Below the pieces are notes generated by a model, which was not told where the DNA came from, searched no databases, and saw only the letters and a program-made list of their open reading frames with translations. A stretch of 56,858 nucleotides of DNA from NCBI GenBank assembly GCA_025362655.1, contig JANYFM010000002.1:1-56858 (forward strand), written 5' to 3'. The DNA is from Hyphomicrobiales bacterium. Lineage in GTDB: Bacteria > Pseudomonadota > Alphaproteobacteria > Rhizobiales > Beijerinckiaceae. The position numbers were made by a program, and so were the translations under genes. Of this stretch, positions 1 to 56,858 are shown in pieces. Position 1 is the stretch's first letter. The number at the start of each line of letters is the position of its first letter.

Positions 1-1859
1 GGCGCGCGCAGCTCCGGCGGCAAAGCGGGGTTTTCCGCGATGGCCCGCGCGATATCGAAAACGTTGAAGCGCTGATTGCTGTCCGGGCTTTGAAAAAAGC
101 CATCGCGAACCCCGACTTCGCCCTCAAGCGCGCCGAACAGGAAGGCGGCGACGCGCGAGCCCTGCTCAACAATGGCGCCGCCGGCCTCCACCATCAGCGC
201 GCCGGCGAGCCGCAATGAGCGGTCCGAATGCGTGCCGCCGCCGGATTCGATGATCCCCGTGTCGCCGCCGATGAAATCGACGTCTTCGGGCGTCACCCCG
301 ATAAGATCAGCGACGACCTGCGCGTAGACGGTTTCGTGGCCCTGCCCGCTGGATTGCGTGCCCGCTTTGAGTTCGACGCGGCCCTGCGGGGTGACCACCA
401 TTTCGACGCGCTCGTGCGGCATGCCGGTCGGCGTCTCGATGGAGTTGGACAGGCCGATGCCCGCAAGTTTTCCGCGCGCTTTCGCCAAGCCGCGCCGCGC
501 TTCGAAACCGCGCCAGTCCGCCAGCTCCAGCGCGCGCTCCATATTGGCTGCGAAATCGCCGCTGTCGTAGGCGAGGCCCGACGGCGTTTTCCATGGCATG
601 GCGGCGCGGGGCACGAGATTGCGGCGGCGAATTTCGATCCGGTCAATGGCCAGTTTTCGCGCCGCTGTATCCAGCAGCCGCTCGATGACCAGCGTCGCCT
701 CGGGCCGCCCAGCGCCGCGATAAACCGATACCGGCGTTGTGTTGGTGAGCGCGCCGATGAGACGCACCGACGTCACGGGGATATCATAAACCGTCGTGGC
801 GACGCGCCAAGCGTTATGCAGGGAGGTGAATGACACGGTGTGGGCGCCGATATTGCCGGTCATTTCGAAATCATAGGCGAGAATTTTTCCATCCGGGCCG
901 AAAGCCAGCCTGCCGCGCCCGACGGCGTCGCGCCCATGAAAATCGCTGAGACAGGATTCCGCCCGGTCCGCCGTCCATTTGACGGGGCGACGGAGCTTGG
1001 AGGCGGCCCAAACAACAGCAACCTGTTCGGGATAGGTGCTGCTGCGCGAGCCAAAGCCGCCGCCCACATCCGGCGTTGAAACGCGGAGCTTTTCGGGTGC
1101 TATCTTCAGCGCCGCCGCGATTGCGCCGCGGACGCGGTGCACACCCTGACAGCCGGAAATCAGGATGTGCAAGCCTGACGCCGCGTCGAAATCCCCGATC
1201 GCCGCGCGCGGCTCCAGCTGCCCGGTGATGGTGCGCGGGGAGTGGAACGCTCCCTCAACCACGAGATGCGCGCTGGCGAAAGCGGCCGCTGTCGAGCCCG
1301 GCGGCGTCACCTCCGCATCGAGCGCCGCGTTGCCTCGAGCCTCCGCCCACACTTGCGGCGCGCCTGGCGACAATGCGTCACGCGCATCGGTCACCGCGGG
1401 CAAAACGCCGTAGCGCGCATCGACGCTCTCCGCGCCAAGCCTCGCCGCGTCGAGGGTTTCCGCAACCACCAGCGCGACGATTTCGCCCGCGTGGCGCGCG
1501 CGTCCGGCGGCGAAGGGCATGTGCGGGCGCTCATAAATCGTGTGGCCGGCGCTCGTTTGAAACGCCGGCCTCCGCCAGTCCACGGCGTCGGCGGAGACCG
1601 TGCCCTGGGGCATGCCGCCAAAGCCTTCGGCGGCATAATCCGCGCCGGTGAGAACCATCAGCACGCCGGGCATCGCCAGAGCCGCCCCGGCATCGATGCC
1701 CAGAATATCCGCATGCGCGTGCGGCGAGCGAACGAAAGCGAGATGCGCCTGGCCGGGCAGATTGACGTCGTCGGTGAATTCGCCTTTGCCGCGCAGCAGC
1801 CGCGCATCCTCGAAGCGCGGCAGAGACCGGCCGATCCACTTTGACGCGGCGATTGCCAT
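1..1859 (-). CDS. Xanthine dehydrogenase/CoxL-family molybdopterin-binding large subunit (3' end runs off the window)
   Basis: Not in the ORF track because there is no stop in the window. Manual translation from ATG 1859 (RBS GGGAG): MAIAASKWIGRSLPRFEDARLLRGKGEFTDD..RSPHAHA..DVGGGFGSR..VYRGAGRPEA..SSGQGHET..GGGTHSDRS, all family motifs. Confidence 0.92.
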   Translation of the reverse strand, partial: MAIAASKWIGRSLPRFEDARLLRGKGEFTDDVNLPGQAHLAFVRSPHAHADILGIDAGAALAMPGVLMVLTGADYAAEGFGGMPQGTVSADAVDWRRPAFQTSAGHTIYERPHMPFAAGRARHAGEIVALVVAETLDAARLGAESVDARYGVLPAVTDARDALSPGAPQVWAEARGNAALDAEVTPPGSTAAAFASAHLVVEGAFHSPRTITGQLEPRAAIGDFDAASGLHILISGCQGVHRVRGAIAAALKIAPEKLRVSTPDVGGGFGSRSSTYPEQVAVVWAASKLRRPVKWTADRAESCLSDFHGRDAVGRGRLAFGPDGKILAYDFEMTGNIGAHTVSFTSLHNAWRVATTVYDIPVTSVRLIGALTNTTPVSVYRGAGRPEATLVIERLLDTAARKLAIDRIEIRRRNLVPRAAMPWKTPSGLAYDSGDFAANMERALELADWRGFEARRGLAKARGKLAGIGLSNSIETPTGMPHERVEMVVTPQGRVELKAGTQSSGQGHETVYAQVVADLIGVTPEDVDFIGGDTGIIESGGGTHSDRSLRLAGALMVEAGGAIVEQGSRVAAFLFGALEGEVGVRDGFFQSPDSNQRFNVFDIARAIAENPALPPELRA

Positions 1860-1994
1860 ATGTTTCTCCCATGCGGCGCGCATTGCGCGGCAAAAATTTA
1901 ACTGCCAATGTGCGGCTTCATTTCATAGCCCGACGCCGTCCCGCCGCAAACCCCGCCGGCGCGGCACGAAAGGGCGCCATCCCCGGAGACCTCC

Positions 1995-3035
1995 GTGCGA
2001 AAAGTCTTTGCAAGCCTGATTGTTGCGGCCGCGTTGACAGGCGCCCTGGCGCCGTCGTCGGCGCAGGAGAAAGTGCTGCGCGTCGGCGTTGCCAAAGCTT
2101 TGGCGACGGCGGCGACGATGATCGCGGTCGAGAAAGGATATTTCAAGGAGGCCGGCATCCGCATTGAAATCGAGGAGCTGGATTCGTCCGCCAACGTCAT
2201 GGCGCTGCTCGCGCAGGGGCAGCTGCAAATCGTCGAAGGCGGCATTTCCGTCGGCTATTTTAACGCGCTGGAGCGCAATCTGCCGATCACCATCGCCGCC
2301 GACCGCGTCTCGACGCCGCTCGGCCACCGGCTTTTGCTGCGCAAAGACCTCGCGGAGACGATCAAAAAACCCGCGGATTTGAAGGGGAAAATCATCGCCT
2401 CCAACGGGCCGGGCGCGGTGACCACCTACGAGGTCGCGAAGATACTCGAAAGCGGCGGCATCGGCGTGAAGGATGTCGACATCAAAGTGCTTTCCTTCGT
2501 CAATATGGGCATCGCGCTCGCCAATAAAGCAATCGACGCGGCGCTGGTCATCCAGCCCTGGGCTTCGCAATATGTCGAGCAGGGCCTCGCCGTTGTGCTC
2601 GCCGATCCCGATGATTACGCCGATCCCAAACCGCTCACTATCGCCGTCAATCTCATCAACACGGATTGGGCGGACAAAAATAAGGACCTCGTCCGCGCCT
2701 ATTTCACCGCTTATCAGCGGGGCGTGCATGATTATTGCCAAGCCTATCACGGCGGCGCCAACCGCCAGGCGGTGATCGATATCATCGTGCGCTCGGGGCT
2801 CGAGACGCGGCCCGATGTGTTAAACCGCTTTCCTTGGCCCGCCCGCGACCCCAATGGGCGCATCAGCGTGCCCAGCCTGCTCGACATGCAGAAATATTAT
2901 CTGCGCGAGGGGCTGGCGGCGAAGGAGCAGCCGGTGGAACGCCTTGTCAACAATGAGTTTGTTGACTACGCCGCGCAGAAGCTCGGGCGGTTCAAGCTGG
3001 AAAACACCGCCAGCGCGCTGCCGGGCTGCCGCTGA
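1995..3035 (+). CDS. ABC substrate-binding protein, NMT1/SsuA/TauA-like
   Basis: Signal peptide, AVEKGYFKEAGI, ADLKGKII motifs; GTG start with GGAG RBS. Confidence 0.85.
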   Translation: MRKVFASLIVAAALTGALAPSSAQEKVLRVGVAKALATAATMIAVEKGYFKEAGIRIEIEELDSSANVMALLAQGQLQIVEGGISVGYFNALERNLPITIAADRVSTPLGHRLLLRKDLAETIKKPADLKGKIIASNGPGAVTTYEVAKILESGGIGVKDVDIKVLSFVNMGIALANKAIDAALVIQPWASQYVEQGLAVVLADPDDYADPKPLTIAVNLINTDWADKNKDLVRAYFTAYQRGVHDYCQAYHGGANRQAVIDIIVRSGLETRPDVLNRFPWPARDPNGRISVPSLLDMQKYYLREGLAAKEQPVERLVNNEFVDYAAQKLGRFKLENTASALPGCR

Positions 3036-3036
3036 T

Positions 3037-4041
3037 TTACCGCTGCTTGCCGGGCACCGCGTCCCACCATGGGCACACGCCCTTGTTGAGCTTGTAATTT
3101 CCCTCCAGCACCTGCACCGGGCGGCGCAGGCCGTTGTTGGCATTCTCGATGCACAACTGACGCGCGGCGGCCTTGCCTTCCGGCGTCATCCACGCGCGCT
3201 CGTGGCCCCATAGCGAGGGGCCCTCCGTCCGGTGTGTCGCAATAAATGCCGGGGGATCGATCAGCGCGCCGCCCCAGCCGTGCTCAATCATGAAGCTTGA
3301 GGGCGTGTGCGTGTAGAACGAGGTCATGTAGTCGCCGCAGTGCCGCCCGAGGGTCACGCCGATGCGGCCCTCCTCCCGCAGCGCCAGATCAAGGCCCTGG
3401 CCGACATCGTCGAAACTGTAATGCTCCATCATCACATGATGGATGGCGTTTTTTCCGGTGGCGATAAAGGCGAAGGAGTGATGGCGCTCATTGAGGTGCA
3501 GAAAAAAGGCTTCAAACGGCTTGTAATAATAATCGCTCAGACCGAAGCCGAGAATATCGCGGTAAAACGCCACTAGGCCATCGGCTTTTTCGACGTTGAT
3601 GACGACGTGCCCGAGGCCGAGCGGCCCCGTGCGGAAGCCGGAATGGACGCGCCCCGTTCGGAAACCATCCGCTGCAATCTCCGCCCCGTGGAAAAATTCC
3701 AGCCGGTGGCCGAGCGGGTCGCCGGCGATGACGAGGTCCGCCACGCGGCGCTGATCCGCCAAAGCCCGCGTGCCCGGCGTAACGACAACGCCGGCTTTTT
3801 CCAGCCGCGCCGCGATGGCCTCCATCGCTTGGGCATTTTCCATTTCCCAGCCAAAACAGCCGATGCCGGAGCCGCCGTTCTCCTCAATGCAAAGCCGCTG
3901 CTTGCGGTCATCCATGCGCAGCGCCAGCGTCCTGCCCGAGCGCTCGCCGCGCTGCATGCCCACAAGATCCGTGGCATATCCCGCCCACTCCTCAAGGCTT
4001 TTGGCGTTCACGCAAAGATAGCCCAGCGCCTGCGGTCTCAT
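3037..4041 (-). CDS. Type I extradiol ring-cleavage dioxygenase (VOC family, BphC-like)
   Basis: LRMDDRKQR, GLGHVV, RHHS, IHHVM, LGRH, SFY and MIE metal/catalytic residues; ATG 4041 with AAGGA RBS. Confidence 0.9.
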   Translation of the reverse strand: MRPQALGYLCVNAKSLEEWAGYATDLVGMQRGERSGRTLALRMDDRKQRLCIEENGGSGIGCFGWEMENAQAMEAIAARLEKAGVVVTPGTRALADQRRVADLVIAGDPLGHRLEFFHGAEIAADGFRTGRVHSGFRTGPLGLGHVVINVEKADGLVAFYRDILGFGLSDYYYKPFEAFFLHLNERHHSFAFIATGKNAIHHVMMEHYSFDDVGQGLDLALREEGRIGVTLGRHCGDYMTSFYTHTPSSFMIEHGWGGALIDPPAFIATHRTEGPSLWGHERAWMTPEGKAAARQLCIENANNGLRRPVQVLEGNYKLNKGVCPWWDAVPGKQR

Positions 4042-4162
4042 GCGGTTTCCTTTGAAGGCTGCCGAAACAAAAGCCACGAGTAATCGGGACCGGCCGCGCG
4101 GGCAAGCCGCCCTTTCGCCGTGTGAATTGATCGGTTATGGAGAAGACAACGGAGGAACGAAT

Positions 4163-5284
4163 ATGTCAGCACGCGCCGCCCCGCCTTTCCGCGCCGATCA
4201 TGTCGGCAGCCTTATCCGCCCCCAAAATTTGATTGATGCCCGCGTCAAGGCCGCGAAGGGCGAAATCACCGCGGCGCAATTGCTGGAAATTCAGCAGGCC
4301 GCCATTCGCGGCGTAGTGAAACAGCAGGAGGATATCGGCCTTCGCTCGGTGACGGATGGCGAGTACAACCGCAATTCCTGGCAGAGCGATTTTCTGCTCA
4401 AAATCAAAAATGTCACGACGACGCCCTCGCGCCTGCGCGTTAAATTTCACTCGGCCGCCGGCACCCGCGAGCACGCCCCGCCCAGCATGGCGGTTGTCGG
4501 CAAACTCGGCCGGCCAAACCCGATTTTTGTTGACGATTTCCGTTTTCTCGCATCCATCGCGAAAGCCGCGCCGAAAGTCACGCTGCCCTCTCCGACGATT
4601 CTGCATTTCCGCGGCGGACGCGATGCCATCGACCGCGCCGCCTACCCGGACCTGGCCGAATTTTATTCCGATCTCTCCGGCATTTACCGCGCCGAGCTGG
4701 GGCATCTCGCGGAATCCGGCTGCCGCTACGCGCAGATCGACGAGGTGAATTTTGCCTATCTCTGCGACCCCGCGCTGCGCGCCGATGTGGTCAACCTCGG
4801 CGAGGATCCGGCGACGCTGCCGAAGACCTATGCAAAGCTGCTCAACGATTCCATCGCCGGGCTTCCGGCGGACATGACAATCTGCATGCATCTGTGCCGC
4901 GGCAATTTCGCGGGCTCATGGGTGGCGGAGGGGGGCTACGACCCGGTCGCGGAACTGCTGTTTAACGAAATCAACGTCACCGGGTATTTTCTCGAATATG
5001 ACAGCGAACGCGCCGGCGGCTTTGAGCCGCTGCGCTTTTTGCCGAAGGGCAAGACCGCCGTGCTCGGCCTTGTCACCACCAAGAATTCCGCTCTGGAGAC
5101 CAAGGACCAGATCAAGCGCCGCATCGATGAGGCCGCGAAATTCTGTCCCCTCGAACAGCTTGCGCTCAGCCCGCAATGCGGATTTTCCAGCGGAATCGGC
5201 GGCGAGGCGATGAGCGTCGAGCGTGAATTTGAAAAGCTGCGCCTGGTCGTGGATGTCGCGCGCGACGTATGGGGCGAAGCGTAA
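4163..5284 (+). CDS. Cobalamin-independent methionine synthase II family (MetE C-terminal-like) protein
   Basis: RADHVGSL, TDGE, HLCRGN, LEYD, LSPQCGF Zn-ligand motifs; ATG 4163 after GGAGG. Confidence 0.9.
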   Translation: MSARAAPPFRADHVGSLIRPQNLIDARVKAAKGEITAAQLLEIQQAAIRGVVKQQEDIGLRSVTDGEYNRNSWQSDFLLKIKNVTTTPSRLRVKFHSAAGTREHAPPSMAVVGKLGRPNPIFVDDFRFLASIAKAAPKVTLPSPTILHFRGGRDAIDRAAYPDLAEFYSDLSGIYRAELGHLAESGCRYAQIDEVNFAYLCDPALRADVVNLGEDPATLPKTYAKLLNDSIAGLPADMTICMHLCRGNFAGSWVAEGGYDPVAELLFNEINVTGYFLEYDSERAGGFEPLRFLPKGKTAVLGLVTTKNSALETKDQIKRRIDEAAKFCPLEQLALSPQCGFSSGIGGEAMSVEREFEKLRLVVDVARDVWGEA

Positions 5285-5309
5285 GCGCCCCCCGCAATGC
5301 CGGGGCGGT

Positions 5310-6086
5310 CTACGGCCGCACCCCCGGCGCATCCATCGCCATGCCCTGCGCGCGGGCCATAAGATAGAGCTCCAGCGCGGCGAATTCCTCCGAGCCGTAT
5401 TCATAGGCCTCGGCCCGCATTCCCGTCATGCAATTGCGCAGGCGGCGCTGCAGCGAGCCGAGCGTCTGCCATTCCAGCCGGTAGACCGGGTAGCCCGTGG
5501 GATGGGCCTGCGGCACGCCGGCGCCGGCGAGTTTGCGCCCCCAATTGTCGTCGTGGCAATTGGCGCAGGACAGATTGAGCTGACCCTGCCGGCGGTTCCA
5601 GATGGCGGCGCCCTGCGCAATAAAACTCCGGGTTTGCGCATCCAGCGCAATCGAAACCGGCTGGCCCCGCGATTGGCGCGCGATGTATGCCGTCAGCGCC
5701 AGCAATTCCTTGCTCTCGCGCGCCAGCGGGGCCGCCTGCTGACGCCCGGCGCGGCAGATATTTATTCTTTCCTCGATATCGACCGGCTTTGCGCGCGCGG
5801 CATCGATCGCTGGATGGCGCGCCGAGACGCCTTTCATCCCGGCCTCCGCGCCGCCATGGCAATCCGCGCAGGACTTTTGCGCCGCGCCCTCTTTGCGGCT
5901 CCACAGAGCCTGTCCGTCGAGCACCCAGAACATGCCGGGATTGGCGCTGTCGTCATCCTGCATGGCGCGGGTTTGCGGGCCCATGTCATCATAGCCGGAG
6001 CGCCTTTCGCCCGGCGCGATTTCCGCGGCCCCTGCCGCGGCCAAACCCAGCGCCAAGCCCGCAGCCAAGGCGCGCAGGGCCCTCAC
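5310..6086 (-). CDS. soxA: Sulfur oxidation c-type cytochrome SoxA (diheme)
   Basis: Signal peptide, DDxANPG, two CxxCH motifs (CADCH, CANCH), YPVYRLEWQ..RRLRNC; GTG overlaps the soxZ stop. Confidence 0.9.
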   Translation of the reverse strand: MRALRALAAGLALGLAAAGAAEIAPGERRSGYDDMGPQTRAMQDDDSANPGMFWVLDGQALWSRKEGAAQKSCADCHGGAEAGMKGVSARHPAIDAARAKPVDIEERINICRAGRQQAAPLARESKELLALTAYIARQSRGQPVSIALDAQTRSFIAQGAAIWNRRQGQLNLSCANCHDDNWGRKLAGAGVPQAHPTGYPVYRLEWQTLGSLQRRLRNCMTGMRAEAYEYGSEEFAALELYLMARAQGMAMDAPGVRP

Positions 6087-6403
6087 GCGACGGTGATGCC
6101 GGCGGTCTCGATGGCCTCGAAACCGTTGTCGCCGGTCCATTTGAAGGTGATTTCGCCGCTTTCGGCGGCGACGGTGGTGAAAGTCAGAAACGGATTGGAC
6201 GCGATCGCCGATGACAATTCGGCGCGGAAAATCTCGACGCCGTTATAGGCGCAGACGAAATTGCTGATGATGTCGCGCGGGATCATCGCCCCGTTGTAAC
6301 CGACGCGGAAGCCGGTTTCCATGGGATGCTGAATAAGCGTCTTGATCTCGATGATTTCGCCGCGCGCGGCTTTGGCGGGAACGTTGATGAGGGCGCGGGC
6401 CAT
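6083..6403 (-). CDS. soxZ: Thiosulfate oxidation carrier protein SoxZ
   Basis: LIQHPMETGFR, SSAIASNPFLTF, WTGDNG. Confidence 0.92.
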   Translation of the reverse strand: MARALINVPAKAARGEIIEIKTLIQHPMETGFRVGYNGAMIPRDIISNFVCAYNGVEIFRAELSSAIASNPFLTFTTVAAESGEITFKWTGDNGFEAIETAGITVA

Positions 6404-6405
6404 GG

Positions 6406-6888
6406 TCAGAGATCCTCCAGACAGGCGGCGATGGTGACGATGACATCAGCGCTGCCGCTCCAGAACGAGCCGTCGCTCATTTGCGCGATGGCGATGATCT
6501 TCTGCGTGTCAGCGAGCTTGATGCGGGTTGAAACAGCGGCGCGGCCCGCGCGGGGCCCAAGATACATCGATATGACCTGCGGCTGCGGATTCTTCTCGTT
6601 GAAAACGTGGATGGCTTTGACATGATCCGCGGGCGTCATCGGGCTTTCAACGCTGACCGCCATGGAAACAGTGTTGCCGTTTTCGACGAGCTGGGGAATG
6701 TCGAGCGCGACTTTTCCAGAGCGCACGGGGGCTCCCCCGGTCACTCTCGTTATTTCCGCGCGCATCGCCTCCGGCGTCGCCGAAGCGCCGCGGCTTGTCA
6801 CAATCTGAAGAGCGGCCGCGCCGGCGGCGCCGGCCATGAAGCGGCGGCGCGATGGCTGAATCCGCGATGGCTGAATCAATGGCTTCAC
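6406..6888 (-). CDS. SoxY-related 'AACIE arm' protein (non-canonical SoxY)
   Basis: Tat-like SRRRFM leader, PQLVENGNTV, NEKNPQP, STRIKLA; C-terminus VTIAACLEDL instead of GGCGG; GTG 6888 after AGGAG. Confidence 0.88.
   Translation of the reverse strand: MKPLIQPSRIQPSRRRFMAGAAGAAALQIVTSRGASATPEAMRAEITRVTGGAPVRSGKVALDIPQLVENGNTVSMAVSVESPMTPADHVKAIHVFNEKNPQPQVISMYLGPRAGRAAVSTRIKLADTQKIIAIAQMSDGSFWSGSADVIVTIAACLEDL
6848..6877. repeat. Perfect 15-bp tandem duplication (CGCGATGGCTGAATC x2) in the SoxY-like signal peptide
   Basis: Directly visible; encodes IQPSR-IQPSR. Confidence 0.9.
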
Positions 6889-6989
6889 GGATGCATCTCC
6901 TGTCGGGCGCAGGCCCAAGCGCGGCCTTGCGCCTCCATGCCGGCGCATCCTAGCGCACATCGCCTCCGCCTCCCAGCCCGGCGCCGGCT

Positions 6990-8258
6990 TCACTTTTTGA
7001 CGGCGCGCCAGCCGATATCGCGGCGGCAAAATCCCCCCTGCCAATGGATGGCGTCGACCCCGGCATAGGCGCGCTGTTGAGCCTGCGCGGCATCCGCGCC
7101 GCGCCCGGTGATATTAAGCACGCGTCCGCCGTCGGCGGTCAGCCTGCCGCCCTCAAACCGGGTTCCCGCATGGCACAGAGTGACGCCCTCCATATCGGCG
7201 GCGCGCTCAACCCCATGAATTTCCGTGCCCCGCAAGGGCGTGTCGGGATAGCCATCGGCCGCCATGACCACCGTGAGGGCGGTGTCGGGCGACAGACGCA
7301 CCGGCCCTGGCGGCAGGCGCCCCAGCGCCGAACCCAGCAGCAGCGGCAGCAAATCCTCCTCAAGGCGCGGCAGGATCGCCTGGGTTTCCGGGTCGCCGAA
7401 GCGCGCGTTGAATTCGATCAGTTTTGGCCCGTCTTTGCCAATCATCAGGCCGGCGAACAGCATTCCCTTGAAGGGCGCGCCGCGCGAGGCCATGCCCGCC
7501 AGCGCCGGCTCGATGATTTCCCGCATAACCCTTGCGCTCATCTCGTCGGTCATGATCGGCGCGGGCGAATAAGCGCCCATGCCGCCGGTATTTGGGCCGG
7601 TGTCGCCCTCGCCGACGCGTTTGTGATCCTGCGCCGAAGCGAAGGCCAGCGCGTGTTCGCCATCACAAAGCGCGAAAAACGAGGCCTCCTCGCCCTCAAG
7701 GAATTCCTCGACGACGACAGAGGCGCCCGCCGCGCCGAACGCCCCGCCGAATATCCGGTCGAGCGCGGCCTCCGCCTCGCACACGCTCATGGCGACGACG
7801 ACACCCTTGCCCGCCGCGAGGCCATCGGCTTTGACGACGATCGGCGCGCCCTTCGAGCGCGCATAGGCTTTGGCGGCCTTGGCCGAGGTGAATCGCGCAT
7901 AGGCGCCGGTGGGAATGCCGAAATCGCGGCAGAGGTCTTTGGTGAAGCCCTTTGACCCCTCCAGCCGCGCCGCCGCTTTTGACGGACCGAAGGCCGGCAC
8001 GCCCGCGGCTTCCAGATCGTCCGCCAGGCCGGCGACCAGCGGCATTTCGGGGCCGATGATGACGAGACCGATTTGATGCAGGCGGCAGAAATCCGCGACG
8101 GCGCTGTGGCTGGCAATGTTGACATCGACATTTTCAGCGCATGCCGCCGTGCCGGGATTGCCGGGCGCGGCGAAAAGCTTTGTCAGCATCGGGCTTTTTG
8201 ACAAGGCCGCCGCCAGCGCGTGTTCGCGTCCGCCGGAGCCGATGAGTAGAACGTTCAT
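6990..8258 (-). CDS. purD: Phosphoribosylamine--glycine ligase
   Basis: [44 protein letters not shown]. Confidence 0.98.
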
Positions 8259-8373
8259 GGGAATCGCCGGGTTCGGAAACGACTTGTTTAACGGCCCGGC
8301 CGCGCCGGTTCAATGTTGGCGGCCGGGCACTCCTCTGCGATAGTCGATCGATTGGCCGCGCGGAATTCTATCG

Positions 8374-9045
8374 ATGATCCCCTGGATGCAGCTTGCGAGC
8401 GCCGCCATTCCCGGCAGCCGCGGGGAATTGCGTCTGTCGCGGCGCGGCGCGGAGTTTTCGATCCGGCTCGGCCACAACGAACTGATGAACTCCCGTCTCA
8501 GCGGCTCCGAGGCGGCGCTGGCAAATCTGACCTGTGAACGGCTCTCCGCCCGCAAGGGTTTGCGGATGCTGATCGGCGGGCTCGGCATGGGCTTCACCCT
8601 GCGCGCCGCGCTGGCCGCTTTGGGGCCGGACGCGCGCATCACCGTCGCCGAGCTTGTGCCGGCGGTTGTTGCCTGGGCGCGGGGGCCGATGGCGGACCTT
8701 TCAGCCGGCTGCCTTGATGACGCGCGGGTCGCCGTCGTTGAACGCGACGTGGCTAAGCTGATCGGCGCGGCGAAAGGCGCTTACGACGCGATCCTGCTCG
8801 ATGTCGATAACGGGCCGGAGGCCATGGTTCACGCCGACAATGACGGGCTTTACAGCCTGAAGGGCCTCGCCCTCGCCCGCGCCGCGCTTACGCCGGGCGG
8901 CATTCTTGCGGTCTGGTCGCAGGGGCCGGACGCGGCTTTCGCCCGGCGGCTGGCGGATGCGGGTTTTACAGTTGAGGAGACGCGGGTCCGCGCCAATGCG
9001 GGCCGCGGCGGCGCGAGGCATGTGATTTGGGTGGCGGTGAAATGA
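8374..9045 (+). CDS. Spermidine synthase-like/MnmC-type SAM-dependent methyltransferase
   Basis: ELMNSR, LIGGLGMGFTL, ILLDVDNGP. Confidence 0.8.
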   Translation: MIPWMQLASAAIPGSRGELRLSRRGAEFSIRLGHNELMNSRLSGSEAALANLTCERLSARKGLRMLIGGLGMGFTLRAALAALGPDARITVAELVPAVVAWARGPMADLSAGCLDDARVAVVERDVAKLIGAAKGAYDAILLDVDNGPEAMVHADNDGLYSLKGLALARAALTPGGILAVWSQGPDAAFARRLADAGFTVEETRVRANAGRGGARHVIWVAVK

Positions 9046-9053
9046 AAACGCAA

Positions 9054-9086
9054 TCGCGCCCGGCCTTTTGAAAAGGCCGGGCGCGA
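9054..9086. terminator. Hairpin between convergent genes, probable bidirectional terminator
   Basis: TCGCGCCCGGCCTTTT-G-AAAAGGCCGGGCGCGA inverted repeat. Confidence 0.75.
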
Positions 9087-9092
9087 CGATGG

Positions 9093-10343
9093 TTATTGCG
9101 TCAGGGTCGGCGTCTTGTGATCGCCGACGATGCCGTTCGCGAGAGTACTGATGAAGGACACATTTGCGCTCGTCAGCGAAGCGGGATTGCTGAAGCCGGT
9201 CCATGTCTTGATCGTCTGCCAGCCGCTGGTGAGGTTGTAGAAAGTATCATCAACTTTGTCCGGGTTTCCATAGAACAGGATTTTCTTGTTGGTCTGGTCG
9301 ATGGAGCTTGAATTCCATTTGGCCAGCAGTCCCGCATAGTCGCGCGGCATGATGGCGGCGGAGGGGTAGCTCGGGTTAGCCAACGAAGCCGGGAAGCTGG
9401 GCGGGTGGGAGCCGGCGTCCGTGTAGATGGAGATGATGGGATAGACCACTTCCGCAACTTTGCCGTCGCCGAGGGAGTCGCCCACCTGCGACCACGATGA
9501 GCGCATGGCTTCGTTCAGACATTCGAGACCCGATTCCGGCCAGTCGCCGCCGCCGCCGGCGGAGGGGCCGCTGACGAAGGTCGAATACGCGTTATTATCG
9601 GCGGAAAGCGTATAGAAGCCGGACGCGAGGAGCGGCACGGAATCGCCGAGAGCCGTGCCGGAAACCGGCCCGCCATAGGGATAGGTGATATTGCCGTGGC
9701 TGTCGGTGCTGGTGATATTCCTGTAGCCGTTGCCGCCGAAATCGCGGAAATAGATGACGCGGACGCGGGTCCGGTCAGCCGCCGGCATGCCCAGCGCCAC
9801 CATCGCGGCGTCAAGATTGGTTTTGAAGTTCAGCGCGTTGGTTTGCACCGCCCCGAGGGTATTATCCATCGAGCCGGTGGCGTCGATGCACATGACGACA
9901 TCCAGCGCGCGGACTTTGATCGAACTGACCGTGGCTTTCGCGGTAACGCCGACGTTGAAGGCCGCGCCCCAGTTCTGCCCCAGCATCATCGGCTGGGACA
10001 TATTCACCGTTCCCGTCAGGACGCCGGTCGTCGCGTTGTGCGCGAATGTTCGCGAAGTCACCGTGCCGCCGCGCAGATGGGAGGCCGCGTCGAAATAAGT
10101 CTGCGCCACCGTGGCGCGGTCCGCCCCGTTGGCGGCCGAGGTGCCGGCGAGGACGGCCTCGTCGACGGCTGACTGCATCTGTGTCTTCAGCGACACCGCG
10201 CGCCCGTAGTCAACCGACAGGGACAGAAGGCCGAACACCGGCAGGAAGGTGAGACCGAACATCATGGCGACGTTGCCGCGCAGGTCCCGCTTGAAACCAC
10301 GGAGCGGGGAACCGTTCTTGAAAATGGGATTTGAGGTTTTCAT
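9093..10343 (-). CDS. TadG/TadE-like pilus-associated protein with vWA domain
   Basis: N-terminal RGNVAMMFGL..VDYGR..QSAVDEAVLAG Tad segment; MIDAS motif DATGSM; GGGDWPES. Confidence 0.82.
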   Translation of the reverse strand: MKTSNPIFKNGSPLRGFKRDLRGNVAMMFGLTFLPVFGLLSLSVDYGRAVSLKTQMQSAVDEAVLAGTSAANGADRATVAQTYFDAASHLRGGTVTSRTFAHNATTGVLTGTVNMSQPMMLGQNWGAAFNVGVTAKATVSSIKVRALDVVMCIDATGSMDNTLGAVQTNALNFKTNLDAAMVALGMPAADRTRVRVIYFRDFGGNGYRNITSTDSHGNITYPYGGPVSGTALGDSVPLLASGFYTLSADNNAYSTFVSGPSAGGGGDWPESGLECLNEAMRSSWSQVGDSLGDGKVAEVVYPIISIYTDAGSHPPSFPASLANPSYPSAAIMPRDYAGLLAKWNSSSIDQTNKKILFYGNPDKVDDTFYNLTSGWQTIKTWTGFSNPASLTSANVSFISTLANGIVGDHKTPTLTQ

Positions 10344-10441
10344 TTTCGTCGTCCTCTCAGATTTGATCGAACATGATTAGAATTGTCGGATTAAAAAACT
10401 CCGCTTCGAAATGCCCGCCAACCCGTGAATTGCGGTTAGGA

Positions 10442-10457
10442 TTGATAGACCATTAAC
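10442..10457 (+). promoter_or_regulatory. CtrA-like box upstream of the tadG-like gene
   Basis: TTGA-N7-TTAAC, one mismatch to TTAA-N7-TTAAC. Confidence 0.5.
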
Positions 10458-10505
10458 GCGCCCCGCCGGTTTGCCGCCGCCGCGCGAATCCCGCATATTC
10501 GCTGG

Positions 10506-12080
10506 ATGCCTGAGCCCGCTCCCGCCACCAACGCGCCTGAAATAACCGTCACCGAGCTTTCCGGCGCGCTGAAGCGGACCATCGAGGATGGGTTTGGCCT
10601 TGTGCGGGTGCGCGGCGAGGTCTCGGGCTGGCGCGGGCCGCATTCGTCGGGCCATTGCTATTTTTCGCTGAAGGATTCCGCCGCCAAAATCGACGCGGTC
10701 ATCTGGAAGGGCGTCTATGGCCGGATGCGCGTCAAGCCCGAGGAGGGGCTTGAAGTCATCGCGACCGGCAAGGTGACGACATTCCCCGGCAAGTCCGCCT
10801 ATCAGATCATTGTCGAGGCGATTGAGCCCGCCGGCGCCGGGGCGCTGATGGCGCTGTTGGAGGAGCGGCGGCGCAAACTCGCGGCGGAGGGCCTGTTCGA
10901 CGCGGCGCGCAAACAGATCATTCCTTATCTGCCAGACGTCATCGGCGTCATCACTTCGCCCACCGGCGCGGTTATCCGCGATATCCTCCATCGCATAGCG
11001 GATCGTTTTCCCCGGCCTGTGCTGGTCTGGCCGGCGCGGGTGCAGGGCGAGACTTCGGCGGCCGAGATCGCCGCCGCCATAAACGGGTTCAACGCGCTGC
11101 CGGAAGGCGGCGGAATTCCCCGCCCCTCCGTCATTATTGTGGCGCGCGGCGGCGGCTCGCTGGAGGACCTTTGGAGCTTCAACGAGGAGATTGTGGTGCG
11201 CGCGGCCGCGGGCAGCATGATCCCGCTGATCTCGGCTGTCGGCCATGAGACCGACTGGACGCTGATTGACCACGCCGCCGATCTACGCGCCCCGACGCCC
11301 ACCGGGGCCGCCGAAATGTGCGTGCCGGTGCGCGCCGACCTCGTGACACAGACGGCGGACCTTGGACGGCGGCAAGCCGGCGCGATGGGGCGATGGCTGG
11401 AACGACAGCGCGTGGATTTGCGGGCGAGCGCCCGGGCGCTGCCCTCGGGCGAGTCGATTATCGCCATCCCCCGCCAGCGGCTGGATCAGGCCGGGGAACG
11501 GCTTTCGGGGCGGCTCGGCGCAGGCCTGCGCGACCGGCAAATCCGGCTCGGCGCGGCGGCGCAAAAGCTGGCGCGGCATTCGCCGCAGGCGGAATTCGCG
11601 CGCAATCAGGAGAAGCTGCGCAATCTGGGCATGCGTCTCTCCGCGGGCTTGCAGGGCCGCGCCCGGCTGGCGGCGCAGGAGGCGGGAGCGCGCCGCGAGC
11701 GATTGACCGCCCTGCGCCGGCGCCTGCTTCCAGCGCTGGCGGCGGCGAACCGGCGGCGGGCGGAGAGGGTGGCGTCGCTGGAAAAGCTGATGGCGTCGTT
11801 CAGCTATAAAAATGTGCTCGCCCGGGGCTTTGCGCTGGCGCGTGATGCGCAGGGCAAGCCGCTGCGGCTGGCGGCGGGGGTGGAGGCGGGGGCGAGGCTC
11901 CATCTCGAATTCGCGGATGGGATTATCGGCGCCACCGCCGATGGCGCGGCAGGCGGAGCCAAATCCGCGCAACCCAAATCCGCGGAAGCCAAGTCAACCG
12001 GAGCCAAATCACCCGGAACCAAGCCGCGCGGGGCGGCGCGGGAGCCGATTGAGGGCGGGAAGCAGGGCACGCTGTTTTGA
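10506..12080 (+). CDS. xseA: Exodeoxyribonuclease VII large subunit
   Basis: [53 protein letters not shown]. Confidence 0.97.
11955..12029 (+). repeat. Five degenerate 15-bp tandem units in the XseA C-terminal tail
   Basis: GGAGCCAAATCCGCG-like units encoding [25 protein letters not shown]. Confidence 0.75.
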
Positions 12081-12167
12081 TTATTGGGGCGGGGAGCGAA
12101 TTGCGAGGCGGCAAAACAAGTTTCGGGAGCGGCAGGGGCCGACTCTCCGCTTCTGTCCTTTGGCTCA

Positions 12168-12983
12168 TCATGGCTTATCGTAACGCGTGGATTGCGTGAG
12201 GGCGGACAAAGGAAAACGCGCCACCTCCTCAATCAGCCCGATGAGCCGATGCGCGGCACGCTCGACAATGATTTCGCCGCGCTCAGCGTCCGCCGCTGCG
12301 GCATTGCCGCAGGCGCCGGACTGCTGGAGATCCTGCGTCTGCCAGCCGAAGCCGGCGCGGCCATCGGGGGCCAGCCATTTATAATCCTTCGCCATGGCCG
12401 CCGACATTGGCACGAAATCCTCGGCATGTTTCATTTCGACGAGGCCGGGATGCAGATGCAGCATGACGCTGGTTTCGACCTCGCCGCCATGGATGCCGAA
12501 TTCGCGCTCGGCGGCGGAAATCAAATCCTCCGTGTCTGTGATCCCGAACCACGAACAGGAAACGGCGAGCATGCCGAGCCTGACGCGAAGCTCCCGCGTC
12601 ACGATCTCCATCACCTGCGGCTGGCCGCCGTGGGAATTGAACAGGATCATCCTGCGGCAGCCCGCGCGGAACACGCTTTCGCCGATCTCCCGCCACAGCC
12701 GCGCAAGCGTATCGTAGGAGAGGCTGAGCGTGCCGGGAAAGGCCAGATGCTCATTGGATTTTCCCACCGGCATGGCCGGCAGGATGAGGGCCGGAAAATC
12801 CGGCGGCATCAATTCGACCGCGCGGGACACAATGCCTGCGTTAATTGCCGCATCGACGCGCACCGGCAGGTGCGGACCGTGCTGTTCGACAGCGCCGACC
12901 GGCAGCACGGCAACGATGCCGCTCATATCGAGCGCCGCGAAATCCCGGGTCGTGAGGTCCCACCAATAATGCGATTTCAGCAT
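12168..12983 (-). CDS. Creatininase family amidohydrolase
   Basis: GAVEQHGPHLP..D, NSHGG, HGGEVETS. Confidence 0.92.
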   Translation of the reverse strand: MLKSHYWWDLTTRDFAALDMSGIVAVLPVGAVEQHGPHLPVRVDAAINAGIVSRAVELMPPDFPALILPAMPVGKSNEHLAFPGTLSLSYDTLARLWREIGESVFRAGCRRMILFNSHGGQPQVMEIVTRELRVRLGMLAVSCSWFGITDTEDLISAAEREFGIHGGEVETSVMLHLHPGLVEMKHAEDFVPMSAAMAKDYKWLAPDGRAGFGWQTQDLQQSGACGNAAAADAERGEIIVERAAHRLIGLIEEVARFPLSALTQSTRYDKP

Positions 12984-13201
12984 GGAGCCTCAATTCCCGC
13001 GGCGAACGGCGCGGGGCGGGATGATGATCGGCTTAAAATCGCGCTCAATCAACATTTCCGCGATCCCGCCGCGGCCGACACGCCGGAGCCAATCCCGTGC
13101 CCGGACCCCGGACCGCCAAGACAAGGCGTGTCGCGGGAGGCGCCCGCTTTCCTTCGCCGGCAAGCTGCACTAACAACTTGTGTCCCCGCACGGAGCCTCC
13201 C

Positions 13202-13972
13202 ATGCCCAGCACCATCCTCGTCGAGACCCATGGCAAGACCGGCCTGATCCGCCTCAACCGGCCGCAGGCGCTGAATGCCATTAATGCGGAGCTGATCGAC
13301 GAGGTCAACGCGGCGCTCGATGGTTTCGAGGCGGATGAGGCCATCGGCTGTATTGTGATCACGGGTTCGGAAAAAGCCTTCGCCGCCGGCGCCGATATCA
13401 AGGAGATGCAGGCCAAGTCCTATATGCAGGCCTATCTGGAGGACTTTATCTCGAAATGGGACCGCATCGGCCAGCGGCGCAAACCGCTCATCGCGGCGGT
13501 CGCGGGATTTGCGCTCGGCGGCGGCTGCGAGCTGGCCATGATGTGCGATTTCATCATCGCGGCGGAGAATGCCAAATTCGGCCAGCCGGAAATCAAGCTG
13601 GGGGTTATGCCGGGCTCGGGCGGAACACAAAGGCTCGCCAAATTCATCGGCAAGTCGAAGGCTATGGACCTGTGCCTGACCGGCCGCATGATGGATGCCG
13701 CGGAGGCGGAGCGCTGCGGCCTCGTCTCGCGCCTCGTGCCGCTTGCCGACCTGATGAATGAGACGATGAAAGCGGCGGCGGCGATCGCGGCGATGTCGCG
13801 GCCGGCGGCGATGATGACAAAGGAGACGGTCAACCGGGCCTTCGAGACGAGCCTGGCCGAGGGCCTGCGCTTCGAGCGGCGGCTGTTCCATTCGATGTTC
13901 GCGCTGGAAGATCAGAAGGAAGGCATGGCGGCGTTTGCGGAGAAGCGTCCGGCTGTGTTTAGGGATAGGTAG
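13202..13972 (+). CDS. Enoyl-CoA hydratase
   Basis: [30 protein letters not shown]; ATG 13202 after GGAG. Confidence 0.95.
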
Positions 13973-14047
13973 GTTCGAGCAGCGAACAGTATGAAAAAAC
14001 GGAGCCGTACCGCCGCTCCCCCTCGCTATTCGCCCGAAGGAGAGACC

Positions 14048-16408
14048 ATGAGCGGCAAAAACCTCGAAACCGGCGGCATCGGCGATTCCGTGCTGCGCAA
14101 AGAGGATTTGCGCTTTGTGCGCGGCCTCGGGCAGTACGGGGCCGATCAGTTTCCTCACAATATGGCGCATGCGCACATGCTGCGCTCGCCGCACGCCCAT
14201 GCGCGCATCGTCTCCATCGACACGGCGGCGGCAAAATCGGCGCCCGGCGTGCTCGGCGTTTTCACTGGAGCGGACCTGATTGCGGCGGGCTGCAAGCCCA
14301 TCGCGCATAATCCCAATTGGGAGGGGCCGCCGGATGTGGCGCTCAGCCTGCGCGGCAATGTGTTTCTGACTGAGCATCACGCGATGCCGGCGGAAATTGC
14401 GCGCTTTACCGGCGAGCCTGTCGTCATGGTGATAGCGGAAAACCTGTCGCAGGCGCGGGCGGCGGCGGAGACCATCGCTGTGCGATATGAGATTTTGCCG
14501 GCGGTGGTTTACGCCGCGGACGCCGTTCTCGACGGCGCGCCGCGCGTTTGGGAGGCGCGTCCCGGCAATATTTCCATCGACGCGGAGGTCGGCGACAAAA
14601 CAGCGGTGGACGCCGCCTTCGCCGCGGCCGCGCATGTGAGCGTTCTCGACACATGGATTCAGCGCGTCACCGGCAGCCCGATGGAGCCGCGCTCCGCCAT
14701 CGGCGAATATGACCCGGCCACGGGGATATACTCGGTCCATGCGGGCACAGGCTCCGGCGTTGTGCGCGAGCGGGCGCAGCTCGCGGGCATGCTGAACATT
14801 CCCTATGAAAAAGCGCGCGCATGGTGCCGCGACATGGGCGGCAATTTCGGCACGCGCAACACGTTTTTTCCCGAATACGGGCTAATGCCCTGGGCGGCCA
14901 AACAATTGGGCCGGCCTGTAAAGTGGGTGAGCGAGCGCGAGGAGTGTTTTCTCAGCGATTATCAGGGCCGCGATCTCACGGCGCATGCGGAGCTGGCGCT
15001 CGATGCGCAGGGGAATTTTCTTGGCATCCGCGGCGTCAATCTCAGCAATCTCGGCGCTTACACCGCGCATTTCACGCCTTTGCGCAAAGGCCTTGGCATT
15101 ATGCAGGGCGTTTACAAAATTCCCGCCGCGCATTTTCGCGGCTGCGGCGTGCTGACCCACACAGTGCCGACGACGCCTTACCGCAGCGCCGGGCGCCCGG
15201 AGGCGATTTACGTGATCGAGCGGCTGATCGATATCGCCGCGGCGGAGCACGGGTTCGACCGCATCGAATTGCGCCGGCGCAATTTTATTCAGCCCGGTTC
15301 CATGCCCTACAAAAACGCCGTCGGCATCACTTATGACAACGGCGAATATGAGCGCGGCATGGATGCGGCGCTGAAGCTGGCGAATATGGAGGGGTTCGCC
15401 AAACGCCGCGCGGAATCGCGCGGGCGGGGGAAACTGCGCGGCCTCGGCCTCGCCAATTATATCGAGGGCGCGGGCGGGGCGCCGCGCGAACGCGCCGAAA
15501 TCACCATTCAGCCGGAAGGGCGGACGGAGCTCGTGCTGGGCACGATGAACAGCGGCCAGGGGCACGAGACCAGCTTCGCGCAATTGCTCAACGGCTGGCT
15601 GGGCGTGCCCTTCGAGACCGTTGACTACGTCGCGCATGACACGCGCCGCGTCAGCGCCGGGGGCGGCTCGCATTCCGGCCGCTCGATGCGCATCGCCAGC
15701 CTTGCCATGGGCGAAGCCTCGGACGCGATCATCGAAAAAGGCAAAGACATCGCCGCGCATCTGCTGGAGGCGGGACGCGGCGACATCGAGTTTTCCAAAG
15801 GCGTGTTCGCTGTCAAAGGCACCGACCGCAAAGTCGGCATATTCGATGCCGCGAAGGCGGCGGCGGAGCGCAAGGATTTGCCGGCGGAGTTGCAGGGAAA
15901 GCTTGACGGGCAGGGCGATCACACGGTGAAGGTTGGCGCGTTTCCCTCCGGCACGCATATTTGCGAGGTCGAGGTCGATCCGGATACCGGCGAAGTGAAG
16001 ATCGTCGCGTGGCATGGTGTCGATGATGTCGGGCTCGCGGTCAATCCGATGATCCTGCACGGGCAGACGCACGGCGCGGTGGCGCAGGGCGCGGGGCAGG
16101 CTTTGCTGGAACACACGCAATTCGATCCGAAGAATGGCCAAATGCTGACCGCTTCGTTCATGGATTACGCCATGCCGCGGGCCGGCGATATGCCGTTTTA
16201 TTCATGCGAGCTGTTGGAAATTCCCGCGACCAGCCACCGCTACGGCATCCGCCCCGGCGGCGAGGGCGGCACGACGCCGGCTTTGGGCGCTGTGGTCAAT
16301 GCTGTCGTCGATGCGCTGTCCGGGCTCGGCGTGCGCCACGTGGAAATGCCGACAACGCCGCAGCGCGTGTGGAGGGCGATTCAGGCCGCGAAGGCGCGGA
16401 AATCATGA
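14048..16408 (+). CDS. Xanthine dehydrogenase/CoxL-family molybdopterin-binding large subunit
   Basis: RSPHAHA, MGGNFG, PYRSAGRPEA, SGQGHET, GGGSHSGRS, GQTHG, GEGG. Confidence 0.93.
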   Translation: MSGKNLETGGIGDSVLRKEDLRFVRGLGQYGADQFPHNMAHAHMLRSPHAHARIVSIDTAAAKSAPGVLGVFTGADLIAAGCKPIAHNPNWEGPPDVALSLRGNVFLTEHHAMPAEIARFTGEPVVMVIAENLSQARAAAETIAVRYEILPAVVYAADAVLDGAPRVWEARPGNISIDAEVGDKTAVDAAFAAAAHVSVLDTWIQRVTGSPMEPRSAIGEYDPATGIYSVHAGTGSGVVRERAQLAGMLNIPYEKARAWCRDMGGNFGTRNTFFPEYGLMPWAAKQLGRPVKWVSEREECFLSDYQGRDLTAHAELALDAQGNFLGIRGVNLSNLGAYTAHFTPLRKGLGIMQGVYKIPAAHFRGCGVLTHTVPTTPYRSAGRPEAIYVIERLIDIAAAEHGFDRIELRRRNFIQPGSMPYKNAVGITYDNGEYERGMDAALKLANMEGFAKRRAESRGRGKLRGLGLANYIEGAGGAPRERAEITIQPEGRTELVLGTMNSGQGHETSFAQLLNGWLGVPFETVDYVAHDTRRVSAGGGSHSGRSMRIASLAMGEASDAIIEKGKDIAAHLLEAGRGDIEFSKGVFAVKGTDRKVGIFDAAKAAAERKDLPAELQGKLDGQGDHTVKVGAFPSGTHICEVEVDPDTGEVKIVAWHGVDDVGLAVNPMILHGQTHGAVAQGAGQALLEHTQFDPKNGQMLTASFMDYAMPRAGDMPFYSCELLEIPATSHRYGIRPGGEGGTTPALGAVVNAVVDALSGLGVRHVEMPTTPQRVWRAIQAAKARKS

Positions 16409-17283
16409 TTCAGTCCCTCAGAGGCATCGTCGCCGCCATCGCCACGCCGGTCACTTCGGCGCTGACTCCCGATCACGCGCGTTTTCTGGCGCTGGCAAAA
16501 CATCTGCTCGCCAACGGCTGCGACGGCCTCAACGTGCTCGGCACGACCGGGGAGGCGACTTCGTTTTCGCTGAGCCAGCGCAAGGCGCTGATGAGCTTTG
16601 CCGCGCGGGAATTGCCGCGCCAACGCATGATGGCCGGAACCGGCGCGGCATCGCTGGGCGATGCCATCGAGCTGACGCGGCACGCGGCGGAGCTGGGGTT
16701 CGGCGCGGCGCTGGTGCTGCCGCCGTTCTATTATAAGGGTGTCAGCGACGACGGCGTCTTCGCCTATATCGAGGCCATCGTTGCGGCGAGCGCGGAGCGG
16801 CCCGTGCCGCTGTTTCTCTATCATTACCCCGCGCTGTCGGGCGTTCCTTACACACCGGAACTGACGGGGCGGCTGATCGCGGCGTTTCCGGAACGCGTGC
16901 TGGGCGTCAAGGATTCCTCCGGCGATCTGGCGTATGAGCGGCTGCTGGCCGGGCGGCATCCCGGCTTTGCCGTCTATCCCGCCAATGAGGCGACGCTGCT
17001 GGAGGGACGCGGCGGGATTTTCGCGGGCTGTATTTCGGCCACCGCCAATCTCAATGCGGACCTATGCGCGCGGGCATGGCGGAGCGGCGAGGAGGCCGCG
17101 CTGGAAACCGCTGTGCGGCTGCGCAGGCTGTTCGACGGCAAGCCGCTGGTGGCCGGCGTCAAAGCGGCGCTGGCGCATATTCATCATGACCCCGCGCTGG
17201 CCGCGCCGATGCCGCCCTTGAGCGCGTGGGGAGAAGCGGAGGCGCGGGCGCTGGGGCGGGATATCGACGCCGCGCGCGCCTGA
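16405..17283 (+). CDS. Dihydrodipicolinate synthase (DapA) family aldolase/lyase
   Basis: LGTTGE, LPPFYY, LYHYP, GVKDSSG; ATGA overlap with the upstream stop. Confidence 0.9.
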   Translation: MIQSLRGIVAAIATPVTSALTPDHARFLALAKHLLANGCDGLNVLGTTGEATSFSLSQRKALMSFAARELPRQRMMAGTGAASLGDAIELTRHAAELGFGAALVLPPFYYKGVSDDGVFAYIEAIVAASAERPVPLFLYHYPALSGVPYTPELTGRLIAAFPERVLGVKDSSGDLAYERLLAGRHPGFAVYPANEATLLEGRGGIFAGCISATANLNADLCARAWRSGEEAALETAVRLRRLFDGKPLVAGVKAALAHIHHDPALAAPMPPLSAWGEAEARALGRDIDAARA

Positions 17284-17284
17284 C

Positions 17285-18085
17285 GTGGAGAGCCTCTCCC
17301 TGGAAATCATCGCGCTTCTCGCCGCTGTGGCTTTTGCGGCGGGTTTCGTCGATGCGCTGGCCGGGGGCGGCGGGCTGATCACAGTGCCGGCGCTGGCGCT
17401 TGCAGGGCTTGATCCGATCAGCGCCATCGCCACCAATAAATTGCAATCGAGTTTCGGCTCGGCGTCGGCGATGCTGACATTTTGGCGCGCCGGGCACCTG
17501 CAATGGCGGGAGATTGCCCCCGTCATGGTGTTTTCGGCGCTCGGCGCGGTGATCGGCGCGTCTTTTTTGACGAGCCTGCCCGTGCGGTTGGTTTATGCCG
17601 CTCTGCCGGTCATTTTGATCGCGGTGGCCGCCTATTTCACGCTGTCGCCGGGCCTGAGCGATGCCGGCGGGCGCCAGCGCATATCAAAAGCTTTGTTTAC
17701 AGGCGCTTTCGTGCCGCTGATCGGCGCTTACGACGGGGTGTTCGGCCCGGGCACCGGATCCTTTTTCATGGCTGGCTTCACCGCGCTGCTGGGCTACGGG
17801 ATCGTCCGCGCGACGGCGCAGACGAAAGCCGCCAATTTCGCCTCCAATATCGCGGGGCTGGCGGCGCTGAGCCTCGGCGGCCATATTGTGTGGGCGCTCG
17901 GGCTGGCAATGGGCACAGCGCAGGTTCTGGGGGCAGCGCTGGGGGCGCGGGCCGCGATCAGCTCCGGGGCGAGGCTTATCAAGCCGCTGGTGGCCGGCAT
18001 CTGCCTGCTGTTGGCGCTGCGGCTGCTGGCCGACCCCGCGGGGCCGTGGCGCGATCTTTTGGGGCGCATTGCCGCTTTGCGTTGA
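17285..18085 (+). CDS. TSUP (TauE/SafE sulfite exporter) family membrane protein
   Basis: AGFVDALAGGGGLI, ATNKLQ, YDGVFGPGTG. Confidence 0.9.
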   Translation: MESLSLEIIALLAAVAFAAGFVDALAGGGGLITVPALALAGLDPISAIATNKLQSSFGSASAMLTFWRAGHLQWREIAPVMVFSALGAVIGASFLTSLPVRLVYAALPVILIAVAAYFTLSPGLSDAGGRQRISKALFTGAFVPLIGAYDGVFGPGTGSFFMAGFTALLGYGIVRATAQTKAANFASNIAGLAALSLGGHIVWALGLAMGTAQVLGAALGARAAISSGARLIKPLVAGICLLLALRLLADPAGPWRDLLGRIAALR

Positions 18086-18111
18086 CGGGGCCGCCGTTTC
18101 GCGCTTATAAG
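18082..18111 (+). promoter_or_regulatory. Putative sigma70 promoter of rpsT
   Basis: TTGACG followed 17-18 bp later by (T)TATAAG. Confidence 0.6.
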
Positions 18112-18193
18112 CCCGCCACGTTCCGCGCCGGTGGGCTGTGGACCCAAGATCTATGAGGCGAGCCCCTGCGGCCAGCCTGTTTTCGAGGATAAT

Positions 18194-18460
18194 ATGGCGA
18201 ATACGAGTTCGGCCAAAAAAGCCGTCAGAAAGATCGCGCGCAAGACGGCCGTCAACCGCTCGCGCCGCACGGAAATGCGCACTTACGTCCGCCGGGTCGA
18301 GGAAGCTCTCACAGCGGGCGACGCCAAGGCCGCGCAGACCGCTCTGAGCGACGCCGAGCCGAAGGTGATGCGCGCCGCCCAGAAGGGCATTCTTCACAAA
18401 AACACCGCGTCGCGCAAAGTCTCGCGGCTGACGGCGCGGGTAAAAGCGCTGACGAAATAA
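18194..18460 (+). CDS. rpsT: 30S ribosomal protein S20
   Basis: [25 protein letters not shown]; GAGG RBS. Confidence 0.98.
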
Positions 18461-18485
18461 TTCACCGCTTCGCGCGGGGATATTC

Positions 18486-18513
18486 AAGGCCCGGCCCAAC
18501 GCCGGGCCTTTTT
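18486..18513 (+). terminator. Rho-independent terminator after rpsT
   Basis: AAGGCCCGGC-ccaac-GCCGGGCCTT followed by T run. Confidence 0.88.
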
Positions 18514-18757
18514 GCGTTTGGATCGCGCGGGCGCGTAACAAAAAAGCCACAAATTATTTTTGTGGCGGTTTTGCAACATCAAAAACCTGTTGGAAAGAAA
18601 TTTCCAACCCGCCAAACCGCGCAATAAAAATTGCGTCGAATCAATCCATTGGAATGACAGCGGCGGGCCGGGCCGCGAACCGCGCGCTTGACTCGCTGGA
18701 AAGCGGCGACAGACACGCGAAAAGCTCCGCACGCTGTCAAAAAAAATGTCGCGAAAA

Positions 18758-18773
18758 GTTAACGAACTCTTAA
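18758..18773 (-). promoter_or_regulatory. Perfect CtrA box in the dnaA upstream region
   Basis: GTTAA-cgaactc-TTAA, i.e. TTAA-N7-TTAAC on the minus strand. Confidence 0.7.
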
Positions 18774-19550
18774 TGCCGAAACAATGCGTTAGAAACCGCA
18801 ACCAAAAAAAAAGCGCGCATGCCGGGGTTTTGGCTGAAACGGCAGCGCTGCCGTGGACAAAACCGCTTGCGCGGGTGAACCGCTTCCCGCAAATTGGCTT
18901 CACTGAACCACGGGACGAAACCACTCACACAGGCGCTTCGCGATTTACCGCAGTGACTTATTTTTGCAGCGGGGACACGTCTATGTTCGCGGCAGAGACT
19001 GAACTCAAGAAACTGAACTCAACGGCGCCCATTTTGAACCAGCGCAATTCCTTCGCCAGTCGAAAAACACTTGGGCTCCCGCGCGGCATCCGCAACGCGG
19101 CGGGCAATCCGGACGGCGAAATGGAAAAGCGAAGTTTGACCTACGATTTTTTTCTCACGCGTTAATTTGCATCCGGGCCTGATCCCGACTGGAAATCTTG
19201 ATCACTCAAATAAGGCGCTTATGGGCAGCGCGCGGGGGTACTATGTCTGAAGCTATTTTTTCAAGGGCAAACTCTGCCGGCTGGCCGCGGCGCCGTCAAA
19301 GGCCGCGTATCGAATTGCCGCCGCGCCAGGCGCGCGGCGCGAAGACAAACCGCTATCGAGCCGGCTGACGCCCGCGCCGCAGCGGCGCAGGCCCTGTCCA
19401 AAATTATTAGAGACCTTCGAACCGCGGCCCGGCAAGGCCAGCGCTTTCTTTGCCGCGCCGCCGCTGTTTCCCGCACTCTTGCCATTGGCTCATCCCATGC
19501 TCAGCGCCGCCGTCCAATTCAAAATGCCCTCAACCGGTGGAACCCTTGCC

Positions 19551-21032
19551 ATGTCTGAAAGCGCGGAACGCGAAGTTTTGTGGGAACGGGTCCGGCGCCG
19601 CCTGAAGGCGGAGGTCGGCGAGGCTATTTTCGGCGCCTGGTTTGGACGGCTGGAGCTTGACCGCGTCGAGGGGGGCATTGCGAATTTGTCAGTGCCGACG
19701 AAGTTCCTGAAGAGCTGGATTCAATCGCATTATAATGACCGCATATTCGCGGCGCTCCAATCGGAAATCGCCGCTGTCGCCTCGCTGTCGATCAGCGTGC
19801 GCAACTCGTCGCGGGCTTTCGCGCGCCCCGCCGATGCGGCCGATGCCGCGCCGGCGCGGAACGGTTTCAACGAGGCGCCGCCCGCCTCCTTCAGCTTCCG
19901 CCGCGATGGCGATGCCGCGCCGGACGCATCGCTCAACGGCGGGAGCGCGCAGCCTCCGCGGCCCGGCGTTGTTCACGACGGCGACGGCATGGCTGGCTCG
20001 CCGCTGGAGCGGCGGCTGACTTTCTCCAGCTTTCTTGTCGGCCGCTCCAACCAGTTGGCGCATGCGGCGGCGCAGCGCGTCGCCTCCGCCCCGATCGGCG
20101 AGACGCCGCTGTACAATCCGCTGTTCATTCATGCGGCGGTCGGGCTCGGCAAAACCCATTTGCTGCATTCCATCGCTCACGCCTCGGCGGAGGCCGGCCG
20201 GCGCGTCATTTATCTGACAGCCGAGAAATTCATGTACCGCTTTGTTTTCGCGCTGAAGGCGCAGACGGCGATCGCGTTCAAGGAGCGGCTGCGCGGCATC
20301 GACACGCTGGTCATTGACGATGTGCAGTTCCTCCAGGGAAAATCCATCCAGAATGAATTCTGCCACACGCTGAACGCGCTGATCGATTCAGGCCGGCAGA
20401 TCATCGTCGCCGCCGACCGCCCGCCGGGCGATCTGGAAAGCCTCGATGAGCGCGTGCGATCGCGCCTTTCAGGCGGGCTTTGTGTCGAAATGACATCGCT
20501 CGACGAGCCGCTGCGCCTCAAAATTCTGGAGACGCGGATTGCCGCCGCGCGCGCCGCGCAGCCGGGCTTTGAAGTCGCCCCGGCGATTGTCGCCTATGTG
20601 GCGCGGGCGATTGAAACCAACGGCCGGGACCTCGACGGCGCGGTGAGCCGCCTGCTGGCGCGCGCGACGCTGACCGGCGCCACGCTGACGGTGGAAATGG
20701 CGGAGGACGCCATCCGCGATCTCGTGAGAACGCGCGAGCCCAAACGCGTCAAGATCGAGGACATTCAGAAACTCGTCGCCAGCCACTATAATGTCAGCCG
20801 CGCGGATATTTTGTCATCGCGCCGCACGGCGACCGTGGTGCGCCCGCGCCAGATCGCCATGTATTTGTCGAAGGTGCTGACCCTGCGCTCGCTGCCGGAG
20901 ATCGGCCGCCGTTTCGGCGGGCGCGATCACACAACGGTTTTGCACGCCGTGCGCAAGATCGAGGGCCTGTCGCGCACGGACACGCCGCTCTCGGAGGAGC
21001 TGGAGCTGCTGAAGCGGATGCTTCAGGAATAA
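19551..21032 (+). CDS. dnaA: Chromosomal replication initiator DnaA
   Basis: YNPLFI, GLGKTHL Walker [27 protein letters not shown]; start 19551 chosen on RBS and domain I. Confidence 0.98.
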
Positions 21033-21146
21033 GCGGGAGGAACAGGCGCGGGGACCGGGCGCAAAAAGCGCTGGCTTCGGAAGCCCGGATGTTCTTTAGT
21101 GCCGCCCGGGCGGGAGCCGTCCCACAGGCAGCAGAGAGGAATTTCC

Positions 21147-21812
21147 ATGGGCGAGAGCATCACCTTGACCGCGAGCGACGGCGTAAGCATAGGCGCTTAC
21201 AAGGCGCAACCCTCCGGCAAACCGAAGGGCGGCATTGTCGTCATCCAGGAAATTTTCGGCGTCAATCACCATATCCGCGCCGTGGCGGACCTTTACGCGG
21301 CGCAGGGCTATCTGGCCGTCGCCCCGGCGCTCTATGACCGCGTCGAGCCCAACTTTGAATGCGGCTACGCGCCGGCGGACATTCAGACGGGAGCCGCCAT
21401 CCGCGGCAAAACCGATCATGCCAAGGTCCTGCTGGACCTCGCGGCGGCGGTGAAAGAGGCCGCCAAGGGCGGCAAGGTCGGCGTGGTCGGCTATTGCTGG
21501 GGCGGCACGCTGACCTTCGCGGCGGCCTGCCACATTCCCGGCATCGCGGCGGGCAGCGGTTATTACGGCGGCGGCGTGGTGAACATGGCGGGCGATGCGC
21601 CCAAAGCGCCGGTCATTATGCATTTTGGCGAGACCGATCATTCGATCCCCATGACCGACGTGGAAAAATTCAAAGCGCTGCGGCCGGAGGTTCCGGTGTA
21701 TGTCTATCCCTCCGGCCATGGATTTAATTGCGACGAGCGCGGGGCGTACCATAAGGAATCCGCTGATCTCGCGCGGTCGCGCACGCTGGAATTTTTCGCC
21801 AAACATCTGTGA
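21147..21812 (+). CDS. Dienelactone hydrolase family protein
   Basis: QEIFGVN, GYCWGG, HGFNCD. Confidence 0.93.
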   Translation: MGESITLTASDGVSIGAYKAQPSGKPKGGIVVIQEIFGVNHHIRAVADLYAAQGYLAVAPALYDRVEPNFECGYAPADIQTGAAIRGKTDHAKVLLDLAAAVKEAAKGGKVGVVGYCWGGTLTFAAACHIPGIAAGSGYYGGGVVNMAGDAPKAPVIMHFGETDHSIPMTDVEKFKALRPEVPVYVYPSGHGFNCDERGAYHKESADLARSRTLEFFAKHL

Positions 21813-21824
21813 GGGCGGGCCGGC

Positions 21825-22715
21825 ATGATCGTCGAAAACGAAAAGCAACTGACACAGTTCGCGCTCGACGTGATGGGGCGCACGCCCGACCCGCGGCTGC
21901 GGGAGATCATGACGTCGCTCGTCACGCATCTGCATGGTTTCATCCGAGACACGCGGCTGAGCGAGCGGGAGTTCCAGGACGCCTGCGCGATCATCGCGGA
22001 GATGGGCCAGCGCTCGAATGACACGCATAACGAGGTGGTGCTGATGGCGGGATCGCTGGGCGTCTCCTCGCTGGTGTGCCTGCTGAACAACGGCGATCAC
22101 GGCAACACCGAGACAAACCAGAATCTGCTCGGACCGTTCTGGCGGCTGCATTCGCCGCGCACGGAAAACGGCGGCAGCATTCTGCGCTGCCCGACGCCGG
22201 GCGTGCCGATGTTCGTTAAAGCGCGTTTCACGGATACGTCCGACAGGCCGGTCGCCGGCGCGGAGGTCGATGTCTGGCAATCCAATGACGAGGGCTTCTA
22301 CGAAAACCAGGATGAGAAACAGGCGGACATGAATCTGCGCGGCAAATTCACCAGCGACGCGGACGGCATGGTATATTTCCGCAGCATCAAGCCGCTCGGC
22401 TATCCGATTCCGACGGAGGGGCCGGTCGGCCGTCTGCTGCGGGCGCAGGAGCGGCATCCCTTCCGTCCGGCGCATCTGCATTTTCTCGCGGCCAAGCCGG
22501 GGCATAAAACGCTGATTTCGCAAATTTACGCCAGCGATGACCCGCGCATCGAGACCGACGCGCAATTCGGCGTGACACGGGCGCTGGTCGCCGATTACGT
22601 CAATCACAAAGACGGGGCGCCGGCGGCGGATATCAAGGGCGAATGGGCATCGCTCGACTACGCTTTCAAAATGGAGGCGGGGGAATCCCGGCTGCCGCGC
22701 CCGCCGATCAAGTGA
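21825..22715 (+). CDS. Intradiol ring-cleavage dioxygenase (catechol/hydroxyquinol 1,2-dioxygenase type)
   Basis: N-terminal dimerisation region (DPRLREIM), LGPF, DVWQ..GFYENQD, GYPIP, RPAHLH Fe ligands. Confidence 0.92.
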   Translation: MIVENEKQLTQFALDVMGRTPDPRLREIMTSLVTHLHGFIRDTRLSEREFQDACAIIAEMGQRSNDTHNEVVLMAGSLGVSSLVCLLNNGDHGNTETNQNLLGPFWRLHSPRTENGGSILRCPTPGVPMFVKARFTDTSDRPVAGAEVDVWQSNDEGFYENQDEKQADMNLRGKFTSDADGMVYFRSIKPLGYPIPTEGPVGRLLRAQERHPFRPAHLHFLAAKPGHKTLISQIYASDDPRIETDAQFGVTRALVADYVNHKDGAPAADIKGEWASLDYAFKMEAGESRLPRPPIK

Positions 22716-23728
22716 GCGGCCTCTCCCTCTCCGTGCTCGACCAATCGCCGGCGCTATCGGGCGCGAGCCAGGCGCTGGCCATCGGCGAAACCATCGAAAT
22801 GGCAAGGTTTTGCGAGGCGCTGGGGTACAAGCGCTTCTGGGTCAGCGAGCATCATGGCTCGCAGACCATCGTTGGATCGGCGCCGGAGATACTCGTTGGC
22901 GCCATTGCCGCGCAAACCACGCTCATCCGCGTGGGAACGGCGGGCATCATGCTGCCGCATTACGCGCCGCTGAAAATCGCCGAGCAGTTTCGCGTGCTGG
23001 AGGCGATCGCGCCTGGGCGGATTGATTTGGGCCTCGGGCGCGCGCCGGGCGGCGATGGCTTCACATCCTTCGCGCTCAATCCCGGCGGGGACCGGGCGGT
23101 GGAGCGTTTTCCCGCCGATGTTCGCGACATCGTGGCTTGGACCTCGGACGCGCCGCTGCCGCCAGGGCATCCGCTGGCTTCCGTAAAAGTCACGCCGCAA
23201 ACGCCGGGCGCGCCGGAAGTGTTTGTTCTGGGCTCTTCGGATTATGGCGCGCAGGTGGCCGCCTATCTCGGGCTGCCCTTTTGTTTCGCCGCGTTCATCA
23301 GCGAGCGCGGCACCGGACCGGCGCTGGATATATACCGAAGCGGGTACCGGCCCAGCGCCCGGCATCCTGAGCCGCTGGCGATGGCCTGCGTTTTCGCGCT
23401 GGCGGCGGATACGCGGGCGGAGGCGCTGAGGATTTTCGCGACCCGCGCGCGGGCCCGGCTCAACCGCGATCTTGGGGTGCGCACGGCCCTGCTGTCGCCT
23501 GATGACGCCATGGCCGGGGCCAGCGCCGCAGAGCGGGCCCGGGCCGAGAGGCTGGCGGACGAAGCGTTTTTGGGCGATGGGCCTGAATGCGCGGACAAGC
23601 TCCGGGCGTTTGCGCGCGAACATGGCGTGGCGGAACTGGCGATTCTCACACACACTTACGATATCGCGGACCGCAAACGCTCGTTCGCCCTGTTGGCCGG
23701 GGAGTTTGGCTTGGCCGGCGCGAAGTGA
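22712..23728 (+). CDS. LLM-class flavin-dependent oxidoreductase (luciferase-like)
   Basis: SVLDQS, WVSEHH, MLPHY, GRIDLGLGRAPG; GTGA overlap. Confidence 0.92.
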   Translation: MSGLSLSVLDQSPALSGASQALAIGETIEMARFCEALGYKRFWVSEHHGSQTIVGSAPEILVGAIAAQTTLIRVGTAGIMLPHYAPLKIAEQFRVLEAIAPGRIDLGLGRAPGGDGFTSFALNPGGDRAVERFPADVRDIVAWTSDAPLPPGHPLASVKVTPQTPGAPEVFVLGSSDYGAQVAAYLGLPFCFAAFISERGTGPALDIYRSGYRPSARHPEPLAMACVFALAADTRAEALRIFATRARARLNRDLGVRTALLSPDDAMAGASAAERARAERLADEAFLGDGPECADKLRAFAREHGVAELAILTHTYDIADRKRSFALLAGEFGLAGAK

Positions 23729-23782
23729 CAGCGCCGCGCGGCAATTGCCCGCCGCCGCCGGATCGGTTACACGTTCGCGCAG

Positions 23783-23859
23783 GCGCCCGTAGCTCAGCTG
23801 GATAGAGCGTTGCCCTCCGAAGGCAAAGGTCAGGGGTTCGAATCCCTTCGGGCGCGCCA
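23783..23859 (+). tRNA. tRNA-Arg (anticodon CCG)
   Basis: GCGCCCG/CGGGCGC acceptor stem, AGCTCAGCTGGATAGAGC D-arm, TTGCC-ctCCGaa-GGCAA anticodon arm, GGTTCGAATC, encoded CCA. Confidence 0.97.
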
Positions 23860-23896
23860 CCCCGTCCCGCAATGCGGCAAGGGCTGACGGGACCGC

Positions 23897-24811
23897 ATGA
23901 CCGGCGCTGAATTCGATCATCTTTATGGCGAGGCGGAACCGGAGCTTGTCGCGGCTAGCGCCGGCGCGCGCCAATATTCGCCGCTGTTCCCGGGCTCGCC
24001 GGACCTTGCCAAGGCGCCGCCAGGCTCGCTGAACGGGCTGGCCATGCTGGCGCCGCCGGGCACGCTGGAGCGGCGGTTTGCCATCGCAGAGGCGCTGCGG
24101 GCTCTGGCGCCGGGCGCGAAACTTATGGCGCTAGCGCCCAAGGATAAGGGCGGATCGCGCCTCGCCGGGGATTTGCGGGCGCTGGGCTGCGTTTTTGAGG
24201 AGACCGCGCGGCGCCACCACCGCATCTGCGTCACGCAGGGGCGAGGCGATTCCGGCGCCGTTGCGGCGGCCATCGAAGCGGGCGCGGCGCGATTTATTGT
24301 GAGCACGGGCCTGTGGTCGCAGCCGGGCGTCTTCAGCTGGAACCGCATCGACCCGGGCAGCGCGCTGCTGACAGCGCATTTGCCCGCCCTGAAAGGCGCC
24401 GGGGCGGATTTGGGCTGCGGCATCGGCGCGCTGTCGCTGCGGGTGCTGGCCTCGCCCGCGGTGTCGCGGCTGACCATGATCGACATTGACCGGCGGGCGA
24501 TTGAAATGGCGGGGCGGAATGTCAGCGATCCGAGGGCGGTGATGCTTTGGGCTGACGCGCGGGCGGCCGGCTCCCTCAAAGGGCTGGATTTTGTGGTGAT
24601 GAACCCGCCGTTTCACGAGGGCGGCATCGAAAATCAGGCCCTGGGGCGGGGGTTCATCGGCTGCGCGGCGGGCGCGCTGCGCAGCGGCGGGGTCTGCTGG
24701 CTGACAGCCAACCGCCATCTGCCTTATGAAGCTGTGCTGAAGCCGCTGTTTAAGCGCGTCAATCTCATCGCGGAAGACGGCGGCTACAAGATTTACGAGG
24801 CCCGGAAATGA
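23897..24811 (+). CDS. RsmC-like class I SAM-dependent rRNA methyltransferase
   Basis: PGVFSW..IDPGS, DLGCGIG, MNPPFH, ANRHLPYE. Confidence 0.85.
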   Translation: MTGAEFDHLYGEAEPELVAASAGARQYSPLFPGSPDLAKAPPGSLNGLAMLAPPGTLERRFAIAEALRALAPGAKLMALAPKDKGGSRLAGDLRALGCVFEETARRHHRICVTQGRGDSGAVAAAIEAGAARFIVSTGLWSQPGVFSWNRIDPGSALLTAHLPALKGAGADLGCGIGALSLRVLASPAVSRLTMIDIDRRAIEMAGRNVSDPRAVMLWADARAAGSLKGLDFVVMNPPFHEGGIENQALGRGFIGCAAGALRSGGVCWLTANRHLPYEAVLKPLFKRVNLIAEDGGYKIYEARK

Positions 24812-25575
24812 GCGGCGCGCCTTTGCTTCGGCTGGATCGGCTGCTCGCCAATCTCGGCTATGGATCGCGGCGCGAAATTCAGGAGATGGCGCGGCAGGGG
24901 CGTATCACGCTCGCCGGCGAAGCATTGCGCGATGTTGAACAGCGGGTGGCGCTGACCGCTGATTTGAGCGCGCGGCTGAGCATCGACGGCGAGGCGGCGG
25001 ATCCGCTGCCCGGCCTCGTGCTGATGATGAACAAGCCGGCCGGCGCAACCTGCTCTCACAAAGAAGCTGGACCGCTGGTGTATGATCTGCTGCCCGGGCG
25101 CTGGCGGCGGCGCGAGCCCGCCATATCCAGCATCGGGCGCCTCGACAAAGAGACGTCGGGCCTGCTGCTGCTGACCGATGACGGCGCGTTTCTGCATCGG
25201 ATCATTTCGCCGCGCGCGCATATTCCCAAGCGTTATCTGGCGGAGTTGGAGCTTCCCCTGCGGGGCAATGAGGCCGCGGTTTTCGCCTCCGGGCAATTGC
25301 GGCTGGCCGGCGAGGCAAAGCCGCTGCTTCCGGCCGAACTGGAAGTAATTTCGCCGCACAAGGCCGCTGTGACGCTTTACGAGGGGCGCTATCATCAGGC
25401 CAGGCGCATGTTCGCGGCGGCGGGCAACCGCGTGCTGGCGCTGCATCGAACCTCTGTCGGCGGGCTGAGCCTGCCCGACAGTCTTGAGGCCGGCGGTTTT
25501 GCGCTGCTGGACACGGCGCAGCGAGCGTCCGTTCTGTCGGGCCCGGCCCCGCTGGCGCTTGAGCCGCGCATCTAA
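24808..25575 (+). CDS. rsuA: RsuA-family rRNA pseudouridine synthase
   Basis: S4-like RLDRLLA, GRLDKETSGLLLLT, EGRYHQ. Confidence 0.88.
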   Translation: MSGAPLLRLDRLLANLGYGSRREIQEMARQGRITLAGEALRDVEQRVALTADLSARLSIDGEAADPLPGLVLMMNKPAGATCSHKEAGPLVYDLLPGRWRRREPAISSIGRLDKETSGLLLLTDDGAFLHRIISPRAHIPKRYLAELELPLRGNEAAVFASGQLRLAGEAKPLLPAELEVISPHKAAVTLYEGRYHQARRMFAAAGNRVLALHRTSVGGLSLPDSLEAGGFALLDTAQRASVLSGPAPLALEPRI

Positions 25576-25626
25576 TATCGTGCACGGGGAAACGTCGGAA
25601 AATCCGCGCTCCAGGGAGGAACGTGC

Positions 25627-26610
25627 ATGCTCAACCGCAGGCAATTTGTGCGCGCAGCCGCGGCAACCTCGGCGCTCACGCCGGTGCTTTCAACGGATGC
25701 GTCCGCGCAAGCCTATCCCGATCACGAAATTCATTCGATCGGCATGTTCCCGGCCGGGTCCGGCGCGGATGTCATGGTCCGCTATTTCTCCAACAAGCTT
25801 GCCGAGATGACCGGCAAGACAGTTGTCGTCGAGAACAAGGCGGGCGCCTTCGGCAATATCGCGACATCCTATGTGGCCCGCTCAAAGCCGGATGGCTACA
25901 CGCTCTACATCGCGCCGGGAAGCTCGGTGCTGGCCGCCGCGCCGTCGCTGTTCAAGTCGCTCAACTATGATCCGATCAATGATTTTGAGCATATCACGAC
26001 GCTTGTCAAAGTGACGTTCATTCAGATCGTTGCCGGCAACAGCCCGTATAAAACCGCGGCGGACCTGTCGAAATTTCTCAAGGAGAAGGGCGACACAGCG
26101 TCTTATGGCTCTGTCGCCAACACGGGTCTTGTGGCGAGCGAGCTGTACAAACAGTCGGCGGGGCTAAAGACGGTCGAGGTGAAATACAAAGAGGTGCAGG
26201 CGATGCTCGTCGATCTGCTGGCGGGCGCCATCGCCTTCTGCCACATCGACGTGGCGAGTGTGCTTGGGCAGCTTCAGGACGGCGCGGTGCGCGCGGTTTC
26301 AACCTCATCAACCCAGCGCATCCGGGCGCTGCCGGATGTGCCGAGCGCGCTCGAAGCGGGGATCCCCAATCTGGACCTCGTCGCGTGGTGGTCCGTGCAT
26401 GTGCCCAAGGGCACGCCAAAAGCCATCACGGATCAGCTTGAGGTCTGGTTCAACAAAATCGCCTCGGATGAGGTCGTCGGCAAATGGGTCGTCAACATCG
26501 GCTTTGATCCCTACCCCGGCAATTCGAAACTGGTGCGGGAGCTGCTGGAGAAAGACACCAAGGCCTGGGCGGACTATGTGAAGCTCGCGAATATTCCGCC
26601 GATCGGGTAA
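25627..26610 (+). CDS. Bug/TctC tripartite tricarboxylate transporter solute-binding protein
   Basis: Tat-like NRRQF leader, FPAGSGAD, VVVENKAGA, PDGYTL, PKGTP. Confidence 0.9.
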   Translation: MLNRRQFVRAAAATSALTPVLSTDASAQAYPDHEIHSIGMFPAGSGADVMVRYFSNKLAEMTGKTVVVENKAGAFGNIATSYVARSKPDGYTLYIAPGSSVLAAAPSLFKSLNYDPINDFEHITTLVKVTFIQIVAGNSPYKTAADLSKFLKEKGDTASYGSVANTGLVASELYKQSAGLKTVEVKYKEVQAMLVDLLAGAIAFCHIDVASVLGQLQDGAVRAVSTSSTQRIRALPDVPSALEAGIPNLDLVAWWSVHVPKGTPKAITDQLEVWFNKIASDEVVGKWVVNIGFDPYPGNSKLVRELLEKDTKAWADYVKLANIPPIG

Positions 26611-26648
26611 GAGCCGGCCGGAGGGCCGCCGCGGCCAGCGCTTTGCCT

Positions 26649-26664
26649 TGGCCCAAGATTTGCT
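26649..26664 (+). promoter_or_regulatory. Putative sigma54 (-24/-12) promoter
   Basis: TGGCCCA-agat-TTGCT matches TGGCACG-N4-TTGCW with exact GG-N10-GC spacing. Confidence 0.6.
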
Positions 26665-26713
26665 CGACAAGACTTGCTCGACAAGACTTGCTCAACAAGA
26701 TTTGCTCGACAAG
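26654..26713. repeat. 14-bp tandem repeat, CAAGA(T/C)TTGCTC(G/A)A x4 plus a partial copy
   Basis: Units start at 26654, 26668, 26682, 26696 and 26710. Confidence 0.93.
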
Positions 26714-26747
26714 CGCGTGCTTTGGCGCGCCACGCTCGGAGGGGTAT

Positions 26748-27860
26748 TTGACCGATCTCGACCAAGTCACTTTGCGGCGGCGCGGCGCCGGCCTGATTGG
26801 CTATGATCCCGCCAACTCCGCCGGCGGTTACACGCTGATCGCCCCGCAGACCGATGGCGGGCGCGTGACATTGATCGATATGGAGGGCGCGCCCGTCCAT
26901 GTCTGGCAAATGCCGCAGAGGCCTGGCCGCCATGCGGTGCTGCTGCCAAATGGAAATCTCGGTTACAACGGCAACCATCCGGATTCGCCCGACCTCTATC
27001 TGGCTTGGTCGATGTGGCACGGCGGCGCGTTTTCCGAGGTTACGCCGGCGGGAAAAACCGTCTGGGAATTCACTGACCTCACCCACCATCACGACGCGCA
27101 GTGGCTGGCCAACGGGAACCTGCTTTATTGCTCGCTGGAGCCGCTGCCCAAAGATTTCGCGCGGCGCGTCCTTGGCGGCAGCCCGGCGAACGATTTGGCG
27201 GACGGGACGGTCTACGGCGACGTCATCAAAGAAGTGAACCGCAAAGGCGACCTGGTATGGCAATGGAAAGCCCACGAGCATTTGCGGCCTGAGGATCACC
27301 CGATCCATCCGTTTTTCGACCGCTATCATTGGCCGATGATCAACGGTTTGTGCGCGACGGCCGGCGGGCTCGTGCTGATGAGCCTGCGCACGACATCCGG
27401 CGTCATCGGCGTCGAGCGGTCGTCGGGCGCTGTTAAGCTGCGCCTTCATCATCCGCTGGTTTCACAGCAGCATGCGCCCTCGGAGCTTGCCGGCGGCAAC
27501 ATTCTGATTTTTGACAATGGCAATTTCCGGCCCGGCGTTTCGACGCCCTATTCGCGCGTCATCGAGGTTGACCCGGCGACCGGGGAAGCCGCGTGGATCT
27601 ATGCCGATCCGCACAAGCCCGCGTTTTTCTCCTCCTACATGGGCGGCGCCGAGCGATTGGCGAACGGCAACACGCACATCACGGAATCAACCACCGGGCG
27701 GCTGTTTGAGGTGACGAGGGACGGCGCCGTTGTATGGGAATATGTGATCCCGCAATTCGCCGAATATCCGGAGGCCGCGGCGCGGCGGACCGGCGGCGGC
27801 ATGACCAACAGTGTTTTCAAAACATTCCGCTACCAGAAATCGCAGCTGCCATGGCTGTGA
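26748..27860 (+). CDS. Arylsulfotransferase (ASST)-family beta-propeller protein, no signal peptide
   Basis: HHHDA..NGN, MSLR, QQHAP..ILIFDNG, YSRVIE, ERLANGNTHITE; TTG start after GGAGG. Confidence 0.85.
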   Translation: MTDLDQVTLRRRGAGLIGYDPANSAGGYTLIAPQTDGGRVTLIDMEGAPVHVWQMPQRPGRHAVLLPNGNLGYNGNHPDSPDLYLAWSMWHGGAFSEVTPAGKTVWEFTDLTHHHDAQWLANGNLLYCSLEPLPKDFARRVLGGSPANDLADGTVYGDVIKEVNRKGDLVWQWKAHEHLRPEDHPIHPFFDRYHWPMINGLCATAGGLVLMSLRTTSGVIGVERSSGAVKLRLHHPLVSQQHAPSELAGGNILIFDNGNFRPGVSTPYSRVIEVDPATGEAAWIYADPHKPAFFSSYMGGAERLANGNTHITESTTGRLFEVTRDGAVVWEYVIPQFAEYPEAAARRTGGGMTNSVFKTFRYQKSQLPWL

Positions 27861-27879
27861 AACACGAAGGCATTTGCTG

Positions 27880-28680
27880 ATGCCGGGCCCGGCGGCCGTC
27901 TTCGCGGGTTCCCGGGATTCCTGGGTTGCGCGCGCGCTTGAGCCGCTGACCCCGCTGCTGTCGTTCGCCATGGTGCTTGCCGTCTGGTCGCTGGTCTGCC
28001 TTTCGGGAATCGTTTCCGACTCGGTGTTTCCGCCGCCCTGGCAGGCGTGGGAGGCGGCGGTGGAACTGTATCAGACCGGTGTCCTCGCATCCGATTTCGC
28101 GGCATCCATATCGCGGGCGGCGATAGGATTCGCGATTGGCGCGACGCTGGGAATCGCGACGGGGCTGCTGACCGGACGCACCGCTCTGTTCAGTCTTCTG
28201 CTGAACCCGTTTCTGCGGGTGATGCGCCCGATCCCCGCCATCGCGCTGGTTCCCGTTGCCATCGTCTGGTTCGGCATCGGCGAGGGATCCAAATATTTTT
28301 TGATTTCCTACACGGTGTTTCTGACCGTCTGGTTCAACACGCATCACGGCATGGAATATGTTCCCGACATCTACATACGCGCGTCGCGCTGCCTTGGCGC
28401 GCCGCGCTGGCGGGAGTTTTGCACCGTCACCATCCCGGCGGCGGCGCCGCATATTCTCGGCGGCATCCGGCTGGGCGTCGCGCTGGCGCTGCTCAGTCTT
28501 GTGGCGGCGGAATTGAGCGGCGCGACCTCGGGCATCGGCTACCGCCTGCAGGAGGCGCGCCAGTATATCCGCACCGACCGGATGTTCGCGCTGCTGATCG
28601 AATTGGGATTGCTGGGCGCGGGCCTTGACTGGATCGTCAATCAGATCGGCCGGCGCATCGTGCATTGGGAGCAGGCGTGA
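27880..28680 (+). CDS. ABC permease, SsuC/TauC/NitT type
   Basis: FPPP, RPIPAIAL, EAA-like loop ASRCLGA, LVAAE. Confidence 0.92.
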   Translation: MPGPAAVFAGSRDSWVARALEPLTPLLSFAMVLAVWSLVCLSGIVSDSVFPPPWQAWEAAVELYQTGVLASDFAASISRAAIGFAIGATLGIATGLLTGRTALFSLLLNPFLRVMRPIPAIALVPVAIVWFGIGEGSKYFLISYTVFLTVWFNTHHGMEYVPDIYIRASRCLGAPRWREFCTVTIPAAAPHILGGIRLGVALALLSLVAAELSGATSGIGYRLQEARQYIRTDRMFALLIELGLLGAGLDWIVNQIGRRIVHWEQA

Positions 28681-29444
28681 GCGGACGCGTGGAAATTCAA
28701 GACCTTTCCATCTCGTTCCATGGGCGCGGCGGCGCGACGCAGGCGCTGGCGCCGACGAATCTAACGCTGGAGCCTGGAACTTTTACCGCGCTGATTGGCC
28801 CGTCCGGCTGCGGCAAATCAACAATTCTCAATGCGGTCGCCGGCTTTATCGCGCCGACAGCGGGGAAAATTCTCATCGATGGAAAGCGCATTGGGGGCCC
28901 CAATCCCGGTGTGGGCGTGATATTCCAGCAATATGCGCTGTTTCCCTGGCTCACCGCGCTGAGCAATGTGAAGTTTGCGTTGAAGCGGCTGAGCCTGCCG
29001 AAGGGCGAGATGGAAAGCCGCGCGATGGATTGTCTCGCCGAGGTCGGGCTTGCCGACGCCGGCGGCAAATATCCAGGACAGCTGTCGGGCGGAATGAAAC
29101 AGCGCGTCGCCATCGCGCGCACGCTGGCCGGCGAGCCCGGCGTGCTGCTGATGGACGAGCCGTTCGGCGCGCTGGACGCGCAGACGCGGCTCAGCATGCA
29201 TGAATTGCTGCTGCGCATTTGGGACAGGCGCAAGGCGACAATCCTTTTCGTCACCCACGATGTTGATGAGGCGCTGGCGCTGGCGGATATCGTTCACGTC
29301 ATGGCGTCCGCGCCGGGACGGGTGATTGCGACCCATGTTCTCGATGCGCCGAGGCCGCGGGCCGCCTCGAAATTCGACACAACGTTTCCCGGTTTGCGGG
29401 AATCCATTCTCGGTTTGCTCAGACCCGCCGTTTCCACGCAATGA
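28677..29444 (+). CDS. ABC ATP-binding protein, SsuB/TauB type
   Basis: GPSGCGKS, LSGGMKQR, LLMDEPFGALD, VTHD. Confidence 0.95.
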   Translation: MSGRVEIQDLSISFHGRGGATQALAPTNLTLEPGTFTALIGPSGCGKSTILNAVAGFIAPTAGKILIDGKRIGGPNPGVGVIFQQYALFPWLTALSNVKFALKRLSLPKGEMESRAMDCLAEVGLADAGGKYPGQLSGGMKQRVAIARTLAGEPGVLLMDEPFGALDAQTRLSMHELLLRIWDRRKATILFVTHDVDEALALADIVHVMASAPGRVIATHVLDAPRPRAASKFDTTFPGLRESILGLLRPAVSTQ

Positions 29445-29457
29445 AAGGATCGAACCC

Positions 29458-30426
29458 ATGAAAAACCAGCTTTGCCTATGTGTCCTCGCCGCGCTTGCGT
29501 GCGCGCCCGCCGGCGCAGCCGATCTCGCGCCCGTCACGCTTGCCTGGGCGCCCAATCCGCAAACGCCCCAGATTGATGTCGCGATAGCCAGAGGGTTTTT
29601 CCGCGACGCGGGCCTCGACGTGAAAACAGTGTCATTCCCAACGGGCAGAGAGGCTTTCGAAGCGCTCGCGGGCGGACAGGTGGATATGGCCTTCATGGCG
29701 GAGCTGCCGGCGACCATTGGCGCACTGCGGGCTCAGCCTTTCGCGGTTGTCGCCGATTTATCGCGTTACCGCGGCAGCCGGCTGATTGCCAATGCCAAGA
29801 CCCTCGATATGAAAACAACAGCGGACGCGGCGGGCAAAAAGGTGGGACTGACGATCGGCGCCAATCTCGATTATTTCACCAGCCGGCTTTTCGCGGCGGC
29901 GAAAATCAATGTGACCATCGTCAATGCCTCGCCGCCTGATCTGCTGCCGGCGCTGCTGCGCGGCGATATCGATATCGCCGTGCCCTTTCCGACTTTTTAT
30001 CCGGCGGCGGCGAAAGCGCTCGGCGAGAACTACCGCGAGGTTTTGCCGGGCGGATACGCGGTGCATAACATCGTCGCGGCATCCTCGCCGTTCATCAAAA
30101 TGAAGCCGGCGGAACTGGAGAAATTCATCGCCGCCCTGGTGAAAGCCGACGCGATTGTGCGCGCCGGGCCCGCCGCCGCGCAGGCGCTGGTGGCCGAAAA
30201 TCTCAAAGGCGCGTTCACGCTCGAATCCGTCACGAAAATGTGGGGCGAGTATGATTTTCACACGGAGCTCGCCGACGATCTCACGGACCTGCTCGTTGAT
30301 CAGGGCGCGTGGCTGATTGAAAAAGGCGCGGTTAAGGGCGCGGCGCCGACAGCGGCGTCCATGCGGCCCTATATCGCCGAGGCCGCGCTGCGCAAAGCCG
30401 ACGCATCGGCTGTTCGCCTGAAGTAA
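29458..30426 (+). CDS. ABC substrate-binding protein, SsuA/TauA type
   Basis: Signal peptide, ARGFFRDAGLDV, GKKVG; completes the ABC operon. Confidence 0.88.
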   Translation: MKNQLCLCVLAALACAPAGAADLAPVTLAWAPNPQTPQIDVAIARGFFRDAGLDVKTVSFPTGREAFEALAGGQVDMAFMAELPATIGALRAQPFAVVADLSRYRGSRLIANAKTLDMKTTADAAGKKVGLTIGANLDYFTSRLFAAAKINVTIVNASPPDLLPALLRGDIDIAVPFPTFYPAAAKALGENYREVLPGGYAVHNIVAASSPFIKMKPAELEKFIAALVKADAIVRAGPAAAQALVAENLKGAFTLESVTKMWGEYDFHTELADDLTDLLVDQGAWLIEKGAVKGAAPTAASMRPYIAEAALRKADASAVRLK

Positions 30427-30441
30427 GCCGCCGACCGCGCC

Positions 30442-30475
30442 CAGCCCGGACGATCAGCCTGGACGATCAGCCTTG
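30442..30475. repeat. 13-bp tandem repeat spanning the helicase stop codon
   Basis: CAGCCCGGACGAT-CAGCCTGGACGAT-CAGCCTTG. Confidence 0.7.
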
Positions 30476-32175
30476 GCGACGTATTTCGGCTTCTTCTTTT
30501 TCGGCGCGGATTCGCTTGCCATCGGCTCGCCGTTCGCGCCGAGGCGCTCGATGCGGATGTTCTCGCCGCCGGGCTTTTTCATGTTGACCGCGAACTGCGT
30601 CGCGACCGCGGCGGTCACCTCGAACTTGGTTTCGCTCTCGAACACGCGGATCGCGCCGATGTCGGCTTTGGTGATGCCGCCTTTTCGGCAGAGCATCGGC
30701 AGCAGCCATTTGGGATCGGCATTGCGGGCGCGGCCGATGTCGAGGCGGAACCAGGCGCCGCCGGCAAATCCAGCCGCGCCGCGGTCGCGTTGCGGCTTGA
30801 AGCTTTGGGGCGGGGCATTGCGCGCTTCACGGGGCTCGCGCCCCTCACGCGCGGGCGGACCGTCGCCGGGATCGACCACCTCTTCGACGGCGGGCAGGCG
30901 GGCGCGGTAGACGCGGACCAGCGCCGCGCCCAATTGCTCGGGCGTGCGCTGCGCCAGCAGCAGCCGCGCCATGGCGATATCCTCTTCGCCGGGGGCATCG
31001 GTCAGCAGCGGGTCCCGCAGCATGCGCTGCTGGTCCAGCCTGCCGATCTCCTCGGCTGTGGGGGGGCCGCCCCATGAGGCGCGCACACCGGCGTCGCGCA
31101 GCATCATTTCAGCGCGGCGGCGGCGGATGGCGGGCACGAGAATGGCGCTGACGCCTTTGCGCCCGGCGCGGCCGGTGCGCCCGCTGCGATGCTGAAGCGC
31201 TTCTGCATCGTGCGGCAGCTCCGCGTGGATGACGAGCTCGCAATTGGGCAAATCAATGCCGCGCGCGGCGACATCGGTGGCGACGCAGACGCGGGCGCGC
31301 CCGTCGCGCAGGGCCTGCATGGACTGGTTGCGCTCGTGCTGGCTGAGCTCGCCCGACAGCAGCACCGCGTTGAAGCCGCGCTCCTGAAGCGTCGCCTGCA
31401 AATGGCGCACGGCTTCGCGCGTATTGCAAAACACGATGGCCGTTTGCGCCTCGACGAAGCGCAGCAGATTGACGACGGCATGCTCGGTCTCTTTGGGCGC
31501 GACGCGGATGGCGCGGTATTCGATGTCGGCGTGGCCGCGGTCGCCCCCGGCGACGTCAATGCGCATGGCGTCGCGCTGGTAGCGCTTGGCCAGCGCGGCG
31601 ATGGTTTTGGGGATCGTGGCGGAAAACATCAGAGTGCGGCGGTTGTCCGGGGTCGCCTGCAATATGAATTCGAGGTCCTCGCGGAAACCAAGGTCAAGCA
31701 TTTCGTCGGCCTCGTCGAGAACGACGGCAACGAGGTCGGTTATATTGAGGGCGCGGCGCTCGATGTGATCGCGCAGGCGCCCGGGCGTGCCGACGACGAT
31801 CTGCACGCCGTCCATCAGCTTGCGGCGCTCGACCTTGGGGTCCATGCCGCCGACGCAGGAGACGATGCGCGCGCCCGTGTGCTTGTAAAGCCAGGCCAGC
31901 TCGCGCTCAACCTGGAGGGCCAGCTCGCGGGTCGGCGCGATGATCAGCGCGACGGGCGATGAGCCCTCGAGGATTTTGCCATCGGAATCGAGAATGGACG
32001 AGGCGATGGCGAGGCCGTAGGCGACCGTCTTGCCGGAGCCGGTCTGGGCGGAAACAACGACATCCCGGCCCTCGGCCTGAGCGGCGAGAACCGCTTTTTG
32101 AACGGGCGTCGCCTCGCTGTAGTCATGCTCGGCGAGCGCGCGGGCCAGCGTGGGGCTGGTTTCAGGAAATTTCAC
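30454..32175 (-). CDS. DEAD-box RNA helicase with C-terminal DbpA-type RNA-binding domain (DeaD/CsdA-like)
   Basis: AQTGSGKT, PTRELA, TPGR, DEAD, SAT, ARGID, HRSGRTGRAG. Confidence 0.95.
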   Translation of the reverse strand: MKFPETSPTLARALAEHDYSEATPVQKAVLAAQAEGRDVVVSAQTGSGKTVAYGLAIASSILDSDGKILEGSSPVALIIAPTRELALQVERELAWLYKHTGARIVSCVGGMDPKVERRKLMDGVQIVVGTPGRLRDHIERRALNITDLVAVVLDEADEMLDLGFREDLEFILQATPDNRRTLMFSATIPKTIAALAKRYQRDAMRIDVAGGDRGHADIEYRAIRVAPKETEHAVVNLLRFVEAQTAIVFCNTREAVRHLQATLQERGFNAVLLSGELSQHERNQSMQALRDGRARVCVATDVAARGIDLPNCELVIHAELPHDAEALQHRSGRTGRAGRKGVSAILVPAIRRRRAEMMLRDAGVRASWGGPPTAEEIGRLDQQRMLRDPLLTDAPGEEDIAMARLLLAQRTPEQLGAALVRVYRARLPAVEEVVDPGDGPPAREGREPREARNAPPQSFKPQRDRGAAGFAGGAWFRLDIGRARNADPKWLLPMLCRKGGITKADIGAIRVFESETKFEVTAAVATQFAVNMKKPGGENIRIERLGANGEPMASESAPKKKKPKYVAKADRPG

Positions 32176-32269
32176 TGGATTTGGCCTGGTGCAAGGGGCG
32201 CCGGCGGCTGGCTTTCATCCGCTGGCGGGGGCGGGCGGGAATTCCCGCTTCCGCATTCGAAGAGGGTCT

Positions 32270-33813
32270 TTACGGCAGTTGCGGCGGCAACGCCAGACCC
32301 GCCAGAAATGCCCCCGCCTCGTCAGCGATTTCGCGCCGGCGCTCCCCGCCCATGTTCTCCAGCGTCCGCAGGGGCATGGCCATCCGCGCGTTGCTCTTCA
32401 GCCGCTCGCGGTTTTCGATCATGAAATTCCAGTAGAGGTAGTTGAACGGGCAGGTTTTGGGGCCTGATTTGATCTTTGGATCATAGCGGCAGGGGCCGCA
32501 ATAATCGGACATGCGGTCGATCCAGGCGCCAGAGGCGGCGTAGGGCTTGGAGGCAAGCAGCCCGCCATCGGCGAATAGGGTCATCCCGTGGGTGTTGGGC
32601 AGTTCCACCCAGTCGAAAGCATCCGCATAGACGGCAAGATACCAGGCTTCGATCTGCGCCGGCTCGATGCCCGCAAGCAGGGCGAAATTGCCGGTCACCA
32701 TCAAGCGCTGAATATGGTGGGCATAGGCGTTGCGGCGGGTTTCGCCGATTGCCTGCGCAAGGCAGTTCATGGGCGTTTCGCCGGACCAGTAGAACCAGGG
32801 CAGCGCCCGGCGCGCTGTCAGCGCGTTGGTCGCGGCATAGCCGGGCATGCGCAGCCAGTAGATGCCGCGCACATATTCGCGCCAGCCGAGTATCTGGCGG
32901 ATGAAGCCCTCCACCGCGTTCAGCGGCGCCTCTCCGGCCTTGTAGGCGCGCTCCGCCGCGACGCAGACCTCGCGCGCTGTGAGCAGGCCGAGGTTGAGAC
33001 AGGGCGACAGCAGCGAATGCCAGAGATAGGGCTCGCCGGACTTCATCGCATCCTGATAATCGCCGTAAAGCGGCAGGCATTTGCCGATGAAATGCCCGAG
33101 CGCTTCCAGTGCGCCTGCTCCCGCGTGACAGCCCATCCGAACCCTTCGATATCGCCGAAATTCGCGCTGAATCGGCGGGAGACGAGATCGATGACTTCCA
33201 GCGTAACCGCGTCCGGGTGAAACCGTTCGCGCGGGGGCGGGCGCAGGCCGCGCGGCAGCGCCTTGCGATTGTCGTGATCGAAATTCCACTGGCCGCCGGC
33301 GGGATCGTCTCCCTCCATCAGGAAACCCGTTTCCCGGCGCATCTCGCGGTAAAAAAACTCCATTCGATAGGATTTACGGCCCGCCGCCCAACGGGCGAAA
33401 CGGCCCCGCGGGCATATAAATCGATCATCCGCGCGGATATCGACGGGCAGGCCGAAGCTTGCGGACCAACCGCGCATCATCTCCCAAACGCGCCATTCCC
33501 CGGGTTCGGTTATCACAATCCGATCCGGCTGATGACGGGCGATGGCGCGCTCAAGCTCGCCGGAAAAAGACCCGGTATTTTCGGGATCGTCGAGCCTGAT
33601 ATAATCGACACGCAGCCCTTCCGCGGCGAGTTCGGCGGCGAAATGGCGCATCGCCGATAGAATCAGGGCGATCTTTTGTTTGTGATGGGGGACGTAAACA
33701 GTCTCCTCCGCGACCTCCGCCATGAAAATCACGTCGCGCGCGGGATCAAGCCCGTCCAGCGAGGCGAGCGAACGGGTTAGCTGATCGCCCAAGATAAAGC
33801 GCAGGGCTGCCAT
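32270..33813 (-). pseudogene. FeS-type cryptochrome/(6-4) photolyase (PhrB/CryB-like), split by a frameshift near 33111-33114
   Basis: N-half (LGDQL, HHKQK, RMEFFYREMRR, GGQWNFD) and C-half (YQDAM, EGFIRQILGWRE, HHIQRLM, DYCGPC, CPF) lie in different frames; could also be an assembly error. Confidence 0.85.
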
Positions 33814-33814
33814 G

Positions 33815-33991
33815 TCAGATCGCCCGCGATTGACGGCGCCAATCGCCTTTGCAGCGCTCGGAACAGGTTTTCACCTCTTCCCAGCTGGCCCGCCATTTTT
33901 TGCGCCAAGCAAATGGGCGCCCGCAGGCAAGGCAGGTTTTTTCAGGCAGATTGGGCTTTTTATAGCTTGGCGGCGGCTCGGCTTTCACCAT
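33815..33991 (-). CDS. DUF2256 family small protein (58 aa)
   Basis: Missing from the ORF track. Manual translation MVKAEPPPSYKKPNLPEKTCLACGRPFAWRKKWRASWEEVKTCSERCKGDWRRQSRAI. Confidence 0.9.
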   Translation of the reverse strand: MVKAEPPPSYKKPNLPEKTCLACGRPFAWRKKWRASWEEVKTCSERCKGDWRRQSRAI

Positions 33992-34719
33992 GGGACAGAC
34001 GCGCCCCTGTGATCGAAAAAACCGCCGGAATCTTTTGGCTCTAAACGAGCAATGACTGCGAGCAACCGCTCGGCTGCCGCATCCGGCGTCTGAACTTCAA
34101 GCCCGGTTCTGGCGAAAGGCTGGGACAGGGAGGTGGCTACAGTGCCCGGGTGCAGCGCGGCGCAAATGGCGGCGGGCCGGGTCCGCGCCAATTCAACCGC
34201 CGCTGTGCGGATCAATTGATTGAGCGCGGCTTTGGAGGCGCGGTAGGAATGCCAGCCGCCGAGGCGGTTGTCGCCGATACTCCCGACGCGCGCTGACAGC
34301 GCGGCGAAAACAGATTTGCCGTCGCGCGGCAACAGCGGCAGAAAGTATTTCATTAAAAGAGCGGGGCCGATGGCATTGACGGCGAAAGCGCGCGCCATAT
34401 GCGCGGGATCGATATCGCGCCAGCTTTTTTCCGGCGAGGCGCCGCCGCCGTGCAAAAACCCGGTGGCGATGATGGCGAGGCGCAAGGGCATCCCCGAAGC
34501 CGCGATCCGGGCGGCGGCGGCGGCGGCGCTGTCCTGCGATGTGATATCCAGCGCGGGATCGGCGCGCCGGGACAAGGCTATAACCCGCGCAAAGCGGCCA
34601 ACGCCGCGCAACCGTTCCGTTAGAGCCGCGCCGATGCCCCCGCCCGCGCCGATAACAAGCGCGAGCCCGCCTTCTGGAAAAGACGCGCCCGCATCGGCGG
34701 AAATTTCAGGATTTTCCAT
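33985..34719 (-). CDS. SDR family oxidoreductase (CsgA/C-factor-like)
   Basis: GAGGGIG, SARVGSIGDNRLGGWHSYRASK, HPGTV. Confidence 0.92.
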   Translation of the reverse strand: MENPEISADAGASFPEGGLALVIGAGGGIGAALTERLRGVGRFARVIALSRRADPALDITSQDSAAAAAARIAASGMPLRLAIIATGFLHGGGASPEKSWRDIDPAHMARAFAVNAIGPALLMKYFLPLLPRDGKSVFAALSARVGSIGDNRLGGWHSYRASKAALNQLIRTAAVELARTRPAAICAALHPGTVATSLSQPFARTGLEVQTPDAAAERLLAVIARLEPKDSGGFFDHRGASVPW

Positions 34720-34770
34720 GGCTTTGCAACGCGGAATTCGGCGCGCCGGATCACCTGACGCGGAGCGAAT

Positions 34771-35748
34771 TCACGCCGCCGAAAAGCGCGCCCGGTCATG
34801 CGGCGCGGTGAAATCAGCGGGTGTTCCCCGGGGTATAATGCCGTTGGGGTTGGCTTTGGCAATCGAGAAATAGTTGATGACGTAATAGCGCGGCTTGACG
34901 GTGGCCGCGACGCCGGGCCGGCTGTGGAGATCGCGGGTGTAATTCGACAGGTTCGGATAATCGGCGATGCGTTTTTTGTTGCATTTGAAGGCGGAGAAAT
35001 AAGCCACGTCAAAACGCACGAGCGTCGGAAACAGCCGCCAGTCCGCCTCGGTGATTTGCGGGCCGGCGAGATAGCGCTGCCGCGACAGAATTTCCTCAAG
35101 CTGATCCAGCGCGGCGAACAGGCCGTCATAGGCCTCGTCATAGGCGGCCTGCGATTTGGCGAAGCCGCAGCGGTACACGCCGTTGTTGACGTTGTGGTAG
35201 ACCAGCGCGTTGAGCCGGTCGATTTCGGCGCGCAGCGGCTCGGGGTAATAATCCGCGGTGTCGCCGGTCAGCGTGTTGAAGGCGCTGTTGAACATGCGGA
35301 TGATTTCAGAGGATTCGTTGTTAACGATGCGTTTGGTTTTCTTGTCCCACAGAGCGGGAACGGTGACCTTGCCGGTATATTTCGGCTCGCTCGCGCAATA
35401 GGCCTCGTGCAGATAGTGAAAGCCGTTGACCCTGTCCGGCAGGCAGTCGGGGAATTCGGCGCTGTCCTCGTAAGTCCAGCCAAAAGTCCGCACGCCGGGC
35501 AGGCAATAGGCGACAGATATGACATCATCGAGTTTCTTTACCGCTCGGTAGATGAGGGCGCGGTGCGCCCACGGGCAGCCGTGCGCGACATAGAGGTGAT
35601 AGCGCCCGGCCTCGGCTTTGAAGCCGGATAAGCCGTCCGCGGTCACTTCGCCCCGGAAAGCGCTGTCGGCGCGATTAAATCGGCCGCTGTCACCGGTTTC
35701 CTGCGGGAGTTCGCCGTCATTCCAGACGCCGTCAATCAAAACGCCCAT
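34771..35748 (-). CDS. Glutathionyl-hydroquinone reductase (omega-like GST, YqjG family)
   Basis: CPWAHR, VTVPALWD, NNESSEI, NNGVYRCGFA, TLVRFD. Confidence 0.92.
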   Translation of the reverse strand: MGVLIDGVWNDGELPQETGDSGRFNRADSAFRGEVTADGLSGFKAEAGRYHLYVAHGCPWAHRALIYRAVKKLDDVISVAYCLPGVRTFGWTYEDSAEFPDCLPDRVNGFHYLHEAYCASEPKYTGKVTVPALWDKKTKRIVNNESSEIIRMFNSAFNTLTGDTADYYPEPLRAEIDRLNALVYHNVNNGVYRCGFAKSQAAYDEAYDGLFAALDQLEEILSRQRYLAGPQITEADWRLFPTLVRFDVAYFSAFKCNKKRIADYPNLSNYTRDLHSRPGVAATVKPRYYVINYFSIAKANPNGIIPRGTPADFTAPHDRARFSAA

Positions 35749-35885
35749 GGCCCGCCCCCGCCGCCGGCAAAGTTTTGCTTCGCCGCGCTGAAAAACTGTG
35801 CGATGAGGCTAGCTGCAAGGGTCGCCGCAAGCAATCTCGATGATAGCCGGCGACCGCGCAAAAAAAAAACGTGAAAGGGGAAGCC

Positions 35886-36236
35886 ATGGCCGCGCTCGCC
35901 GAATCTGATTTGATCAAGATCCTCGGTCCGGATTTCCGCTTGATCGAAGCCGCCGACCAAAAATCGAAGGGCGTCGAAGCGGAGGAGCGCGAAGCGCGGG
36001 CGAAGATAGAAAGCCTTGAGGATGGCAAATTCCCGGCTTGGGTGACGATATTTGTCGGCTTGGCGCTGCTGATCTCCACTTGGTTTACCGTGACCGGACG
36101 CGAGTTCATGATCCAAACCATAATCGGCGCGGTTATTCTGGCGGCGGGAATCGCCATTTTGATCCGCATCGGCGTGAAATTGACTGAGTTCCGCGCGCTG
36201 GCTGCCCAGCTGCATCAGGCCACTTCGTCGCGGTGA
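35886..36236 (+). CDS. Hypothetical membrane protein (two predicted TM segments)
   Basis: ATG after AGGGG RBS; charged N-terminus then two hydrophobic stretches. Confidence 0.65.
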   Translation: MAALAESDLIKILGPDFRLIEAADQKSKGVEAEEREARAKIESLEDGKFPAWVTIFVGLALLISTWFTVTGREFMIQTIIGAVILAAGIAILIRIGVKLTEFRALAAQLHQATSSR

Positions 36237-36254
36237 CGCCCACGCTGCCCGGCA

Positions 36255-37421
36255 GTGCAGACCCCGGGAGATCAGGCAGTCCGGGATATCGTGCTGGCGG
36301 GGGCGGGGCATGCGCATGTGTCGGCGCTGCGTGAATTTGGCTTGGCGCCGCCCCCGGGCGCGCGGCTGACGCTGATCACGCCGGAAATCCTGACGCCTTA
36401 TTCGGGCATGCTGCCCGGGCTGATTGCCGGGCGCTGTGAATTTCACGACGCGCATATCGATGCCGCGCGATTGGCGCGCTTTGCGAAGGCGCGGCTGGTT
36501 CAGGATGAGGCCATCGGCATCGACACCGCAAGGCGGCTGGTGATTTGCCGGAATCTTCCGCCGGTTCCTTACGACTTGCTGTCGCTGAACATCGGCTCCG
36601 CTCCCGACACCGGGGATGTGCCGGGCGCCGCCGAATATGCGATTTCCGTCAAGCCCATCGACGGATTTCTGGCGGCGTTCGAAGGCCTGCGCCGGCGCGC
36701 CGCCGCCCGGTCCGGCCCGTGGCGGCTTGCGCTGGCGGGCGCCGGCGCCGGAGGCGTGGAGCTCATTCTTGCTATTGAGCACCGGTTGCGGCGCGAGGCG
36801 GCGCAGGCGGGCCGCGACGCCATGGCGCTGGCCTTTACGCTGGTTTCGGACACGGATGACATTCTGCCGGCTTTTCCCGCGGCTTTCAGGGCGCGGTTTC
36901 GCAAAATTCTGGCGGCGCACGGGATCGACGCGGCGACGGGCGCGGGCGCGGCGCGGGTGGAACCGGGAGGTCTGATCCTCAGCAACGGGACGCGGATTGC
37001 CGCCGACGAAATTCTCATGGCGACGCCGGCCCGGCCCGCCGCATGGCTTGCGGACACCGGGCTGCCCCTCGACGGACGCGGATTTCTGCGCGTGGACCAA
37101 AACCTGCAAGCCGAAGGCCGCCCGGACATTTTCGCCGCCGGCGACGTGATCGCTTTTGCGCCGCGCGCCCTGCCGCATTCCGGCGTTTATGCGGTGCGCG
37201 CGGGGCCGACGCTCGCCGGCAATCTGCGCCGCGCGCTGGCGGGAAGGCCGTTGAAACCCTTCAGGCCGCAGCGGCAGGCGCTGTATCTGCTCTCCGACAG
37301 CGCGGGCCGCGCCGTGGGAACCCGCAACGGTCTAGTGTTCGAGGGAGCGTGGGCGCTGCGCTGGAAAGAGCGGATTGACCGCGCGTTCATGCGGCGGTTT
37401 GCCGGCCTGCCGGATGGTTGA
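36255..37421 (+). CDS. FAD-dependent oxidoreductase (NDH-2-like; resembles the N-terminal domain of SelD fusions)
   Basis: GAGHAH, YSGMLPG, GAGAGGVE, FAAGD, GVYAVR, WKERIDRAFM. Confidence 0.85.
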   Translation: MQTPGDQAVRDIVLAGAGHAHVSALREFGLAPPPGARLTLITPEILTPYSGMLPGLIAGRCEFHDAHIDAARLARFAKARLVQDEAIGIDTARRLVICRNLPPVPYDLLSLNIGSAPDTGDVPGAAEYAISVKPIDGFLAAFEGLRRRAAARSGPWRLALAGAGAGGVELILAIEHRLRREAAQAGRDAMALAFTLVSDTDDILPAFPAAFRARFRKILAAHGIDAATGAGAARVEPGGLILSNGTRIAADEILMATPARPAAWLADTGLPLDGRGFLRVDQNLQAEGRPDIFAAGDVIAFAPRALPHSGVYAVRAGPTLAGNLRRALAGRPLKPFRPQRQALYLLSDSAGRAVGTRNGLVFEGAWALRWKERIDRAFMRRFAGLPDG

Positions 37422-37612
37422 CGAGGCGGAGTCTTTCCCGAAAGGCCTCAATACTTATCTGTCAATAGACTGAATTCTCCAGCATTTCCAATAAATTAAC
37501 CTTGTCCAGCCAAAGCTGAACCCTAGGGCTTGAGAACCGCCCGGGCGGCCAAGGGCGGGCACGCGGATTGCCCGTTAGAAGGCCGGAACGGCTCCCGGCA
37601 GGAATAACCGCA

Positions 37613-39553
37613 ATGGCAAGTCACGAAATCAATTCCGGAGCCGCTTGGGAACAGCGATTGCCCGCTTGGCTTCGGCGGTTTGCGGGCTACGACGTCAGCG
37701 ACGATCTGCTGCGCGATCTCGTGGGCAGCATTTTCGCGTCAGCCAGAACCATCATTCTCGGCAATACGATCGGCGCGGCGATTGTTTTCGCCACTTGGGC
37801 CATAGAAGGCGACAGGTTTTTCGGTGTCTGCGCCTTCACATGCCTGTGTTTTGGCGTGCTGCGCATCCGCACGCTGCTGGCTTACCGGAAAATCAGTCAT
37901 CTAAACGACGGACGCCGGGAAACCATTGCGTGGGACCTGCGGTTTTTCATGGAAGCCTGCGCGTTCAGCGCCACGGTGGGCATCAACACCCTGCTGATTA
38001 TGCTGACCTCGGACAGCGAGACAGCGCGCATCCTGGCTTTTGGAACCGCTATCGGGTTCGCTTCGTCATTTGTCGCGCGCAATGCGGCGCGGCCGCTGCT
38101 GGTGTTATGCCAGGTCTCCTGCGCGATTTTGCCGGCGGCTGTCGGCTTCCTGATCGACAACCGCGCCGATTCAGGCTGGATCGCGCTGTTCATCGCCGGC
38201 TATATTTGCATCAACGCCTTTATCGCCGGCAATCAGTTCAGGCACCTCTGCAACACGTTTCAGGCGAGCCGGCGCATCGAATTCCTCGCGCATTACGATC
38301 CGCTGACGGGCCTCGCGAACCGGCTGACGATGACGCAGGAGATCGCCGCCGCCATCGGCCGCGGGGCGGAATTCGCGGTTTGCTATGTGGATCTCGACCG
38401 CTTCAAGGAGGTCAACGACACGCTGGGACATGCCCGGGGCGATGAAATGCTGAAAACAGCGGCCGCCCGCCTCAAGGGCGCGCTGGGGCCCGGGGATTTC
38501 GTGGCGCGGTTCGGCGGCGATGAATTCGTCGTGCTGCTGGACAATTGCAACGCGGTGCGGGCGGAGGCGACGTCGCTGAAACTGTGCCTCGCGCTGTCGC
38601 AGGCCTATCTCATCGACGGCAACAAGCTGGAGAATTCCGCCAGCCTCGGCATATCCCTTTACCCGCAGGATTCGCGCACGGCGGACAATCTGCTGAAGAA
38701 TGCCGATCTCGCGCTCTATAAGGCCAAGGCGGCCGGGCGCGGCACACTGCGCTTCTACACGCGCGAAATGGAAACGGCGCTCAGCGACCGGCTCGAGATG
38801 GAGCGTGACATGCGCGCTGCCATCGCCGGCGAACATTTCGCGCTGGTCTATCAGCCCATTGTCGATCTGCGCACAGGCGAGACCGCGTCCTGCGAGGCGC
38901 TGATCCGCTGGCCGCACCCGGCGCGCGGAACGATCCCGCCCGGCGCTTTCATCCCGCTTGCCGAGCAAACCGGCATGATCTGCGAAATCGGCGAGTGGGC
39001 GCTGATGCGCGCCTGCCTCGACGCGGCGTCATGGAAGTCACAGGCGAAAGTCGCGGTCAATCTCTCGGTGGTGCAGTTCCGCGATCCCGAGCGGCTCGTC
39101 GCCGCCGTTGACCGGGCGCTGGAGGCCTCGAAGCTCGACCCCGCCCGGCTAGAACTGGAAATCACCGAATCGCTGCTGCTGGAAAACGGCGAGCGGACGA
39201 TGGAGGCGCTGGCCTGGCTGAAGGCGCTCGGCGCGCATATTTCGCTGGACGATTTCGGCGTCGGTTATTCAAGCCTTAGCTATCTCTCGCAATTCCCCTT
39301 CTCCAAGGTCAAGATCGACATGGTGTTCACCCGCTCTGTCACCAGCGACAAAGCGTCGAGATCGATCATCTCGGCGGTTTGCGGCATCGCGCGCGACCTC
39401 AGCATGAAAGTGGTTGTCGAGGGCATCGAAACCCCGGCGCAGCAGAACGCCATCATCGCCCTCGGCGCACAGTACGGCCAAGGCTTTTTGCTGGGCCGCC
39501 CGCAAATGCAGGCGGATATCCTCAAACTGTTCGAGGCGCGGCTGGCGGCGTGA
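37613..39553 (+). CDS. Membrane-anchored diguanylate cyclase/phosphodiesterase (GGDEF-EAL)
   Basis: Hydrophobic N-terminus, DPLTGLANR, GGDEF, EAL, DDFGVGYSS. Confidence 0.94.
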   Translation: MASHEINSGAAWEQRLPAWLRRFAGYDVSDDLLRDLVGSIFASARTIILGNTIGAAIVFATWAIEGDRFFGVCAFTCLCFGVLRIRTLLAYRKISHLNDGRRETIAWDLRFFMEACAFSATVGINTLLIMLTSDSETARILAFGTAIGFASSFVARNAARPLLVLCQVSCAILPAAVGFLIDNRADSGWIALFIAGYICINAFIAGNQFRHLCNTFQASRRIEFLAHYDPLTGLANRLTMTQEIAAAIGRGAEFAVCYVDLDRFKEVNDTLGHARGDEMLKTAAARLKGALGPGDFVARFGGDEFVVLLDNCNAVRAEATSLKLCLALSQAYLIDGNKLENSASLGISLYPQDSRTADNLLKNADLALYKAKAAGRGTLRFYTREMETALSDRLEMERDMRAAIAGEHFALVYQPIVDLRTGETASCEALIRWPHPARGTIPPGAFIPLAEQTGMICEIGEWALMRACLDAASWKSQAKVAVNLSVVQFRDPERLVAAVDRALEASKLDPARLELEITESLLLENGERTMEALAWLKALGAHISLDDFGVGYSSLSYLSQFPFSKVKIDMVFTRSVTSDKASRSIISAVCGIARDLSMKVVVEGIETPAQQNAIIALGAQYGQGFLLGRPQMQADILKLFEARLAA

Positions 39554-39675
39554 ACAGCGCGGTCCGTTCACAGGAAAAGCGTGGAGACAGGCCCCGCGCG
39601 GGCCGCCGGGATTGACCGGACGGCGCCGCGCTGGTTCACATGCGCCGAAGATTCTCCAGAACGCATGGGATCGGC

Positions 39676-40272
39676 ATGAAGACCAGCGCACCAAAGCCCC
39701 CGGGCGCGGCCGGCCGGGCGCGGCTCGCCGATATTATTTTCGCGTCGTCTTTCGGGCGGGGCGAGATCACGCTGGCCTCGGGCCGCAAAAGCGATTTCTA
39801 TTTTGACCTGAAGCCCACGATTTTCAACGCGGAGGGCGGCGCGCTGATCGCGCAGCTTTTGCTGCCGGAAGTCGTGCGGGCGCGAGGCGAATTCGCCGGC
39901 GGGCTTGAGCTGGGGGCGGTTCCGCTGGCCGCCCTGGTCAGCCAAGCCAGCATAGCGGCGGGCTCGCCCGTCAATGGGTTTTTCGTGCGCAAACAGGCCA
40001 AGGGGCACGGCGCGCGCAAACTCGTGGAAGGCCTGCCTCGCGGCGCCAGCCTCGCGGGCAAACGCGTCGTCATTCTGGAAGATGTGACGACAACCGGGGA
40101 TTCGGCGTTCAAAGCGGTGGAAGCCTGTGCCGGGGAGGGCGCCGATGTGGTGCTCGTCCTATCCATCGTCGACCGGCAGGAAGGCGCGGCAGAGAGTTTT
40201 GCGGCGCGCAAGCTGCCGTTCCAGGCTTTGTTCACTGCGCAGGAATTCCTCGCGAGGAAGCAGAGCGCTTAG
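39676..40272 (+). CDS. pyrE: Orotate phosphoribosyltransferase
   Basis: [39 protein letters not shown]. Confidence 0.94.
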
Positions 40273-41123
40273 TCCCGCGCGACAAAACACACGGCACGGC
40301 TGCTGCGCAGCTTTGAGCAGAGAAGGCCCGCCTCCTCCTTCGAGAGTTCGGCGACGCGTATCCGGTAAACCGGCCTGTCCTTAACGCTGGCGGGCCAGAT
40401 CGTGAGATCGCGGCGGCCGAGATCCCCCGACAGCCGGGTGCGCAAGCGGTCCGCCAGCTTTTGCGCCTCTTCCTCGTTCGGCGATGAAGCGAGCTGAATG
40501 AAATAAGCGGCGGCGGAGGGCTGCGCGCGCGCCGAAACCGCGGGCGCGGAGGCCGCCGCGGGAACGATTGGCGGCGTCTGTGTTTTGACAATTGTGGTGT
40601 CAGCGGGAACGGCGGCAGCGCGCTCCGCGGCTTCCGGCTTGCCGGGTGTCGTAACGCCAGAGGCCGCGGTCATCGCAGCCAGCGTGTTGCGCAAATCGGC
40701 GGCCCGGGTGGTCAGCGCGGCGCCGTCAGCCGCGTCGATCAGCGTGCCGTCGGGACGCAGCGCGATGGTCTTCACCATTTTGGGCGCCAGCGGGCCGCCG
40801 GGATTCGCGCCGGCGCGGGCTGCCGTTTGGCGGCTCGGTTTTGGCAAATCAGCGGGCGCCTCCGCGCCGTCAGCGGCGATGAGAGCGGATTGAAAGGCGT
40901 CCTCCGCCGTGTCATCCGCGCCGCCGCGGTATTTGAACGGCGCCGTGGAGGCCGAGACATACGGCGTCGAATCCGCCGGGACTTTTTGATAGCGGGCGTA
41001 TTGGGAAGCGGCAACGGACGCCGCGATAAAGGCGAAAGCCGCGGCCGCCGTTTGGAAACGCAGGCGGGCGGCGCGCGCCCCTGGCAACAACGATGGCTGC
41101 CGGAAGGCTATGATCTCGGTCAT
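40269..41123 (-). CDS. SPOR-domain protein
   Basis: N-terminal hydrophobic anchor, Ala/Pro linker, C-terminal [16 protein letters not shown]. Confidence 0.82.
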
Positions 41124-41251
41124 GGAAAGGCTCCCGCAAGGGATTGGATTGGCAAAATAAAAAGGGTTTTCCGCTTCACAACACCGGCGGATGGCGGAAT
41201 AAAATAATTCCGGTATCCGGTTTCTAAACAGGTGGAGGTTGCGCGACCATG

Positions 41252-41267
41252 GTAAACAGTCCGTTAA
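41252..41267 (-). promoter_or_regulatory. CtrA-like box upstream of the SPOR gene
   Basis: Minus strand TTAA-cggactg-TTTAC, one mismatch. Confidence 0.55.
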
Positions 41268-41296
41268 GGGCGGGGCATCCGCGTCGCGGTCCCGTC

Positions 41297-41683
41297 TCAC
41301 GCCTCATCATATTTGACATAGGCAAAGCGCTCGTCGGTTTCGGGCACGCCCTCCAGCGCCCCGCCGGCGCGGCCCGGGCGCCACATCACGACCTCCTCGA
41401 TTTTGGCGGCGAGTTCGAAATCCCGATCCGTTATGCCGCCGGCGTCGTGGGTTTGCAGGCGCACCTCGACGGAGGGCCAGGACGCGTGAATATCGGGATG
41501 ATGCCAAGCCGCCTCGGCCAGGTGGCCAATGGCGTTGACGACCATCAGCGTGCCCTTCCAGCCGTGGGTTTTGTAAACCCGTTTAAGAAACCCGCTGTCA
41601 TGGCGCCAAAACGGCAAATCCGCCGCAAGCCTGCCGGCAATTTCATCGGCGCTAAGGACCCGCAATTTCGCTGGATGGGCCAT
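41297..41683 (-). CDS. Pterin-4a-carbinolamine dehydratase
   Basis: AEAAWHHPDI, THDAGGITDRDFELA. Confidence 0.92.
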   Translation of the reverse strand: MAHPAKLRVLSADEIAGRLAADLPFWRHDSGFLKRVYKTHGWKGTLMVVNAIGHLAEAAWHHPDIHASWPSVEVRLQTHDAGGITDRDFELAAKIEEVVMWRPGRAGGALEGVPETDERFAYVKYDEA

Positions 41684-41838
41684 GGGACCTCCGGCCAAGC
41701 CGGCTGGTGAAAGAGCCCCTGGCGCATCCGCCGCGGCTCAATGGAGCATAGCGGTACCGCATCTCCCGTCAAACCAAAACGCGCCGCGCTCGACAGGAGC
41801 CGGCGCGCGGGATATTTATCACTTCACAGGAGAACCGC

Positions 41839-42795
41839 ATGCTGATTATTTTGAACCGCCGCGGATTTGCGCTGCTGGCCATGCTTGCGGCCAGCGCGCC
41901 CGCGCTGGCGCAGGACAAGCTGAAAGTCGCAACGGGGCAGCGCGGCAATTGGGACACGTCGGTCGGCGAAATCGGCCAGCGCGCCGGTATTTTTAAGAAG
42001 CACGGGCTGGAGCTGGAGATTCTCTACACCCAGGGCGGCGGCGAGACCCAGCAAGCCGTGATTTCCGGCGCGACCGACATCGGCATCGGAGCCGGCACGA
42101 TGGGCGCCATCGGCGTTTACTCGAAGGGCGCGCCGGTGCGCATCATCGGAGCGGAGACGACCGGCGCCTCCGACCTTTTCTGGTATGTGCGCGCGGATTC
42201 GCCGATCAAGTCATTGCAGGACACCGCCGGCAAGACCATCGCTTTTTCAACGCGCGGCTCCTCCACCGACAGCATCGTCGCCGCCTTGATCCGCGAATAT
42301 AAACTCACCGCAAAGCCGACGGGCACGGGCAGCCCCCCCTCGACGCTGACGCAGGTCATGTCGGGACAGGTCGATATCGGCTGGGCCGCGCCGCCGTTCG
42401 GCTTGGAGCAACTCGACCGCAAGGAAATCCGCATCATCGCCAGCGGCAATGACGCCGCTGTCTTCAAAGGCCAGACCGTGCGCACTGTGATCGCCAACGC
42501 GCAGGTGCTGAAGGACCGCATGCCGGTGATTGAGCGTTACATGAAAGCCTATCGCGAGACGGTCGACTTTATGTATGCGGACGACAAAGCGCTGGAGGTC
42601 TACGCGGCCTGGCTCGGCATTCCCCTGCCTCTGGCGCGCCGGACGCGGGACGATTTCTTTCCCAAAGCGGCGATTGATCCCGATATGATCGTTGGCCTCG
42701 ATCTTGTGATGCCCGACGCTGTCGCGATGAAATTCATCACCGCGCCGCTGACCAAGGCGCAGCTGGATGAATTGATTCAGATTCCGCCGCGCTGA
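41839..42795 (+). CDS. ABC substrate-binding protein, NMT1/SsuA-like
   Basis: Signal peptide, GQRGNWD, GIFKKHGLEL, GGGET. Confidence 0.87.
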   Translation: MLIILNRRGFALLAMLAASAPALAQDKLKVATGQRGNWDTSVGEIGQRAGIFKKHGLELEILYTQGGGETQQAVISGATDIGIGAGTMGAIGVYSKGAPVRIIGAETTGASDLFWYVRADSPIKSLQDTAGKTIAFSTRGSSTDSIVAALIREYKLTAKPTGTGSPPSTLTQVMSGQVDIGWAAPPFGLEQLDRKEIRIIASGNDAAVFKGQTVRTVIANAQVLKDRMPVIERYMKAYRETVDFMYADDKALEVYAAWLGIPLPLARRTRDDFFPKAAIDPDMIVGLDLVMPDAVAMKFITAPLTKAQLDELIQIPPR

Positions 42796-42801
42796 AGGGC
42801 A

Positions 42802-43326
42802 TTACCCCTCCATCATGCCATGAACCGGCCCCATGTAATCGCGCTTGGTGAGAGGCGCGCCGCTGTGGCGCAGCAGATCGTAGCATGCGGCGCAATGAAA
42901 CATGAGGTGCGGCAGACCGAAATGGATGACGAAATCGGGGCCCTTGAATTTGCGGACGGCGGGCCCGACGGGAAACGCTATAATTCTGTCGGCGGCGGCG
43001 TCGATGGCGGCGGGGTCCTGCGCTTTCACAAATTCAATGGCTTTGGCCACGCGCGCGCGCAACGCCTCGAAAGTCATCTCGTCATCGGCGAATTTCGGCG
43101 GCTCGGCGCCGGAGAGCTTGCCGGTAATGGCCATGCCCCACATGGAGGCCACGCGAACCTGTTTGGCGAGGTCATACATATCCGGCGCGAAACGCGCTGT
43201 GAGCAGCGCTTGCGGATCGAATTTCTTTTCGGCGGCGAACGCGCCCGCTTTTTCGAGGACGCCGGATAAGCCGGCAAGCATCTGCGCGATGACGGGCGCC
43301 GAAATTTGATAAAGCGAAATCGTCAT
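42802..43326 (-). CDS. DUF1993 family protein
   Basis: ARFAPDM..LAKQV, LPHLMFH..YDLLRH.G..KRDY. Confidence 0.85.
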   Translation of the reverse strand: MTISLYQISAPVIAQMLAGLSGVLEKAGAFAAEKKFDPQALLTARFAPDMYDLAKQVRVASMWGMAITGKLSGAEPPKFADDEMTFEALRARVAKAIEFVKAQDPAAIDAAADRIIAFPVGPAVRKFKGPDFVIHFGLPHLMFHCAACYDLLRHSGAPLTKRDYMGPVHGMMEG

Positions 43327-43343
43327 TGGGGTTTCTCCGCCGG

Positions 43344-43400
43344 GCTTGGCTCAGCCAGATGCTTGGCTCAGCCATAGGCCAGGCTCAGCCATAGGCCAGG
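43344..43400. repeat. 17-bp tandem repeat x3 with palindromic core GGCTCAGCC
   Basis: GCTTGGCTCAGCCAGAT-GCTTGGCTCAGCCATAG-GCCAGGCTCAGCCATAG-GCCAGG. Confidence 0.9.
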
Positions 43401-43489
43401 CCGCCGCGGGCTTCAAGGCGCCGGCCTTGCGCTTCCCGGCCCGGCCTGAATAGATGCGCGGGATTTTGGACCCAACGGGGATGCGATCC

Positions 43490-44197
43490 ATGGCGCACAG
43501 CGATCTCAAGGAAAAACTCATTGATGCCGGCAAGGTGCTTGTCGCCGAGGGCCAGGACGATTTCACCCGCGGCCATATTTCCATGCGGGTGCCCGGCGAT
43601 CCCGGGCATTTTTACATGAAGGCGCATTCCATCGGCATGGACGAGATCACGATGGAGAATATACTGACGATCAACCTTGAGGGCGATGTCTCCGCCGGAA
43701 CAGCGAGGCGGCACAGCGAGGTTTATATCCACTCGGAGATATTGAAGGCGCGGCCCGATTTGAACTGCGTCATTCACACGCATCCGGTTTACGCCTGCGC
43801 CTTTGCCGCCACCGGCAGGCCTCTGCGGGCGCTGAGCCAGCCGAGCGCGCTGTTCTATAAGGCGCTCGGTTTTTACACGGACACAATCAATCTCATCCGC
43901 ACCCATGAGATGGGGCGCGGGGTGGCCAAGGCGCTCGGCCCGCACAAGGCGGTGATCTTGAAAAATCACGGCGTTATTGTCTGCGGCGAAACGATTGAGG
44001 AGGCGGTCGTCGCGCTGATCATGCTGGAGAATGCGGCGCAGGTGCAATTGATCGCGGAGGCCGCCGGCGAATGCGCGCCGGAATTTCCCGAAGCCGACGT
44101 GCGCAAACTGCAGCACGATATTTCCCGCGTCGATCAGTTCGCGGTGAATTTTGATTATCTTGTGCGCCGGGTCCGGAGGCGGGAAGCCAGGAACTAA
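43490..44197 (+). CDS. Class II aldolase/adducin family protein
   Basis: GHISMR, SEVYIH, HTH, LKNHG. Confidence 0.92.
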   Translation: MAHSDLKEKLIDAGKVLVAEGQDDFTRGHISMRVPGDPGHFYMKAHSIGMDEITMENILTINLEGDVSAGTARRHSEVYIHSEILKARPDLNCVIHTHPVYACAFAATGRPLRALSQPSALFYKALGFYTDTINLIRTHEMGRGVAKALGPHKAVILKNHGVIVCGETIEEAVVALIMLENAAQVQLIAEAAGECAPEFPEADVRKLQHDISRVDQFAVNFDYLVRRVRRREARN

Positions 44198-44206
44198 AGC
44201 GGCGCT

Positions 44207-45373
44207 CTAGGCCGCGAGATCGGCGACGACCGCATCCAGCACGGGAAAGCCTTCCGATGTGACGCGCAGAAAGCCGTCGGCGGCGATTTCGATCATGCCG
44301 TCGTCGCGCAGCGAGGCGATGCGGCCCGCGTCGAGGGATTTTCCGGTGAGCTTTTCGTAGCGCAGGGGATCGATGCCCTCGGCGAGGCGCAAGCCCATCA
44401 GCAGGAATTCATCGCCCTGCTCCTCGTTCGAGAGGAGGTCGTTCTCAACAAGGCCGTGGCCATCGGCTTCGACCACGGTCAGCCACATTTCCGGATGTTT
44501 CTCGGTTGAATGGGCGACGCGGCCGCGCGGCGTCAGGAGGCGCCCATGGGCGCCGGGGCCGACGCCGGCGTATTCGCCATAGCGCCAATAGATGAGATTA
44601 TGACGGCTCTCGCCGCCGGGGCGGGCATGGTTGGAAACCTCATAGGCGGGCATGCCCGCGCGCTCCATCAGTTCCTGCGTCGCATCCCACAGCTGACGGC
44701 CCGTTTCCGTGTCCGGCAGCGTCAGGCGGCCCGCATCGCGCAGGCGCTCAAACATGGTGTCAGGCTCGATCGTCAGCTGATACAGCGAGAGATGCTCGGG
44801 CGCGCGGCGCAAGGCCTCCGTCAGTTCGGCGCGCCATGCCTGAACAGACTGGCCCGGACGCGCGTAAATGAGATCGAAAGAGGCGCGGTCGAAAACCGAT
44901 GCCGCGACCTCCACCGCGCGCATCGCCTCTTCAGCCGTGTGCAGCCGCCCCAAGGCTTTGAGATCGGGATCGTTCATCGCCTGGACCCCGAGCGAGACAC
45001 GGTTGACTCCGGCGGCGCGGTAGCCTCGAAAGCGCTCCGCCTCGACGCTGGTGGGATTGGCTTCCAGGGTGATTTCCGCCCCGGGAGCCATGCTCCAATG
45101 GGAAGCAATGCTCTCAAGGATCGCCGCGACGGTTGCCGGGGCCATGAGCGATGGAGTGCCGCCGCCGAAAAATACCGATGAGACGGTACGCCCGGGAGCG
45201 AGGGCCGCCCGGTGGGCAAGCTCAGCCCGGAATGCAGCGACATAGCGCTTCTCGTCCACGGGTTTGGCCCGGACGTGGCTGTTGAAATCGCAATAGGGGC
45301 ACTTCGACAGGCAGAAGGGCCAGTGGACGTAGACCGCGAATCCGGGGTCGAAGGGCTTGAGTCGGCTCGCCAT
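44207..45373 (-). CDS. hemW: Radical SAM heme chaperone HemW
   Basis: YVHWPFCLSKCPYCDFN, GGGTPS, EANP, YEVSN..HN..YW. Confidence 0.93.
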   Translation of the reverse strand: MASRLKPFDPGFAVYVHWPFCLSKCPYCDFNSHVRAKPVDEKRYVAAFRAELAHRAALAPGRTVSSVFFGGGTPSLMAPATVAAILESIASHWSMAPGAEITLEANPTSVEAERFRGYRAAGVNRVSLGVQAMNDPDLKALGRLHTAEEAMRAVEVAASVFDRASFDLIYARPGQSVQAWRAELTEALRRAPEHLSLYQLTIEPDTMFERLRDAGRLTLPDTETGRQLWDATQELMERAGMPAYEVSNHARPGGESRHNLIYWRYGEYAGVGPGAHGRLLTPRGRVAHSTEKHPEMWLTVVEADGHGLVENDLLSNEEQGDEFLLMGLRLAEGIDPLRYEKLTGKSLDAGRIASLRDDGMIEIAADGFLRVTSEGFPVLDAVVADLAA

Positions 45374-45420
45374 GGCGGTTTATCGCACAGCCGGGGCGGC
45401 GGGTCACGCCGTCTCGCCTG

Positions 45421-46956
45421 TCAGACCCGGCGCAGGGGATTGGTGAAGGCCAAAACAACGCCCGCCGCCGTGAAAACGCCGATAAACAGAAAGGCCGCGC
45501 GAAACGCCGCCGAGATATCCGCTTCGACGGCGGCGCGCCGCGCCGGCTCCAGCGCCTCAAGCGCCGCAGGGCCGAGATCGACGACACGGCCGAATATCCC
45601 CAGCGTCTCGGGATCGGCAAAGGCAAGCGAAGCAAACAAAGCGCTGTTCAACAGGGCGACGCCGAAGGCCGCGCCGACGGTGCGGGAGAATTGCACCGAG
45701 CCGGCGGCGGCGCCGAGGGCCTTGCGTCCAGCCGCCGATTGGACCGTCACCTGAACGATGCTCATGACCGTGCCCATGAAAAACGCGCCGATGGACAGGG
45801 TGACAAGGATTTGCATTACGCTCATGCGTTCGCCGCCCGCGGCAAATGTCAGCATCGCCGCTGTCGCGAGAATCAGCCCCCACGATGGAAACACCATGGT
45901 CATGCCGGTGCGCGTCACAAGACGGCCGGTGAGGATCGAGCCGACGCCGATGGCGATGGTGACCGGCAGCAGAATCATGCCCACCTGCGAAGGCGTGGTG
46001 CCGTGGGTGACGCGCAGATAAAGCGGCAGAAACGCGATCAGCGAGGTCAGCGACGCTCCCGTGCAAAAGGCCATGCCATTGGCGCGCCAGATGGCCGGCT
46101 GGCGGAAGAGGGTGAGCGGCAGGAGCGGCGCCGAAGCGCGGCTTTCCTGACGCAGCAAAAACACAAGCGCGATGACCGATACGGCCAGCAACGCCAGAGC
46201 GCTGAACGGAAACCCATTCTCAAAATGCCGGGCCCGCTCCAGAGCGATCAGCATGGGGACAATGAAAGCAATGAAATAGGCAAGGCCGGGAGCATCAAAG
46301 GACCAGCCTTCCTGGCGCACGCCGGGCTTTGCGGGAAGGCGCAGCACCAGCAGAAACGCCAGCAGACCGAGCGGGCCGTTGACGAAGAATATCGCCCGCC
46401 AGCCAAAATGCTCCGTCATAAAGCCGCCAAGCACAGGCCCCAGCGCCGCCGAGGCGGTCGCCACTGTCGCCAAATAGCCTTGGTAATGCCCGCGCTGGCG
46501 TGGCGGCACGACTTCGCCGATCAGCGCCTGCGACAAGGCCATCAGCCCGCCGCCGCCAAAACCCTGGAGCATGCGCGCGCCCGCCAGCCACAGCGCCGAA
46601 GGCGACAGGGCGCAAATCAGCGACCCCGCCATAAACACCGCCAAGGCGACGAACATCAGCCGGCGCCGGCCAAATCGGTCGGCGAGATAGCCATAGAGCG
46701 GCGCGGCAATGGTGGCGGCGACGAGATAAGCGACGACGGCCCAGGAGACGCGCTCGACATCGCCCAGCGAGGCCGCAATGGCCGGCAGCGCGCTGGAAAC
46801 AATGGTCTGGTCGCCGACCGCCATGAACATCGGCAGCATGACCGAAGGAAACACGGCGCGGAACAGGGCGGGGGTCATCGCCGGATCGAAGGATCCGCTG
46901 GGCAAAGTCACAGGCAAGTCCCGATTGGCCGGCGGATGGCCGGGTTCCATGGTCAT
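45421..46956 (-). CDS. MFS transporter, DHA2 (14-TM drug/H+ antiporter) type; start uncertain
   Basis: DQTIV..ALP, GYLADRFGRR, LGPVLGG..WRAIFFVN. Confidence 0.9.
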   Translation of the reverse strand: MTMEPGHPPANRDLPVTLPSGSFDPAMTPALFRAVFPSVMLPMFMAVGDQTIVSSALPAIAASLGDVERVSWAVVAYLVAATIAAPLYGYLADRFGRRRLMFVALAVFMAGSLICALSPSALWLAGARMLQGFGGGGLMALSQALIGEVVPPRQRGHYQGYLATVATASAALGPVLGGFMTEHFGWRAIFFVNGPLGLLAFLLVLRLPAKPGVRQEGWSFDAPGLAYFIAFIVPMLIALERARHFENGFPFSALALLAVSVIALVFLLRQESRASAPLLPLTLFRQPAIWRANGMAFCTGASLTSLIAFLPLYLRVTHGTTPSQVGMILLPVTIAIGVGSILTGRLVTRTGMTMVFPSWGLILATAAMLTFAAGGERMSVMQILVTLSIGAFFMGTVMSIVQVTVQSAAGRKALGAAAGSVQFSRTVGAAFGVALLNSALFASLAFADPETLGIFGRVVDLGPAALEALEPARRAAVEADISAAFRAAFLFIGVFTAAGVVLAFTNPLRRV

Positions 46957-47014
46957 AAAGCGCCGACGGCTTTCAGCCAATCAGAAAGGCGGCGGCTTTG
47001 CGGGTTGCCGCAAA

Positions 47015-47038
47015 CGGTGTATCTAACTGTATATAGCG
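47015..47038. promoter_or_regulatory. ModE-type operator (Mo box) upstream of modB
   Basis: Minus strand CGCTATATA-N6-GATACACCG resembles CGNTATATA-N6-TATATANCG. Confidence 0.7.
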
Positions 47039-47070
47039 CTATTCCGCTCCTTGCGCTGGTCCGCGAGCCA

Positions 47071-47763
47071 ATGTCCTTCACGCCAGACGAAACCACGGCC
47101 ATTTGGCTCAGCCTGCGGATCGCGGTGGTCGCGACGCTGATCTCGCTGCCGCCGGCGGTTTTGGCGGCTCATGCGCTGGCGCGGCGGGAGTTTTGGGGCA
47201 AATCCCTGTTCAACGCGCTGATCCATTTGCCGCTCGTGCTGCCGCCGGTGGTGACCGGCTATCTGCTGTTGCTGGGGTTTGGCCGGCGCGGACCGTTCGG
47301 CGAGTTTTTTGACGCCTGCTGCGGCATTGTTTTTTCGTTCCGCTGGACGGGCGCGGCGCTGGCCGCGGGGATCATGGCGTTCCCGCTGGTGGTGCGCGCG
47401 ATCCGGCTCTCCATTGAGGCCGTCGACCCGAAACTCGAAGCCGCGGCATCGACGCTCGGCGCCTCGCCTGTGACGGTGTTTGCGACGGTGACGCTGCCGC
47501 TGGCGCTCCCCGGCGTTCTCGCCGGCGCCATCCTTGGCTTTGCCAAAGCGCTCGGCGAGTTCGGCGCGACGATCACCTTCGTCTCCAATATTCCCGGGGA
47601 GACGCGGACCATCGCCACGGCGATCTACACGAACACGCAGACGCCCTCCGGCGACGCGGCGGCGATGCGGCTGACGATTGTTGCCGTTGTCATAGCCACG
47701 GGCGCTTTGCTGCTGTCGGAGCTCTGCGCCCGCAGCGTCTCGCGCAAGGCGATGGATCTGTGA
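47071..47763 (+). CDS. modB: Molybdate ABC permease
   Basis: LPLVLPPVVTGY, AFPLVVR, ALGEFGATI. Confidence 0.95.
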   Translation: MSFTPDETTAIWLSLRIAVVATLISLPPAVLAAHALARREFWGKSLFNALIHLPLVLPPVVTGYLLLLGFGRRGPFGEFFDACCGIVFSFRWTGAALAAGIMAFPLVVRAIRLSIEAVDPKLEAAASTLGASPVTVFATVTLPLALPGVLAGAILGFAKALGEFGATITFVSNIPGETRTIATAIYTNTQTPSGDAAAMRLTIVAVVIATGALLLSELCARSVSRKAMDL

Positions 47764-48428
47764 GTTTCGACATCGGCATCCGCCACCGCGCCGGCGATTT
47801 CGCCCTGGACGTGTCCTTGTCACTGAAGGGGCCGGTTTCCGCGCTGTTCGGCCCCTCGGGGGCGGGCAAGACGACACTGCTGAATTTGCTGGCTGGCTTG
47901 GCGCGTCCCCGGGAAGGGCGCATCGTCATTGACGGCGAGCCGTGGTGCGACACCGCCGCTGATATATTTGTGCCGCCCCACCGCCGGCGCATCGGATATG
48001 TGTTTCAGGACGCGCGATTGTTTCCGCATTTGAGCGTGCGGCGGAATTTGAACTACGGCCGGTGGCTGGCGCGCGGGCGCGGCAAGACCGTCACTCTCGA
48101 TGAGGTCACGGCGCTGCTGGGACTGGAGCCTCTCTTGGCGCGCCGGCCGGGCGCCTTGTCAGGCGGCGAACAGCAGCGCGTCGCCATCGGGCGCGCGCTG
48201 CTGACGAACCCGCGGCTGATCCTGATGGATGAGCCGTTGTCCGCTCTCGATGCGGCGCGGCGGGCTGAGATTCTTCCTTTTATCGAAAGGCTGCGCGACC
48301 GCTTCGCGATTCCGATTGTCTATGTCAGCCATGCCATTGATGAGGTGGAGCGCATCGCCGACGAGATCGTCAGCCTTGAGGGCGGGCGTGTGACCGGAGT
48401 GCGGCGCGGCTTGCGGGCCGGGAAATGA
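47760..48428 (+). CDS. modC: Molybdate ABC ATP-binding protein (short, no TOBE/Mop domain)
   Basis: GPSGAGKT, IGYVFQDARLFPH, LSGGEQQR, MDEPLSALD. Confidence 0.92.
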   Translation: MSFDIGIRHRAGDFALDVSLSLKGPVSALFGPSGAGKTTLLNLLAGLARPREGRIVIDGEPWCDTAADIFVPPHRRRIGYVFQDARLFPHLSVRRNLNYGRWLARGRGKTVTLDEVTALLGLEPLLARRPGALSGGEQQRVAIGRALLTNPRLILMDEPLSALDAARRAEILPFIERLRDRFAIPIVYVSHAIDEVERIADEIVSLEGGRVTGVRRGLRAGK

Positions 48429-48432
48429 AAAA

Positions 48433-48789
48433 TCAGGCGCGGGGGACTTTGCGCGCTGACAACTTTTCGGCGAGTTCGGCGATTTTCAAGGCGTTGCCCT
48501 TGCCGGTCTCCGCCTCGATGGCGCGGTAGAGGCCCACGAGTCCTTTGCCGAAATCCGTCAGCAGGGCGTTGCCGCCGCCTTTGCCGCCCAGCCTTGTTTC
48601 CACGACAGGCTCGCGGAACATACCGTTGACCTCATCAAGCAGCAGCCAGGCGCGGCGGTAGGACATGTTCATGGCGCGCGCCGCGCCGGAAATGGACCCC
48701 TGCTCGCCGATCATCTCGATCAGCCGGATTTTTCCATGGCCGACATGGCGGCCGCCGTCGAAATCGATGCGGATGGTGAGGCGCGTCAT
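48433..48789 (-). CDS. modE: ModE N-terminal winged-helix regulator (no Mop domain)
   Basis: GSISGAARAMNMSYRRAW, GGKGGGNALLT. Confidence 0.85.
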   Translation of the reverse strand: MTRLTIRIDFDGGRHVGHGKIRLIEMIGEQGSISGAARAMNMSYRRAWLLLDEVNGMFREPVVETRLGGKGGGNALLTDFGKGLVGLYRAIEAETGKGNALKIAELAEKLSARKVPRA

Positions 48790-49292
48790 ACGGGGACCGC
48801 GGGAGGTTTGGGCACAGGCGCCTCGGGGCATTTTTCCGGCTTGATATCAATCAGCGGCGTGCCATCGACGCAATCAAGGCCGCGGACAATTAAATGGTCC
48901 TCATGCGCTTCGACGAGAGACACGAGGGACGAAGACACGGGATTGGGCCGTATCGGCGAGCGCAGGGCAAAGCTTCCCGAGGTCTCGCCATTGGAGCGCG
49001 GACTTTGTTCGACAAGATCGCGCCGCGCCAGATGCATCCAGTAGAGAATTTGCAGATGCGCGTGCCCGCCAATGCCTTTCAGCGCGGCGCGCCAGCGCGG
49101 ATCCACCTCCACCCGGCACAGGGGACCATCGACGAGGTCGCCTTGGCGGGGGCATTCGCGCCGCTCTTTCCATGGCGTGCGAAGCCGGCCGACGAAATAG
49201 AGGGACACGTCTCCGGCGGCGGGCAAATCAACCGCGGATTCGCCCGGACGCATCGCGCCCCGCGCAGGCAAAATCTCAGGAAGGGCCGTCAT
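48786..49292 (-). CDS. TsaA/TrmO-like SAM-binding protein
   Basis: GSFALRSPIRPNP, GLDCVDGTPLIDIKP. Confidence 0.9.
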   Translation of the reverse strand: MTALPEILPARGAMRPGESAVDLPAAGDVSLYFVGRLRTPWKERRECPRQGDLVDGPLCRVEVDPRWRAALKGIGGHAHLQILYWMHLARRDLVEQSPRSNGETSGSFALRSPIRPNPVSSSLVSLVEAHEDHLIVRGLDCVDGTPLIDIKPEKCPEAPVPKPPAVPV

Positions 49293-49352
49293 GCCTTGGT
49301 CTCCGGGCCGGGGCTGCATTGTACCGGCGCGCGCGGTCTTGTCACGCGAGGT

Positions 49353-50384
49353 TCAGTCCAAAATCTGCCCGCCGTCCCAACTCATGGAAAGCCGCCCGGT
49401 CATGACGCGGAACACATCGCTGTCGATGACTTTCGCGTAAAAACCGCGCAGCGTCGGCGCATCGAGATCATTGAGACCCGCCATGCCGGAGGCGAATTTT
49501 CCGCCGGGAAACAGCCGGGCGAGGATGCCCGCGCGCTGCTCGGCGGTCGGGCGCGATTCCGGATCGCCTTTCTCTCCAAACATGACGAGCTCAAGCAGCC
49601 GGCCGCGGTCCATCTTTGGGAGCCCGGCAAAAAAGGCGCCGGTCAGCTCTTTCGCGAAGGCATGATCGGGATGATCGTCGCGGAAGGGCGCCTGGTTGGT
49701 GTGGCCCAGATGCGGCACGACGAGCCATTCGGCCTTTTCGCGGGGAAAGCGCGCGATGATGTCCGGATTCTCTTTTGCCGCGTAGAAACGGTTGAGGCCG
49801 TCGAAAAGGACGAATTCGTAGCCCTGCGCCAGCAGCATCGGCTCCCATGATTGCCAGTTCTCCGCCATGGACCCGGGTGCCAGCGCCTCGCAGAGAATGA
49901 CGCGGGGGCGCCATTGGCTCCAATCGTTGCCGGCGAGAACGTCTCCTTCGGCGCCCTCGACATCGATTTTCAGGAAATCGATCCCGCTGACGGCGTGTTT
50001 CGCGCAAAGCGAGGCAAGCGTCTCCATCGGCGCCTTCCAGGTTTTGTAACCGGCGCCAAAATCAGCGGCCTTTTCAGCAAATTCCGTCACGATGGTGGAA
50101 AACCCGTGCAGGCGCTCGACCGCGTGAAATTCAACTTCGCCGCGTTCGCGCCCGAGAACGCAGCACTCGCGCTGATCGCGCGGGCGCACGAATTCATAAA
50201 GCGCGGCAAGCTGCGGCTGCGGCTCGACGACAATGCCGCGCCAGCCGCGCAGGTAGAACCAGCACGAGACATTGTCCGCGACGGGATGGCCCGCGCCGAC
50301 ATCGATATAGAAACCATCGCGTTTGCCGCCGAAGACGCGCGACAAATGATAATCCTCCAGATGCTGCGCGTAAGACAAATCCAT
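49353..50384 (-). CDS. FkbM family methyltransferase
   Basis: SYAQHLED, YIDVGAGHP, VEPQ, LKIDVEGAE. Confidence 0.9.
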   Translation of the reverse strand: MDLSYAQHLEDYHLSRVFGGKRDGFYIDVGAGHPVADNVSCWFYLRGWRGIVVEPQPQLAALYEFVRPRDQRECCVLGRERGEVEFHAVERLHGFSTIVTEFAEKAADFGAGYKTWKAPMETLASLCAKHAVSGIDFLKIDVEGAEGDVLAGNDWSQWRPRVILCEALAPGSMAENWQSWEPMLLAQGYEFVLFDGLNRFYAAKENPDIIARFPREKAEWLVVPHLGHTNQAPFRDDHPDHAFAKELTGAFFAGLPKMDRGRLLELVMFGEKGDPESRPTAEQRAGILARLFPGGKFASGMAGLNDLDAPTLRGFYAKVIDSDVFRVMTGRLSMSWDGGQILD

Positions 50385-50537
50385 GTGGCCGAACCTCCGC
50401 CGCGATATTTTCAGGCCGTCCTATACAGGAAATCGGACAGAAATGTGCGGCGGGATGCAAACGCGGCGGGCGCGCCCTTGCGCCAGGAGCCGGGATCGGG
50501 AATTCTGCGTGAATTGCTGGGGCGGGAGGGGACAGGG

Positions 50538-52631
50538 TTGAGCCATCCAATCGGCGCGCGCGCGACGTTCAAATCTCCGCTGCCCGTGCTTAATCCGGCA
50601 TCCGTCGCCATCGTTGGCGCTTCGGAGCGGGCGCGCTGGCCGCAGGAAATTCACGCCAATCTGAAGGCCGCCGGATATCCCGGGCCGATCTATCCGATCA
50701 ACCCCCGTCTAAAGGAATTGTGGGGCGGGCCCTGCTATCCCGATCTGGCATCGCTGCCGCGCCCCGCGGCGCACGCGCTCATCATCGTGCCGGCGCCCGC
50801 TGTTCTGGAAGCGCTGGAAAAAGGCGTTGCGGCCGGGCTGAAAAGCGCGACTGTCTACGCCGGCAATATCGGCGAGGGCTCTGACCCGGAAATTGTGGCG
50901 CGCGGCGAGGCTCTGCGCGCGCTGGTGGCGCGCAGCGGCCTTGCGGTCAACGGACCCAATTGCATGGGCGGCAACGCGCTGCGCGAACGCTTTTTCGGCT
51001 ATCCCAACGCCGACTTTGTGTCATTGCCGCCGGGCACGGTCGCCTGCGTTTCGCAATCCGGCGGCACCATGCAGTTCCTGTGCAAGACGGCGGCGGAGCG
51101 CGGCGTCAAATTCAGCCACATGTTCTCCAGCGGCAATGAGATCGATCTGGATCTCGCCGATTTCGTCGATTATTTCACCGACGAGCCCCACACGAAAATC
51201 ATCGCGCTTTTCATCGAGGGCATCCGCCGGCCGCAGATGTTTATGCGGGCGGCCGCCCGGGCGCTTGCCGCCGGCAAGCCGATAATCGCCATCAAGACTG
51301 GAAAATCACAAAAATCGCGCGACGCCGCGCAGTCGCACACCGGCGCCATCGCCGGGGATTACGACGGTTTTCTGGCGATGTGCGGCCGCCACGGAATTGT
51401 GGCGGTGGATTCGCTCGACGACATGGTCGAGACGATGCTGGTCTTTCAGGGCGGGCGCACGGCGGGCGGAAACCGCGTCGGGTGGGTGACGACATCGGGG
51501 GGCACCGTTGATCTGCTGCACGATTATATCGAGGCGGCCGGCGGCATTGTTTCGCCGGAATTCAGCGCGGCGACGAAAAGCAAAATCCGCCATCTCGTGC
51601 CGCCCGATCTCGCGCTGAAAAATCCGCTCGACGCGGGCATTCCATCAACCGACGCCAATGCGGTTGAGATGTGCGCCGCCGTCGCCGCCGATCCCGGCGT
51701 CGATATTCTCGCCTGGGCCGCTGTGCTGCCAGGCGGCAGGCGCGCCTCCGACGCGAAAGCTTTGAGAGCCATTGTTGATTCCACGAGCAAGCCGGTCGTC
51801 GCCTTCGGGCGCATGGCATACGCGCTCGGCCCGGAGGCGCTCGCTTTTCAGGACGAGGCCGGGTTCCCCTATTTGCAGGGCTTGCCGGCAACGGTGCGCG
51901 CGCTCGGCGCGCTGGCCTTTCACGGGGCGCGCAGCGGGCGCGGGACGCCCGCGCTGCCCGAGCCCCGGGGAGCGGCGGCGGCTATCGAAGGCGACGGCCC
52001 CGCGGCAGCTTTGGCGGCCCGCGGCCTGCCCGCGCCGCGCAGCGCGTTTGCGGCAACGCCGCGCGGCGCCGGCGAGGCGGCGGCGCGCATCGGTTTTCCA
52101 GCCGCGGTCAAAATCGTGTCCCCCCAATTCAGCCACAAGACCGAAATCGGCGGCGTGAGGCTGGGCCTTGCGTCGCGCGAAGCGGCGGAGCGCGCCGCGG
52201 AGGAGATGGAGCGCGCCCTGCGCGCCATCGCGCCGGACGCGCTTATTGAAGGATTTCTGATTCAGGAAATGGTTTCCGGAGTGGAAATGATTCTTGGCGT
52301 GCGCGAAGATCCGCTTTACGGGCCGTTGATGCTCGCCGGCGCCGGGGGAATATTCGTCGAGCTGATGCGCGACACGGCGTTCCGGCTGCTGCCTTTGAGC
52401 GCGAATGATGCGCGCGCCATGCTTGCGGGGTTGCGGGTGTCGAAGCTGCTGGATGGTTTTCGGGGCCAGCCGGCGGCGGACGTTGACGCGCTTGTCGGCG
52501 CGATGCTGGGATTGTCGGATTTTTACCTGGATCACCGGCAGTGGCTCTCCGGCATTGAGATCAATCCGCTGATTGTGCTGGCCCGCGGGCTCGGCGCGCG
52601 GGCAGTGGACACGCGGATCACGCGGCGCTGA
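50538..52631 (+). CDS. ADP-forming acetate/acyl-CoA ligase family protein; start approximate
   Basis: SVAIVGAS, GPNCMG, SQSGG, SSGNEID, SHTGA, HKTEIGGV, EINPL. Confidence 0.92.
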   Translation: MSHPIGARATFKSPLPVLNPASVAIVGASERARWPQEIHANLKAAGYPGPIYPINPRLKELWGGPCYPDLASLPRPAAHALIIVPAPAVLEALEKGVAAGLKSATVYAGNIGEGSDPEIVARGEALRALVARSGLAVNGPNCMGGNALRERFFGYPNADFVSLPPGTVACVSQSGGTMQFLCKTAAERGVKFSHMFSSGNEIDLDLADFVDYFTDEPHTKIIALFIEGIRRPQMFMRAAARALAAGKPIIAIKTGKSQKSRDAAQSHTGAIAGDYDGFLAMCGRHGIVAVDSLDDMVETMLVFQGGRTAGGNRVGWVTTSGGTVDLLHDYIEAAGGIVSPEFSAATKSKIRHLVPPDLALKNPLDAGIPSTDANAVEMCAAVAADPGVDILAWAAVLPGGRRASDAKALRAIVDSTSKPVVAFGRMAYALGPEALAFQDEAGFPYLQGLPATVRALGALAFHGARSGRGTPALPEPRGAAAAIEGDGPAAALAARGLPAPRSAFAATPRGAGEAAARIGFPAAVKIVSPQFSHKTEIGGVRLGLASREAAERAAEEMERALRAIAPDALIEGFLIQEMVSGVEMILGVREDPLYGPLMLAGAGGIFVELMRDTAFRLLPLSANDARAMLAGLRVSKLLDGFRGQPAADVDALVGAMLGLSDFYLDHRQWLSGIEINPLIVLARGLGARAVDTRITRR

Positions 52632-52642
52632 TGGAGGAAACA

Positions 52643-53797
52643 ATGGATTTCACGCTGCCCGGGGAACTGCGCATGCTGCGCGACAATCTGCGCCGCTATG
52701 TCGACCGCGAAATGATTCCCGTTGAGCGGGAATCGACCGGCGAGGAAGAGGATTTGAAGCCGGAATGGAAAGCCAAATTCCAGCAGGGCATGAAAGACCT
52801 CGGCCTGTGGAAATATGACATACCCCTCGAATACGGCGGCCAGGGCCTCGGCATTCTCGCGCGCTGCGTGATCTGGGAGGAACTGGCGCGCACCATCGCG
52901 GTGCCGGCGCGCCATTCGGAAATCACCGGGCCGAGCGTTCGGGCGATCCTGTTCGATCTGCCGGAGCCGATGAAACAAAAATATCTTTATCCCGTGCTGG
53001 AGGGAAAGAAACATTCGTGCTTTGGCCAGACGGAGCCCGAAGCCGGATCGGACCCCGGCGCGATGCGCATGACGGCGGTCCGGGAGGGCGGCGACTATGT
53101 GATCAACGGCACCAAGCGTTTCATCACCGGCGCGGACAAAGCGGATTTCATTCAACTGATGGCCGCCACCGACCGCGCCAAAGGCTCGCGCGGCGGGATA
53201 TCCTGCTTTCTTGTGGATATGGACACGCCCGGCGTGAAAATTACCGCGCGCTATAAAACCATGATGGGCGACCGGCCCTGCGAAATCCATTTCGACAACG
53301 TCCGCGTGCCCGCCGCGCAGCGTGTCGGCGAGGAGGGGGGCGGTTTCAAAATCGGCCAGAAATGGCTCGGCGTCGGGCGCGTGCATCACGGCGCCCGCGC
53401 GCTGGGCGTGGCGGAGCGCTGCCTTGCCTTGGCGACAGCTTACGCGAAGCAGCGCGTCACCTTTGGGCAGCCGCTATCCCAGCGCCAGTCGATTCAGTTC
53501 ATGCTGGTGGATACTTTCATCGAGTTGAAAGCGGCGCGCCTGATGGTGTGGGAGGCGGCCTGCAAAATGGACCGGGGCGAAGACGCCCGCAACGACTGCT
53601 ACATCGCCAAAACCTGGGCGGATGAAATGGCCTTCAAAGCGGCCGACCGCTGCATGCAGATTCACGGCGGCATCGGCCTGACAACGGACCTGCCGATTGA
53701 GCGGATGTGGCGCCAGCAGCGCTCCTACAGGATCACCGAAGGGGCGACCGAAGTGATGAAAATGGTCATCGCGCGGCACGTGCTGCAAGCCTATTGA
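52643..53797 (+). CDS. Acyl-CoA dehydrogenase family protein
   Basis: QTEPEAGSD, INGTKRFIT, QIHGGIG, RITEGATEV; GGAGG RBS. Confidence 0.94.
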   Translation: MDFTLPGELRMLRDNLRRYVDREMIPVERESTGEEEDLKPEWKAKFQQGMKDLGLWKYDIPLEYGGQGLGILARCVIWEELARTIAVPARHSEITGPSVRAILFDLPEPMKQKYLYPVLEGKKHSCFGQTEPEAGSDPGAMRMTAVREGGDYVINGTKRFITGADKADFIQLMAATDRAKGSRGGISCFLVDMDTPGVKITARYKTMMGDRPCEIHFDNVRVPAAQRVGEEGGGFKIGQKWLGVGRVHHGARALGVAERCLALATAYAKQRVTFGQPLSQRQSIQFMLVDTFIELKAARLMVWEAACKMDRGEDARNDCYIAKTWADEMAFKAADRCMQIHGGIGLTTDLPIERMWRQQRSYRITEGATEVMKMVIARHVLQAY

Positions 53798-53813
53798 AGC
53801 GCGCGGGGCGGGG

Positions 53814-54866
53814 TCAGCGGGCCCGCGCGCCGAAAATCTCCTTGAATAGCTTTTGCCATTTGTCGCCGCCGTCGAGAGCGCGCGCGTAATCAATATAGAC
53901 GGCGGATTCCGGCTCAGACCGTATCTTAATATTGGTGGGGTGCGTGTCCTGCGTGACGTAAATCGCCTGGCCTTCTGTGAGCATAAAATCGAAGAACAGC
54001 AGCGCGGCATGGGGATGCGGCGCTTTTTGCGAGAGGCCGATGCCGATCGGATGGATAACGGCGGGCGGCATGCCGATCGTATCGATGGGGGCGCCCTTGC
54101 GCTTCATTTGATCGACTTTGTATTTGTATACACCGAGCGCGACCGGCACCTCGCCCGACGCCGTCAGATTGGCAATCAGCGTGTGCCCCTTGCGCATGGA
54201 CATGCCGTTTTTGCCGACAATATCGCGCCACATGGCGAGGCCTTTTTCCACGCCCATCCATTCCGTCACAGCGGCGAACCATTCGGAATCATCGAGCTCG
54301 ATCCCCAGCTTTCCCTTGAAGCGCGGCGCGGCAAGCTCTTCATAGGATTTTGGCAAATCCTGACGGCGCACCGCGTTGGTGTTATACGCGGAGATGTGCA
54401 TCTGAAAACGGGTGCCGGTCCAGGCGCCGCCGGCGAATTTCGCTTTGGGCGAAATATCCTCCAGCGCCGGGGAGCGGACAATTTGCAGAATATCCTCGCG
54501 AAAAGCGGCCTCCATCGTGCCGCCGCTGGTCTCCAGCAAATCAAATTCGTGCCGGCCGCCGCGCGTTTCCGCGACGCTGCGCTGCAAAATGCTCTCGGAA
54601 TCGCCGCGCCAGAATTTCACTTTGAGGCCGTATTTCGCCTCGAAAGCCTGAATATGCTCGCGCATATCCTCCGTCGTGGCCGAGGAATACAGCGTCAGGC
54701 CGCCCTCGCGTCTTGCCCCCTCCAGCAGACGCGCCTGACGGTCCGCGCCCGTGTAAAGAGCCAAATCAGCGACGGAGGACTGCGCCTTCGCGCTTTGCGA
54801 GGCGCCGGCCGTCAGCGCAGCGGCGGCCAATGCGGCGGCCCGAGCGGTGTTATGCGACCAGGCCAT
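53814..54866 (-). CDS. Extracellular solute-binding protein (Fe3+/thiamine AfuA-like ABC family)
   Basis: Signal peptide, EGGLTLYSS, YNTN..PKSYEEL..FKGK, APHPHAALLF. Confidence 0.85.
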   Translation of the reverse strand: MAWSHNTARAAALAAAALTAGASQSAKAQSSVADLALYTGADRQARLLEGARREGGLTLYSSATTEDMREHIQAFEAKYGLKVKFWRGDSESILQRSVAETRGGRHEFDLLETSGGTMEAAFREDILQIVRSPALEDISPKAKFAGGAWTGTRFQMHISAYNTNAVRRQDLPKSYEELAAPRFKGKLGIELDDSEWFAAVTEWMGVEKGLAMWRDIVGKNGMSMRKGHTLIANLTASGEVPVALGVYKYKVDQMKRKGAPIDTIGMPPAVIHPIGIGLSQKAPHPHAALLFFDFMLTEGQAIYVTQDTHPTNIKIRSEPESAVYIDYARALDGGDKWQKLFKEIFGARAR

Positions 54867-55014
54867 GGCAGTCTCCCCGCGGCGCCCGCGCGCGCCGCCG
54901 CGCCCGGATTTACGCGGAAAGCTAGGCAAGCGTCCAGGCGCCGTCAATGCCAGGGGATTGTCGCGCGCCGCGCGGCTCTGGTAGCCTTTGCGCGGCAACC
55001 CCCGGAGACGCGCC

Positions 55015-55539
55015 ATGGCCTATGATCTTGCTGAATTCTGCGCGGAGGCGCGCCTTTGTTTGACACAGTCGCCGCTTGCTGAAGCGCTCGAAGCGATTTC
55101 CGCAAGCCTCCGCCGGCTGCTGGCCAGCCCGGACTTTATCGCTTCGGCTTTCGCCGGCGACCCGCCTCCGGGCAAACGCGAGCTGTTCCGCGACGCTGAC
55201 ACGGACTTTCGCGTGCTGGCCCATGTGCAGGCGCCGGGCAAGGCCGGCAAGCCCCATAGCCACGGGGCATCATGGGCCGTCTACGGCGCCGCAATGGGGT
55301 CCACCGGCATGGCCGAGTGGCGGCGTGTCAATGACGGGGCCGGCGAGGCGCATGTTCTGGCAAAGACCGGCGCCTATACCCTGGATGCGGGTCAGACCCG
55401 CGCTTACGGCCCGGGCGTGATTCACTCAACCTCGCATCCCCGCAAAGCATGGGTCATCCGCGTGACCGGAACCGACCTTGACAGCCTCCCGCGATACCGT
55501 TTCCGCGAAACCCGGGACACAATCCTGACGGAAGCCTGA
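55015..55539 (+). CDS. Cupin-fold protein (thiol dioxygenase-like His motif)
   Basis: PHSHG..WAVYG and distal GVIHST; ATG after GGAG. Confidence 0.65.
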   Translation: MAYDLAEFCAEARLCLTQSPLAEALEAISASLRRLLASPDFIASAFAGDPPPGKRELFRDADTDFRVLAHVQAPGKAGKPHSHGASWAVYGAAMGSTGMAEWRRVNDGAGEAHVLAKTGAYTLDAGQTRAYGPGVIHSTSHPRKAWVIRVTGTDLDSLPRYRFRETRDTILTEA

Positions 55540-55543
55540 CAGA

Positions 55544-56858
55544 TCAGCGGCGGGGGTTTGCCGCGGTGCGCGGAAAGCCCTCGCGCAGCATCCGCGCGAC
55601 CTCGGCGGCGGGCCTCGGCTCGCTGAAATAAAATCCCTGCACCTCGACACAGCCTTCGGCGCGAAGATAGGCGAGTTGATCGCGGGTCTCGACTCCCTCG
55701 GCGGTGGTGGTCATGCCAAGGCCGCGGCCGAGACTGAGCACGGCGCGGATGATGGCGGCGGAATCCGGGCTGCGCTCGAGATCGCTGACGAAAGAGCGGT
55801 CGATTTTGATTTTGTCGAAGGGAAAACTGCGCAGATTGCCGAGCGAGGAATAACCGGTGCCGAAATCATCCATTGAAATCCGCACGCCGAGCGCCTTGAT
55901 CTCGGTCAGCATTTGAAGGTTCGCCGTGGTGTCCCGCAGCAGCAGGGATTCCGTGACCTCCAGCTCCAGACGGCTTGGAGGCAGGCCGCTCTCGTCAAGA
56001 ATGCGTTTGATGTTCCGCACGAGGTCGCGGTCTTTGAACTGCGCCGGCGACAGGTTCACCGCGACGCGGACGGAGCTTGGCCATTGCGCCGCCTCCCCGC
56101 AGGCGCGGCGCAGCACCCATTCGCCGATTTTTATGATGATGCCCGTCTCCTCGGCGAGGGAGATGAAATCCAGCGGCGAAATCAGCCCGCGCGTCGGGTG
56201 GCGCCAGCGCACCAGCGCTTCGGCGCCCATCACCTCCTCGGTGTAAACGTCCATCAGCGGCTGGAAGAACAGCTCCAGCTCATCGCGCTCCAGCGCCATC
56301 CGCAAATCGTTCTCCAGAATGCGCCGCTTTTGCGCGACGGCGTCCATTTCGGTTTCAAAAAAGCGGAAGGTGTTGCGGCCGTCGGATTTGGCGCGGTAGA
56401 GCGCGAGATCGGCGCTCTTCATCAGCAGGTCGGGATCGGTTTCATCGCCCGGCAGTGTGAAGGCGACGCCGATGCTTGTGGTCGTGACTATATGCTGGCC
56501 GCGGATGATCACCGGCTCGGCCAGCGCGTGCAGAATGCGCCAGGCAATGCCCGTGACGGTCTCGACAGTGACATTCTCGCTGACAACAACGGAGAACTCA
56601 TCGCCGCCGAGGCGCGCGGCGGAATCAGCATCGCGGATGTTTTCCTTGATGCGGCGGGCGACCTCGACCAGCAGCTCGTCCCCGACGGGATGGCCAAGCG
56701 TGTCGTTGACATATTTGAAGCCGTCGAGATCGAGGCAGAGAACCGCGAGGCACTCATTGGCGCGGCGCGAGCGCACGAGATCGTCATTCAGCCTCTGGCG
56801 GAACGAGGCGCGGTTGGGCAGGCCCGTGAGCACGTCGTGATAGGCGAGATGATGGATG
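55544..56858 (-). CDS. GGDEF-EAL protein (5' end outside the window)
   Basis: HDVLTGLPNR, RDAD I-site, GGDEF, EAL, DDFGTGYSS. Confidence 0.94.
   Translation of the reverse strand, partial: IHHLAYHDVLTGLPNRASFRQRLNDDLVRSRRANECLAVLCLDLDGFKYVNDTLGHPVGDELLVEVARRIKENIRDADSAARLGGDEFSVVVSENVTVETVTGIAWRILHALAEPVIIRGQHIVTTTSIGVAFTLPGDETDPDLLMKSADLALYRAKSDGRNTFRFFETEMDAVAQKRRILENDLRMALERDELELFFQPLMDVYTEEVMGAEALVRWRHPTRGLISPLDFISLAEETGIIIKIGEWVLRRACGEAAQWPSSVRVAVNLSPAQFKDRDLVRNIKRILDESGLPPSRLELEVTESLLLRDTTANLQMLTEIKALGVRISMDDFGTGYSSLGNLRSFPFDKIKIDRSFVSDLERSPDSAAIIRAVLSLGRGLGMTTTAEGVETRDQLAYLRAEGCVEVQGFYFSEPRPAAEVARMLREGFPRTAANPRR

What the first reader, a model, noticed from the sequence alone, without database searches (positions are those of the whole stretch)
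26748..30426. Cytoplasmic arylsulfotransferase-like enzyme with an altered His motif, fused in an operon with a sulfonate-type ABC importer
Seen: the ASST-like protein has no signal peptide, keeps HHHD, SLR and QQH, but reads WPMIN where ASSTs usually have W-x-H-x-N. A permease, ATPase and binding protein follow closely. Known: the characterised enterobacterial ASST is periplasmic and uses several His residues for PAPS-independent sulfuryl transfer. Inference: an import-then-desulfate (or other group-transfer) pathway with chemistry that differs from classical ASST. Strong candidate for an uncharacterised system.
Basis: partly seen in the sequence, partly recalled or inferred. Interest (0 to 1): 0.7.

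Follow-up and report, generated by a model that had tools for sequence, protein, structure and literature searches.

The report
Histidine-shifted sulfotransferase with nutrient importer
This four-gene block pairs an ABC importer with a sulfotransferase-like enzyme that has lost one catalytic histidine and gained another nearby, and the same enzyme type sits beside importers in many bacteria and on viral contigs, where it likely strips a sulfate group from an unknown nucleobase-like nutrient.

Summary
Confirmed: a 370-aa arylsulfate-sulfotransferase (ASST)-fold protein with no signal peptide found (SignalP not run), then permease, ATPase and binding protein (separate genes, not fused). Against E. 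coli ASST it keeps His252, Asn358, Arg374 and His436, but His356 is Met197. These proteins form one clade. An importer lies beside 76 of 77 loci with enough flank (ABC 46, xanthine/uracil-type permease 13, TctC 12, lone binding protein 5). Other neighbours are thymine-dioxygenase-like oxygenases, adenosine deaminase or sulfur-scavenging genes. Viral contigs carry the clade with purine-salvage genes; the scan had noted that phage cassette before on other DNA (e1-5363057). Best reading (0.4): import, then removal of a sulfuryl group through sulfo-His242 with water as acceptor, from a nucleobase-like anion, giving sulfate plus base. Substrate and activity are untested; ten literature searches found no description of the clade. 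ASSTs without signal peptides are already known. New variant of a known kind; interest 0.6.

The parts
26748..27860 (+). ASST-fold beta-propeller enzyme, 370 aa, HWPxxN clade: H115, N199, R214, H242, N257 kept; His356 position = M197; new H194
27880..28680 (+). ABC permease, NitT/TauT type (PF00528)
28677..29444 (+). ABC ATPase, NitT/TauT type; start overlaps the permease stop
29458..30426 (+). Substrate-binding protein with signal peptide, NMT1/SsuA/TauA fold; member of a 24-sequence group linked to this enzyme clade
26654..26709 (.). Four head-to-tail copies of a 14-bp unit, where relatives usually have a divergent LacI/LysR gene; role unknown
25627..26610 (+). TctC/Bug binding protein upstream; probably an incidental neighbour (28-34% identical to the clade-linked TctC group; 42 tblastn hits in this genome)

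Best explanation
The block encodes an ABC importer and a cytoplasmic ASST-fold enzyme that likely removes a sulfuryl group from a small imported, anionic, nucleobase-like ring compound. Shown: fold, residue mapping, clade-wide HWPxxN motif, importer linkage. Inferred step 1: the TauA/SsuA-fold binding protein and ABC transporter bring the compound in. Inferred step 2: H115, N199, R214 and N257 would hold the sulfuryl group and H242 would take it up as a sulfo-histidine, as His436 does in E. coli ASST. Inferred step 3: with His356 replaced by a hydrophobic residue and the sister proteins' Glu/Asp replaced by His194, the acid/base role would move to H194 and suit a differently shaped or more acidic leaving group. 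Inferred step 4: water, not a phenol, would be the acceptor, releasing sulfate (sulfur source) and the free base (salvage or purine breakdown). The compound is not identified.
For: Model pLDDT 93.4; best structures Cpz4 (Z 32.7, rmsd 2.8, 316 aligned) and E. coli ASST (Z 28.7, rmsd 2.8, 312 aligned), next row Z 21.8. H115, H194, N199, R214, H242 and N257 invariant in 120 of 120. Among 110 tree tips: His at 194 only 33, at 197 only 63, both 1, neither 13 (28 clade members added by hand, 3 of the 33 look misaligned). His356's counterpart His283 is the proposed acid/base in Dh_ASST_6 (bioRxiv 10.64898/2026.10.08.757636, sections 1 and 3.3). Acceptor-free hydrolysis is reported for ASSTs. Minimal loci are regulator + enzyme + importer. 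Nucleobase markers near 24 of 57 loci and sulfur-scavenging markers near 13 of 57, against 1.25% and 4.5% of random windows in this genome. The linked NCS2 permeases keep QH and ENxG (14 of 15 long enough; one DNxG); best model PbuX, below cut-off. The linked oxygenase's best PDB hit is thymine dioxygenase, E 2e-46; NMT1 + PcbC-like + deaminase gene sets are purine-linked (PMC7373994, passages). Viral loci: ABC ATPase 22, phosphoribosyltransferase 19, oxygenase 19, BMP purine-type binding protein 10 of 25.
Against: No activity, ligand or expression data. I could not read model coordinates, so the position of H194 in the active site is not shown. I know of no abundant natural sulfated nucleobase (own knowledge). 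Sulfur and nucleobase markers co-occur at only 2 of 57 loci and 22 have neither; markers were chosen after seeing the loci, the loci are not independent (66 of 110 fall in one 80% group), and the control is one genome. This window has neither marker type in the block, and its binding protein is closest to TauA/SsuA. Viral metabolic genes cluster regardless of pathway. Five Anaerolineales loci show no importer (only L017 has enough flank). No xanthine riboswitch or other relevant Rfam hit in 23 sources.
Confidence: 0.4

Rival explanations
1. The ASST scaffold has been repurposed for sulfur-free chemistry on a modified nucleobase, for example a metal-dependent hydrolase or a lyase acting after the 2OG dioxygenase, with H113/H115/H194/H242 as ligands or bases.
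For: Loss of His356; extra conserved H113 and H194; oxygenases from several groups under 45% identity are linked; NCS2 permeases, adenosine deaminase (L105-L107), viral purine salvage genes. The histidine-rich lyase PAL is also a propeller hit, Z 18.3.
Against: All other sulfuryl-binding residues are invariant; 13 of 57 loci lie by sulfur-scavenging genes, and one group uses a binding protein above the SsuA cut-off; the oxygenase is missing from 55 of 77 loci.
Confidence: 0.25
2. It is an ordinary intracellular aryl-sulfate desulfurising ASST, like the P. putida S-313 ats-sft system: imported aryl or alkyl sulfate esters give up sulfate, and H194 simply replaces His356.
For: Window binding protein closest to TauA/SsuA; msuE, SfnB-like, LLM, TauD, cysteine synthase and TonB neighbours; the ats-sft cluster is confirmed in a review passage (PMC7711191); its intracellular AstA is recalled, not read.
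Against: Does not explain NCS2 permeases, THI5-like binding proteins (30 sequences), deaminase or viral purine context; linked LysR regulators score weakly against CysB-family models.
Confidence: 0.2
3. The pocket binds phosphate instead of sulfate: a phospho-histidine phosphatase or phosphotransferase for a nucleotide-like or phosphoramidate compound.
For: His/Arg/Asn pockets can bind either oxyanion (general knowledge); viral nucleotide-salvage context.
Against: NCS2 permeases carry bases, not nucleotides (PMC6308229 passages); no recurrent phosphate-scavenging neighbours among the proteins scanned; sulfur neighbours exist.
Confidence: 0.08
4. The protein is not a cytoplasmic enzyme: either catalytically dead (a ligand trap) or exported through its N-terminal RR.
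For: One catalytic His lost; invariant R10-R11; my rough Tat rule flags 25 of 120 homologues, and hydropathy alone does not exclude Tat.
Against: Nucleophile and oxyanion residues invariant; residues 13 onward superpose on the Cpz4 and E. coli propellers, so they are not a cleavable leader; the same N-terminus occurs in viral and Chloroflexi copies.
Confidence: 0.07

Closest known systems
E. coli CFT073 arylsulfate sulfotransferase AssT (PDB 3ELQ/3ETS/3ETT)
   Same: Propeller fold (Z 28.7); His252, Asn358, Arg374, His436 and Asn451 positions kept
   Different: His356 is Met/Leu; His at the Asn353 position; 370 aa, superposing only from residue 118 of AssT (no N-terminal sandwich domain); no signal peptide found; linked to importers
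Streptomyces Cpz4 (PDB 9KF4/9KF6)
   Same: Best structural and profile match (Z 32.7; E 5e-24)
   Different: Cpz4 keeps D-Y-V-H-I-N and three histidines, and sulfates caprazamycin in a biosynthetic pathway; about 20% identity
Desulfitobacterium hafniense ASTB (Dh_ASST_6) and Salmonella St_ASST_5 (bioRxiv 2026)
   Same: Sulfo-histidine carrier position; Asn and Arg of the pocket
   Different: Both keep the second histidine (His283, His317) proposed as acid/base; this clade lacks it
Pseudomonas putida S-313 ats-sft sulfate-ester cluster
   Same: Sulfate-ester use with a TonB receptor (review passage); ABC importer, LysR, dioxygenase and intracellular ASST are recalled from Kahnert 2002, not read
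   Different: AstA was not compared here; no nucleobase link known to me
Xanthine (NMT1) riboswitch gene sets
   Same: NMT1/THI5-like binding proteins, PcbC-like dioxygenases and deaminases occur together (PMC7373994)
   Different: No riboswitch found here; the search listing shows no 'sulfotransferase' in that paper

Membership tests
PAPS-independent ASST (EC 2.8.2.22; PF05935/PF14269) | Pfam score above cut-off | tested here: met
   49.8 vs 24.2 and 34.4 vs 27 bits
PAPS-independent ASST (EC 2.8.2.22; PF05935/PF14269) | ASST beta-propeller fold | tested here: met
   Z 32.7 Cpz4, Z 28.7 3ELQ, next 21.8; predicted model
PAPS-independent ASST (EC 2.8.2.22; PF05935/PF14269) | Sulfo-carrier His436 plus His252, Asn358, Arg374 | tested here: met
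   H242, H115, N199, R214 by profile alignment; invariant in 120 of 120
PAPS-independent ASST (EC 2.8.2.22; PF05935/PF14269) | His356 (third histidine, proposed acid/base) | tested here: not met
   M197; no His in 120 homologues or 110 loci. So not filed as a canonical ASST
PAPS-independent ASST (EC 2.8.2.22; PF05935/PF14269) | Ping-pong sulfuryl transfer from aryl sulfate to phenol | not testable with these tools
   needs an assay
SsuABC/TauABC sulfonate importers | NCBIfam SsuA/TauA/SsuC/TauC cut-offs | tested here: not met
   SsuA_fam 90.9 vs 163.5; SsuC 131.9 vs 347; TauC 130.2 vs 342
SsuABC/TauABC sulfonate importers | TauA/SsuA-type binding-protein fold | tested here: met
   TauA and SsuA rank first, ThiY and THI5 close behind; does not fix the ligand
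SsuABC/TauABC sulfonate importers | Sulfonate binding and sulfate-starvation control | not testable with these tools
   no RNA run listed
P. putida ats-sft system | Orthology to AstA | not tested
   sequence not fetched; primary paper not in the library
Xanthine-riboswitch purine oxidation operons | NMT1-motif RNA upstream | tested here: not met
   no hit at gathering score in the window and 22 loci; that Rfam 15 holds this family is recalled

The most novel reading that the evidence does not exclude
The clade is a sulfo-histidine hydrolase, a sulfatase type built on the ASST scaffold by moving one histidine, that harvests an unrecognised environmental pool of sulfated or sulfonated nucleobases; bacteria use it for sulfur or base salvage and phages carry it with a full importer to feed nucleotide synthesis.
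Probability: 0.3. Interest if true: 0.85.

Novelty: new variant of a known kind. Interest (0 to 1): 0.6.

Why it matters
The natural substrates of ASST-family proteins are mostly unknown, and a 2026 review finds the active-site residues conserved in all published enzymes (PMC13426309, section read). This clade is a natural variant lacking the proposed acid/base histidine, so it tests the two-histidine mechanism directly. Its tight tie to five kinds of importer gives a practical route to the substrate. If the best reading holds, it exposes a new sulfatase chemistry and an overlooked link between organic sulfur and nucleobase salvage that viruses also exploit.

Tried and rejected
Single-sequence PDB search: nothing significant; profiles were needed. 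NCBIfam: no model for the enzyme. Upstream signal peptide: the in-frame extension to TTG 26643 runs over the repeat and is not hydrophobic (1.05). Upstream TctC as part of the system: rejected as likely incidental. Riboswitch: only a tRNA and one sRNA in 23 sources. Promoter scan: no sigma-70 site upstream of the enzyme; counts near shuffles. Fusions among distant relatives: tandem ASST repeats and a decarboxylase fusion in a rotifer protein, not informative. No RNA holder listed. Viral host: a SAR324-phylum copy is 58-60% identical to two viral copies, Rhodobacteraceae and Pantoea copies 55-59%: inconclusive. Thiamine salvage was considered because of THI5-like binding proteins; no thiamine genes appeared among the scanned neighbours. 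The wide VIA-align search was not obtained and no complex prediction was run.
Full report
Observation. The + strand carries four adjacent genes: a 370-aa protein (26748-27860, TTG start after GGAGG), a permease (27880-28680), an ATPase (28677-29444) and a binding protein (29458-30426). Gaps are 19 bases, a 4-base overlap and 13 bases, which fits an operon; they are not fused. The first protein passes the Pfam ASST cut-offs and has no NCBIfam model. Contigs from two runs of one study cover the block with point differences only.

Fold and active site. The AlphaFold model from 119 homologues has pLDDT 93.4. Its best solved matches are Cpz4 (Z 32.7, rmsd 2.8, 316 residues) and E. coli ASST (Z 28.7, rmsd 2.8, 312 residues); the next row is Z 21.8. 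Profile alignments map H115 to His252, M197 to His356, N199 to Asn358, R214 to Arg374, H242 to His436, N257 to Asn451 and M298 to Thr501. In 120 close homologues (63-100% identity, the best of 1896 hits) position 197 is Leu 106, Met 12, Tyr 2, never His, and H194 is invariant. All 110 bacterial loci read HWP[L/M/Y/F]xN; the 80 metagenome loci were fetched with patterns that do not include this motif, whereas searches used one that does. Among more distant representatives the common form is E/D-W-x-H-x-N. In a FastTree of 110 sequences the window lies in a 31-tip clade (support 0.967) in which 30 tips have His at 194 and not at 197 and one is misaligned; 28 members were added by hand. About nine proteins outside the clade also lack His197, so this loss is not unique, but the H194 swap is. 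A preprint proposes the His356 counterpart as the acid/base of catalysis (10.64898/2026.10.08.757636; abstract, introduction, section 3.3 and passages read), and a review finds the active-site residues conserved in all published enzymes (PMC13426309, section 6 and part of 5). I infer that the acid/base has moved to H194; I could not read coordinates to check.

Location. No hydrophobic leader in the protein or in 120 homologues; the N-terminal RR failed my rough Tat rule here but passed in 25 of 120 homologues, and a real Tat control scored low on hydropathy. Residues from 13 onward superpose on the known propellers, which argues against a cleaved leader. Cytoplasmic location is predicted, not shown. 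ASSTs without signal peptides are known (PMC10932419, passages).

Context. Of 110 bacterial loci (three own-genome and two 35%-identity loci left out), 77 have enough flank. 76 have an importer within about 4.5 kb: NitT/TauT-type ABC 46, NCS2 permease 13, TctC 12, lone binding protein 5; 46 have a LysR and 19 a LacI, mostly divergent; 22 have a PcbC-like 2OG oxygenase. After grouping at 80% identity, 19 of 20 groups keep an importer and 7 an oxygenase. Random windows of this genome hold an NMT1 binding protein or NCS2 in 1%, or 14% with TctC. The binding proteins fall into three groups: 30 THI5-like, 24 like the window's, 8 SsuA-like. The window's group is closest to TauA and SsuA, with ThiY just behind, below family cut-offs. 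The NCS2 permeases keep nucleobase-site motifs (motif meaning recalled). The oxygenase's best PDB hit is thymine dioxygenase. Adenosine deaminase lies in L105-L107. Other loci sit among msuE, SfnB-like, LLM, TauD and cysteine-synthase genes. Counted over 57 loci: nucleobase markers only 22, sulfur only 11, both 2, neither 22 (markers chosen after the fact, loci related). Five Anaerolineales loci show no importer. The clade is rare: 3 of 400 phylum genomes, 1 of 36 same-genus genomes at high identity, 1 of 201 and 3 of 88 (one a WxHxN protein) in two other groups, each count including its centre genome.

Viral copies. 25 IMG/VR loci encode clade members. ATPase and permease occur in 22, binding protein in 21, oxygenase in 19, a phosphoribosyltransferase in 19, a BMP-type binding protein in 10, PRPP synthetase in 7 and GMP reductase in 5. 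An earlier scan note (e1-5363057) gave the lead to look; I confirmed the cassette, and five viral copies nest in the clade. I did not establish the host or the virus type.

Mechanism. The retained pocket and nucleophile argue for sulfuryl chemistry. Minimal loci of regulator, enzyme and importer argue that one step gives the benefit, which favours hydrolysis; acceptor-free hydrolysis is reported for St_ASST_5 and an Aspergillus enzyme. An imported compound accepted by NCS2, THI5-like, SsuA/TauA-like and TctC proteins is most simply a small ring compound with an acid group. A sulfated or sulfonated nucleobase would join both contexts; candidates from my own knowledge, untested, are oxidation products of thio-bases, bisulfite adducts and O- or N-sulfates. 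For a C-sulfonate the chemistry would differ from a sulfo-histidine route. I give this reading 0.4, a sulfur-free nucleobase enzyme 0.25, ordinary aryl-sulfate use 0.2, phosphoryl chemistry 0.08, dead or exported protein 0.07.

Comparison and verdict. It works like an ASST in fold and probably in its first half-reaction, but fails the His356 test, so it is a divergent clade of the family and not a canonical member. The closest system precedent is the P. putida S-313 ats-sft cluster (review passage; details recalled, primary paper not available); AstA was not compared. Ten searches found no description of this clade; a 22-clade phylogeny in preparation may cover it, and preprint supplements were closed. 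Verdict: real, conserved, apparently uncharacterised; new variant of a known kind; interest 0.6.

Noticed in passing
window 26654-26709: Four tandem copies of a 14-bp unit; the only such array in this genome (32 single matches at up to 2 mismatches). It lies where relatives have a divergent regulator.
   Followed up: partly
window 19479-21032 and 21114-23728: dnaA-like ORF (motif recalled), then a dienelactone hydrolase, an intradiol dioxygenase and a luciferase-like monooxygenase; tRNA at 23783-23856.
   Followed up: no
L116-L140: Viral contigs with a complete ABC importer, ASST-clade gene and 2OG oxygenase among purine salvage, GTP cyclohydrolase I/QueE-like, SAM synthetase and isocitrate lyase genes.
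   Followed up: partly
P0129 and Atlas cluster rank 2: A related HWPWIS protein fused to a PLP decarboxylase in the rotifer Adineta ricciae; a look-alike Atlas cluster is 64% eukaryotic, mostly Ascomycota.
   Followed up: no
P0122, P0124, P0130: Proteins of 760-815 aa with two ASST domains in tandem, some with degenerate catalytic motifs.
   Followed up: no
L141:7243-8397, L142:7012-8064: 35%-identity ASST-like genes in two same-genus genomes, beside amidohydrolase, CMD, IclR and Rieske oxygenase genes and no importer among my seeds.
   Followed up: partly
genome G000: 42 tblastn hits to the TctC protein and four TauD-like genes, but no PcbC-like oxygenase or NCS2 hit at E 1e-20 with my seeds.
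   Followed up: no
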